The notes below the pieces were generated by a model. That model did no database searches. It was not told the origin of the DNA and saw only the letters and a list, made by a program, of their open reading frames with translations. The position numbers were made by a program, and so were the translations under genes. A stretch of DNA of 64,000 bases from Mantamonas sphyraenae STR306. Taxonomy: Eukaryota; Protista; CRuMs. Below are positions 1-64,000 of this stretch, one piece after another (position 1 is the first letter of the stretch; the number at the start of each line of letters is the position of its first letter). Location of the stretch: positions 204,548 to 268,547 of the forward strand of contig JAPMXV010000033.1 of assembly GCA_026936335.1 (NCBI GenBank). Direction: 5' to 3'.

Positions 1-1265
1 GTGTGTCCATTGGCCGACGTCAACGCACGCTGCTTCTGCCAATCCCACAACACCACGGTGTGGTTGTTGTCGTTGCCCACAGACACCAGTCGAGTCCCGT
101 CCGCATTGAAAGCCAGGCATGCCACTGCACGACTGTGCTGTCCCTCCAAACGTGCCACCTGTTCCATGCTATCCACGTCCCACACACAAATGTACGCATC
201 AGTGCGTCCCAGAGGATCCACCTGACCCGTGGCAACCAGCTTGCCCGACGGATGCAACGCCAGGCTGCAGATGTCATCGTTGTGCCCGTGGAAGAACCGT
301 TGTTCCAGTGTCTGTGTGTTCATCACCACTCCCACAGCTGCCACGTGGAACACAACCTCCTGTTCGTTCCCTGGCAGGTAGAACAGATTCCCGCGCGCGT
401 CATGTCCCCGGTAGCCCATTCTGTACACACACGCACACACGGCCGTCCACCATCCATGTGTCCTTTCGTGTCAGTTGACAATTGCCAAGTGTCCAATGCC
501 CCACCTCCTTCTTCTCCTCTCTCTTCTCTCTCCTGTTTGTGCCTTGGATGGTCCGTGTTTCTTCCCTTCACCGTCCGGACCGTTGACGATTTCGCGCGCC
601 TCAGCGTCATCGTCTTCTGGACGGCGCTGCTGCGCTGCATGCACGTACACAAAGGCCATGTACACACGGTGGGATCTACACGCATCATCTCAACGTGCTC
701 TGTGCATGTGTGCCCAACAACACGATTGTGGGGGGGGGGCGTCTGGGAAAACTCACACATGACCCAAGCGCAAACCCTCTTGCGGCGGAGACCCTGCGTT
801 GGCTGGCTCTTCATAGTCCGACCGCGGATACACCGTGGTACGACAGTGGGGATACTTGATGCCCTCCATGTGCTCGTGTTCCACGCGTGCGTGCGTGCGT
901 GCGCTCAGGGGCGCCGTTTGCGGTCGTTGTTTCCCGCGACCCGTCGTCGTCTTGCTGGAGCTGCCCTTGGGCGACATCCGCCGACCGCCACTGCTTTTGG
1001 GCGACGCCAGACTCAGGGCCATGCCACTGCTGCCACCACTGCTGCTTCCGCTGCCACTGGTTGCCAGAACGCCGCTGGTGTTGAGGGACAGTGTGCTTGT
1101 CGACGACGATGAGACGGATGACGACGCCGCTGCTGCCACCTGCAACTTCAGCTCCTCCACCTGTCCGCTCAGATGGGCCACTGCATGGGTCAACACCAAA
1201 ATCTGCTCATCCTTGCTCGCCACAACCTTTTCCAATGCTGCGAGACGCTCCTCCACCGATGACAT
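1..1265 (-). CDS. EML: Echinoderm microtubule-associated protein-like (EML) protein, 5' part: N-terminal coiled coil, HELP motif, WD40 repeats; runs off window start. Exons 1265-757 and 420-<1
   Basis: MSSVEERLAALEKVVASKDEQILVL resembles the EML trimerisation coil. Removing intron 756-421 (GTGAGT...TACAG) gives LRLGHVMGYRGHDARGNLFY (HELP motif), then QRFFHGHNDDICSLALHPSGKLVATGQ...ICVWD...LVSVGNDNNHTVVLWDW (WD40). Confidence 0.9.
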
Positions 1266-1321
1266 TGCGAGAATGGGGTGTTGTGTTTTGTTTGGCTCCA
1301 GCTGTGCACTCACACTCACTC

Positions 1322-4300
1322 CTACCTCCTGGCCACTCCTGTCTTTTTGCCCTTTCGCTTCTTCTGTCGTCCACCCTTGCCACTTGCCGTCGTCCCTCCT
1401 TCGGGTTCGTACAGGTGCTTGCTCACAGCCTCATCGAAACTCACAGACCGTGACTGATCCAACTCACTGCCCACCGGTGTTCCACTGTTGCTGCTACTGC
1501 TGCTATTGCTTCCAAGCACCCCGTCACCGCTTTGTGACGTGCTCATGGCCTCACTTGCTGCTTTGCGGCTCCTGCCACCGGCTTGCTCTGCCGACGGCGC
1601 TCCTTCCTGCGGCGGTTGCGGCTGTGCCGGTGCTTTGCGTTCCCCCGTGCCATTGTTCAGCAATGCAGAGCCACTGGCTGTGCGTTCGATGCGTGGCAAT
1701 GATGGTGTGGCGCTTGCACCGGATCCACCACCACCATCACTTCCGTTTGCTCCCGGACGCACCACCACAGAATCATCCACAGCTGCAATCTGTGTCATTG
1801 TGCTGCTCCCGCCCTCTTCAACCTTTTCCCCATCCTGTGCATCCTCTCCCACCTCATCGTGGTCGTCGTCCCCCTGTATCTGTCCCGCAGGCTGCTGTTG
1901 CTGCGGCCCCTCTGCCTCCTTGCGTTGTGGTTGCATTTTGACTCCTGTCGCCAACATCTCATCTGTGCCTTCATCTGTGGCAAACCCAAGTGTGCCTGGT
2001 GTGCCTGTGCCACTCTCGTCCACATCGCCGTCGTAATCCACCACCACCTCGTCTGCCTGATCGTCGCCTTCAGGTCCCTCACGCCCCACAGCCACGATGC
2101 GCTTCTTGCCCACCGCACGTGGCTGTCGTGCCACTGTCTTGGGACTGACCCGTTCGCTCACATGCATCCTTCCCGTCTTCAGAAACTCGCCCGTTTCGTC
2201 CTCGCTCATGTCTCCCGATGGGGTCACTCCCGACGCCTGCGTCGACACACCGGCGCGATCAAAAACCAAAACCCATGCGGCCCGTGCCACCTCCTCCCGT
2301 TCCACCTCCTGCCGGATGGTTGTTGTGTGGATGGTTGGGCATGGCTGGCAGAGTGTAGCCGCTGTCCGAATGGGGCTCGTCGCTCCCGGCTGTCGGCTCT
2401 CCAATCATCAGCTTGCGTGCCTCCTCTTCCATCTCTGTGCTGGGCACAGAGTCCAACCCTCGCGACTGGCGGAAGGTGACGTTTTCACGCATGTTGTGCC
2501 TGCGCTTGCGCTGTTGCAGGTCCCTGTTCACCACCGGCCTGAATGTGGGGTTGTTCACAGGCCTGGGCATCACCGGAATCGGCGCCGCCACCTTGTGCTC
2601 ATGTGGCAGTGGACGGTTGCACGCCAGACACACCTGCTGGAACGACTTGGAGCTGCGTTTCTTGGCGCTGCCGTACGTGCTGTCCCCGTCGTCGTCGTCG
2701 TCGTCCCCCTTCAGCGCACCTGCTCCGTGCATCATCAGATTGGACTGAAGGTTCGTAAAGTACATCTGCGTGGTTTCCAGATCCTCCTGCAGCAGGTCCA
2801 GATCCGAAGCCACCCGGTCTTCCAGGTCGCCCGTCCGTTCCTTGACAAATGCCTTCATCTTTTCCAGCTTGTCGTCCACATACTCACGCGACGGCTTCAG
2901 TGCCAGCGCCTTTGCGTCGGCCTTGGTGTTGATCTCGTGGTAAAACTCGGTGCGATCCAACTTGGTCAGGGTCAGCGTGGCAATCTGCTTTGCGTGACGC
3001 ACCACAAGGTCACGCAGGTACTTGAACGCCGTCGTCGTTTCCTCCATGCTCAATGGGTCCACACCCTCGGGCACTGCAGAGTGCAGACCAAACTTGCCAC
3101 CGGCAGCACCGGTGAGAGACGGTGATGATTGCAACCCACCACCACCACCACCACCCTGCTGCTGCTGTTGTTGCTGGCCACCACCACCGCCACCGCCACC
3201 CACGTGGCCACCAGAGGTGAGCAGCTCCAGCGTCTGACGCAAGCCGCTGACTTCCTGTGCCAGGCGTTGGTTGTCGCGGAAGAGCGTGTTGAGGTGTGCC
3301 TCCTGCCTGTTCATCTGGGCCATGGTTGTGTTGACGTTGTTGGCCATGGGACCCCATGCCATGGCAATGGATGTCAAATCCACGTCGGGCAAGTCCTCCT
3401 CTTCACCCGTCATCAGTCCGTTGCTCTCGCGCAGGTTGCGCATGCCCACGCGCACGTCGTCAATCTCCTCTTGCAGCTTCAGCACCGAGTTGAACAACAC
3501 CTGGTTGCGCTCTTGGTCGTCGTTCACAGAACGTGTGCGTGTCAACGGCGATGTGCGATCCAGGTCGGCAAACGGACTGTTGCGTCCGGCGCCGCTTGCG
3601 CTTCCTCCACGGCTGCCCGGACGCGGTGTGCGACGGCTGCTTGTGGTGCTGCCTCTGCTCGACGGACGTCCACTGGCGCCACCGACGCCTCCTCCTCCAC
3701 GCTCGTCAACCTCTTCAATCACAGACTGCGACAGATTGGACAGCGAACGTTCCTTGCGTCGTGATCCCGGGCGGTTGCTACCACCGCTGCTGGATTCGGG
3801 CCGTGCCGACGTCGTCACCTGCTTGTTCAGATCCAACATCTGCTTGCGCACTTCCTTGATGGCCTTGACCACACGGTCGACCCTATCCCACGTCTTGGTC
3901 ATCTCCTCACGCATGTCCACCACGGTCTGGTGATCGTTGACCACAATCGAGCGCAGGTTGGACGTCGACAGCACATGTGCCGTCGTCTCCTTGATGTATG
4001 TCTTGATCTCACTCTTGCTCATGCTCAGGGCCTCACGCGACAATCCGCTGCTGCCGCCACTCTGTGAAGGCCCTGTCGAGCGCGAATCCTGCGACGCCCC
4101 CGACGGCGATGTCGATCGCCTCTTGCTGTTCACCGCAGAGTCACCCAACACTTCCAACAACTCGGCCGCACTGGGACGTCGTTGCAATGCCAGCCGCTCC
4201 CTGCGTGCTGCCATGCGGTCAAGATTCGACTGCGTGGGAGTTCCTCCCATGCCGCCACCAGACGTCCCTCCTTCTTCTCCTCCTTCCACTCCACTGGTCG

Positions 4301-5906
4301 GCGATCCAAGCGTCTTTGCCACAGGCACCGAAGACGCCCATCCACTCGGCGGGCCTGTGCGTGGCGAGCTGGCACCCATCGACTGTCCACGTTCACGTTC
4401 GGTTTGCTGCTGCTGCTGTGTGCTCGTCATCGATGTGTCCACCTGCAGAGGGTGCTGCGTTTGTTGCTGTTCTCCAGAGGCATCGGTGGCGCTTGCAACT
4501 TCGGCAGCCGCCTGTGCCTCGGCTTCACCGGCTGCCGTTGCTGCTGCTGCTGCTGCCCTTGCTTCTGCTTCGTCATCTGCACGTGTGTGCATGCGTGTGC
4601 CCGTGACAGGTCCCACACGTTCGCCCCCTTCGTCGCTTTCTTCGCCCTCCTGGCTGCCCTGGTCGCTGTTGTTGCTGCCTTCGTTGTCGTTGTCGTCGTC
4701 GTCGTCTCGTGCTCGAGCCCCTCCTCCAGGCACAGCCTCGTCACCGGGCGCTGCCACGTGCTGCTGAGCATCCATGTCTGCATCTCCCTGTGTGCTACTG
4801 TCGTGTGCACCCATCAGCACAGGTGCGCTGTTGGTGGAGTGCAACTGCGGCACGCTTGCTTTGCGGTCGCCCTTTTTCGTCAGCCACACGTCCACTGTGT
4901 TGCGTTTGCGGATCTGATCACGCACGTTGTCGTTGCGATCCAGCATGTTGACTGTCTTTTCCAAATCGTAGATCTTGTCCTGCATCTCGCGCACTCGCTC
5001 CACGCCTGCGAAATTCAGGCTCACGTTTTCAATCGACTGCGCCGTACGCTTCTCCGCCAGCGCCAACGACTCTTTCAACTCCTCCACCTCCTCCTCCATC
5101 TTGAGCACCTGTGTGGAGGTGCGTTGTGCAGACGCAAAGTACACCTCCTGGTCGGCTTCCAGCTGCTCCATCTTCTCGGCGTGCTCGTTCAGCTGCGCCT
5201 GGTACACGTCTTCGTTCTCCATCTTCTTCTTTTCAATCTTAAAGTGTTCCACCTCCTTTTCCACTGCCTCCACACGGTGCACCACGTCACTCAGCATGCC
5301 CATCAGCTTGACTTGCTTCTGCTTCTGCACCAACACGGTCCTCTCCAGGTCTTCCACCTCCCGTTCCCGCTTGCTCTTCTCCTCCTTCACTGCCTCTTCC
5401 AATGCCTCCACACGTGACTCCTGGTCCCCCATCGATTCCACCATCTGCTGCAGAAACACCGTCAGGTTGGAGAAATTCAACTGCAGCAGATTGTTCAGCA
5501 GCCGATCCCCGCCTCCACGCATGCTGGTGCTGCCGCGCAGACCACGTCGTCCGTTGCCACTGTCACTGCCTCCTCCGTTCTGCCGTTCGCGCCCGTCGTC
5601 GCTGTCGCTGTCGCCGGGTGAGCCCGAGCCCTCTGCCGAGCTCGAAATTTGTACGTTGCCCCCGTCGAGTTTGTACTCGTCCTCAGGGCCGTCTGTGCTG
5701 CCTTCAGATTGCGTGCGCGAGCTCAGCGCCTGCGCAGAGGATGCCTGTGTGTGCGGCGACCCTGCAAGGCCACCCTCCGATGTCTTGTCGCCGGCACGGG
5801 TTACCGACGACTTGCTGCGCCTCATGCTCTTTTTGGTCGTTCCGGGCGAGCCCAGATGACGCACCTGCTGCTTCTTGGCCGATTCCAACAACGCACGGTC
5901 ACTCAT
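1322..5906 (-). CDS. Large coiled-coil/low-complexity protein with QRICH2/C16orf96 (DUF4795)-like C-terminal region; ORF 5906-2259 probably continues into ORF 2260-1322 by a +1 shift (~1527 aa)
   Basis: 1215-aa ORF with heptad coils, KADAKALALKPSREYVDDKL and CLACNRP motifs. Removing one T from the T5 run at 2261-2265 joins GFGF to DRAGVSTQ... and adds 312 aa of similar composition. Confidence 0.6.
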
Positions 5907-5996
5907 TGCAACGTGTGGAAATGTGCCTTGCGTGCTGTGGTCTCGGAAAAACGGTGCTTTTTTTTGTTGGGTGGGATTGGTGGAGCAGCCCTTCGC

Positions 5997-8430
5997 CTAG
6001 CAGCACACCTTGCCATGCTTCTGCTTGTGGTCGCGCATGAGCTTGATGATGACAATGAGAACGACGAGACCGACGGCAGCGAGAATGGGCACGCCATAAC
6101 GTTCCCAGTCGAGGAGAGACTGGGCATTGGGGTCGACAATGGGGTTCTCGGGGTTGTCGGCTGTGATTTCCGTGCCATGCACAATCAACTCCCACGAAGT
6201 GAACACTCCAGAGATGCCCGACTTGAGATCACGGACCTGAAGGGTGTACGAACCGCGCGAACTTTCGCCCCAATGACGCAGCGTCTTGAAGGACCATCCG
6301 TTGTAGTTTGCGTTTGTATCTGCATGTGGGGTGGCCAGAATGGATTCGACTTCAAACTCGGTGCCCCTGTTCTTGAACAAACGGATGTCCAGGTGGCCTC
6401 GCGACGGGTGGAGAATGTTCACCTTGACCTCCACGTACTCTGTGATGATGTTGTCCTTGTCTTGGACAGCGTATTCGGCAGTCACTCCGTTGCTTCCGTC
6501 GTTGTCCGGGATGAACGAGTTGACAATGTTGGACCCCGATGTCTGTGTGCGGTGTGAGGGGTGTGCGTGAGCATTGTGTGTGTGTGTGTGTCTGATCTTC
6601 TGGGGTCTGTGTGGTCACTGTGTGATTGATCACTCACCTTGTTGACAAGAGCAGGCTTGAGTTTCCAGTCCTTTGCCTTCTTGATGGCTTCGGCCGTGTC
6701 GATGAGGCCAAAGCCGTAAATGTGCGAGTGGCGCCATCCGACAGGGTTGGTCTTCCAGTCGCTGTTGTCGTTGTCAACCTTCTTGGAGGAGACAGAAAGG
6801 ATGTGTTGTACGTCACGATAGGTGAGGGCATTGTTGGACTGCAGCAAGAGGGCCATCGTGCCTGCAGCAATGCCTGTCGCAGCACTGGTCCCACCAAATC
6901 CAGACAAGCACGTGCCTCCCACGTACCCGGCCGAACCAGACCGATCGGTGGTCAGAATGCCGGCGGAGTACTGGTCACCCTTGGACGGAGCCACCACAAA
7001 CATGGCAGCACACGGCTCGGAGCCAACAGAGGTTCCCGATGCCTGCTTGCCATCCATGTCGACAGCACCCACGGCAATGGTGTGGATGCTGTTTGCATAG
7101 CCATCGTAGTTGCAGTTGTCATTGTTGGGCAAGCCATTGCCGGCAGCAAAGAGGATGACGGCCCCCTTTCCTCCGCGACCCGTCTGCACAGCCGTCTTGA
7201 GGGCATCCGAGGCCAGAGTACCCGGTCCCTGCAAGCGTTGAGCATCGTCCTTGGGACCCCAACTGTTGGAGTAGATGTCAATCTGCTGCAACTTGTGCGT
7301 GAACGCTGCGGCCTCCTGGGAGTCTGTGGTGGGCTCGGCCACCAGACGCAAACCAGCAAGGGCAGCCCGAAAGGCAGCACCGACACCGCATTCGTTGTTG
7401 TCACGTGCCAATGCACACCCTGCACAGGCCGTGCCATGGTTGTCTGTGCTTGCCACGGGGGACGGGTCGCTGTCGTCATCGTTGAAGTCGTAGCTGTTGT
7501 GGGGTGGTGGGGATGATTGAGTGAGTGAGTGAGTGAGTGAGTGAGTGAGGCACATTGGGTCACACACACACACACACACACACACACGCGTCACACGTAC
7601 CTCAGGGCGGCGTTGTAGTTGGGCTGCAGATCCGGCTGCGTGGTGTCGACGCCGTCGTCGACAATGCCAATGGTGACACCCTGACCAAGGATGTCCTGGG
7701 TCCTGTGGGCACATAAACACGCGGGTGGGGCAACACAGGTGTGAGCGTTGTGGCCATGGCTGCGTTTTTTGGGCAGTAGCCGGAAGAGACGCGGGGCAAG
7801 GGCAATGTTTGCGTGGTGGCGGCTGGCCGTGTGTGGGGGCACATACCATGCACCGAGGACGTTGACGTCAATGCCAGGGGTGCCTGAATTCTGGCCGACG
7901 TTGGAAAGGTGCCACTGGTTTGGATAGTAAGGGTCGGAGGGGACCTTGCGTTTGGAGTGGGCGCGAGCCACTTGCTGCTCGGCCCACTGCACGCCTGGGT
8001 GCTGTTCGATCGAGTGAAGCACTGTGGTGGACAGAGCATCGTATTCAGCCTGGAGGAGCGTGTGCTGCTCTTTGTCCGATGCCTGTGCGTCGCTGGGGCT
8101 GTCCTTGTTGAACGAGGCGGCCACCGAGCTCTTGCCCAACGGCTTCTCCAGCAGGAAGCGACCTTTGAGGGCGCCAACAGGCCCCAGGAAGCGGAGAGAG
8201 AGGTCGGCAGCCACCCGACGGGCAGTTGCCTCATCGTTGCAACGGATGGCAAACTGGTTGGTGGCCACACTGAGGACGCCATTGGAGTCGGTGGTGGCAA
8301 AACGAGCAAGGAGAGCCCGATCATAGGCCAACCTGGGCTGATCCGGGGCTCCAGCCACACTGCGCATGCCACACAACACACACAGCGCCATAAAGACAAG
8401 GCAAACACGAGGGAGGAGTGCACTTGTCAT
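5997..8430 (-). CDS. Kexin/furin-like proprotein convertase (S8B subtilase) with P-domain and C-terminal TM. Exons 8430-7847, 7702-7601, 7493-6638, 6542-5997
   Basis: Signal peptide; prodomain ending AHSKRK; catalytic IVDDG (Asp), NHGTACAG (His), AAGNG (oxyanion Asn), GGTSAA (Ser); SNSWGPKDD; P-domain EYVEVKVNILHPSRGHLDIRL; TM YGVPILAAVGLVVLIVII. Three GT-AG introns (7846-7703, 7600-7494, 6637-6543) restore the frame. Confidence 0.93.
7519..7587. repeat. Intronic microsatellites (GAGT)n and (CA)n
   Basis: gagtgagt... at ~7519-7548 and cacaca... at 7561-7587, inside kexin intron 2. Confidence 0.9.
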
Positions 8431-8587
8431 GGATGAATGGAGTGGTGACAGGAAAAGCGTTTGCGGCGACGGCGCCAAAAACGCAACCCACTTTGAGCCC
8501 TGCATGAGTCTGCCCTTTGCCTACGCAGTGCAGCCGACGCAGGTGCCCTCCTTTGGCATCATTTCACAGAGCCATCTGCAGCAGCGG

Positions 8588-11500
8588 ATGTCGCAGACAC
8601 GAGGACAGCCGCAGGAGGAGGAGGACGACACGTGAGTTGGCAGCCCACGTTGCTTTTTCCACGCCCCGTGGCACTTTCCGTGTGCTGGAATGCATTGAAA
8701 CCGTGTGTGGGATGCACATGTGTGCATTGCGGTTGCCATCGGATGCAGCTTGATTGTGTTTGGATGTGCTGTGTGGATTCAGAAGCGTGCAAAGGGGGCA
8801 GGGCCGTTGCGAGCGAAGGGCAGGCTCTGGGTTATCGCTCACACACACTCACACACACACACACGCGGGGCTGGGATGGTGCACATGGCTCACTCTCACA
8901 CAAATGACCATGCGGGGAACTCATTCAGGGAGAGTGAGATGGACGTGTACGAAGACGCGGCGGCGTTGGAAGCCCGGCATCCGTTTGATCTGGAACAGCA
9001 AGGCCTGCAGGCGGACCATTACGACCAGGTGGGATTCATCGAACGGGATGATTACGAGGAAGAGTGGACGGCGCAGCAGCAGGCACAGCTGTACATGGCA
9101 ACCATGGACAAGGAGCAGGAGGAGGCACGGAAATGGGCGCAACGGGACAGCCGGCTTGCCGGAACGCAGCAGACACAGGGCCAGAGTGGAGGGCAGCAGG
9201 GCAAGAAACGAGGCGGAGGGACGAAAAAGGGACAAAGAGGCGAGCAAGGAGGCACACATGGAATGGGAGCAACGATGTCGCCTTCGCGGTCGGGAGAGGA
9301 TGTGTACAAACGGCGAATGGCCAACCAACTGCTGCTGCATCCAAACTACAGTCGGACACTGCTCAAGGCGGACGAGGCGAAGGATTCGCAGGCACCGAGC
9401 GAGGCAGGATTGGAATCGACGATTTCGTCGGTGGGACCCTATCTGTCGGTGACGCAGAGTGTGGCGTTGACCCGGCAGGCACGCGAGGAACTGTTGCGTC
9501 CACACGGCGAGCTGATCCTGTCCAAGGTGCCCGCGGTGGTGAACCCATCGTTGGCGTCGTTGCGATACGACAAGTCGCAGTACCTGGAGGTGTCACGTCT
9601 GATGAACAACGAGACGGCCAAGGTGGATTCGTTGACGGTGGAGGGCACACGGCCTGTGTGGGCGCCGTCATCGACGCGGTTCGTGGTCAACACGATGCCA
9701 CGGCACTTCTATGCAAGCCAGGTGACGCAACAGGGGATTGTACAGGGCAAGGCACAGCAGCAGCAGGGGGATGGGAAGCAGCAAGGGGCAGGTGGACGGT
9801 ATGCATGGGGAGAGCACGAGCACGAAGACAGGCTTGCAGAGTTACAGGACATGTTGCACGGGGCCGGCAGCAGTGGCAGCAGCGGATGGGAGACGCCGTC
9901 GAGCATTCCGGAGATGTACGAGGACTGGAGCTTTCTGCCTGCGTCGTTCTACAAAGGTCGCGCAAGCACAGAGGAGCTGCACGACGAGCAGGCAGAGAGG
10001 CAAGTGGACCAAATCTTCAACACACTGATGCCTCCGTCGGAACGGGCCAAGGGCAAGGGCAGGCGGACGTCGTTTGAGGACGATTTGAACCCAAGCACGC
10101 ATCGGAACGAAATCTACGCGCAGTATCTGGCCACCAAAGATTCACTGAACAAGTTCCAAATGACCAAACAGCAGCAGATGGAGGCGTACATAGCGGCGCA
10201 GCGGGAGCGCATCGAAGAAGCAAGCGGAGAGGAGCGGGCAAGGTTGGCGTCGCTGTTGGCCCATGCGGAATCCAGCGACGTGGGATTGCTGGAGCGACCC
10301 TCAGCAGGCGCAGTGTCGGAGATTGTGACGGGCATTCTGGCAATGCGACGATCACCGAATGCAATGGAGATGCAGCAGCAGGGGGGCAGGGTGGATGACG
10401 CGGGTGGGTTACAGGTTGTACTGACGGGGGCCGGGGCAGAAGAGTGGATGGGCGGAGAGGAAGGCATGGACGAGGATGCGTTGGAGGCGTACCGGCGTCG
10501 GATGCAGCAACAGCAACAACAGCGACGCGCACACCATCAGTCGGGAGGGGATCTGGAAGAGGCGTTGGCGGTGTTGCAACGTGCAGCAGAGGGCAACGAG
10601 GAGGCAATGGAGCAAGCAAAGAAGCTGAAGGATTCGGCGCAGCTGCGTTGGATTTATGAACTGAGCGAAGGCAGGCTGCAAGAGGAACAGCACGGGCTGG
10701 GAGCGCCGATTGTGCGGCGGTACGGCGTGGGAGACAACGGCAGTGAGACGGCAAGCCACATGACCGGGAGCGACATGCAAATGGCGTCGTCGTTGGCAGA
10801 GAGCAGCCACCAGGGAGACTCGATTGCTGCGACACGAGCGAGCAGCCACGGGACGGCGGAGCTGGAGGAGGGTGGATCGACACGACAGCCACAGAAGCTG
10901 AGCAAACAGGTGCTTCTGTCGCGTACCATGGACGCAGGGGCAGGGACAGGGCGTGGCAAGGTGTCGCCGCAGAGGCCACGAGGTAGCGGGAAAAAGGTGC
11001 CGTACTGGCAAAAGACAGGGCAACCGGCGTTGGGCACAGGAGGTGGGACGGGAGGTGGTGGGACGAGTGTGCCCCACTCGTCGGCGTTGGCGAAACAGAG
11101 CTCGTACGGCGCGAGCTCGGGAGGAGGGGTGTCGACGGCAGGAACCGGGGGAGCACACATGGGCGAGTATGGTGACGCAGGGAGCGACATGGGCAGCGAG
11201 TCGTACGTGAGCGGGAGCATGCAGGTGAGCAACACGGTGACGGACAGTGATGCGTCACATCCGGACGGCCTGCCGAGCAAAGAGGTGCGTGACGCAGCAT
11301 ACCTGTATGCTATTGCAGGGCGGGAGCATGTGTCGACAGAGGGTCTGGGAGGCATCGAACCACCGGTGCTGGATGGCCTTGATCCGAGCGAACGTAGCAA
11401 GATTCTGAGCCAATTGATCAGCGCACGGCCGGCAGGTGCGGATGCAGGAGGAGGCAAGCAACGCGGAGGACGGGCCGGGGAAGGAGGAGGAGGCACCGAT

Positions 11501-14500
11501 GGCGGCGACGGGGCTGGGGACGAACGTCCGACCACGGCCGAATCGGACATTTTTGGCAAGTTGCTGCGTCCCAAGAGTGTGATGCTGCCCGAGGTGTATG
11601 TGACTAGTGCCGAGGGAGAGTCGCCGCTGGAAGAGGAGCCCAAAGAGCAGGAGCGTGGTGCCGAGGCAGATTACCACCAGGATGGGTCGCATGTGGTGCT
11701 GGAAGACTTTGTGGCAAAGGGGCCGCACAACCAGTTTCTGTCGCAGTGGGACAGTGCAGAAGGGGTGGAGGTGGACGCTGAGGGGATCCCATTGCTGGAC
11801 AACGAGGCGTTTTCCATGACCCTGCAACGGAGCATCGATCATGACGTGGGTCTGGAGCGCACAGTGCGGTTCAACGACATGCGCGACGACACGGACGACC
11901 GGATGAGTGTGATCAGCGAGACGGAGTACGAGGTGACGCATCAGGACGCCGAATCGGAAGAGGTGCTTCTGGAGCGCATTCGAGACAGCCACGCTGTGCA
12001 GAACCTGTTGAAGCGCATCCAAACACGAGGAAACGACGACGAAGCAGGGATGGGTGACGTGAACGCGTTTGAGAGGCAATGGCGACAGAAGCTGCAGCTG
12101 GCGCAGTACGAATGGTGCGTGCAACGTGTGCACTCGATGAAAGTTGTGGACGAGTTGCTGCTTGCGTTGAGCATTGTGTCAGAGGTGGGCAACGCACAGC
12201 GGAGCAATCCGCAGATTGTGTTTCTGCAAGCACTGCTGCACTACAAGCTGGGCCACTTTGGCGAGGCGGTGCGCTTCTTTTCCGAGTGCATTGTGCACAG
12301 TCAGGACATGGCCGAGGCATACTGGTTGCGTGCGACGCTACTGGTGGATGCGGAGCAGTATGACAAGGCGGAAGCCGATCTGAACCGTGTGTTGGAGCTG
12401 GACGACAGCCACGCAGACGCACATTTGCAGCGAGGTCTGCTGTTGCAACGGCGCAGCGACAACAAAAGTGCACTGAAGGACTACAACCGCACACTGACGC
12501 TGGACAAGGGCAACGCACTGGCGTACTACCAGCGAGGCACCGTGTACGAGGCGATGCAGCTGATGGACCAAGCAGCGAGCGACTACTCGATGGCGATCAA
12601 ACATGGGATCATGATTGCACATGCGTGGCTGAGGCGAGGCATGCACCTGATGGAGCAGGGGTCGCTGCAAGCGGCGTACATGGACATCAACGAATGCATC
12701 AAACTGGACAAGTCGATCGGCGAAGCGTACGTGCAACGTGGGATCCTGAACGTGCACTTCAACAAGCCCAACGACGCGCTGCAGGACTTTAACAAGGCGG
12801 TGCAGATGAACCCGCGCAACCCGACGCCGTTTCTGTACCGCGGGATCCTGTTGCGCGACGTCCAGCCGCGCAAGGCGTTGCGAGACCTGAGTGTGTCGAT
12901 TGCACTGGATGACAAGCAGTTGCAGGCGTTCAGCACGCGTGGCTACGTGTATCTGAAGCTGAAAAAGTTTGGCAGTGCGTTGGAGGATCTGCGGCGTGCG
13001 CTGGAGATGAACCCGTGGGACGTTCCGCTGCGTGTGAACCTGGCTGTGTTGATGATCCAAGTCAACTCGCAATACCGTGAGGCTGTGGACATGTTTTCGC
13101 AGGCCATCAAGATGGAGCCGATGTACACGCGTGCGCTGTTTTGCCGTGCGCACGCGTATGTGCGGCTGGGCCGCATGGAAGCAGCGGTGCAGGACTACAA
13201 CAGACTCATCCACATGTTCCCCACCAACGATGTCCTGTACCTGTATCGTGGCAAGTGTCTGCTCAAGACACGGCGTGTGGACCGTGCGCTGAGTGACTTT
13301 TTGTCTGCGCTGCAGATCAACCCGACGGCAAACAGCCTGTTTGCCAAGGGCTTTGAGAGCGTGAACAACCTGAACAAGTTTCCGGACGTGTTTGCGCTGA
13401 TTGGCATGAGCAAACTGAAGACGGGCGACTACAGCGGGGCGTTGTTGGACTTTAACGAGGCCATCCGCACAAAGAGCACCGATCCAAGCAACTTTGTGAA
13501 CCGTGGCCATTGCCTGCAGGCATTGGGCCAGTATGAGGACGCACTGCGTGACTACAGCGCAGCACTGAAGCTGAATCCTGCCATGCCCGAGGCGTACTAC
13601 CAGAGGGGCCTGTGCAAGATGACGTTGCACATTGAGGACGACGGCATGAAGGACTTTGAGAGTGCGTGCGGCTGGATCCAAAGTTTGTGGAGGCGTACAT
13701 GAGCCTGGCCAACCTGCACCACGAGCTGGGCCACGTGCAAAAGATGATGGAGCAGTACTCGCTGGCCATCTTCCACGAACCCAACCATGCGACGGCGCTG
13801 ATCAACAGGGGCACCATCAAGAACAAGATGCTGGACGTGCCCGGAGCACTGCGGGACTTTAGCAAAGCGATCTATGCGGACGGCAACTCGGCGACGGCGT
13901 TCTTTGGACGGGGCGTCAGCTACCAACTGCTGGGGCTGGCGTCTGCGAGCGAGCAGGTGGACGTGCTGGTGGACAACGAGTACACACGACTGGCCATCCG
14001 AGACTACAGCATCTCGTTGATGATCAACGCAGACAACGCAGACGCGTACCGCAACCGTGGCCTGCTGTACCAACGCAGTGGCAAGTACGTGAGTGCGCTG
14101 AACGACTTTCTCAAGGCGTGCGAGCTGTCGCCGTACGACATCCAACTGTTGACGGCGCTGGGCCAGTGCTATCACAAGCTGCACGAGTACGAAGACGCCA
14201 TTGCGGCGTACTCACGTGCCTTGGAGTCGGATCCATCCTACCAGAACGCATACCTGTCGCGTGGTTCGCTGTACTACGAAAAGGGCGACCCAGAAAGCCT
14301 GGAGCTGGCCAGGAGGGACTTTACGAAACTGATTGGGATCAACCCAACGAACACGGCGGCCATGGTGAACCTTGCGTACGTGCTGCAAAGTGAGGGACGC
14401 AACGACAGTGCATGGCGCATGTTTTCGTGTGCCCTGGCTGTGGATCCTCGTTGCATTCCAGGCGTACGAGGGGCGTGCCGTTGTGAGCGTGTCGCTGGGC

Positions 14501-15075
14501 GACCGCTTTGCGGCGTTTATGGACATCACGCAGGGAATGGAGTATGCGCCGGACAATGCAGAGTTGCTGAACAACCGGGGTGTGTTGCACGAGCTGATGA
14601 ACGACACGGCAGCGGCGGTGAGCAACTACACGCAGGCGATTTCGCAGAAACCCGAGTATGCGTTGCCGTACTTCAACTGGCCAACATCTACTTTGCACGC
14701 AAGCAATGGCGCAATGCGTTGCACTACTACGACCGTGCTCTGGAGTTGGACGACGAGGATGTGAGCGCGATGGTGAACAGGGCGATCACACGGAGTGTGT
14801 TGGGCGACCACGACGGGGCGCTGCAGGATCTGGACGCCGTGATTGAGCAGTATCCAATGCTGGGCAATGCGTACTTTAACCGGGCAAACATCTACAAGCA
14901 ACTGGAGAGGTACATCGAGGCGGAGCAGGATTTGAACATGGCGTTGCAGTTGATGCCCGACGACGCCAAGGTGTATGTGGGGCGTGCCGACGTGCTTGGC
15001 AAGCTCAACAAGGTGGACGACGCCATGGCGGACTATGCGTACGCGTTGCAGCTTGACCCCGAAGCGGACGGGTGA
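8588..15075 (+). CDS. Large TPR-repeat protein (TTC6-like): disordered N-terminal half, long TPR array. Exon 8588-8631, intron 8632-8928, apparent 1-nt indels near 13666, 14461 and 14677
   Basis: MSQTRGQPQEEEDDT|GTGAGT...TTCAG|ESEMDVY splices in frame. Many TPR consensus repeats (AYYQRG, AYVQRG, DFNKAVQMNP, DYSAALKLNP) continue across ORFs 8705-13702, 13666-15075 and 14372-14764. Confidence 0.85.
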
Positions 15076-15149
15076 GTGGAGGGTGAGTGGAGGGTGAGTG
15101 GAGGGAGTGTGGGGAATGAAGTGGCGAAATGCATCCTCGCCTGACTCAC

Positions 15150-15188
<39 letters not shown>
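15070..15188. repeat. (GGGTGAGTGGA)x3 minisatellite and (CAT)13 microsatellite between convergent genes
   Basis: Directly visible at 15070-15105 and 15150-15188. Confidence 0.9.
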
Positions 15189-15253
15189 GACACTTCCTTC
15201 ATTGCTTGCTTGCCTTGTTGGTTTTGTTTGCGACACGCACAGACAGCATCTGC

Positions 15254-16608
15254 TTAGGCAGAGACGTTGAGGGTGAGGCCGACCTGGGTGGTCTTGGGGT
15301 CCTCGAGTTGGCTGAGGGCAGTGGCGGCCGAGACGATCAGAGTGGTGTTCTTGTTGATCTGGTTGGAGAAGGAGAGGCCGACCTGGGCGTCCTTGTTGAT
15401 CTTGGCCTTGAAGGTGCTGTTGTCATCGACGTTGTAGGAGACGCCAAGGTCGAGCGAGGTGCTGTGCTCGTAGCGGGTCTTGTCGTCGTTGTCGTCTTTC
15501 TTGTCGCCCTCTGCCTTGTTGTCGGCCTCGGCAGCCACCTCGGTGACCTTGTAGGAGAAGACGGCGCCGAACTGGGCGTCCGGGTTGATCTCCTGGAAGA
15601 GGGAGACGCTGACGGTGTCGAGGTTGGAGCCCTTGACAACGATGCTGGTCTGCTTGCCAGACACGTAGCCGACAGCCACATCCCAGTCCTTGACGAGGGG
15701 CGACTCGTCCTTGGCGGCGTCCTTGTTGTCGTCGTCCTTTGCGGCCTTGTTGTCGGCCTTGTTGTCGGCCTTGTCGTCAGCCTTGTCGTCCTTCTTCATG
15801 GTGCCGAGGTCGAGGTTGACGTTGGCGCTGTGGACGATGGGGTGCAGGAGATGGATACGCAGGCGTGGGTGTGAGTGTGTGGGCGTGGCACGGGTGTGGC
15901 GAGGCAGGGTGGGGCGAAAACGGCCCAGCGTGAAAAAACGCGCGGTGGAGCGAGAGGGAAATGCGCAAAGGGGGCAAAACTCACCCAATGACGATGTTGT
16001 CGACGACACTGAAGGTGCCGTTGACGTTTGCGCCGATGGCATCGCATCCGGTGAGGGAAGCGTCGGCGACAAACTGGTCCTGAGTAAAGGTGACGCCGGC
16101 CTTGCCCGTGTAGGCGGTCGGGGTGATGCTGGTCTCGCCGTACACCTTGAGGCCCTTGGTGATGCCGTCCTTGTTGTTGGCCTTGAAGGTGATCTTGTCC
16201 TTCTTGCCAGACTCGCCCTTGCCCGAGACCTCAAAGCCGTTGGCCTTGAACTTGCCCTCGAGAGAGGTGGTGGTGCCCTTGGCGCCGGTGACGGCCTTGC
16301 CAGTCCAGGTCTTGGGGAAAGGGGAAAACACGTGTCAATGGTGCGCCCGGCACGCGTGTGGGCGAGGGTGGGCATGTGGGCGGCACTTACCAGGTTGTCG
16401 TTGGTGGTCTTGACCTTGGCGGTGGTGCCGAGATCAAAGTCGTCGCCGAGCAGGTCTGTGTGGAGCAGTGGCCGGGTGGGTTGTGAGCGCAGGTCGGGCG
16501 CATTTCAGGCAGATTTTTCGACCGTTGGCCGCGGAGCGGGACGTCCAGGGGCCGGCATGCAAACTTACCGTCTGCGCTCTTGGTGAGGTCCTTGAAGATG
16601 TTGGGCAT
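15254..16608 (-). CDS. VDAC: Mitochondrial porin / voltage-dependent anion channel. Exons 16608-16569, 16455-16391, 16310-15985, 15827-15254
   Basis: Spliced N-terminus MPNIFKDLTKSADDLLGDDF matches the VDAC N-terminal helix; amphipathic beta strands; C-terminal LGVSYNVDDNSTFKAKINKDAQVGLSF...TQVGLTLNVSA beta-signal; three canonical introns. Confidence 0.88.
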
Positions 16609-17135
16609 CCTGATATCGAATTGGGGTAAGAGGGTAGGTTTGTTGGACTGTGGTGGGGTGTGAGCTGGGTGCGGGGTTTTTGCTGCGCGAGGCGGGTTGG
16701 ACCACAAAAAGCGAGGGCACCTTGTTTTTTTGCAACGGAGGTGGCCTTTGCTGGGCTGGGGATGTGAAGGGAGAATGCAAAGTGGGCCATAGGGACACAT
16801 ATGGATGCAGCACATGCGCTGATGTGTATGGCGATGGTCGTAGGGCATCCCACCACCGCGGAAGCAGGGGCGGGAGTTGCTCAACCTTGGGGCCATTTCA
16901 AAAATGGCGGGTCATTTCAAGTTGTCCGGGAACTTGGGAGAGGCGGCAACGGACGAGGGAGGAAGGCATGGACGACGCAGGAGTGCGGAACAGACACAAC
17001 GGGGGATGGGCATGCACATGTGTGTTGTGTGATGGGATGGATGGAGCGCGGTGGTGTTTAGGTGTTTTCTAAACTGACACTGTTCCTGTGGCGACGGGGG
17101 CGCATGGCCCGAGACAATCCAAAACACAGTCGGCC

Positions 17136-18353
17136 ATGTCGTTGATCAACTCGACGGACATTGTCAAGGTGGCGACCAAGGGTCTTGTGGACACGTTGAC
17201 GAAGCTGTTGGAGAGCAACCCGGAAAAGGCGAACCGGGTAGACCATGTGGGCAGGACGGCGTTGATGGCAGCGGCCGAGTTTGGCAACACCGACGCTGTA
17301 AAGACGTTGCTGGCACATCCAAACGTCGATGTGAACATCGTGAGCTTCAAAGACAACGAGTCGGCGCTGATGCGTGAGTTGCCGTGGGGTGTCCAGGGTT
17401 GACGTTGTGTTTGTGTGTGTGTGTGCGCAAAAGTTCTTTTTGCAAGAGGGCTTGCGGGTGTGACACGAGTGGACGTATGGAGGTGAACGTGGCGAGACAG
17501 GTGTGGGAGCTGTGTGTCCGCTGCCATTGTGTGTGTGGGAGGGGCATTGAGGGCACAAGGGGCCCACAGTGGAGCAGGGGAGGGTCGCTGACAACCAAGA
17601 CTTGGGGGTTGGGTGCCTGGATTCGTTTCCCGGACATGGACGGCCACAGGAGCGGCAAGGCGATCCAGAACGGATATCATGAAGCTGCTGCTGGATGCGG
17701 GAGCCAACACATACATTAGGAATTCGAGCGGACAAAGCGTGCACGAACTTGTGGACGAGGCGGGGTTGCAGGTTCTGATCAACGCAAACACAGGACGGGC
17801 ACCGACGCTGCTGGATGGAAGCGAGAACACATGTGTGGCAAACGAAGTGTGTGAACTGGCGGCAGAAGATTCAAACAGCGAGGCGTTGCGTGAGCTGTTG
17901 GTAGCCAAGCCATGGGCGCTGAACTCGCAGAACCAGGAACGGCACACGGCGTTGCACGTGGCGGCCAGAGAGTGCAACGTGGAGTGTGTCAAGGTGCTTC
18001 TGTCGTGTGAAGGCGTGGATTTGCACGTGGACAGGCAGTACACGCCTCTGCATATGGCGTACATTGCAGGAAGCAGGGGTGAAACGGTGGTGCAGCTTCT
18101 TCAGGAGGCAGGAGCGTCACGAGAGATCAAAGACACCTTGTTTGGCATGGCCCCCGAGGCACTGGGTCGTAAGGTGGAGAGTGGAAGGATTTCATTGGGT
18201 AAGAAGGGCTATCCGATGACACACAGCGACCTTGTGACACAGTCGATGCGCAAGAAGGCCAGCAAGACGGAGGTCTCCGTTGTGGATGAATTGGAGCGTG
18301 ATGTTGGTGGCAGTGAGAGCATTGATGTGACCAGCAGCAGTAGTAGTAGTAGT

Positions 18354-18396
<43 letters not shown>

Positions 18397-21300
18397 GTGG
18401 GTTGATGAGGAAGAGGAGGAGCAGCCAGGAAATCGGCCTGGCCATGACAAAGAGCTCGCAGATGAGCGAATGGCTGGATGGGAGCTTGTCGAGATCTGAA
18501 AGCATGCGAGGCGAGGACAGCCCTGGACGAGAGATTTCCTTTGATCAGACGCTGCGTTTGCAGGGGCTGTACCGCAAAGCTGAATTGAAGCTGAACGTCG
18601 CCGACATGCAGTCGCTGCGCCCGGATATGTCCTATGTATCACGAGGGCGAGATTTTATGAAGGAGTTGACGAGGATGCTTCTGTGGAACGACGAACAGAT
18701 CCAACAGGGAGGGTTCCCGGCTATTGAACAGGTCATCTACTACTGCAACACGGTGGACTTTAAGAACGCACCACTGTCCAAGGTGACGGAGATGGACTTT
18801 GCTCTTCAGAAGTACACCGCCATTCACTATGGCTCCTCCCTGATTGAGGACGCAGCGATCGCGCAGTCGGAGGCGGCCAAGACGCTTGTGCAGAGCTTGT
18901 TGGCCATAATCGAAGGAGCCAAGTATGTGAAAACATTGGAGGAACAAGGTGTGCGGGTGCCAAATCGATCAGAAGTGATGGAGACGCAGCTCGTGGAACC
19001 GCTGAAGCGGTACAAAGTGCAAACAGGCCGGGCTGCGGTCGGGATGGTGGACAAGGACGAGGAAGATGACGAGGAGGAAGGTCAGCAAGGGGAGGAGAGA
19101 GATGTTGATGATGCGCAAGAGGTTGGGGCGGCCACGTCATCCGTGGAGCTGCGCTGCTCTGTGTGGCCGTACTACACCGCCGGTACGTTTGCAGAAACGC
19201 GCAGAGTGGACAAGGTGCATGTGCACGCGGATGCGTGGCCGACGTTGCGCGTATGGACTGCGGACGAACGCACGGCCATGATCACCAAGGTGTTGCAACA
19301 AGTGGGGCTGGACGCAGGAGAGGCGACGGTGTATGTGCACGTGTATGCGCAGACAGAGAACGTGAGCGAAGTGGCACAGGCTCTGCAGGCTGTGGGTTAC
19401 AGCGGCACGGTGATTGTGGTGGCCGAACAGTCGCTGTGCGACGCTGACGACGAGACACAGCAGCGTGTGGCCGAATGCGTGCTGCACAAGACCAACTGGG
19501 AATGCGTGGTTCACGTACCCATACCAGCGTTTGGACTGCTGTGCGCGTTGATTCATGCAGCGGTGGACAAGAACGCAGATGCACAGCAGCTGATCCAGGT
19601 GGATGTCGCGCAGTACGACGAAATCGTTTCCCAGGAGATGGAGGCGTGTGCCGCGGTTGCATATCGATACATGCACACAGAAGAGCAGGCGGTGCGTGTG
19701 GAATTGAGCTGGCTGTCTGTGGACAAAGACGGATGGAGCTCGTCGGCCATGAAGGCAGTGTGCTTTCGCGACTCGGACGAGCTGCGTGCGGCGCTCACAC
19801 GTGGCAACTGGGAGTTGGAACCGGTGACCCTGATGGATGCGCTGCGTGAGGACCCACGCGTGCTGTACGTAGAAGAGCGCGGCTCGCCACGTGTACAAAC
19901 GGTGGAATTGAATGCGCAGGAGCGCAGTGCAGCGGCTCAGACGATGAGGGTAAAGATGGGCAAGGCCGAGCTTTCATGCAGCGGTCTTCGGTTCCTCCCA
20001 CCGCCTTGCGTGATGGTGGAGGAGCGCACGTGGAGCACATGGCGGGACTGCGTCGACGGTGATGTGATGGCAGTCCAGGGACTGAAGCCGTGGGCGCAAC
20101 GGCGAGTGGGACGGGATATCCTGCAGTACATGTCCAAGTGGAAGTTCCTGGAGGCATCCAGGGACGCTGATGATCGCGTGGACAATGCGACGCCGTGGCT
20201 TCGGGAACGATGCACGCCAACGTCGTTGCTGAACACACCGAGCATGGACTGGAGGTTGGCAGGAGAGAACTTGTCAGCGCCTGGAAACGATCCAGCTCTG
20301 CGGTCACTTCACCACAGGATGCGCAACCTGTCCAAATGGTACGTGAACCACAGGAGCACGGTGGAGGTGCTTGTGATGATGCAAGAGAGCGTGGAGGAGG
20401 TGAACGCGCAGCTGTCGGGAGTGCGCAGCCGTGAAAGGACGCTGGCTGCCCTGGTGAGCGAATTGCAGCAACCGGGCATGGAAGATGTGGGAACCCTGGT
20501 GGCACGTGAACTGGAGCTGTTGAACGGACAAACAGCGACGCAAACGACGTTCGATGACCTGATGAGTGCCGAGGGACGCGCAGCGGAGCTTGTGCGGCGA
20601 GTGGAGTACTTGGGCTCCGCGGAAAGGAACTACGGGTACGGGCGCATGACGCGCGAGAGCTTGCAGGAGGTGTGGGAGGTGGCAGGACAGAGGGAGCTGC
20701 GCGTGGACGAAGATAGCACGCTAGGCAACACGACTCTGGTGTTGAAACAGATGCAGCGCATGGTGGTGGCAGCGCTTGCGTTGGAACTGCAGTATGACCG
20801 GGATTCGCAATCGAGCAGCGTGGAAAGCGAGGTGGGCGTCGTGGATGTGGATGTGGGAGCATTTGGGGGATGCAACGACTCGGTCATGGACATGTGTTGG
20901 CGTGCGGCCCTCTTCAGCGACGAGCAGCGCATGAACACGGAAGCGGTGACGACGCTGGTGGACGAATTGCTTGCAGGTACGGTACCCGGGGAGTTTGATT
21001 TGCACCCGGACGTGCTGGAGAAACTGGCGAACCCGAGCTCCGGGTTTTCCGAGGGATCGACACGACGGTTGAGTCAACGCTGGATGGCGTGGCGAGTACT
21101 TGGCGAAGAGGCGTACACGTTCACCGAGCAATTGATGGCGCTGCAGAGAAATGTGTCCCTGGCGGTTCCTGATGGGTACATGGAGCTGGGACGGTTGTTG
21201 GCAAGTGGACATGTGGACGATACGTTGAATCCGCCCGAAAGCGACCCCGAAGTGCTGCGTGTTTGGATGGCGACAAAGGAGCTGCTGGGTGTGATGGAGC

Positions 21301-24300
21301 CACTGCTGGGAGAGTGGCACAGGGGCGCGGAGAAGCGCAGGGAGGCACCTGTAATGCCAAAGGAAAAGGCAGAGGCCGAGGCTTGGGAAACGTACGGACG
21401 TGTGGTGGACGGTGTTTTCCAGCGTACAGGAGACGTCGTGTCGCAACAGGAGCTGGTTGCAAGTGTGCTGGGGGTGCCTCAAGCCGAGGTCCAGGATCAG
21501 TGGAATGTGCTGATGAGCTGCATGGACGTGTTGGCGACGGGGTACCGCGTGCACTGTTTCTTCCGCGTGCGGTTCCTGCGCTGTCGGGACACACGTGTGC
21601 GTGCACGCATGGAGCGCGAGTGTGGCACAAACAGGACGCGTGCGTCGAGCGGCGTTGTCCAGAGCATGATCGAGCGATTTGGAGACGAGCTGGACACGGC
21701 GATCGAGGCAAGCAAGATGGACGTGCGCCTCGTAGATGTGCACGCACTGCGTGCGGAAGACATGCGTGCACTTGGGGAGTGGGAGCATGGGGACGAAGCG
21801 AGCGTGCTGTGTGCAACCCTGAGTGTGCTGCAGAGCAGCTGGGAAGGACAGCGCGTGCGCTTGACACGAGAGGACCTGAGCGGAGGTGGATGTGTGCGCG
21901 TGTTGCGCATGGTGCGTGCGTTTGACGTACACCATGTGACACCTGCCATTGTGGCGGAAATGTGGTGCAGCATGCGGCATGGGTTGACGCTTGCGGGCGA
22001 GGCAACACAATGCTGTGCGGCGTTTCTGAGCCTTTTGGGCCATGTGGTGGAACTGGTGCGAGTGGCCATGGTGCGTGGTGCGCTAGGGTCCTTTTCGCGG
22101 GACCGGGAGCAGGAAATCCAGACGAGCTGGCCCGGCCTGGTGGAGTTTGGGACATGGGTGGAACAGCTGTTGGACGGCCCCAGCCACGACCGTGAGGGTG
22201 TACTTGCGGAGCGCTCAAATGCGCCGGTACAATGGACGATGGACGTGCAGCTGCATGGGAGCCAATGGCTGCGACATTTGCTCGGGGACGAACGGAAGAG
22301 CGTGAGCGCGCCCATTCTGGAGCAAGCGGTCGAACAAGGACGAGAACTGGACACAGGCTTTGCGCACAATGCGTTGGAGGCGGTGACGCTCTTTAGCGAA
22401 AGTCGCAAAATGTATGCGACGGTGTTGGCCCACCTGAGAGGCCAGGATCGTCGTCCTCTGCAGCGTGTGCAGCGCATGCAGACAAAACAGGGTGTGCACC
22501 GGGGTCCAATGAGTGCACGCACACGCGAGCGAGAAGCGTGGTTTGCTGCACGTGCAAAGCTTGTGCGCAAGTGCACACCCGGCATCATGCAAGATGTGGC
22601 GGATCTGAAGATGCAGGTGTCAACAACCGGCGAACGCGGCACGCTCACATCGACCAAGACTCTGGACGGGTTTTGGCCCCGATACGGTGAGCTGTTGAAT
22701 GGCCTGCAAGAGTCTGTGTACCCGCGTGAGCAGTTTGAGGCGCTGTACGCAGGTGTGGCGAGCGGGAATGGCGTATTCGCTCTGGTGATGGAGGAACTTT
22801 GCCTTCTTGCTGGTTTTCAGGGCCGCATGAGTGCCTTGGACGACACGACGTTGTGTACGTTGCTTCTGGCTGTTGCTCAGGTGCGCCCACAGCATCTGCG
22901 CGTGCAAACTGTCGCACGCGTGGCCAAGGTGGCAAGCATGGCGTGGATGCACCCCGAGAAGCTGTGGAATGTGTCTCCGCTGCTTGCAGACATGCAACAG
23001 TACGTGGATGTCGTTCTTGTACAGAGGCTATCCCGCTCACCGTTGTGGCACGGAGCACCCGTGCTGACGCGCGAGGTGTTGGGCCACGAACGGGCGAGCT
23101 TGCGCGAGCGGATGCAGCGTCCTGATGGACGGTACTTTGATGGACGGTACTTTTCATATACCTTCAACGATGCGGGAGGTGAGGCGCGCGTGGACCAGAT
23201 CCTGCGCCAGGTTCTGGAGACCGGAGACGTGTGGCGCGAGTCTGGTCTGGCAAACGTGGGTCGACAGGTGCAAAAGGAGGGACAAGACCAAGACCAGAAC
23301 GACTACAACACGAAAGACCTTGCACTTTGGTGGACACACCTCGACCCACACCGGAAGGCATCGGTGACGGATGCGTACGCCAACTCCAGGGCAAGAGAAA
23401 GGCAGGAAGCGCAGAGATTGAGCCCATCCCCGAAACAAGTGCAATTGGAGCTGGTGATGAAAGCCAAGTTTGGCGATGCGCCTGTAAGCGTGCAAATTCC
23501 CCTGGGTACGCCGCATGCAAGTGCCAAGGATTTGGACCAGGTGTTGGGCAAGCATGGGGCTCGTGGTACCCTGCATCTGGGCGCAGGGGACATCGCATAT
23601 GCTGTGGACATGCTTTGGGTGAACACGACAGTTGCAGCAGAGTGTAAACCGGTGGTGGAGGCGCATCTGCGGGAGCTGCTGTCGTTGCAAGAGCTTGTGT
23701 TCAACACGCCGCATTCGACTGTTGTTGCGCTGCAAGAGCGCTCAGCATGGAAACCAAGCACGGCAGCGAAAGATCGAGTGTGGCAGCACATGACGCGTCG
23801 TAGTGTCGCGCTTAGCAAGGCTGTGTGCGAATGGCCTGACATTCGGCAGCTGACGCACGTGCGTGCCGATTGGGTTCTGCAGGCCGTGGCGTTGCAGTTT
23901 GGCTGGTCCGCAGAGGCCCTCGGGGCAGCGCTGAACCGGGTGGACAACCATGTGGACGCAGAACGCCTGGCTGGCCTGTACCACTCGCGCTCTCGCAAGA
24001 TGCTGGAAGGTGTGGCACGAGGAGATAGCCAGGCGATGGAAACGTTGCGAGATATGGAAAGGGGGATGCGGGAGAGCCGTGGGGATTGGTCACACGTGGA
24101 TCTGCCCGCAGAGGTATTGCTGAGTGTGGTGGACACGCTTGTGGTGGGACGTGCCCTGGCAGACATGTGGGAAGGAGGATTGGCAAGCGTATGTGTGCCA
24201 CTGGGTTTAGACGGCGTAGGCGAAGACGAGGAAGAGGAGGCAGCGGTCCCGGGAGATGTGGTGCAGTGGCTGCAACGAGGCGACAGCTCGCAGTTGGAAA

Positions 24301-27300
24301 CACATGTGACGGCGATGGCGAGTGATGTGGAGGGAGCATGCGAGGCGGCTGAGGAGCTGCTGGAGGAGCTGGGGATGGAGGCGGAGTTGGACTCTGCGTG
24401 GGCGGTTTTGGCGGTAGGGCTGGAGATGGAAGCCGGCCTGGGCCAGATGATGGCACGGCAATCAGACACGTGGTCGGATGAGGGTACCAAGGGGTTAAAA
24501 GAGGCGAGTGAGGCACTTTACCGCCTGTGGCGACAAGGGTCAAAGGCGTGGGTGGGCGAACTGGAGAAGTTGGTGGATGGGCGACAGGGCGGCAACGGCG
24601 CGGTTGTGGCGCTGCCCACGGTGGAAGTGAAGGAGGAGGTGCCGTTGGACTTGGGGTACGGCGATTCGAATGAGCGCATGCGCGGTGGAGATAGCGAGGA
24701 GGGTGAAGGTGAACCGAGCGAGTCGGTGCTGTTGCGGATGCACAAAGTGCAGGAGGAGCTGAGCCGAGTGGTGAAAGAGATGTTTGGAGTGAATGCGATG
24801 CGGCGCGTGGCTGCGTTGCAAATCGGCAAGCATGCGGCATGGGAGCGGATGGGAGAGTTGCTGGATCGGGTGCGCTGTGTGGCGGAGATTGTTGCACGGC
24901 GAAGCAGCATGTGCGAGCGTGTGTTTAGAGTGTCACAAGGTCTTGTGGCGGCAAAGGAGGCGCTGGTTCGAGTACCATGCCAGGCAGATGAGGCCACGAG
25001 TCGTTTGGAGGGTGCACTTCAGGAGGCGTGTATGGCCGTGGGTGAAGCGATGAACGTGCACAGCGGGACGGGTCTGTACGAGGCGTACAGTGTAACGCAC
25101 GTGTTGCTTGTATGGCTGCGCGACGTGCGTGCAGATATTCGAATGGTGGTGAAAGGGCGGTCGTACGGACGAGGCGGTGGTCTGCGGACGCTGACGCGCA
25201 TGGAATGTGCACGGCGCGTTGCAGAGACACTGCGACAGATGGGACAATGGGATGTGTTGGGGCTGGGAGTGCTGGACATGGCGGAGTTGGACGACGGGGT
25301 GGAGCGAGATGGTTCAATTGTGGAGGACGTTGAAGAGCTGCAGTGTTTGCACGAACACGTGATGTCGGTGTTGCATGCGCTGGAGCGCTCGCCCGTGCAG
25401 GTGGGGGCGGACCTAAAAACGGGTCGCGTGCGTGCGTTGGAGATGCGGATTGCACAGTGCATGCACGTGGGCGTGGTGGGGCGGCTCATGTCCATTCTGG
25501 AACGGGGCCTTGGTGAGGGCAGTGGCGGTAGGAAAGGCAGAGAGTGGAAAGAATTGCACAGCAGGGTGGACAAAGAGGTGCGGAAACTGCGGCTGGTGGA
25601 AGAGGCGCTGGCAACGACGCTGTTTGACCAGCTGCGCACGATGGACAGCAACCTGGGCTTTGTAAACGAGTTTCTGACGCAGCTGAACAACGGTTCGTCG
25701 CTGGAACTGCTGGCGTGGGAGAACTTTGCGCGTGAAGAGGTGCGGAACGTGGTGTTGTGTGTGTGCAAGAGCGAAGATCTGCAGTGGGTAGCGCGCACGA
25801 TGGAAGACGTGGGAGCGCTGGAGGAAGAGACGGTGGCCAGGATGATGGCGAAGGTGGAGGAGGTGTGCAATGAGTCGGACACCGGTGTCGTTGTGGAAGA
25901 GGCGCGTGTGACATGGGGTGAAGCAGAACGAAGTCTGCTTGCGGAGTCTGCACGCAACATTGGCGAGGAGCAGACGAAGTACGTGGCAGCGAGACTGGCT
26001 CCCCTTCGTGAGGAGTTGGAGAAGCTGGATGATGTGGAGATGCGCAAGCAGTACCTTGTGGGTGGCTTGTCGAGTGTGTTGGGACTGGGTTTGATGGTGC
26101 TGAAGATCCGGCTGCGATTCCAGGGGTGGATGAGGGACAGTCTGATTTCATCGGAGCTGCGTATGACGCGGGAGGACATCCAGCACCTGTTGCACGTGCG
26201 CGTGTCTGAAGGCACGATCCAAGTGGAACATGTGTTGGATGCAATGGGCCGTTCGTCGCCGGAGGAGTATCGCGCGGACAAGAGCTGCATGGTAAAGGTG
26301 ATGAACATTGTGCAGGGAACACTTGGGAGCAAGGCAGGCAGTGGACGCCAGCTGTTTGAAAGCGAGGGACCGGCGCTGCAGGACCGACTGGCGCAAGTGG
26401 GTGTTGCGGACGTTAGCCTGGACGGTATGGCAGAGTGCGGCGAAACGCGCCTGGATCAGGAATTGACGGCGACGAAAATCTTTGCTGTGAGCGAGCGTGC
26501 GAGCTTGCTGTGGCAGTGGATCAAGACACTGATGGAACTGCGCTTCATGAGGGCGATGCAGGATCTGGCGAGCGGCCTGCACAGCGGCGGGCCAAAGTCG
26601 AAGAAAGCAGGTGCGAAGCGAGAGTCGAACTACGGCAGCAACTACAAGGGCCAAGCGACGATGGTGGGGTCTTTGGAAGAGGTGGACGAGTCGCTTGTGG
26701 ACAGTTTGTACAACAGCGCGTCTGTGATGGCGCAGGAACGAGATCAAGTGGTGGATGAAAAGGACACCGAGTTGTTCGAGGGATTTGGAACAGGCGACGA
26801 GGACGCGTCGATTGCGTCTTTGTATGGGTCGGCGGCGTTGGGGGTCGGGATGGTTGTTGGCGAGGATGACACAGAGGCGAGTGGTGGGTTGTATGGTGCA
26901 GTCAATGTGGTTGACACCGGCGCTGGTGTTGGTGGTGGAGGGTTGTACGGTGCTGGGGCAGGTGCGTCTGTGTCGGGGTATGGTGTTGGCGCGCAGCAGG
27001 GAGGGGGTGTCGGTGGAGGTGTCGGTGGATCCGGGTATGGCGCTGGTTCTGGTGTGCAGCAGCTGGGTGGCGATGCAGGAGGTGTCGGTGGATCCGGGTA
27101 TGGCGCTGGTGTTGGTGTGCAACAGCTGGGTGGTGATGCAGGAGGTGTCGGTGGATCCGGGTATGGTGCTGGTGTTGGTGTGCAGCAGCTGGGTGGCGAT
27201 GTTGGTGGATCCGGGTATGGCGCTGGTGTTGGTGTGCAGCAGCTGGGTGGCGATGTTGGTGGATCCGGGTATGGCGCTGGTGTTGGCGTACAGCAGCTGG

Positions 27301-30300
27301 GTGGCGATGTTGGTGGATCCGGGTATGGCGCTGGTGTTGGTGTGCAGCAGCTGGGTGGCGATGTTGGTGGATCCGGGTATGGCGCTGGTGTTGGTGTGCA
27401 GCAGCTGGGTGGCGATGTTGGTGGATCCGGGTATGGCGCTGGTGTTGGCGTACAGCAGCTGGGTGGCGATGTTGGTGGATCCGGGTATGGCGCTGGTGTT
27501 GGTGTGCAGCAGCTGGGTGGCGATGTTGGTGGATCCGGGTATGGCGCTGGTGTTGGCGTACAGCAGCTGGGTGGCGATCTAGGTGGTGTTGGTGGATCCG
27601 GGTATGGCGCTGGTGTTGGTGTGCAGCAGCTGGGTGGCGATGTTGGTGGATCCGGGTATGGCGCTGGTGTTGGTGTACCGCAGCTGGGTGACATCTCTGC
27701 GGTCGGCGGCTCTGCATATGGCACGGCGGGAACAGTCGAGCAACTTGGAGACATCGAACAAACCGTGTCGCTGCCGGGTGAGACCAGCACCATCGGAGGA
27801 GCTGCGTACGGGAACCCTGTTGCCCTGGACGATCTAGAAGGGCTCACCAGCACCGTTGATGGAGAGGACGATGAGGAAGACGAGTATGGCGACGAGGACG
27901 ACGAGGAAGACGAAGAAGATATGGAGCGCAAGCGCAAGAATGCGATCAAGCTGGTCAACAATACGCATTCACAGGTCAACAAGAGGGGAAACTCTCGCCT
28001 GCGGAGCGTCTTTCAACGTGGCGTGAATGCCGCACGCATGCTGGGCCAGAAGAATAGCACCAAGATGCAGCTGTCGGACGTCGTTCTTGAGGCCAAGCGC
28101 CTCGAGGAGAGCGTCAACATCGAAGAGGTGCTCAAAATGGACGCAAAGGGCAAGACGTCGATGGGAGTGCTGGAGACCAGCGAGAAGCTGAGTTTGTCCA
28201 CACCGCTGAGTGAGCCGTACAGCGAAAATGTGTGGCTTCTGTTTGCAGAGTTTGACCGCAACGTTGCCATGGAGGAAGGGGCGCGTCACTTTGGCTTCTC
28301 CGGCTCCGCCGTTGGCATGAACAGCCACGATGCCATCTCGGCCATGCTTACCGCCGATCGCGAGGTGTGGAACAACAGCAAGTTGTTTGGAGAGGCAGTC
28401 GTGCGTTCGTGGGACGCAGAGCGCACGGAGGAGCAACAGCAGGCTGCCATTGAAGACATTGCATCTAAACAAGAGCCGGTGGGTGCGTTTGGCTCAGCCG
28501 GCATTGTCCAAGATGTGCGTGACTGGAACGAAGAGTTTCAGCAACTGCTCGAATCGCCCACGCTGTCGCCAGAGTCGATCGACGAGCGCTCCAAGGCGAT
28601 CGCACGCCTGTCGCGTGAATTTGTGGAAGCCATTGCGGAAGGCGTCAAGACGGTCATCCACGAGATCCACCTGCCAGCATCGCTAAAGTCGATCAAACCC
28701 GTCGCAGGCAAGGGCGTAGCTGGAGGCGAGAAGTACATCTACAAGGGTGCGTTCCTCAAGTTTGCATTTGACGACAAAAATGTGTATGGCAAGAACAGGT
28801 ATGCGATGAAGGCGGCAGGTCACGAGCTGAAGGGTCTGAACGCGTACATCTCGTGCGGCGTGGACCATCTACACTTTCCCCTCATGGCTCTGTTGGACTA
28901 CGGCGGCTACCGCATGATTGCGACGTCGCTGCTGCCCATTGGTGGAAACAACAACGAAACTCTTATCTACGGCTCCGACGACGCGGGCGACACTGTGCAC
29001 ACGGACGACGAACGCTTGAATGAGATGATGGAGGCAGCCGCAGCCAAGATTGGACTCAAAGCACACACAGTGCAACAGATGAGCCTTCCCATGCAGCCCA
29101 AAGTCCTTTGTGGGCCGGTCGACGTCGAGGGACACAGAGGCACGGACGGCCGATACTACATCCTGGACACAGCTCGCGTGTTCCCGCCACAGGTGCCTGC
29201 AACCAATGCCATGGGAGAGGTGGAAATCGACTGCTACTATTTGATTCGCCTGTTCCGGCGCGAGTTCCTTGCGCGGTACGATGAGCCGCTGTCGTCGGAT
29301 GCGCTGAGCCGATTCGTGCCAGACGATACCGAGGCAGAGGCAAACAACATGGGTGTGTTTCATGCCACGTCGGTGCTGTTAAAGCGGTTTGTGCCTACGC
29401 TGGCGCAGCACCTGGACTCTGAGTGGACCAACGGGGAGCTCAAGTTGGAGAGCGCGGACCAGCTGCGCGAGCTGGTAGAAGTGACCCACCGTATGGGCGT
29501 CAACGTGAGGTGGCTGGGTGCGGTGCGTGACCGAACAGAGAACTCCGAGTTGCGCAAGGCTCTGCTCGTGGAGATGATTGCGCGAACGGCACGAAAGATT
29601 CTGGGTCACAAGCTGCGCGGGGCAGCGGGTTCTGTGGTGTATCGGCGCAACGAATACGAGAGAATTGCATGCACACTGCTGAACGACATGTTTGGCGTGG
29701 GTACGCGGACTCGAGAGATGATGTTGCGCGTGGAAAAGATGGTGATGGAAAAGTACCCGCGTGCGCTGAGGGACGAAGAGCGAAACATGGGAGGGCATGG
29801 TATCAAGACACTGCTTGGGGTGCGAGAACACGATGTTCTGCTAGAGCGCATCGAGCAGTTGACCGGTATCGAGGTGGAATGCGCGCGGCCTGCGTTTGTG
29901 AAGCTGGACGAGAGCGTGCTTGTGGCGCTGGACGAGCGCAGAGGCTTTAGCGGCCTGGAAGAAGCGAGCAGTAGCTTGGGCGTGTCTGTGAGCAGCGCGT
30001 TGAGCAGTGCGTCAAGCAGTGTAGGAGGCGACGGCGATGGGCCGTTGTCGGACGTGGCCCTTGGGGTGCATGTGGTGACGTTTGACCACGTGCACTACGT
30101 AGGCATGGTGGTGAAGCACGTAGACGCGCAGCCGTTTAGCAAGGACATGGTGCACAGCAACAAGCACGACGACATTGTGTCGTTTTACAAGAAGCAGCTG
30201 GAGCTGTACGAAGAGTGGTACGGCAGCCAATCGTTGACTCTGTGCAAGCCGCTGCGCAACCTGGCCATGGTTTACGCCGAGTTTGGCAAGTACAAGGACA

Positions 30301-33300
30301 CGCTGCGCACGCTGAGCCAGCTGTTCAGCTTGGTGGACGACACAGTTGTCCCTGACCAGGGCCAGTCGGCAGAGAGCAAGTTGGACGTGACATGGGAAAA
30401 GATCGAAGCGTATCTCCTTCACGGACGCATTCTGCTCAAGTTTGGCGAGTACGAACAGGTAAAGTCGCTGGTGAAGCACGCCAAGAAGCGTGCGCCGCCT
30501 GAGCTGAGACTGGAAGCGTATGTGGCCGAGAAAAAGGAGACTGAAGAGCAGCGAAGAAGCCGCAAGAACAAGGGCATCCGAGCGAAAATCAGAACAGAAT
30601 ATGTGACGCCGGGGCCGGCGATTCTGCGCTGGTTCAAGACGCTGCTGGGGCTGCGGCAGCTGGAAGATGCAGTGACCTTTCAAACCTCAGGAGGGATTGT
30701 GGATCTGCAGCGTGGAAGCATGCAGCGTGAAAACCATTTGTCGCGGATGAGCACGCTTATTGAGCCCATGGAAAAGGGGTTTGTGATGAACGTGCCGACG
30801 GCGAAGCGGGGAGCCGGCGAACAGGTGCGAAGGAGGCAGAGGAGGCGACGAAAGCTCAAGTACAGGGTGAAGATGCGCGAAGAGGAGTGGAGTCTGTGCA
30901 TGCTGATTGAGAACCGAGTGCACCGGCTGGAAGACCCGCGAGCAGATTTGGAGCTGTTGCAGGAGATGGTTGGGCAGAAGCACAGCAGTGTGGGCAAGTA
31001 CATGCTGCAGATGGCTGACATGTGGCTACACGGAGTGCTGGCGGATAGGAGCGTGTCGTCTGTGGACATGGCAGAGAATCTGGTGAAACATAGCGTGGAC
31101 ATCCTTGCAAACTCGTTGGGCTTCCTGACGCAACAGGTGGGCATGGCGCGATTAACGCTGGCCGCGGTGTACCTGCGACGTATGAAGTACAACGAGTGTC
31201 TGAAGCAGACGGAAATGGCGGTCAAGGTGCTGGAGTACGCATTGGGCGAACTGAACGAGAAAACGCTGGAGGCGCGAACGCGACTGGTCAAGGTACTCGA
31301 GACCATGCAGCTCAAGGGGATGGTGGATGGAAAGCGTGTGCGAGAGGAGGAGGTGCTACTGAACCTGTTGAAGCAGCAAGCAAACCGTGTGCCCAGAGCT
31401 GTGGAAGGTGTGGACCGTGCTCGCACGGAGGGTGTGCGTGTGGATCTGCGCGGGCTGGTAAAGAGTGACGTGTTTGGAATGGCCACGTGGGACATGGACG
31501 CAGTGCGGGGTGAGAAGGAGCGGACGTACAAGGCGACAGGCTTGGGAACAGTTTACTCGATGGAGGTGATCGTGAAAGTGGACGGAGAAACACGGACGGT
31601 ATCGATGCCCGTTGCAATTGTGGAGCTGGTGGAGGGGGTGGGCAATTCGGAGGGGGTGATGAACGGAGTGCGGTACTTTGAGACGCTGCCTGGCCATGGT
31701 GCCTTTGTGGTGCCTGCATTCATGCAAATGCCGCGTATGCTGTGGAAGGAGGAGCGCACGAACGAGCTGCAGGTTGTAGTGGACGACCGTGTGATTCCGT
31801 GTGCATATGTGACGATGAAGCAGTCGGCGACGCTGAAGGAAGTGCGCGAGGAGCTGGAGACGCAACGGCATCTTGCAAACGGGTCGGTGCTTGGTCTGCC
31901 AGAGACGTTCCAATTTGTGTACCCGAACGCGATGCAAGCGTTTGGTGGAGTGCAGGCGCCAACGCTGACGGAGGAGTTTGTGCGTGTGGAACAGCTTGCA
32001 TGGGAAAAGCGAGGGCGGCCAATGGGCCTGTTTCTGCACGTACGCAGCCAGTGCGACGAGGTGTCTGTGAAACTGGTCAAGGCGGAGCAAGCGCGGGGTG
32101 CGCAGTTGCTTGAGGCAGCGAGCAAGAGCCGCGAGGCGGGAAGCAGTAGCAGTAGCAGCAGCGAGTGGGGAGTAGAGGAGGACAGCACGATGGGATCGGA
32201 GGAGTGCATGGTGGAGATCCGGTGTGGCACAGAAACAATGCTCCGTGTGGATGTGGGTGGCGTGGAGACGTTGCTGGACGAGGTGCGTGAGCTTTGCGGA
32301 GACGGAGCGAGAGAGTTGCACTTTGTGTATGCTCGTGGACGTCGCAGGGGCCAGCGGGTGCCGCGGGAGAAGGAAGGCGGGACAAAGGTGGAGATGTGCA
32401 TGCCCATGTCGACTTGCAAGGCTGAACGAGAGGAGAGGGGATACACGCATGATCACCAGTCGGGGCGACGAGGGGCACCTGCGTCGAGTGTGAGGCGTTG
32501 GTGGGGTGCACAGGTGCGACGCAGGCACCACAAGCATTGCCATGAACTGGGAAAGGCGAGGGAGGATGTGAGTGTACGCAGCAACGTGTTGGCACTGGAG
32601 TGTGCCTTGATGCTGGTGTTGACAGAACGCGAGCTGGGCGAAGGAGTGGATGATGAGGACGAGGTGGAAGCTGGTGAGGAGATGGTGACATGGCTGCCAG
32701 GCGCTCTGGAAGAGGCGTGTTCCACACGTGACATCCAAGAGGTGCGCCGTGTGGTGGCGGAGATGGGCACAGACGAGCTCGTGTGGCAGGACTGGAAGGG
32801 ACAGACGATTCTGCATTGGTGTGCACGCGAGGTGGCAAACGAGGCGTGCAGCGAAGTGATGAAGCGAGCGCGACAATGCATGACCAAGAAGCAGCTGGAG
32901 ATGTGGTGCGGATTGAAGGACAACAACGGCGTCCTGGCGCTGGACTTGGCGTTGGCGCATGAATCCATGGGTGTTGTGAAGGAGCTGTGCAGGCACGGTG
33001 CACTTGAAAGTACAGAGCTTCTGGGCTTCCGGGTGGGTCGTCTACTGGATCGCGGGGAGATAGAGCTGAGTGCGGTGAACGCTGTGTACTGCAAGCAGAT
33101 GGACCACCTGGACGCGTTGAGCGAACGCTTGGACGTGTGGCAAGAGCAATCTGTGTTTGGCACAGTGATGCACATGGTGTGTGCAGTGGTGAAAGAGAGC
33201 GAGACAGTGACGGAGCTTCTGGAGCGTGGAGGACATGTGCAGCTGGCGTCTGTGAACGGCTTTGGGCAGAACTGTCTTCACGTGGCCATGACTTGTGGCA

Positions 33301-36300
33301 ACGTGGGTGCGACGCGTGCAATCCATGACTGGTACATGCCGAAACAAGAGGCTGCGTTGCAGGACCTGCTTGCGGAAGATCGACAGCGGATGATGTACGA
33401 AAGGCGCCGAAAAGGAGCTAAATCGGGTTGGAGGGGAATGCTGGAGAAAACGATTGCGGCGGGCCACATCGAATGCGCCCTGGTGATGGACGACGTGTAC
33501 TTGGACGAATGGGAGATCTTCGGCCCGATGGTGAACCGGGTGGCAAACCAGATGGGCATTGTGTGGCGCTATGGCGCATCAAAGAAGCGAGGTCTGGACG
33601 GACGCGTGTGGGACCCGCAAACGAGCAAGCGCAAGGTTGCGTGGCGCACCGTCTCACCGTGGGAGACAGAAGATGAAAAGACGCTGGTGGTGAGCAGCGA
33701 GACGGAAACACAGTACGCGTGGCAAGATGCAGTATGGGCGGGAGATGTGTCGAGAGCATCCGCGTGGATGCAGCAAGTGGGCCAGTATGAGGAGTGGGAA
33801 AATTTGTGTGCGATGGGTTGGACGCCACTGCTGCTTGCTTGTGAGCGTGGCGACACGGAGATGGCGCTGTATGTGTTGTCGGTGGACTTTTTCGATCCGC
33901 TGGACGTGACGCAACGAGGTGAAAGTGTTCTCCACATTGCAGGGCGGCGGGGACTCGTGAGAGTTCTGGAGAAGCTGGAGGCGATGTTGGAGGACGAGAC
34001 TTTGGAGGAGATGCAGGGGTTGCAGACGGTGGGCAGTGCGTACACAGCGTTGCATGTGGCTTTGTTGGAAAAGCAGTTTGAGGCGTATGAGACACTTCTG
34101 CGGATGGGTGTGGATCCGAGTGTGCAGGATGCGTGGAAACGTGCGAGCTGGGTCCTGGAGGAGGAGCTGCGCGGCGGGGTTGTGGAAGCTATGCTGGCTA
34201 GGGACGAGTCGCGGCTTGCGTTCCTGGAAAGGTGGCACCACGGACGCGTGACGGGGTATGGTACGTGTGCGTACCATCGGGACGAGCTCATGCTGCACCT
34301 TGGCCACTATGCGGTGATGGCAGGGTGGCTGGACGGGTTGAAGCTGGTGAAGGCAGAGTACGGCGTGCGTGTGCACGAGTGCCTCGTCGGCCAACTTTCT
34401 TCACAACCGAGTGAGTCGCAAAACGCAACGTCCAAGAGTCCTCAGGAGGCAGGGACACTGCTGCAGTTTGCACTGACTCAGAGATCGGATGACAGCATTG
34501 TGCTGTGGCTACTGGAGCAGGAGGAGGAGTTGGAACATGTGGAGACGCGCAACGAGAGCGGCAGGAACGCACTGGAGATTGCATTGGTGTGGAATGCGAG
34601 CGATGCTGTGGTCGAACGCCTTTTGGCGCTGATGGAGTCTGCACATTCTGTGTACAGCATTGAACCGCGGTCGGAGTGGAGCGCGCTTCACACGGCTGCA
34701 GCTTTGGGCCGTGTGGAGTGGGTGCGCACCATGCTTGCATGCAAGGAGCTGGAATTGGCAAGTGAGGAGAGCGAGGAGCGGCGAGTGGAGCTTGAACCGA
34801 GGGGTTGGCGCGCGCGCGGGGTGACGGAAACAGCACTGGAGGTTGCAGTGCGGCACGGGCATGCAGAGATTGTGGCGTTGCTGTTGGATGCTGGGAGTGT
34901 GGTGAGTGCATCGCGTGTGGTCAAGGCGCTTGCGGGCGGAGGTGCAGTGTCGGTGGCGGAAGTGTTTGAGCACCGCGGGCTCGAACTGGACGTGTCTGAG
35001 CTTGCAGTGGCTGCGTACGACATGCGCGAGATTGAGATGATGCATTGGGCGTTGGCACGTGGGCAGTGGGCACGCGAGTCTCGGTCAACTCACGTGAGCC
35101 GAAGGTGCTGGGGCGAGGAGGAGGACCGTGTGGTGGGCGACATCCTGGAGCGTCATCAAGATGTGTACGCAGCGATGAGTGCGTGCATGTACAATGTGCA
35201 CAAAAACGCAGCGTGGCGACAAAGCATGCTGCGTGTGTTGCGTTCTGGTCTGCTGCCAGGTTTGGCGACCGAGGGGGACGATGTGAGCCGTTTTCTGCGT
35301 GACGTGTTGTACCTGTGTTGTGACGAGTTTGACTCGGGCGACGCGGAGTGCGTTGGCGAGGCATGGGTGGCGCTCGCGCGTGAGCAGGAGAAGGGGTCGC
35401 GCACCGATGTATTGTGGCTGAACAGCAGGGTACAGCCGAGCAACATGGTGCTGTGCGGTTTGGCAGAGAGTCTGCTTGAGATCAAGAGACTGGAAGGGAT
35501 GATGGATAGTGGGGAAAGCGCATCATCGCCATCAGCATTGGCCGCTGAGGATGGCAGTGAAGGAAGTGGAAGCGAGGAGGATGATGATGACGACGAGGTG
35601 TGGGTGTCCAACGTTCTGAAGGCGTTGAGTGTAGAGGTTGCCCTTGCTTGCAACCGCCGCGAAGTGGTGCTGGGCAAGCTGGAGTTGCACACGGGCTGGG
35701 TCGGGCGCTACCGGAAGCTGTGCAAAGAGGGACAAGGGATGGCGTGCAGGGAGACATTGCAGTGGATGATGGATGAGGTGCTGACGAACGGCGAGGTGAT
35801 GGGATTGCGAGATTTTGTGCCGCTGATGCACGCTGTGATCGAGTTTGCACAGTGGGAGGTGTTCCAGTGGGTGTGGCTCCGTGTGGTAGAGGCCGGCGAG
35901 GTGTCTACAGAGTATTACCGCGAAAAACTGGTGAGTATGTTGGAGCGTGCGTGCACGTACGCCGGGTCTGCGTGGATGGCCGACCTGGTGGTGTGTGCAC
36001 ACAGCCGGGGGCGACGTGGAAGCGCACAGGCTGTGGAGTCGATGGTGGAGAACGCAGGCATGAGCGTCAGTACGACGGTTGTGGAGAGGCTTGTGCAGGG
36101 TGGAAGTATGAAGGAGGCGGAAGCGGTGTTGGAGCGTGCAGACATGAGCAGAGCAGATGCAGAGACGTATGGAAGAGTGTTGGCGAGCGGCGCAAGGGAA
36201 ATCTCGTGGACGGATGATCTGTTTTCGCTTGTGCGGGCGCTGGTGAGTCAGATGGGCATCGAGTGGATGTACGAGGTGTGGATGTGTGTGATGGTCCGCG

Positions 36301-39300
36301 GGACCATCGTGGGCGAGGCTCTGCGAACGCCAGACCTGGTCAACTGCATGCTGGAATCAGGTATGGTGCGGCATTGCACGGGGCAACAGTCGTTTTTCGG
36401 CTTTCTGCGTGGAGAGGATATGTGGAGGCGATGGGCAGAGGTGACGGTGGCCGAGTTGAGTGTGGACGAGGTGTTGGCGTGGTGGCTGAGGAACATTTAC
36501 CTGCTGGACACTGGGGCGTGGTTTGAAGGATTCCGGGTGGTGTGTGCACACACTGGGACGGAAATCATGCGCGAGCGCGATGAGTACTCCGTGCCGCTGG
36601 CGAGTGCGGGGATATTGTTGGCGCGAGCTGGGATGGTGGAGGAGTTGATGTGGCTGCTGGATCGCGGTCTGTGCAAGGCGGGCATGCGTGAGCTGGGACG
36701 GGCAGCTGCAATTTTGCACCGGAGCGATGTGTTTGTGGCGCTTGCGAGGCGCGGGATGCGATGCGAGCGGAAGGTGATGGTGCGACCCATGGAAGAGGAC
36801 GGCGAAGTCAGGCGGTGTGTGGAACGTGTTCAAAAGTGCGTGGCAACGTGGAGTGAGGGCAAAGTGGGAAGCAGCGCACACTATGCTGCGGAGCAGGGCT
36901 GGGAAGATGCGCTGGCACTGTTGTTAACGGATGAGGTGCTGGCCGAGGCGGACGAGAGTTTCGGGACGGTGTTGGCCGCAGCTGTGCGCAGCGGAGAGCC
37001 TGAGATTGTGGCACAGGTATTGGAGAGAGGGGACGGGGTAGATGGGCATGCTGTGATGGAATGTGCGCTGTTGAAGGAGGAGAAGACGGCGATGGAGCTG
37101 TTCCAGACACTTGTGGAAGCAGGCGGGCGCCTGTGGTTTGGTACGGTGAACTGTGCAGATGGAGACAGGTACCACGGGGCGAGCGTATTCCATGCAGCAG
37201 TGGTGCAAGGTCACACGGAGCTTGCCGCGCTGGTGTTGGAGACGTTTGGAGACAAATGCGTGCAGCCTGTGCGCTGGGAAAGGGCTGCGGTACGGCCGCG
37301 TCCGGGAGGAATGCGTGTGGCGTTTGTGGACATTCGCGAGACGGACGTAGAGCATGAGCCGGCCGAAACTAGGTTTGCACACACGGTTTGGCTCGTTGTG
37401 CGTCACCTCGGTGTGGCTGGAGAGGCTTTGGCGGCGCAGGCGCTGGAGATGGAGGAGTGGGAGCTGTCCAAGGATGTGGAGTATGCGGCCGCAGAAGTGT
37501 ACCATGTTCTGATGAAGAATCGACTGTGGAATCTGTGCATGGAGTGTGTTAAAAAGGGAGGGATGTCCGAGATTGGGGCTCCGAAAATGGTGGAGTGGCT
37601 GTGCGCAGGTGGTAGTCCGGCGGAAGGCGAGCTGCTGGATGCGGCGTTGCAGATGGGCGATGAGACGTGGATTGAGAAGGGGCTTTGCGGAGGAGGCAAA
37701 GGCGTGTTTACACGCAAGCTGTTGCAGATGCTGCGTGACAGAGGGTCGAGTGTGCCGTGGTCGGTGGGACGTCTGGGACATGTGTGGGCCGCTGCAGATG
37801 AGGGGCAACGCCGATGGATGGCAGAGCAGCTGTGCGACGACGCGAGTGCGGCGGCAGCGGCGGTGCGGGCGGGTGTTGGCGTGGAATTGCTGAGAGGCAT
37901 GAGGCTGGAGGGTCGTTGTGTGTACACAGCTCTGGCGTATGGGCGCGTGGATGTGGTGAGAATGGCGTGGCAGGAGGGAGTGGTGTCTGTGGATGGAGAC
38001 GAGGCCGGCAGAACGTTGGTGAGCTGGGCGCTGAGTGGCGGTCGAGAGGTGTCGGCAGAGATGGTGGACCTGTTGAGACAGATGGGCGTGGACACGCACA
38101 ACAGGGCCATTGTGAAGGATGCACGCGAAATGGGATTGTTGGAGACGGCGAGGCGTCTGTATGGAGAGCCTTGGGCAGGCGCGAGTGTGTATGGATGGAT
38201 GGAGCGGCGAATGGGGAGGGAGGAAGCGTGTGAACGTTGGATGCGTTTGACGTGGAGCAAGCGTGGTGTGCTGGAGCGCTTGACGTTGCTGGACGATGTG
38301 GCTGGCATCGAGGCCGTTTTCGGAGCGGAGAGCGTGCTGGAGGAGGTGGAGAAACTGGGGTGGCCTCGAGAGGTCGCAACAAAGGCAGGCAAGCCGCTGC
38401 AGTTGGGCTTTGTGGGATGGTGGAACGACTCGGATGAGGAGGATGAGGAGGAAGAGGAGGAGGAGGAAGAAGAAGAAGATGAGAACACGGACGCAGGGAC
38501 GGTTCAAAAATGGGTTGTGGATGCGGTCAAGGCGGACAGTCCTGGCGTGCTGAGATGGATCCTGGAGCACAGCAGAGAGGTGGGGCGACATGCAGAGACG
38601 ATGTTGCAGGCTTTGCAGAGGGCGTTGGAGCTGCCACGTGCCGCATGTGTGGAGATTGTTAGCGAGAGGTTGTGCGACGACGTGGTGGTGGAGATGATGG
38701 AGACCTACGAGTTTTTGCTGCGAGACGTGTGCGAAAGCAAGTGGGGAGCGGGAGTGCTGGAGAAGCTGGGCGAGTGCGTGGGCGTGCACAACGTGTGCAA
38801 CGATGTGGTGGAGCAGAAGCTGGCGCTGGTGGCGTGGGGCGTGGGGCGATATGACACTGTGAGGCTGATGCGGATGTGGTTTGAGGAACAAGGACGGTCG
38901 GAGGAGCTGTTGACGGAGCATCTGGACACCGATTCGGTGTGGAAGCGCGGCACGGTGTACGGATTCACCGATGTGGCAATCCGACACAACCCGACAAGCA
39001 CGGAGGATCACTGGACAAGCAAGTCGGGATATCGTGGAATGCGGACAGTGTGGGACGCAGTGCGGTACCGGCAGCATCAGTCGCTTGCGGCAGTGCTTGA
39101 TCTGGAGGTTTTCGACGTGGATGCGATGCGGCACAAGATGAGCAGGGGCAAGGAGAAGGTGTCGCTACTGGAGTGGTGTGTGTGGTGCTGCAACGAAGAG
39201 GCGATGGAGCTTGTGTTGGAGAGGGGAGCCAGTGTGACGCAGAGGAGCTTGAACCTTGCCATTGAGCGTCGTTGCGAGAACGCATGGCTGACGTTGTGGC

Positions 39301-39869
39301 ACAAGGGGCAGGAGATGGGCGACGTGTTTGAGACGGACAGTGAGCACATGGAGCGGGTGCTGTTCCACGGGATGGAGCGTGTGCTGAGCGTGCTGAATGT
39401 GGAAGTGGGCCAGCAGGAGGCGTCGACGATGCTGATGGGAGGCCAGGCGGAGCTGGTGGGCAGGCTGAGCGTAAACAGCGAGTTGAACATGGAAGAGGAT
39501 GTCTGGACGCAGCAGTTTGCAAGCGACCTTGCGCTGCAGGCGGGTTTGGAAGAAGAGGCAGCGGAGAGTGCGGCCGGCAAGGAGGTTGTGCGTCCGGAGA
39601 GACCTTTTGCGGTGGATGTGTTTGTGCAGAACCGCAAGCAGGGCAACATGGATATGTTTGATTGCGTGGCAACGTGGGATGCAGACGGTCTCCGAAGGCT
39701 GCTGGAGCGTGGACGCTGGCGAGCTGTGCTTGGCAGTGTGTACGGGCAGCGGCTGTTGGAGTTTGCAGTTCAACGGCGCAGTGCGGAGTGCGTGGCGGTT
39801 TTGGGGGAGTTTGGGATGGATGTGAGTGGAGTGGAGATGGAAGAGCGAGCGTGGTGGGAGGAGGATTGA
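17136..39869 (+). CDS. Giant (~7485 aa) multidomain protein: ankyrin repeats, long helical region, Gly/Tyr repeat, CLU domain, TPR-like region, CAP-Gly, many ankyrin repeats. Exons 17136-17373 and 17650-39869
   Basis: Intron 17374-17649 joins ESALM+RAARRSRTDIMKLLLDAGAN (ankyrin). Uninterrupted 22.2-kb exon. CLU motifs VRDWNEEFQ, LHFPLMALLDYGGYR, GPVDVEGHRGTDGRYYILDTARVFPP. CAP-Gly-like GNSEGVMNGVRYFETLPGHGAFV. Ankyrin motifs GWTPLLLAC, YTALHVAL, WSALHTAA. Confidence 0.88.
18332..18395 (+). repeat. (AGC/AGT)n trinucleotide repeat encoding poly-Ser
   Basis: agcagcagtagtagt...agcagc in frame in the giant ORF. Confidence 0.9.
27024..27692 (+). repeat. Coding tandem repeat, 12 units of 54 bp (some 63 bp) encoding GGSGYGAGVGVQQLGGDV
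   Basis: GGATCCGGGTATGG recurs 12 times, mostly at 54-bp spacing. Confidence 0.95.
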
Positions 39870-39879
39870 TTGCAATGAA

Positions 39880-42800
39880 TCAGTCGAAAATGCCGCGATG
39901 GACCACGATGCCCGTGAGGGCGTAGGCGCAGCCGCTGGCAGGTTGCGCCAGGCTGACGAGGATGACCTCGATGACCGCGGCGGGTACGCTTCCTTGCTGG
40001 AACTCCTGGCGGTAGGCGTCGCGCTTCTTCTCGCGGGCTTCCTTGCATGCAGTGAAGCTTGCTCCCACGATGTCTGAGCCTTCCACGTTGTCTTCGTAGT
40101 ATTGACGTCCTGCGTCTGAGCCGCAGAGGATATCCTTCCCAATGCCAAGGAGAAGTTCGCCAGTAGACGCAATGACATTGGCGTAAAGGCGAGCGCGATG
40201 GTTGCCACTGTCGATATAGCCACCCTGGAAGACAGTCTCAGGGTCAAGGAGCTGCAGGTGCTGCTTCGCCGACGCGACGAGGTGCTGCATGAGCTCACCG
40301 ACTTGAGGGCCGGAATAGGCGTGCACGCGCAGGCCTTCGATGCACACGCGTGCATGCCAGTACTCCAGGGTGAGAACCGGGTTGCAGAAGCACAGCCGCT
40401 GAGAGACGTTGCTGACATTGGCCACGAGCTCAGGAAGTACGGTCGATGCGACGGAGATCACCTCGCCCACACGAATTGTGACTTGCTGGATGACGGTTGC
40501 AATCTGCTGCTGTGGGACGCCTTCGTCACGCCACTTGGGAATGATGCTGTTGACGAGATACATCTGCGTGGTGGCGAGGCTGATGGCGATGTACAGGCTG
40601 GCTGTGCGCTGGTAGCCGACGGACCAGATTTCCATCACGGCAGGCAATGACTGATTAATGGCCGAGACGTAATGCCAGATGACGTTTGATGGCAGGTCTG
40701 GGTTGCGCACAAGAAACTCTTCGATGGACTGTGCCTCGACCCAGGCACGGAGAGACATGGCCGGAAGGCTGACGAGGCAATCTTGTGTGTTGATGCTCCC
40801 GTCCTCAGTGGCGATGTTGATTGCCTGCTCGCAGTACGTGAGGGCTTGTTCGATGGCAGCCGCGCCAAGCATGGCAGCGTTCTCCGAGCTTTGGGACTGG
40901 TAGTAGCGCTCGATGCGTCCATGGAGGACATGCGCGTTGAGAAGGAGGACAAACGCCTTCATGCGGCCGCCGTTCATGTTGCCCCAGATCGAGCTGAGTG
41001 CACCATTGTGGGCTTCGTAGAGCTCGAGACAGGTTGAGTTGAAGGCGCGCACGTGCTGGTCGCGTTGCGTGGTCCACTGCTCCTCAGATTCCATTTCTTG
41101 TTGCAGCTGCTCGATGGTTGCGGTGAGTTGGACGGCGGCCTCGATCTCTGCACGCCAGGTGTGAACACACGTCGTGACCAGTGCGTTCAGGCTTTTCAGA
41201 AGCGGTCCCACCTTTGTCTCGAAACGGCGCACCTCGTCCTGGATGCCGCTGTGCTTGTCGTCCAGAGCAATCAGGGTATCCAGGACGTTGTCGCTCGCGT
41301 GCTCATACTTCAGCATGAGAAACTCGATGAGGTTGAGCATGACCTTGACCAGAGCCATGTTCGTGTCCATCACTTCGTACATGTAATCGTCCGCATCGAG
41401 TTCCCACTCAACCTTGGCGATGATGTCGCGTACCTTGGGGGCCAGGTCAGACACCTCTTCCCCAAGCTTCTTGGCCACCTTCCAGTGCGTAAGGTACTGG
41501 CTTCGGTTGGAGAAGATCAGCATGCGCATGACGATGGAGGTTGCGTTGAAAATGGCCAGGAAACCCATCACGGTGTCCACCTCAACATCGTCGTCAATCT
41601 GGTCCCACCCCTCGTGCACGATACTGTGCATCTCCTCAAACATCGACTCGTCAAAGAACGGACTGAGGTCGTTCCACACCGCCTGGATGCTCTGCAGCTC
41701 GCTGTCCGTGACCCCCTGAGAGGCGATGATGTTCAGCGTCGCCACTGTGAACACCATCTGTGTAAACGCGAGACGACACGACATGTTCCACTTGTCGACT
41801 TCCTTCAGGGTGTTGACCTCGGTGCTGCCAAACATCTGGCCCTCCTTCGTGTCTGCAGGCTGGTCTGTCGCGCTGGAGCTCATCCGAGGCGAAGGCTCGT
41901 TGAATGTGGCCCCGCGGTGCACCACGTCGTCTGCATCCTGCTTGTTGGCATGGATCTGTACGTTCATGTTGCGCCACTTGCGGTCGTACGTGATGACGAG
42001 CGTGTCCAGGAGCGGGACTGACGAGTTTGTGCACGAGTTGCTCATGAAGATGGGGTCGCCGAGAAGGGCGCTGCGTGTCAGGCTGTTGATCTGGGCGTTG
42101 TAAACAGCGAGGAGGTCGAACTGACGGCCCTCTGCGAGGAAGGAGTGGTAGACGTGGAGTTGGACAGGAAGCCAAAGGGCAGCCGAGGAGGATGACGAGG
42201 ATGAGGATGACGAGGATGAGGAAGAGGTAGACGAGGTGGAGGAGGACGAGGACGTGCGGATGAGAGGGGAGGTGGTGGCGGCGGCGGTCGTCGGAGGGTT
42301 GGCCATGCTGGCGGCTGTGACAACACCGGAGGGTGCGTTCGGTGTGACGGCGAGGCCAACGGCAGTGGCAGCAGTGGCGGCAGTGGCAGCAGTGGCGGCA
42401 GTGGGTGTGGAGGAGGATGAGGATGAGGACGAGGCATCTTGATCGAGCACTCCGACAGCGTCGCCTTCCCCTTCCAGGTCGCCCCAGGAGAAGCCAGTGA
42501 CGTCTGCAGCATAGGTATAGACACGCATTGTGACGCCAAGGACACGAGCACCCATGACACACGAAAACCCAATGCTGTCCCGGACAAGAGAGTACTCTGA
42601 CGGCACGAGTTTCTGCGCAATCAGCTTCTCCTGCTCCGTGACCGTGATCTTCAGGTTGCTCGAGGTGTGCACCGAGAGCTGGGCCTGACGGAAGGCCAGC
42701 CGCGCAAGCGTCATCTCAATGTCGTCCAGATCGATGTCCTTCTCGGCTGTGCTGGTGGGCCACACGTCGTCCTCGATGCCAAACTGCTGAACCAGCCGTT

Positions 42801-44001
42801 GCAGGTCGCCCGAGTCGTCCTTGGACTCCTGCACATTCAGCCCTTGCAGGGCAGTGCTCACAGCGGCCAGGACCTGTGCCTCGATGTCAGCTTCGGTCAC
42901 CTGTGCGTCTGAAGCCCCCTGCGCGTTGGAGCTGCTCTCTGTGGCAAAGGCCTGGTTCATCATCTCGCGCAGGCCGATGGCAGCCAGCGTAGAGGCAGAC
43001 TGTTCGGTATCGTTTGCCGTGGCAGGGGCTGTGCCCGGAGGAACGGGTGCACCCCCACCTGCTGCTGCCTGGGCGGCTGCCTGCGCTGCCTCGTCTTCAG
43101 CTTGCTTCTGGCGGAACCGGCCCTTCTGGCGGTCTCGGATCATGCGTGCGCCTTGGCGCAGACCCGTAAGGAGGGCGTCCCGCTTCGACATGCGCAGCAC
43201 CTCTTGGGAGACCTCGCCAGCCGGAGCCGAGGCCGCTGTGGCCATCAGGGAGTCATCCACGCGGCGCAGTTTGTGCTTGACAAGCGTGACAATGCCGCTG
43301 ATGTCGCTGACCTCAACGAGCAGCAGCGTCTGGGCATCTCTGAGGTGTGTGACAAGGAGGGTAGAGGGGGGAGGTGTGAACCAGAGGCAGAGAGGAGGGT
43401 GATGCACGCAGGCAAAAAGAGGGAAAAAAGGGGAGTATGCGCAAGAACCACGGGCAACGTACTGCAGTCGAAAGGAATACACGGACACAAGCTGGTTGTC
43501 CCTCCACATCGCAAGGACGGGCGGGTTTGTGTTGAAGAAGACCGTGTACATGGCAGTGGAGCGCTCCTCTTCAGCGAGGCGCCACGCTGACACCTGCAGA
43601 TCAGCGTCAAAGTCAAGGTACATGGTCATACGCTGGCTGTCGGAGGCCCATGTGCCCAGGATCTTTGTGAACCAGGAATAGATCTCGCCCGCGTTGGATG
43701 CGGCAAGGATCTCATCGTATTCGCCTTGATCCGCAATCAAGGTGCCCAGCTGGTTCACGTTACGCAGGATCTCTGTGGACATGTCTGTAGCATCCACGAG
43801 GACAGCGAGTTTGGGCAGATACTCGAGGAATGGGCGGACATATGAGGAGAGCTGGGTGTGCACCTGCTTGGCCCTCTGGATCTGCTCCGGGGTGGCCTGG
43901 GGCGCCGTCACACGGGATTCGCCGGCGGCAGCATTGGCATCCTGGTCTTCTTGGCCCTTGGCAGTGGGTTTCGTGTCCTTGGTGGGCTTGTTGCTGCTCA
44001 T
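39880..44001 (-). CDS. Uncharacterised ~1330-aa, mostly helical protein with central Ser/Ala/Thr low-complexity linker; probable in-frame intron 43462-43340
   Basis: Long ORF; likely start MSSNKPTKD. The 123-nt GTACGT...CTCAG segment is pyrimidine-rich and its removal gives LQDAQ. No family motif recognised. Confidence 0.75.
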   Translation of the reverse strand: MSSNKPTKDTKPTAKGQEDQDANAAAGESRVTAPQATPEQIQRAKQVHTQLSSYVRPFLEYLPKLAVLVDATDMSTEILRNVNQLGTLIADQGEYDEILAASNAGEIYSWFTKILGTWASDSQRMTMYLDFDADLQVSAWRLAEEERSTAMYTVFFNTNPPVLAMWRDNQLVSVYSFRLQYVARGSCAYSPFFPLFACVHHPPLCLWFTPPPSTLLVTHLRDAQTLLLVEVSDISGIVTLVKHKLRRVDDSLMATAASAPAGEVSQEVLRMSKRDALLTGLRQGARMIRDRQKGRFRQKQAEDEAAQAAAQAAAGGGAPVPPGTAPATANDTEQSASTLAAIGLREMMNQAFATESSSNAQGASDAQVTEADIEAQVLAAVSTALQGLNVQESKDDSGDLQRLVQQFGIEDDVWPTSTAEKDIDLDDIEMTLARLAFRQAQLSVHTSSNLKITVTEQEKLIAQKLVPSEYSLVRDSIGFSCVMGARVLGVTMRVYTYAADVTGFSWGDLEGEGDAVGVLDQDASSSSSSSSTPTAATAATAATAATAVGLAVTPNAPSGVVTAASMANPPTTAAATTSPLIRTSSSSSTSSTSSSSSSSSSSSSSSAALWLPVQLHVYHSFLAEGRQFDLLAVYNAQINSLTRSALLGDPIFMSNSCTNSSVPLLDTLVITYDRKWRNMNVQIHANKQDADDVVHRGATFNEPSPRMSSSATDQPADTKEGQMFGSTEVNTLKEVDKWNMSCRLAFTQMVFTVATLNIIASQGVTDSELQSIQAVWNDLSPFFDESMFEEMHSIVHEGWDQIDDDVEVDTVMGFLAIFNATSIVMRMLIFSNRSQYLTHWKVAKKLGEEVSDLAPKVRDIIAKVEWELDADDYMYEVMDTNMALVKVMLNLIEFLMLKYEHASDNVLDTLIALDDKHSGIQDEVRRFETKVGPLLKSLNALVTTCVHTWRAEIEAAVQLTATIEQLQQEMESEEQWTTQRDQHVRAFNSTCLELYEAHNGALSSIWGNMNGGRMKAFVLLLNAHVLHGRIERYYQSQSSENAAMLGAAAIEQALTYCEQAINIATEDGSINTQDCLVSLPAMSLRAWVEAQSIEEFLVRNPDLPSNVIWHYVSAINQSLPAVMEIWSVGYQRTASLYIAISLATTQMYLVNSIIPKWRDEGVPQQQIATVIQQVTIRVGEVISVASTVLPELVANVSNVSQRLCFCNPVLTLEYWHARVCIEGLRVHAYSGPQVGELMQHLVASAKQHLQLLDPETVFQGGYIDSGNHRARLYANVIASTGELLLGIGKDILCGSDAGRQYYEDNVEGSDIVGASFTACKEAREKKRDAYRQEFQQGSVPAAVIEVILVSLAQPASGCAYALTGIVVHRGIFD

Positions 44002-44045
44002 TTGTGTGTGTGAGCTGGCGCAGTGTCGGGCAGAGAAACGAGTTG

Positions 44046-44960
44046 ATGAAGACAACGCACAAGATTGCCATCGGCGTGGGCACGGCCGTCGGATTGGCGC
44101 TACTGTGTGCCTACATTGGCGTGCAGGCGACAAAACTGGCGGAACTCGCACGGACGCCCGTTGTCTCGTCGCAGCTGAAGGTGGAGACCAACTTTTCGAT
44201 GCCTGACATGGCGATTTTCATCACGGGAGAGCAGGGATTCCGCATGCGGCTGCGGCAGGTGTCGTTCCTGCCAGAAGGGCCGACGCATGGGGCTCAGACG
44301 AATGCGTCGCTTGGGGATGTGAGTGGAGGGGCGAGGGAAGGATGGAGTGTGGGTGGTGAGTGAGGTTGGCTGACGCAAGAGGTGAGAGTGCAGTCAGCGT
44401 GCCATGGTGACGGATATGGTGACAAGATCTGCTGTCTGTCGAATGGGCCGGTGGGCAAGGATGCACGTGCGTCGATGCTGTTTGACGTGGCGACGCTGTT
44501 TGCGGAGCCGCCGGATCCCATGGCGACAACGTTTTTGACGCTTCGCACGGCGCCACGGGGCTCGTTCAAGGACTGTGCAGCGGTGCTGGCGAACCAGACG
44601 GGCTTGATTGGGACGGATATCGTGCCGGTGCCGCTGAACGAGACGTCATACGTGAGGTTTGGGCATCGGTTTGTCCAGAACGGGACTCGGCTGACGGGGT
44701 CGACACAGGGAGTTCGGGAAGAAAGTTTCCCAATCTCTGGCCTCTCGAAAATCGGGGAATGGAGGGGTGCGAGGATTCTGGCTGCTTTCCAGCAGGCAAG
44801 CTACGAAGAGGTGACGCTGTTGCCGAGTGGGCTGTCTGTGGTGGATCTGCTGGGCCAGGTGGCCGGCCTCCTGGGCCTGTTCATCTCGTTTGCCAACGCG
44901 GTGCGGCTGACTGTGCAGGCAGCGCAGACGCGGTCGGACATGGAGAGGCCATTTCGGTGA
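44046..44960 (+). CDS. Small two-TM protein with DEG/ENaC/ASIC-like motifs (~283 aa). Exons 44046-44318 and 44382 (or 44394)-44960
   Basis: TM1, then TPVVSSQLKVETNFSMPDMAIF. C-terminal SYEEVTLLPSGLSVVDLLGQVAGLLGLFISF resembles the ASIC pre-TM2/TM2 region (YETIEQ...LLGDIGGQMGLFIGAS). Intron with GTGAGT donor and CTGAC branch point. Confidence 0.6.
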
Positions 44961-44997
44961 AAGTGTGGGAGTTTGAGTAAAAGGTGGTGAATGGGAT

Positions 44998-45204
44998 TCA
45001 TTGCGTGTGGTGTTGGTTGCTGGAGGCCTGTGTGTCCGAGTCGGCCTCCGCAGAGGCGATGCTGGCGGCAATGGCGGCGTCCATCTCTGCGTCGAGGGAA
45101 GCCTGCATGGCTTGGCGTGTGGCCTGTGCCTCACGGCGGGCCTGGCGAGCGCGCATGGCAGCCTGGATGCGCGTGGCAGCTTCGTCGAGGTCGCGACCGC
45201 TCAT
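44998..45204 (-). CDS. 68-aa peptide with IQ calmodulin-binding motif and UIM-like motif
   Basis: AATRIQAAMRARQARR fits IQxxxRGxxxR (G>A); DAEMDAAIAASIASAE fits the UIM pattern; fills the gap between two genes. Confidence 0.6.
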   Translation of the reverse strand: MSGRDLDEAATRIQAAMRARQARREAQATRQAMQASLDAEMDAAIAASIASAEADSDTQASSNQHHTQ

Positions 45205-45342
45205 GTTGGGTTGGGTTGGGTTGGGGTGGGGAGTGGGTGTGGGAGGATGGGGATGGAATGAGAGGTGGGGGGGGATAGGTTGGGAAGGGGTTTGCAGTGT
45301 CGTGTATTGCTTGTGGGTGTTGAAGAAAGCGCGAGGACTGAG

Positions 45343-46060
45343 TCACGCCGCACTGGACTCGGTCGTCTTCTTCTTGCGTGGCGGTTTGGTGCAAGGTTTA
45401 TAGTAGCAGGTGCCAAGAGAAAAGTCGGCGAGGATGTCCTTGATGACATCCATCTGCGCGTTGTCCTGCTTCTTTGCGTCGGCAGTCCAGACTTGGAGGA
45501 CAAAGTCGTGGTCGCGGACAGAAACGGAACAGCCAAGGACTGTGTCCTGCATGGGCTCGTCCAGCTGCTCACCAATAATGGCCATGAGGACATACTTCCA
45601 CGCGAGCTGGGCGTCGTCCTTGGGCACGCGGAAGGTCCACATGCCGCCGTCCTTGGTCAGGTCGTGCTCCCACACGGGCTCCACGTCAGACATCATCATA
45701 TGCAGTGTGCTGTGGAGCTCGAGCTCGTTGACCTCGGGCAGGTGGTGGTAGGCCCTCCAGAAACGCTGGAGGTGGAAACGGGGAGAAAGGAGAGGGGGGG
45801 GGAGGTCAGTTAGGACGAGGGTGGGCAGCCCGCAAAGGGGACTTGCACGGACGTACAGGGATGGAGGAGAAGGAGCAAAGGTTGGTGAGGTTGGCTTGGT
45901 ACTCTTTGTTCTTGCCACTGATGTACTTGTCGTGCCAGAAGCACCAGGTGCGCTCGAGGAGGGGAAAGTCGTTGTCGTCGGCCTCCAGCTGCTCCCGGAA
46001 GGGCGAGATGGCCTGCATGGCCAACGAAGGCGATGCAGACGCGTCGGTGGTGCTGCTCAT
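45343..46060 (-). CDS. EIF4E3: Translation initiation factor eIF4E family, class III-like. Exons 46060-45857 and 45765-45343
   Basis: TWCFWHD, EYQANL (Tyr at the W56 position), FWRAYHHL, PVWEH, GGMWTFRVPK, WKYVLMAIIGEQ, GCSVSVRDHDFVLQVW; intron 45856-45766. Confidence 0.88.
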
Positions 46061-46138
46061 GTGGGAGAGGGAGTGGAGAAAAAGGTGTGTGTGAGCCGGC
46101 GCGCTGAACGCCAACTTTACCTGGACTGACAAGTCAGA

Positions 46139-49100
46139 ATGAAAGCACAGTGGACTGCTATTGCTGTACTCCTGTGTCTGGTGGCATTGGGCCACGCACA
46201 GAGTTTGGTGTCCTTTCCCGTGGCGGTGGGCGAGACCAAGACGATTGAAATGGTGGTGAACGCTGGCGACTCTCAAGCCCAGGATCGCTACACGACGGAA
46301 TGGCCCGCGGGGGCAACGTACATCGACTATTGGTGGACGACCAACTGCACTTCTGCCAGGCTTTACTACGAGCGGCATTGCTCGGCAGCAACACCTGCGT
46401 CGACCGCCGTCTTTTGCTCTGCTGGTTCGAGCACGAGCGACCAGGTCGAGCGCCAGAAGAGTGTGTTTAGCGGATCATCGGCTTTGACTACTTGCAGCGG
46501 AAACCCATGCGGTCCCACCAACCCTCTGGTAAAGTTGAGAAAAGGAGAGGGGGGAGAAAATGTGGGAGTGGCGCCGAAATTGCAACGGGTCGCATTTTTC
46601 GTGTGGCTGACACTTGCTTTTTTGCAACCGTTTGCAACGCACGCACACAGATGATCGGGTGGTACTTGAGCCGCTCGGGCACGACCAGCACGTGTACTAT
46701 GTCGCTGTCGGTCCGCGTTAGCTGTGAGTTTTCAGCGTGCATGCACGGGAGAGCAGAGGGATATAAAGGGCGCGCGAGGACCCAGAGGGTCGGGGAATTC
46801 TGGGATCGAGTTTGGCGTCGCGCGGCGCGGGTGCCAAACTCGATGTGTGGAATTCCGGACGGGAATCGTGAGAAACATGAGAAACGGGAGGGTCACTGAC
46901 ACTGGATGGGCATGGACACAGCTGAGTGCAACGGCAACGGCAACGAAGTGACCATCTCCTCGTCGTCGTACTGCACGTGCAACGGCCCCAACTTTGCTGG
47001 TGAGCGATGCTCGCGCACCACAACGTCGTTGGCTGCGCTTCAAACACATGTGCGCAACGACACGCTTCCGGAATCGCAGTCGAGCGAGGGCTTCCTCAAC
47101 AGGGGCATGTACTACTCGATCCCAGCGGGCATGCCGTCGGGCGAACCGGTGCACACGACCGTGACTGTGCGCCAGCGACCCGGAGACGCGTCGACGTGCG
47201 TGAACAACATCGATGTGTACGGACGGTACTCGTGCGGCACGACGTACAACGACGTGGACGCAACCAACAGCCTCTGCGTGAATCGCTTCCGCGCGTCCTC
47301 GTCAACCGGGTTTGATTCGAGCACGAGTAGCTCAGTCAACCCCAAGGTGCTCACGGACGACTCATTCAACACCAAGTCTTCATGCAAGTGCTCGATCACC
47401 AGCACGAGCAAGAGCGACGTTGCAAACTTGCGCTACGACATTGTGGTCGTGTCGAGCAGCCAGCCAGCCTGCGATTACCAGCTCGAAGTGACGCAGGTGA
47501 AGGAGTGCAACGACCACGGCACGTACGATGTGACCGCAGGTCGCTGCCGATGCAACTCGCCGTGGGCAGGCCCACGCTGCGATCAGCAGGTGGTGACGCT
47601 GGCCAACCCGGGTGCCTCGGGCGCAACGACGTACAATGGCACCATGGGCACCAACGCGTATCACTACCTGACGTTCCGCGTGGGTGGACGCTCGGCCAAG
47701 CTGCCGCGCGTCGTGGTGAAGCCGCAGACCGCAGGCGACACCTGTGTGGCCTCCATGGACGTCTACCTGAAGCAATTCTGTGGCAACGACTACACCGACA
47801 CGCAAACGGACTCGTTGTGCATGAACCGCTGGTCCCCAGACAGCACTGCCGCGTCATCGGGCACGGTGGACTCGGACACCGGCTCCAACAACCCCAAGGA
47901 GGTGACGTCGCGCACGTTCAAGACCATGACGTATTGTGGTTGCGACATTTCGTCGTCCAGCACCACATACACAGAGCGCTACTTTGATGTGGGCCGCATC
48001 CACTACGACGTGGTGCTCAAGACCACGACAACCGCATGCGCGTACAGCTTGTCGCTCACTGTGGGAGACGAGTGCAACTACAACGGCGTGCCGACCGTCA
48101 ACGCGACCACATCCGGCTCCGACCGCACCGCAGACTCCAAGTGCCAGTGCGACTCGTCGGCAAGTGGCCAATTCTGCAACCTGCCGCTGACCCAGCTGCA
48201 GCCCGGCGTGGTGTCGCAGCTGACCGCGTCGTACACAGAAGACGCCAACGGCCAGCTCGTCGACAGGAGCCACCTGCTCATGTATGTGGACACGGTGCCG
48301 GGCAACTTTGACATCAAGGTGACGTCGCGGGAGGCATCGGGCGTCGGCTCCGACTGCTTGTCGACGAGCACCCAGCGCATCGCCAAGTTTTACTACGACT
48401 GCGACGACACGTGCGGCACCAACACTCTCAACGTGGCCCGCGAGGCCCAATCCAAGAGCGTGTACCTGCGCAACACGTTCTCGTCGAGCACTACGTTCAA
48501 CACGCAGTTCCCGACGACCAGCACCGACACCATCCTGGCGTGCGGGTGCAACAAGACTGCAAGTGCCATCAAGAAGATGCGCCTGTACATCGACTTTCGT
48601 GCGTCTGCGACCAGTTCTGTGTCGCCGGGCTTCTTCTGTGTGGCCGACATCCAGGTGGACATGCCGTCGCCGTGCACGCCTGCAGACTGCTTTGGCAACG
48701 GTACGTGCGCCACCGGTGGCGTGTGCCAGTGCAAGGACGGCTTTGAGGGCATTTCGTGCATCAAGCAGCGCAACACGACGGCTGGCATCCAGGAGGTGTA
48801 CAACGCGGCGAACGAGTATTCGTTCAAGTCGAGCACGGGCGAGCCGACGCCGATGTGGATCCAGATTTCCAAGAGCAACAGCATCGCGTCTGTGCGCGTG
48901 GAGCCTGGGTCGTACTCGTCGTTCACGACGGGCTTTGGCCAGTCGAGCTCGGGCGACGCTGTGATCATGGCCAAGTGGAAGGCGATGCCTGACTACGAGA
49001 TGACAGTGGCGCCGTACTTTGGCGACTACAACCTGGTGGACTTTTCCTGCAAGGACTGCGACTTTGTGATCCGCAAGCCGCTGGTGGACAACGCCACGCT

Positions 49101-50769
49101 TTCGCTGGACCCGAGCTCGATGGAGGAAACCAACCAGGGCATCTACGTGGTGGTGGGCATCACCGGCGGCTACCGCAGCAACGAGCAGTACCGCACGGCC
49201 AACACCAACTCGCTGCGCTCGTTCAAGGTCAAGGTGTCGATCGAGGACCCGAACGGCGTGGTTGTGATTGTGGTGCTGATTCTGCTGGTGCTTGCCTTTG
49301 TGGCCTACATCTACGTGGGAGTGCGCTACCAGAAGTACAACCCGAAGGAGCACGCACAAAAGGTGTCGGAGGTCTTCAACGCTGGTTTTGAGAAGCTGGA
49401 AAAGAAGATGGTTTCGGACATGCGAGGCTCCGAGGCCAAGGAGGCCGAAGAGGAGGAGGAGGAAGAAGAGGGCGAGGAGGGCGAAGAGAAGGACGAGGAG
49501 AACCCCGTGGACGAGGCCAAGGAAGAGGCGAAGGAGGCGGCCAAGGAAAAGGCGGCCGAGGCCAAGGCGGCGGCGAGCTCGGCAGCCAAGTCGGCAGGCA
49601 GTGCAGCCAAGCATGCCGTGACGGACCCGATGCAGATTGTGGTGATTGTGCTGTCGAACTGCGTGGGCCTGTTCTTTGGTCTGATCAAGACGTTGTTCAA
49701 CGTGTCGCTGCTGTTTAGCAACTTTAGCAAGTTTACACCCCTGGACATCACCTTCTACCGCTTCCAAATGTCGCTGGCGGTGGGCGGCCTGGCCGACCTG
49801 CTGATTGGCTTTACGGCCATCTTTAGCGGCATCGACATTGTGGGCGGCGTGGGCCTGAGCTGGAACTGCGGAGGCGCAGGTGTGGTGCTTGCACCGTTCA
49901 TCCTGCTGCTGGGAGCGTTCTTCCTGCGCGTGCTGCTCAAGCGCGACTTTTTGCTGCTGTCGACCATGTGGCTCAACTCGTTCAAGAAGCGCCAGCCCGA
50001 AGGCAAGCGTCGTGCGTTTGTGTCTGGCCTGGTGAACCTGGGCAACGCGTTTATCTTTTACACCGTGCAGGTGATTGTGCTGACTGTGGGCGCCATCACG
50101 GGCAACCTGACAGGCGGCCGCAACTGCGGCGATCTGGATCTGGTGGTGCGTGGCTTGGGCGTGACCGTGGTTGCCATCATGCTGCTGATCTTCTTTGTGA
50201 TGCACTTCCACCTGTTTGCCGGCACAGACCCGAAGCTGACAAACTTGTCGGACGAGGAGAAGAAGAACATCGGAAAGGGAGGTTGGGCTGCTGCGGCCCT
50301 GTTCTTTGTGCGTGGTCTGGGACGCCTTCTTCTGCTGCTGCTGGGCATCTGGACCAACGGACAGGTCAAGGCCTACCGTATCACCGAGCGTGCAGCCAAG
50401 TACGACGACGACGAGGAGGACGACGACAGCCAGCAAGAAACCGTGATTGCAAGCGTGGGCAAGGCAAGTGGCCTGATTTGGCTGCTGTTCCCGTTCACGA
50501 TTGTGGCAACCAAGCTGACGGAGGCGCTGAACAACCCGCCGCTGTTTGACCTGACCAAGGACGACGCCGAGAATGATTCGGTCAAGTTGGATCTGATCAC
50601 CAACACGCGTGAGCGTGCGGTGGCGTATGTGAGCAACTTTTTGAACATGTTGGGCGTGGTGATCTTTGTGGCCTCGGCTGCGCCGGCGGGTCTGGTGATT
50701 GCCATGCTTGCGCTGCTGCCGAACTTTGGCCTGAACCTGTACCAGGAGCTGCGCGGCGACCCGCTCTAA
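46139..50769 (+). CDS. Cell-surface protein: signal peptide, Cys-rich repeat domains alternating with EGF-like domains, one TM, acidic linker, then a ~9-10 TM domain. Exons 46139-46528, 46651-46723, 46922-50769
   Basis: MKAQWTAIAVLLCLVALGHA signal; EGF motifs CTCNGPNFAGERC, CRCNSPWAGPRC, CQCDSSASGQFC, CQCKDGFEGISC; introns 46529-46650 and 46724-46921 keep the frame; multiple hydrophobic segments after ~49630. Confidence 0.85.
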
Positions 50770-50851
50770 CGGGTGGAGAGGAATGGAAGCTGGTGTTGGG
50801 TTGGCATGAAGTTTGTTTTGTTGTGTTGTTTGGGTGTGGATGTCTCACAGC

Positions 50852-52327
50852 TCACATGTCGCGCTCGACGACAATGGACCAGTCGGGGCGTTCGATCTCG
50901 CCGTACTGGATGCCGGTGATGGTGTCGAGGAAGCGGTGTGTGAGGTCGCCTGCGTTGAGCTCGGGGTTGATGGGCACGTCGTACTTGACGCCCTGGTAGG
51001 TGATGGACTCGATGGGGCACACGACGCAGGCGGTGCCTGCGCCAAAGGACTCGATGAGACGGCCCTGTTCAGAGGCGTCGACGAGCTCCTTCATGGTAAA
51101 GGCACGCTCGGTGACCTTGAACTCACCCCACTCACGGGAGAGGTCGAGGATACTGGAGCGGGTGACGCCCGGGAGGATGGTGCCGTCGAGGGGCGGGGTG
51201 ATGAGCTCCTTGTCGCCGTCCTCGTTGGTCCAAAAGACAAACATGTTCATGGTGCCGACCTCTGTGATTTCATCGTCGCCTTGCTTGTTCTTGAGGAGCC
51301 AGAGGATCTGCTGGGCACCCTGCTTGGCAGCCTGCTGCTGGGCAAGGATGGTCGGGCCGTAGTTGCCGCCGAGCTTGTAGTGGCCGACGCCGCCGGGCCA
51401 AGCACGGACCATGTCGCTGGTGGCGAGGAGGTTGACGGGCTTGAAGCCCTGGGCAAAGTAGGGCCCCACGCTGCTCTGGATGACAAAGATCTTTGCGCGG
51501 CTGCTGGCGGCAACGCCGAGAGAGGCGTCTGTGCCGATGGCAGTGGGGCGGAGGTAGAGGGAGTAGCCCTTCTTCTGCGGGATCCACTTGTGGTCGACGC
51601 GCAGGAGCTCCTTCATGCAGTTGAGCAGCTCTTCGCCGTTGAAACCAGGGAGAGCGAGGCGCTGCATCGACGTGTTCATGCGCCGCATGTTGTCCATGGG
51701 GCGGAAGAGGCGGATGGTGCCCTCGGCGTCCTTGTAGGCCTTCATGCCCTCGAAGCACTGGTCGGGTGGGATGGACGGTGGCGTGGGGGAGGAGGGCGTG
51801 TGAGTGCGAAGTGGCAAGGGAAGCAGTTTTTTACCAAAAAAACGGGGAAGCTGGCAAGCGAGGATTCGGGAAACGTCACACGGAAGGTTTTCTCCAAAAA
51901 GGCGATGGCGGACGACGCACCTCGATGCCATAGTGCAGGACGACTGTGGCAGGATCCATAGGCATGGGGCCGTACGGGTGGATGCGCGGTGCACCCCATG
52001 CACCGTCGGCAAAGTCGACCTCGAGCATGTGGTCGGTAAAGGTTTTGCTGGGAACGGGGTGTGTGAGTGAGAGAGGAGGGAGAAGAAGGGGAAGGGGAAG
52101 AGGAAGAGTGGATTGGGAGGAGGGAGGGCTTACCCAAACTGCAGCTTCTCCAGGGGCAGCATAGTCTTTGGGTTCTCGGTGAGAGAGACGGTGAGATCTG
52201 CGCTGCGGATGTCGTTCTCTGGGGCCAGCGAGGCGTAGGTGCGTGCAGAGGAGACGGCCAGGTTGGCCACAGTCTTTGCGGTGGTGTGGGTGGTGGTGGT
52301 GGTGGTGGTGGAGAAGCGGGAAAACAT
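50852..52327 (-). CDS. BCAT: Branched-chain amino acid aminotransferase (class IV PLP), probably mitochondrial. Exons 52327-52134, 52047-51921, 51757-50852
   Basis: FGKTFTDHML, LHYGIECFEGMKAY, LYLRPT, YKLGGNYGP (PLP Lys), ITEVGTMN, ILPGVTR, FGAGTA; N-terminal MFSRFS... presequence-like. Confidence 0.96.
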
Positions 52328-52371
52328 GGTCTTTTTGCTTGGAGGGGGGGGGGGGGTGGGGGTCACATCCT

Positions 52372-53907
52372 TCATGTGGACACACAGAGCTTGTCGAGCG
52401 TCTTTGCAAGTGAGGAGATGACTGTGGGCAGTTTGTGGAGGGTGTGCTTGGCGACGAGGCTGTCGATGCGGCTGGTGGCGATGACGGCTTTGCCGAGAAG
52501 GGCTTTGCCAGTGACGTGTAGGAAGCAGGTGGAAGCGACGGTGGTGAGGGTAGCGTGATGGTGTGTGAGGAGGTCGAGGGCTTGTGTGTGTTTGTTGGAG
52601 GAGGAGGAGGAGGAGGAGGAGGAGGCGCGTGCGCGGAGAGTGTCGATGGCGTGTTGGTGTTGAGCGAGGGTGCGAAGGATCTGCTTGGCTATGCTGGTGA
52701 GGTCGTCGCCAGGAAACAGCGTGCGGTGTTGGATCGAGTCGTCGGGGAGGTCGGGTTCGCCGAGGAGGCGCCAGCAGCAGGCAACGGGATGGTAGAGGGA
52801 GACATAGTCGGGGTCAAAGAGAGTTGGGTCGGCAATGCATCGGTGGGTATGGACAAGGAGAGGAAAAGTGTCGAGGGGGAGAGAGGACGGGTCGATGTGA
52901 CCGTGGGCGAGAGAGTCGCGGAGGCGCGGGCCATCGGGGAGCTGGAAGAGGTCCAGGAGGGCTGTAAAGAGAGGGATGCCAAGTGTGGTGAGGAGGGCGT
53001 TGTCGTCGTGTGGGCTCAGCATTTCCTCCATGGTGAGGAAGCTTGTGTGCATGACGGCGACGGCGCGGTCGGGTGTGTCGTTGACAGCGCAGTAGCAGAG
53101 ACGTAAGTGTTGCTCAAGAAGAGGCATGATGGTGACGGAGGCTGCGTGAGTGTCGCCGGCATCGTAGAGGGCGCAGGCGTGGAGAAAGGCGTCGTCGGGG
53201 AGCGTGGAGAGCGCGGACGGGAGCTCGGGGACGGGCCAGGGCGGGAGATCGACGGTGGCAGTTGGAGATATCCTGTCGGGGAGGTGGGCATGGACGGAGG
53301 CGAGAAGGAGGAGGAGAAATGGAGTCCAGGAGTCGGACCACCAGGAGGGGTCGGCGAAACCGTGCCATGCGATGTTGCGCAAGTTGAGGCCCAGGTGGGA
53401 GCCGACAGAGGCTTGGATGCAGAGAAGGAGGGGCTGGGGTAGCTTTTTGGCGAGATGGGGGCCTGTGAGGAGGTCTGTGAATCCTTTGTGCGACTTTGTG
53501 TGGGCCAGGGCGACGAGTGCGGCCTCGAGCTCGGCAGAGATGATGAGGGCGGCAAGGATGTGATGCGAGTCCTGGAGGTGGGTGAGGGCAGTGGTGAAGG
53601 GAGCCAGAGAGTCGAGGGAGGCGACGATGTCGTCGGAGAGGGAGTCTGCAAGGTAGAGGCAGGCGTGCGCGAGCGGGTGCATGATGGAGGTGGTTTCAGA
53701 GCGGGTAGAGAGGTCTGGTGGAAGGGAGGTGAGGTCGAGGGCGGCGGCAAAGGCCTCGGGAGGGAGGAGGAGAGCGGGCGGGGATTGGTTCATGTCGAGG
53801 AGCGGGTCGGGGGGCAGGGAGGAGACGAAGCGGTCGAGGGACGGTGTGGAGGATGGGTGTGGAGAGGAGAGGATGAGGGTGGAGACGTCATCGTGGAGGT
53901 TGGACAT
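52372..53907 (-). CDS. ERMARD: ERMARD (C6orf70)/DUF4209-like protein
   Basis: GLNLRNIAWHGF, LLEQHLRLCYCAVN and DGPRLRDSLAHG match motifs recalled for this family. Start is uncertain (MSNLHDD at 53907). Confidence 0.72.
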   Translation of the reverse strand: MSNLHDDVSTLILSSPHPSSTPSLDRFVSSLPPDPLLDMNQSPPALLLPPEAFAAALDLTSLPPDLSTRSETTSIMHPLAHACLYLADSLSDDIVASLDSLAPFTTALTHLQDSHHILAALIISAELEAALVALAHTKSHKGFTDLLTGPHLAKKLPQPLLLCIQASVGSHLGLNLRNIAWHGFADPSWWSDSWTPFLLLLLASVHAHLPDRISPTATVDLPPWPVPELPSALSTLPDDAFLHACALYDAGDTHAASVTIMPLLEQHLRLCYCAVNDTPDRAVAVMHTSFLTMEEMLSPHDDNALLTTLGIPLFTALLDLFQLPDGPRLRDSLAHGHIDPSSLPLDTFPLLVHTHRCIADPTLFDPDYVSLYHPVACCWRLLGEPDLPDDSIQHRTLFPGDDLTSIAKQILRTLAQHQHAIDTLRARASSSSSSSSSNKHTQALDLLTHHHATLTTVASTCFLHVTGKALLGKAVIATSRIDSLVAKHTLHKLPTVISSLAKTLDKLCVST

Positions 53908-54055
53908 TGAGTGGGGAGGTTGAGGTGTGGGGGTGGGGGCGGGAGGGTGGGAAGGGGGTGGGGTGGGGGTTGGAGGGGGGGGGGGGGGGGGGAAGTGCCT
54001 GCAGGGTGTAGGAAGTAGATGAGCGGGCGGTGGTTGGGCCATTGGATCTGATTCG

Positions 54056-56038
54056 ATGAGTGGGCGGGGTGCAAAAGTTGAACCCGAGTTGACGGGACGT
54101 GGGCCGTCCTGGGTCGCGCGCGAAGTGGAAAGAGGCACAGAGAGTGTGCGTGCAAAGATTGCCAATGGCTATGTGGCAGTGGTGGACTGGGTGGAGAATC
54201 TGGGGTTCAGAAAGGTGGGGTTGAGCGTGGACGACAATCCGTACGCGACGACGCAGTACGAGGAGCTCGCTGTGCTGGATGACACGGACATGGCGTGGAA
54301 GTTGAAGTTTTCAGTGCACAAGAAACGTTTCTTGCAGTCAGACGTGACAGAGACGACGCTACTGCGGTCGGAGCTGGAGACGATTCGGAAAACACACCGC
54401 CACCTCCCAGGGGCGGTTGGCATGAAGCTCATGACTTGGAGGAGGTCTGTTTTGTGCGGCGCCGTGTTGTTCATGTTGGTCAGCGTGGGGTTTGCGACAT
54501 CGCTGGCCGCGGACGCGGTGGACGAGGCGCAGGCAAATGTTCTTCGATTTCCGCCGAGGTACAGGGCCTCAGTGCAGGGGATGGCGGATCTCATCGCGTT
54601 CTCAAAGATTGTGTACACCGCAAGCTTGTATCCGACGCTGCTGTTGTTTATGATTGGCGCGTGCACGTGGAACAGGTACGGCGTTTCTCGGGGATTTGTC
54701 TGGGCCGCCTTCTTGGTGAGCGTGCTTGTTCCGTTCGTGGTGTATTTGGTCGTGCCATTCCGCTCGGGCGTGGACATGGAGGCGGTGGCGCAGCAGGTGT
54801 GTCGCGATGCGATGGGTGGTGTGGATGGGGGACCTGGGCTGGAGGACTTGTACGAAGCATCCGCGACGCTGAGAGGGAAGTTTCCAAACGGGGTGTGTTT
54901 GAAAACACCAGATGAGTGGGCAGCAACACTGAAGAAGCCTTTATTGGATGCAGGGGTGGCGCCGTTTGGAAACGGATCGTGCCCGTTGGCGATGGAGAGT
55001 TCGCACAACTCGTCGACAGGGGCAAATGGGGCAGCCGGGTCCTGCAGAGCGTGTGCACCGTGCTTTACGGAACCTTGCTTACTTGCACGCGGTCTGTTGG
55101 AGGCTGGGGCAGACAATGCGACGGTGGCTGCGTCGTTTCCACAGTGTGGGCCGAATTGCACAGCGTGCGTGGTCGATTGCAGAAGCGCCTACAAAGGGCA
55201 AGTGAACGCATTTGTGCAAGCGCAGCAATCATGTGTGGACGGCGCTGTGTGGCTGGTTTTGGAGGCTGTGGAGGTGGCTGCCGCAAATCACGAAGCGGCT
55301 GGGTTTTTGGTGGGCATTTATGGGGCGACGGAGGCACTTCGGACGCTGCTGCCGATCACCATGTCGCTGCTTACGGGTTCTTTGCGTGGCAACAAGGTGG
55401 CAAAGAATCTGCTGACATGGAGCAGGCTCAGCGGCTTCACGCTGATTTTGAACGCGATGGCGTCGCTTCCGTTCATGCTGGTTGGGCTTGCGGGGTTGTA
55501 CCAGTTGTCGGGCAGTGCTGCAGTGCTGCTCATGAATGTGTGCTTGGTGCTGAGCGTGGTCGTGTGGCTGTTTGCAGGGTCGCAGCTGACGGACGCCAAA
55601 CCACACAAAACGACGAAGCAGACATTGAGCATCGTGTCACTGGTGTCGAATCTCATGAGACTGCTGGCGTTGTTGTTTGGGCTGGCTTGGGTGACACAGA
55701 GTGACCTGTTGCTGAGCCAGCTGAGCGAGCTGTCGGCGGATCAAGGGCGCGTGGTCGATCTGCTCGTGCAGAAACTCACGGACTACTTTGGCAAAGCAAC
55801 ATTGACTGCGGTGGCGTACGTGGATTTCTCATTGTACATGAACGTGCGTGTGCATCACGCAGATGAGCACGATCGGAAAGACGTCGCTTTGCTTCGGGAT
55901 CAACTTCTGGACGACCTGGAGACGCTAACGGAGTTGGGCAGGGATGTTCGTGTGGAGTGGGAGGATGACGGGGGTGACACGGTGCGTGTGAGGAATTTCG
56001 GGCAGGGTGGGGAGTTGGCGGACGAGCAGGGAAGGTGA
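54056..56038 (+). CDS. Uncharacterised multi-pass membrane protein with a large Cys-rich loop (660 aa)
   Basis: Single ORF with about 7-8 hydrophobic segments; loop CRACAPCFTEPC...CGPNCTACVVDC with N-glycosylation sequons. Confidence 0.75.
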   Translation: MSGRGAKVEPELTGRGPSWVAREVERGTESVRAKIANGYVAVVDWVENLGFRKVGLSVDDNPYATTQYEELAVLDDTDMAWKLKFSVHKKRFLQSDVTETTLLRSELETIRKTHRHLPGAVGMKLMTWRRSVLCGAVLFMLVSVGFATSLAADAVDEAQANVLRFPPRYRASVQGMADLIAFSKIVYTASLYPTLLLFMIGACTWNRYGVSRGFVWAAFLVSVLVPFVVYLVVPFRSGVDMEAVAQQVCRDAMGGVDGGPGLEDLYEASATLRGKFPNGVCLKTPDEWAATLKKPLLDAGVAPFGNGSCPLAMESSHNSSTGANGAAGSCRACAPCFTEPCLLARGLLEAGADNATVAASFPQCGPNCTACVVDCRSAYKGQVNAFVQAQQSCVDGAVWLVLEAVEVAAANHEAAGFLVGIYGATEALRTLLPITMSLLTGSLRGNKVAKNLLTWSRLSGFTLILNAMASLPFMLVGLAGLYQLSGSAAVLLMNVCLVLSVVVWLFAGSQLTDAKPHKTTKQTLSIVSLVSNLMRLLALLFGLAWVTQSDLLLSQLSELSADQGRVVDLLVQKLTDYFGKATLTAVAYVDFSLYMNVRVHHADEHDRKDVALLRDQLLDDLETLTELGRDVRVEWEDDGGDTVRVRNFGQGGELADEQGR

Positions 56039-56143
56039 GCTGCTGGGTGACTTTGTTTGGGAAATTGATGACGACAAGACATGCAATGGGGTGGCAACCC
56101 AAGCGAGAGGTGGGTGAGTGGGAAGATGTGCGAATGAAAGGCT

Positions 56144-59100
56144 TCATTCGAGACGTTGGCGTTAGGAGGAGGAGGAGGAGGAAGGGTCTTTGCGCTTGGG
56201 GAGGGTGAAGGAGGGGATGGGGTAGGCGTTGACGAGTGCAGGGGTGGTGGGGCGGGTGTTGATGTGGGGTGTGATGCGGTCGATGAGGGTGTGGAGGAGG
56301 GTGTGCAGTGTGGCGTCGCTGGGTTTGGGGTTGTCGAGCCAGGCGATCTTGAGGGAGAGGGAGGTGACACCGCGGGTGAGGGTGGCGCTGACGGCAGGTT
56401 GCACCTTCTTGTAGGTGAGGCGTGGCCTGAGGAGGCGAACAAAGAAGGCCAGGTCGACAGGCGGCACGCCAACGTTGCCCAGCGCCAGGATGATGTGTCG
56501 CACCAGGGATTTCAGGTCGCCGTTGTTGACCAGTTCCCGCAGTGCCTGGTGCTCGTGTGTGTGCTGATGGCGAGGGTGCTTGGCTGCGCGTGCCTTCATG
56601 TGTGCCAGCAGCGTCTGGAACTCCCGCGCCGTGCAGCTGCCACGCTCGTCTGCGGATGTGTTCCAGCCACTGCGTACAGACTCAGGATGCCACTTTTCCA
56701 CCTTGGTGGTGGTGAGGTGGTGGTCGTAGTCGCATTGTGTCCAGTGTGGGTCGCTGTCGTTGTCAGCAGGGCGTCGTGCTTTCTGCAGCCACAGCTGGGT
56801 CTGCTCGTACTCCTTCCAGCTGGTGGGATGGGGACTGTTGTCGAGAGTGTCCATCTCTGTCATGATCAGGTGGAGGAGGGCGTAGTTGGGGTCGCCGTGG
56901 TCGTGTGGCTCCTCCAGCCAGCACACCTTCAACCCAGCCTTTGTCACACCTATGGCCAGACCAGCGTGGATGATGGCAGAGATGCACGAATGTTGATCCA
57001 TGTCACGACCGAGAAGGGTGAGGCAGAAGGCCATGTCGCCCTGGGAGAGGGGAATGTTGCCCAGAGCGAGCTGAATCTGTCGGACAAGCGTGTTCAGGGT
57101 GCCATGGCAGACCATAACACGCGCCTGCAGGGTCATGAGGTCCGAGATGTCGTCGATGGGATGCTCGTTGGCCAGGGTGTACATGTGGTTCAGCAGTGCC
57201 GTGTGCTCCTTCTTGTTGCTGTGGCTGCGCTCGTTCCTGCGCCAGGTTTTCCAGCCACTGCACACAACGCCATCTGGCAGTCCATCCTCCACGTCCATCA
57301 TCTCCTCCTCCTGATGGGCTTGGGCAGAACAAGCTTATGGATGTCGAGGACATTTACGGCGTCGTGGTGGTGGATCGGGTGGTGATGTGGGGTGTGATGC
57401 GGTCGATGAGGGTGTGGAGGAGAGGGTGTGCAGTGTGGCGTCGCTGGGTTGGGGTTTGTCGAGCCAGGCGATCTTGAGGGAGAGGGAGGTGACGCCGCGG
57501 GTGAGGGTGACGCTGATGGCATTTTTCACCTGCTGGTAGGTGAGGCGTGGCCTGAGGAGGCGGACAAAGAAGGCCAGGTCGACAGGCGGCACGCCAACGT
57601 TGCCCAGCGCCAGGATGATGTGTCGCAGCAGGGACAGCTGGCTGCCGTTGTTGATCAGCTCACGCAGTGCCTGTTGCTCGTGTGCGTGCTGATGGCGAGG
57701 GTGCTTGGCTGCGCGTGCCTTCATGTGTGCCAGCAGCGTCTGGAACTCCCGCGCCGTGCAGCTGCCACGCTCGTCGCTGGTTCTGGCACTGCTCCAGCCA
57801 CTGCGCACAGACTCAGGATGCCACTTGTCCACCTTGGTGGTGGTGAGGTGGTGGTCGTAGTCGCATTGTGTCCAGTGTGGGTCGCTGTCGTTGTCAGCAG
57901 GGCGTCGTGCTTCCTGCAGCCACAGCTGGGTCTGCTCGTGCTCCTTCCAGGTGGTGGGATGGGTCTGTCGCCAAGAGTGTCCATCTCTGTCATGAGCAGG
58001 TGGAGGAGGGCGTAGTTGGGGTCGCCGTGGTCGTGTGGCTCCTCCAGCCAGCACACCTTCAACCCAGCCTTTGTCACACCCACGGCCAGACCAGCGTTGA
58101 TGATGGATGCACTCCATGCCTTTTGATCCATGTCATGGCCGAGAAGGGTGAGGCAGAGGGCCATGTCGCCCTGGGAGAGGGGAATGTTACCCAGAGCGAG
58201 CTGAGTCTGTCGGACGAGCGTCACCAGGGTGCCATGGCAGACGACAATACGCGCATGCAGGGTCATGAGGTCTGGGATATTGTCGATGGGATGCTCGGAG
58301 GCCAGGGTGCGCATGTGCTTCAGCAGTGCCGTGTGCTCCTTCTTGTTGCAGTGACTGCGCTCGTCACTGCAGTTGTGCGACCACCCTTTGCGCACAACAC
58401 CATCTGGCAACATGCTCGTCTTGTCCACGCCTGATTTCTTCCGTGCGCCGGTGTCTCCGTTCTCGGCCCTCCTTGCCCGTGTGCTTGACGTTCCTGTCTC
58501 TGTGCCACTGCCAGCCGCGACCCCGAGCCTGTGCTGTCCGGTGCCTTTCATCTTTTGTGAACCAGCATGTCGACTGGTGTGGCCTCTGCGTTGTTGTGTG
58601 CGGGCTCTACATGTGCGCGTCGGCTGCCATTCGTCCGTGTCTTCCTGCTCCATGTCGTCTGTGTCGTCGTCGCTGTCGTCTTGCGGCATGTGCTCCTCAT
58701 CCATGGCATCACCAGTTTCTGCAATGCTGAGTGCACCCTGAGTTTCCAACTCGTCGTCCACGTGCTGCTGGGTTGCGTCGTTTGCCTCGTCGTCTTCTTC
58801 GTACGCCTCCATTCCTGAGCTGGTCATCCACTCTGTGTTGCTGGAGGGTGACCGTGGTTCTTGATGGCCAAAGTTCAGGAACATCAAATCCTCCACGTCG
58901 CCGGTGTCATGTGTGTGTGTGTCTTGGTGTGCGTCGTCGGCGTCGCTGTCTCCAGTCTGCCGTGTGGCCTGGTGGGACGAGAACGACGATGTGGTGGTGG
59001 AAGTGGTCCGTGTGATGCCGACAAAGGCAGGGCTGATGCGTTTGGGGACGCGGTTGTGGTTTGTGGTGGGTTGAGCAGGCGGAGGGTGCAACGGAGGCTG

Positions 59101-59313
59101 AGCGAAGTGCATCTGGGCGGTTTGTCGCGGCTGAGGAGGCGGCGGAGGAGGGTAGGCGTAGTATGGATGGCCCTGATGAGCATATGCGTGGTGCTGCTGA
59201 GCACGGATGTTGACAGGGACCCAGATGATGGGTGGTTGTGGGTGGTACGGGTTTTGTACGCCAGAGGCGGGCAGCATGTTCGGAAACGGCTGGGCAGCCA
59301 TGGGAGGGACCAT
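56144..59313 (-). pseudogene. Subtelomeric repeat-domain gene, copy B (frameshifted; ORF pieces 59313-57721, 58117-57335, 57301-56162)
   Basis: Colinear with ORF 63187-59618. Indels near 57961, 57420 and 57370-57310; TAA in place of AAA at 56164-56162. May be partly assembly error. Confidence 0.7.
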
Positions 59314-60009
59314 GTACGCGTAGCTGTGGGGAGAAGGGGAGGAGCAGGGTGGGGTTGGAACGGTGAGCGGAAGGCGGAATGGACGCCGTCAGGGCACAAG
59401 CGGGGGTGAAGGGAGGCTGGAGCGAGCAAAGAGGGGAAAACGAAGGAGATTGGCAGACCGAGAAACTGGCAACGGGGAGGGCAGTGACAGGGGAGACGGG
59501 ATCGGAGAAGAGCGGAGAAGGCAGCAGCGGTGGTGATGGGAAAGTGGAGATGCAGAAGAGGAGTGCAGGGAAGCGACGGAAGCATGGAGGAGGCAAGGAA
59601 GTGGGAGAAGCGGGCAGTCAGAAAACGGAGTGGAAGGCAGAACGCACGCTGGGTAGGAGTTGGGTGTGTGTTGTCGCTTCGGAGTGCTTGGATAGTCTTT
59701 GTCCATGGTGGTGGTGGTGGTACTGGGGTGTATGTGGATTGTGTTGGACTGGTGGAGGGTGTTGTGGGTGTTGGGGATATTTTGGTTGAAGGCGGATGGG
59801 TGGGGTGCACAGGTGGATGAGGCGATGGAGGTGGCGTTGGTGATGAATGGGGAGGAGAAGGAAGCGATGTTTGAGTGTGGTGGGATGGAGGAGTATGTGG
59901 AGGAGAGAGGATGGGGAGGGTGGGTGACACTGCCAGATGAGGTGATAGAGAGGGTGATTGGGTGCGGAGGAGAGGGTGAGTGGTAAGGGTGTGGGAATGA
60001 AGGGGTGGT

Positions 60010-63000
60010 TCATTCGAGGCGCTGGCGTTTGGAGGGAGGAGGAGGAGGAGGAGGAAGGGTCTTTGCGCTTGGGGAGGGTGAACGAGGGGATGGGGTAGGC
60101 GTTGACGAGTGCGGTGGTGGTAGGGCGGGTGGTGATGTGGGGTGTGATGCGGTCGATGAGGGTGTGGAGGAGGGTGTGCAGTGTGGTGTCGCTGGGTTTG
60201 GGGTTGTCGAGCCAGGCGATCTTGAGGGAGAGGGAGGTGACACCGCGGGTGAGGGTGAGGCTGATGGCACTTTGCACCTGTTGGTAGGTGAGTTGTGGCC
60301 TGAGGAGGCGGACAAAGAAGGCCAGGTCGACGGGCGGCACGCCAACGTTGCCCAGCGCCAGGATGATGTGTCGCACCAGGGGCCTCAGGCTGCCGTTGTT
60401 GATCAGTTCACGCAGTGCCTGGAGCTCGTGTGCGTGCTGATGGCGAGGGTGCTTGGCTGCGCGTGCCTTCATGTGTGCCAGCAGCGGCCGGAACTCCCGC
60501 GCAGTGCAGCTGCCACGCTCGTCGTGGTTGGATGCGTCCCAGCCACTGCGAACAGACTCAGGGTGCCACTTGTCCACCTTGGCTGTGGCGAAGTGGTGGT
60601 CGTAGTCGCATTGTGCCCAGTGTGGGTCGCTGTCGTTGTCAGCAGGGCGTCGTGCTTCCTGCAGCCACAGCTGGGTCTGCTTGTGCTCCTTCCAGGTGGT
60701 GGGATGGGGCCTGTCGCCGAGAGTGCCCATTTCTGTCATGAGCAGGTGGAGGAGGGCGTAGTTGGGGTCGCCGTGGTCGTGTGGCTCCTCCAGCCAGCAT
60801 ACCTTCAACCCAGCCTTTGTCACCCCCATGGCCAGCCCAGCGTCATTGATGGCACTGCTGCACGCATGTTGATCAATATCACGGCCGAGAAGAGTGAGGC
60901 AGAGGGCCATGTCGCCCTGGGAGAGGGGAATGTTGCCCAGAGCGAGCTGAATCTGTCGGACGAGCGTCAACAGGGTGCCATGGCAGACCACAACACGCGC
61001 CTGAAGGGCCATGAGGTCTGGGATGTCGTCGATGGCATGCTCATTGGCCAGGGTGTGCATGTGGTTCAGCAGTGCCGTGTGCTCCTTCTTGTTGCTGTGG
61101 CTGCGCTCGCTTTTGCGCCAGAATGTCCAGCCACTGCGCACAACGCCATCTGGCAGTCCATCCTCCACGGCCATCTTCTCCTCCTCTGTTTGCTCAGGCA
61201 GAACAAGCTCGGTGATGCGTAGGGTGTTGACTGCGTCAACGGTGGTGGGACGGGTGGTGATGCGGGGTGTGATGCGGTCGATGAGGGTGTGGAGGAGGGT
61301 GTGCAGTGTGGCGTCGCTGGGTTTGGGGTTGTCGAGCCAGGCGATCTTGAGGGAGAGGGAGGTGACGCCACGAGCGAGGGATTTGCTGATGGCAGGTTGC
61401 ACCTTCTTGTAGGTGAGGTGTGGCCTGAGGAGGCGGACAAAGAAAAACAGGTCGACAGGCGGAAGGCCAACGTTGCCCAGCGTCAGCATGATGTGTCGCA
61501 GCAGAGACTTCAGGCTGCCGTTGTTGATCAGCTCACGCAGTGTCTGGTTCTCGTGTGTGAGCTGATGGCGACGGTGCTTGGCTGCGCGTGCCTTCATATG
61601 TGCCAGTAGCGTCTGGAACTCCCGTGCCGTGCAGCTGCCTCGCTCGTCGCTGGGGGTGGCACTGCTCCAGCCACTGCGCACAGACTCAGGACGCCACTTG
61701 TCCACCTTGGTGGTGGTGAGGTGGTGGTCGTAGTCGCATTGTGTCCAGTGTGGGTCGCTGTCGTTGTCAGCAGGGCGTCGTGCTTGCTGCAGCCACAGCT
61801 GGGTTTGCTTGTGCTCCTTCCAGCTGGTGGGATGGGGTCTGTCGCCAAGAGTGTCCATCTCTGTCATGAGCAGGTGGAGAAGGGCGTAGTTGGGGTCGCC
61901 GTGGTCGTGTGGTTCCTCCAGCCAGCACACCTTCAACCCAGCCTTGGTCACACCCATGGCCAGACCAGCGTCGCGGATGGCACAGCTGCACGCCACTTGA
62001 TCCACATCTCGGCCGAGAAGGGTGAGGCAGAGGGCCATGTCGCCCTGGGAGAGGAGAATGTTGCCCAGAGTGAGCTGAATCTGTCGGATCAGCGTGTTCA
62101 GGGTGCCATGGCAGACCAAAACACGCGCCTGCAGGGTCATGAGGTCGGGCATGTCTTCGATGCGATGCTCGTTGGCCAGGGTGTGCATGTGGTTCAGCAG
62201 TGCCGTGTGCTCCTTCTTGTTGCTGTGGCTGCGGTCGTCACTAGGTCCCATTTTCCACCCTTTGCGAACAACTCCATCTGGCAACTTGTTCGTCTTGTCC
62301 ACGCCTGATTTCTTCCGTGCGCTGGTGTCTCCGTTCTTGGCCCTCCTTGCCCGTGTGCTCGACGTTCCTGTCTCTGTGCCACTGCCAGCCGTGACCCTGA
62401 GCCTGCGCTGTCCGCTGCCATTCATCTTCTGTGTACCAGTACGATGGCTGGCGTGGTTTCTTCGTCGAGTGTGGCCTCCTCTTGTGCGTCTCGGCTGCCA
62501 TTCGTCCGTGTCCTCCTGTTCGATGTCGTCTGTGTCGTCGTCGCTGTCATCTTGCGGCAGGTACTCCTCAACCATGAAATCACCAGTTTCTGCAATGCTG
62601 AGTGTGCCCTGAGTTTCCATCTCGTCGTCCACATGCTGCTGGGTTGCGTCGTTTGCCTCGAGGTCTTCTTCGTACGCCTCCATCCTTGAGCTGGTCATCC
62701 ACTCTGGGTTGCTGAAGATTGACCGTGGTTCACGGTGGCCAAAGTTCAGCACCATCAGGTCCTCCACGTCGCCAGTGTCATGTGTGCGTGTGTCCTGGTC
62801 TGCGTCGTCGGCGTCGCAGTCTCCAGTCTGGCGTGTGACCTGGTGGGAGGAGGACGACGATGTGGTGGTGGATGTAGTCCGTGTGATGCCGACAAAGGCA
62901 GGGCTGATGCGTTTCGGGACGCGGTTGTGGTTTGTGGTGGGTTGAGCAGGTGGAGGGTGAAACGGAGGCTGAGCGAAGTGCATCTGGGCGGTTTGTCGCG

Positions 63001-63187
63001 GCTGAGGAGGCGGAGGAGGAGGGTAGGCGTAGTATGGGTGGCCCTGATGAGCATATGCGTGGTGCTGCTGGAGGTGGGTGTTGACAGGGACCCAGATGAT
63101 GGGTGGTTGTGGATGCTGGTACGGGTTTTGTACGCCTTGGACGGGCAGCATGTTCGGAAACGGCTGGGCAGCCATGGGAGGGACCAT
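60010..63187 (-). CDS. Subtelomeric repeat-domain gene, copy A: P/Q/H-rich, acidic and basic N-terminus followed by four homologous ~190-aa repeats (A-B-A-B); true stop probably at 60010
   Basis: ORF 63187-59618 with an internal ~1.13-kb duplication. One extra C at ~60034 diverts the ORF from the ...SKRQRLE* ending shared with copy B. Confidence 0.75.
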
Positions 63188-63845
63188 GTACGCGTAGCTG
63201 TGGGGACACGGGGAGGGGCAAGGCAGGGTGGGAACGGTGAGCGGAAGGCGGAATGGACGCCGTCAGGGCAGAAGCGGGGGGTGAACGGGAGGCTGGAACG
63301 AGCAAAGAGGGAAAACGGAGGAGATTGGCAGACCGGGAAACTGGCAACGGGGAGGGCAGTGACATGGGAGAGGGGATCGGAGAAGAGCGGAGAAGGCAGA
63401 AACGGTGGTGATGGGGAAGTGGAGATGCAGGGGAGGAGTGCAGGGAAGCGACGGAGGCATGAAGGAGGGAAGGAAGCGGGAGAAGCGGGCAGTCAGAAAA
63501 CGGAGTGGAAGGCAGAACGCACGCTGGGTAGGTGTTGGGTGTGTGTTGTTGCTTCGGAGTGCTTGAGTAGTATTTGTCCATGGTGGTGGTGGTGGTACTG
63601 GAGTGTATGTGGATTGTGTTGGACTGGTGGAGGGTGTTGTGGGTGTTGGTGATACTTTGGTTGAAGGCGGATGGGCAGTGCTGACTGCGCGGCGTTGCAA
63701 GACGACGGCCACTCACAAGCGACATTTCCACTCCCACCCATTGCCCACTGCCCCATGTCACCACCCAACTCAGCCACACGCCAGCAAACACAAGCACAAC
63801 TCACTTGATATACACCGGAATCACCACACCCATGATAACAGACAT

Positions 63846-64000
63846 TTAGGGTTAGAGTTAGGGTTAGGGCTTAGGGATAGGGTTAGGGTTAGGGTTAGGG
63901 TTAGGGTTAGGGTTAGGGTTAGGGTTAGGGTTAGGGTTAGGGTTAGGGTTAGGGTTAGGGTTAGGGTTAGGGTTAGTTAGGGTTAGGGTTAGGGTTAGGG
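63846..64000 (+). repeat. Telomere (TTAGGG)n with degenerate proximal units
   Basis: Perfect TTAGGG array to the window end; variants TTAGAG (63852), CTTAGGG (63870), ATAGGG (63877), TTAG (63973). Confidence 0.99.

Follow-up and report, generated by a model that had tools for sequence, protein, structure and literature searches.

Among genes found close to chromosome ends, var and VSG genes are subtelomeric and diversify through recombination, and DUX4 is a subtelomeric tandem gene for a DNA-binding protein. Among telomeric retroelements, HeT-A and TART, Giardia GilM and GilT, and Athena elements or terminons lie with the 5' end toward the telomere in head-to-tail tandems, HeT-A also without a reverse transcriptase (RT) of its own. 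Closer to the present case are the TLH genes of Magnaporthe, where a shared core lies next to the telomere repeat at 11 of 14 ends and has spread by recombination, with 4 of 11 TLH copies intact (PMC1635262), and the KRAB zinc-finger arrays, which combine a constant scaffold with selected contact positions and have undergone lineage-specific expansion by duplication and conversion (PMC5363842). Here we consider a gene family of the protist Mantamonas sphyraenae, a deep-branching flagellate, that invites comparison with both. The family is real, selected, undescribed and, by a sequencing run whose type we infer, expressed; what we say of its function is conditional.

The window, by which we mean the whole 64,000-nt stretch analysed, forms the right end of contig C33, where the sequence reads as a TTAGGG telomere array at 63846-64000 (see also PMC10492846). 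On the minus strand, 56144-63187 contains a 3.7-kb unit twice in tandem; the two copies are 90% identical in nucleotides, and each consists of an N-terminus followed by modules A-B-A-B. The sequence-only reading of this DNA had reported such a pair, with repeat motifs A and B related to each other, an N-terminus with P/Q/H-rich, acidic and basic blocks, and copy A reading away from a telomere ~660 bp distant, and in these respects it was accurate: both motifs occur on the minus strand, the consensus of A can be aligned with that of B at ~30% identity (sharing G-W, E..L..H, L.R..L.LGN, GVT..LK..WL and L.H motifs), all three blocks are found, and the copy A ATG at 63187 sits 659 nt from the array. 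Inward from the telomere, and throughout on the minus strand, an end-specific spacer (63819-63845), in which heterozygosity among ends is ~0.7 distally and drops toward the first conserved motif, is followed by a conserved upstream or promoter region (63582-63818) that opens with a CCGGTCTA-type motif and contains, near 63690, the point where strand skew switches sign. Copy A then comprises a predicted coding exon 1 of 59 nt in strong Kozak context (63523-63581, MDKYYSSTPK...), a predicted intron of 325 nt (63198-63522, GTGCGT...CAG) and an exon 2 (60010-63197) encoding the low-complexity N-terminus, modules A1-B1-A2-B2 and a bipartite basic tail. Module A1 (61844-62284), predicted to fold as two helices, a winged helix and a C-terminal helix, carries its helix 3, the putative recognition helix, at 61970-61999, with hypervariable positions 97, 101 and 104; module B1 (61259-61696) carries its own at 61379-61411, with hypervariable positions 293, 296, 297 and 301; A2 and B2 occupy 60716-61156 and 60134-60568. 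The interval 59707-60009 contains a ~216-nt shared 3' flank of copy A and then a truncated copy B upstream region, the same tandem junction being seen at other ends. Copy B continues with a predicted exon 1 (59648-59706), a predicted intron of 324 nt (59324-59647) and an exon 2 (56144-59323) that is broken as assembled, with modules A1 at 58410-57970, B1 at 57823-57390, A2 at 57280-56840 and B2 at 56692-56258. In copy A a frame slip in a TCC tract near 60035 leaves the family stop at 60010 out of frame, and the open reading frame as assembled runs on to 59618; the copy is otherwise intact. Copy B as assembled has frameshifts at ~57965, ~57424 and 57365-57311 and a stop at 56162. The frameshifts in the two copies are either real lesions or polishing errors. 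We also considered an alternative genetic code, and rejected it since the TAA at 56162 stands in place of a Lys codon and is confined to a single copy.

Copy A had originally been read from the ATG at 63187; its true start very probably lies in the upstream exon, at 63581. Across the family, the predicted 59-nt exon 1 keeps its length and, together with a GTGCGT donor and an AG acceptor, its phase in 26 of 26 copies; the donor is invariant, and the predicted intron drifts between 319 and 330 nt while the phase holds, a pattern pointing to a gene that very probably begins in the 59-nt exon and is spliced via a ~324-nt intron. A typical gene would then have two exons and ~1080 amino acids, usually with four modules of ~145-190 aa, and copies differ in module number (AB, ABAB, ABABAB and longer). 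The usual C-terminus is KRKDP(S)nKRQRLE-stop, a bipartite basic signal and a probable nuclear localisation signal. The history of nested duplications first suggested for the pair, from domain to AB to ABAB to gene pair, stands for the common origin of A and B only, module number being variable and the copies being recombination mosaics, as described below.

The published M. sphyraenae assembly has 25.06 Mb (25,061,354 bases by our count) in 78 contigs, 59 with two telomeric ends and 14 with a single one, which gives ~132 telomeric ends (PMC10492846). At all 20 left ends read directly, a family copy adjoins the CCCTAA array and reads inward, the distance from telomere to ATG being as a rule 650-680 nt, with two exceptions of 771 and 1316 nt. 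Genome-wide, the family supplies the first gene, inward-reading and at a near-fixed distance of ~665 nt, at ~129 of the ~132 telomeric ends, a hand count of scored matches that adds ~66 on the plus strand at left ends to ~63 on the minus strand at right ends, 18 of the latter checked as contig-terminal and the others presumed from position and strand. Candidate places number 408 for the AB unit, 746 for the module profile, 197 for the N-terminus and 166 for the upstream DNA, and the family has roughly 170-200 genes. The lineage-specific subtelomeric family that had been proposed is supported, together with the enrichment at chromosome ends, and what was taken for a gene pair, tandem copies though it is, turns out to be one end of a genome-wide family. 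Homology between ends ceases 0-220 nt past the stop codon, and chromosome-specific genes usually come next; LRR, ankyrin and HECT genes are frequent inward neighbours, and some ends have tandem copies, with truncated remnants farther inward. The spacer between telomere and conserved element, 20-50 nt long, is end-specific and nearly random among ends. A clear exception to terminal placement is a set of very long internal frames on contig C29, at about 75-104 kb, open for 1902-3224 aa. Pieces of the family at 85-95% identity occur in a biofilm metagenome from another study, so that the family is no assembly artefact. The M. sphyraenae genome paper is silent on subtelomeric genes, and repeats were masked before gene prediction (PMC10492846); given this masking, the family is probably missing from the annotation. 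In our literature search we found no description of it.

For expression we rely on one sequencing run (X4), which carries a guessed DNA label and which we take to be poly(A) RNA because a contig of the neighbouring aminotransferase gene skips its 163-nt GT-AG intron, with zero depth inside. In this run the element has a summed depth of 23,000-63,000, near the value in DNA run X2, against 10-34 for its neighbours, and dozens of variant element contigs appear per site. Many paralogs are thus present in what is presumably RNA, and transcription, on which the original proposal depended, is borne out to that extent, in contigs that give no levels, strand or copy identity.

The sequence-only reading recognised no known domain in the repeats, and the searches agree. 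Pfam returned zero matches for the ORF and for 80 modules, and nothing was found in a PDB profile search with the family, in word searches using either the AB unit or region 300-680 of the full-length protein, in an HMM search of 1.84 billion representative proteins, in ESM Atlas feature searches (the Atlas fold search reaching TM 0.36 at most), or in scans of metagenome and viral contigs for relatives, all of which cover indexed sequences only, in libraries that did not return M. sphyraenae's own copies either. More specifically, no profile similarity to any named winged helix-turn-helix family was seen in Pfam, PDB or the representative library, no Myb telobox or OB fold in Pfam or PDB, no SF2/RecQ helicase domain in Pfam and no P-loop in the ORF, and no KRAB domain or C2H2 zinc-finger array in Pfam. 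From 80 single modules AlphaFold produced a seven-helix domain with the wing absent (pLDDT 72.5, pTM 0.72), and from 70 AB units a model of mean pLDDT 56 in which A and B both show the order helix-strand-helix-helix-hairpin (H1-S-H2-H3-S-S). In a structural search with the AB model the best 50 rows were all winged helices, covering residues 58-126 and 248-329, among them F-93 (Z 6.3), the Hop2 winged helix (Z 6.1, rmsd 1.8 Å over 60 of 64 residues), Fur, MecI, forkhead and histone H5 at 4-21% identity, Z of about 6 being lower than the tool itself treats as comfortable. A comparable list, at Z 3-4, came from the single-module model, and Foldseek gave nothing at E <= 0.001, its best rows being mostly MarR-type. 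We propose, with modest confidence, that each module holds a winged helix, a prediction based on the unanimity of the top 50 and on independent recovery in A and B, no single match being significant. Winged helices bind proteins and RNA too, and several of the top AB matches (cullin WHB, ELL N2) are in fact non-DNA-binding ones. With regard to the earlier suggestion of nuclear proteins, the bipartite basic C-terminus and the predicted winged-helix fold speak for it as nuclear-type features.

Over 18 full-length copies dN/dS is 0.53-0.61, so that neutral evolution, which would have told against the original proposal, does not describe the family. Over 71 AB units, pN/pS is 0.2-0.5 in the wing, helix 2 and the first helices, ~1.0 in helix 3 and ~1.2-1.3 in the loop after G-W. 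A site model flags A positions 12, 63, 97, 101 and 104 and B positions 208, 210, 243, 247, 259, 293, 296, 297 and 301, with omega of 5.6-6.4; A and B vary at the same structural positions, and the helix-3 sites share one face. At 97/101/104 and 296/297/301, spaced i, i+4, i+7, there are 10-13 different residues and 2.5-3.1 bits, and the seven gap-free helix sites in this range all lie above a neutral control with free recombination; in this tree-free control, set to the synonymous diversity observed, no more than 0.07% of neutral codon sites attain 2.4 bits (P <= 0.0007), a test that would be weakened by targeted hypermutation or by doubled local mutation on a star genealogy (P 0.14, theta 0.3). 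Residues at the variable helix sites are mostly Q, L, N, H, K, R, D and S, with 69% R/K/N/Q/H/S/T/D and 1.3% aromatic, and 64 of 71 A and 68 of 71 B helix signatures are unique. Linkage is gone beyond 30 nt (r2 ~0.016), and the copies are almost equidistant (median identity 89%), same-locus pairs being no closer, from which it follows that the copies are mosaics and that tree-based p-values are invalid. We therefore do not use the M2a-versus-M1a likelihood ratios of 353 and 459 as p-values, simulations without positive selection and with free recombination giving 79-277; omega itself was 2.2-2.8 in simulations without positive selection, compared with the 5.6-6.4 observed. A count of codons with both positions variable failed its simulation control and was also dropped. 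Finally, ~42 singleton stops would be expected in the 18 full-length copies and none is found, and of 25 copies read, 21 are free of internal lesions up to the tail, evidence that is partly circular. The scaffold is held by purifying selection and one face of helix 3 is diversifying; so are an N-terminal loop and, within the winged helix, the opening turn of helix 1.

What might such a family do? The reading we favour, which we hold at about even confidence, is that of a recombination-shuffled repertoire of putative sequence-specific nuclear DNA readers, following a logic like that of the KRAB zinc-finger proteins; the more specific elements, namely nuclear location, DNA binding by helix 3 and a role in defence or regulation directed at changing DNA targets, likewise seem to us evenly balanced between right and wrong. 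Under this scenario the first gene position at nearly all chromosome ends would belong to a multigene family of the host. The disordered P/Q/H-rich and acidic N-terminus would probably be the effector or partner-recruiting part, and the four predicted winged helix-turn-helix modules would read DNA through helix 3. Ectopic recombination between ends at the DNA level would both keep the copies alike and shuffle them, a proposed mechanism for the mosaicism and intron retention observed. The outcome would be ~170-200 expressed proteins with near-unique sets of putative base-contacting residues, whose likeliest task would be to recognise a wide range of fast-changing sequences, for example viral or selfish DNA, and to mark them for silencing or regulation, as KRAB zinc-finger arrays do in vertebrates. 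The net acidity of the A modules (13 K+R against 18 D+E), the mean pLDDT of 56 of the AB model and its Z of about 6 all count against this interpretation. A bolder version, which we hold tentatively and consider rather less probable than not, would make the family a new class of re-targetable DNA-binding proteins: chains of winged helices with a helix-3 code, kept as a library in which each telomere has one gene or more, with end recombination as diversity generator, acting in genome defence, possibly with nuclease-bearing relatives.

The same selection data would fit a family whose variable face binds proteins, for example viral or symbiont ones, as an intracellular immune repertoire like the neighbouring LRR and ankyrin genes. 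The frequency of LRR, ankyrin and HECT genes as inward neighbours, the cullin WHB and ELL N2 matches near the top of the fold list and the acidic A modules are all in its favour. We nevertheless consider it unlikely: the variable sites lie on the canonical recognition helix and are almost aromatic-free and rich in Q/N/H/K/R, a composition from which typical protein-binding paratopes differ.

The placement of the genes raises a separate question. Selection for diversity alone leaves the copy at every end, and its fixed distance, unexplained. Why every end has a copy would be explained, among the readings considered, only by a selfish telomere-targeted element or drive, a 3.9-kb unit spreading to ends by DNA recombination whose protein aids the spread or serves poison-antidote self-recognition, possibly with nuclease-bearing relatives acting in trans. 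One unit at almost every end in fixed spacing and orientation, a sharp inner border just past the stop codon, truncated remnants inward and the very long relatives on C29 are what such an element might leave. It too strikes us as improbable, however, considering that the intron is present in all copies, that the unit has neither a poly(A) nor a telomere-like 3' tail and is not flanked by terminal inverted repeats, that the ORF is without a catalytic domain, and that the XPG_N, XPG_I, XPG_I_2, Pox_G5 and 5_3_exonuc_N profiles are unmatched on C29, where a divergent domain would escape them. As to conventional mobile elements, the RT, integrase and transposase motifs not recognised at first inspection are absent from the domain searches too: RVT_1 matches TERT alone in the genome, and RVT_2, searched without a positive control, matches nothing. 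Spread through RNA is made less likely by the sense-strand intron that every copy carries; with this intron in 26 of 26 copies, no such tail and RVT_1 confined to TERT, we reject a telomeric non-LTR or Penelope-like retroelement. A DNA transposon is rejected as well, there being no transposase domain match and an end-to-end inverted alignment of the unit scoring 20, which is chance level. As the default for end occupancy we would assume that recombination homogenises the terminal segment, much as with the fungal TLH genes (PMC1635262).

A protein that binds TTAGGG or a conserved subtelomeric motif and caps or silences the ends would suit the universal telomere adjacency, the predicted winged-helix fold and the probable localisation signal. 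A target that never changes should, however, go with a recognition helix that is conserved, and here helix 3 diversifies. Since the putative reading helix diversifies and the telomere repeat is invariant, the telomere-associated role floated at first is unsupported; with no Myb or OB similarity, TERT present, and gene position being no guide to protein location, we judge it very unlikely. We find it harder still to believe that each copy reads a barcode, binding the spacer of its own end for pairing or end identity: every end does have its own spacer, of similar length throughout at 20-50 nt, and a helix signature that is close to unique, yet the two do not covary (Mantel r 0.05, p 0.35, n 15, at low power), and the diversity of the spacer is graded toward the telomere, as in ordinary terminal decay. 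Least credible of all is a passive subtelomeric repeat without current function, which the dN/dS of just 0.5-0.6 and the broken copies, copy B among them, might suggest, and against which stand the absent singleton stops and the largely lesion-free copies (with the circularity noted above), the conserved splice phase, the focal diversification and the RNA.

Should DNA binding be confirmed, our preferred reading of a shuffled DNA-reader repertoire would place a new modular scaffold for DNA recognition beside zinc fingers and TALEs, and its code could be learned from ~700 natural module variants. A lineage near the base of Amorphea would have evolved a KRAB-ZFP-like logic independently, and the telomere-adjacent slot would be generating diversity for a nuclear protein and not for a surface antigen. 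Even without DNA binding, an intact, expressed and diversifying gene at ~98% of telomeric ends constitutes an undescribed end architecture.

Returning to the known systems, the family shares with winged-helix proteins such as MarR, Fur, forkhead, Hop2, histone H5 and the ORC winged helix a predicted topology (structural Z 5-6.3), and differs in its low identity, the missing profile match, extra N- and C-terminal helices and four modules per chain. From the telomeric retroelements it is set apart by the retained sense-strand intron, the lack of a poly(A) or telomere-like 3' tail and of gag or RT, and the want of a partner RT besides TERT; from var and VSG by a basic NLS-like tail and an architecture that is not that of a surface antigen; and from DUX4/D4Z4 in that DUX4 is a homeodomain retrogene, conserved and present at few ends. 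With the TLH genes and yeast Y' elements it has in common a telomere-adjacent gene spread by recombination over many ends, whereas it has no helicase motifs, most of its copies are intact, its diversification is focal and its ~130 ends are nearly filled. With KRAB-ZFP, PRDM9 and TALE proteins it shares tandem modules, a constant scaffold and positively selected putative contact positions, the focus of positive selection on these positions being found by both entropy and site model; its module, in contrast, is a predicted winged helix alternating between A and B, it has no KRAB or SET domain, it is telomere-located, and its DNA binding is putative. By the defining domains of TLH/Y' and KRAB-ZFP it belongs to neither, but perhaps it is best pictured as a family that works like KRAB zinc-finger arrays and sits like TLH and Y' genes.

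At the left end of contig C3, the first unique gene inward of the telomere-adjacent element is that of the telomerase catalytic subunit, TERT, recognised by its Telomerase_RBD and RVT_1 domain matches (L023:6795-9557, minus strand) and convergent with the element. RVT_1 matches across the whole genome were confined to TERT.

Elsewhere, LRR, HSF-LRR, ankyrin and HECT genes are frequently the next genes inward (chromosome ends L024, L027, L029, L030 and L039, at 4-8 kb, and L025), and short second-tier blocks are common to a few chromosome ends. In the window, the last unique gene ahead of the element (54056-56038, plus strand) encodes a multi-pass membrane-like protein of 660 aa with a Cys-rich segment, for which a Pfam search returned no match. 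Further inward lie an intron-containing branched-chain aminotransferase gene (Pfam Aminotran_4; 50852-52375, minus strand), one of the introns of which (51758-51920) is represented in spliced form in X4, a sequencing run inferred to be of poly(A) RNA, and a single ORF of 7418 aa (17613-39869, plus strand), for which ankyrin repeats near the N-terminus were the sole matches to the initial 3333 aa searched.

Two ends carry an ORF of 720-732 aa with P-loop-like and PD-(D/E)XK-like motifs (L028:6422-8581 and L031:5836-8031, both plus strand), flanked by a full element on one side and a truncated B-module remnant on the other. It had no match in Pfam; judged by eye, its architecture would be of the Crinkler type.

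The family also includes very long ORFs that form an internal cluster, inverted in part (contig C29 of the assembly, 75600-103900; open frames of 1902, 2172 and 3224 aa), and a fused gene at L009 arranged as N-AB..-partial N-ABAB. The second AB units of L017 (C52 right end) and L020 (C74 left end) are 99.2% identical, against a median of 89%, reflecting either an assembly haplotype or sequence that two non-homologous ends exchanged recently.

Between telomere and element, L028 has ~680 nt of additional sequence (175-850) beginning with a short tandem repeat. In the window, the conserved upstream motif contains a donor-like GTGAGT word. Within 63690-63845, strand skew reverses at a point ~500 nt ahead of the ATG of exon 2, the sense strand being G/T-rich telomere-ward. 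This reversal is compatible with a putative bidirectional promoter, which might drive a telomere-ward transcript resembling TERRA.
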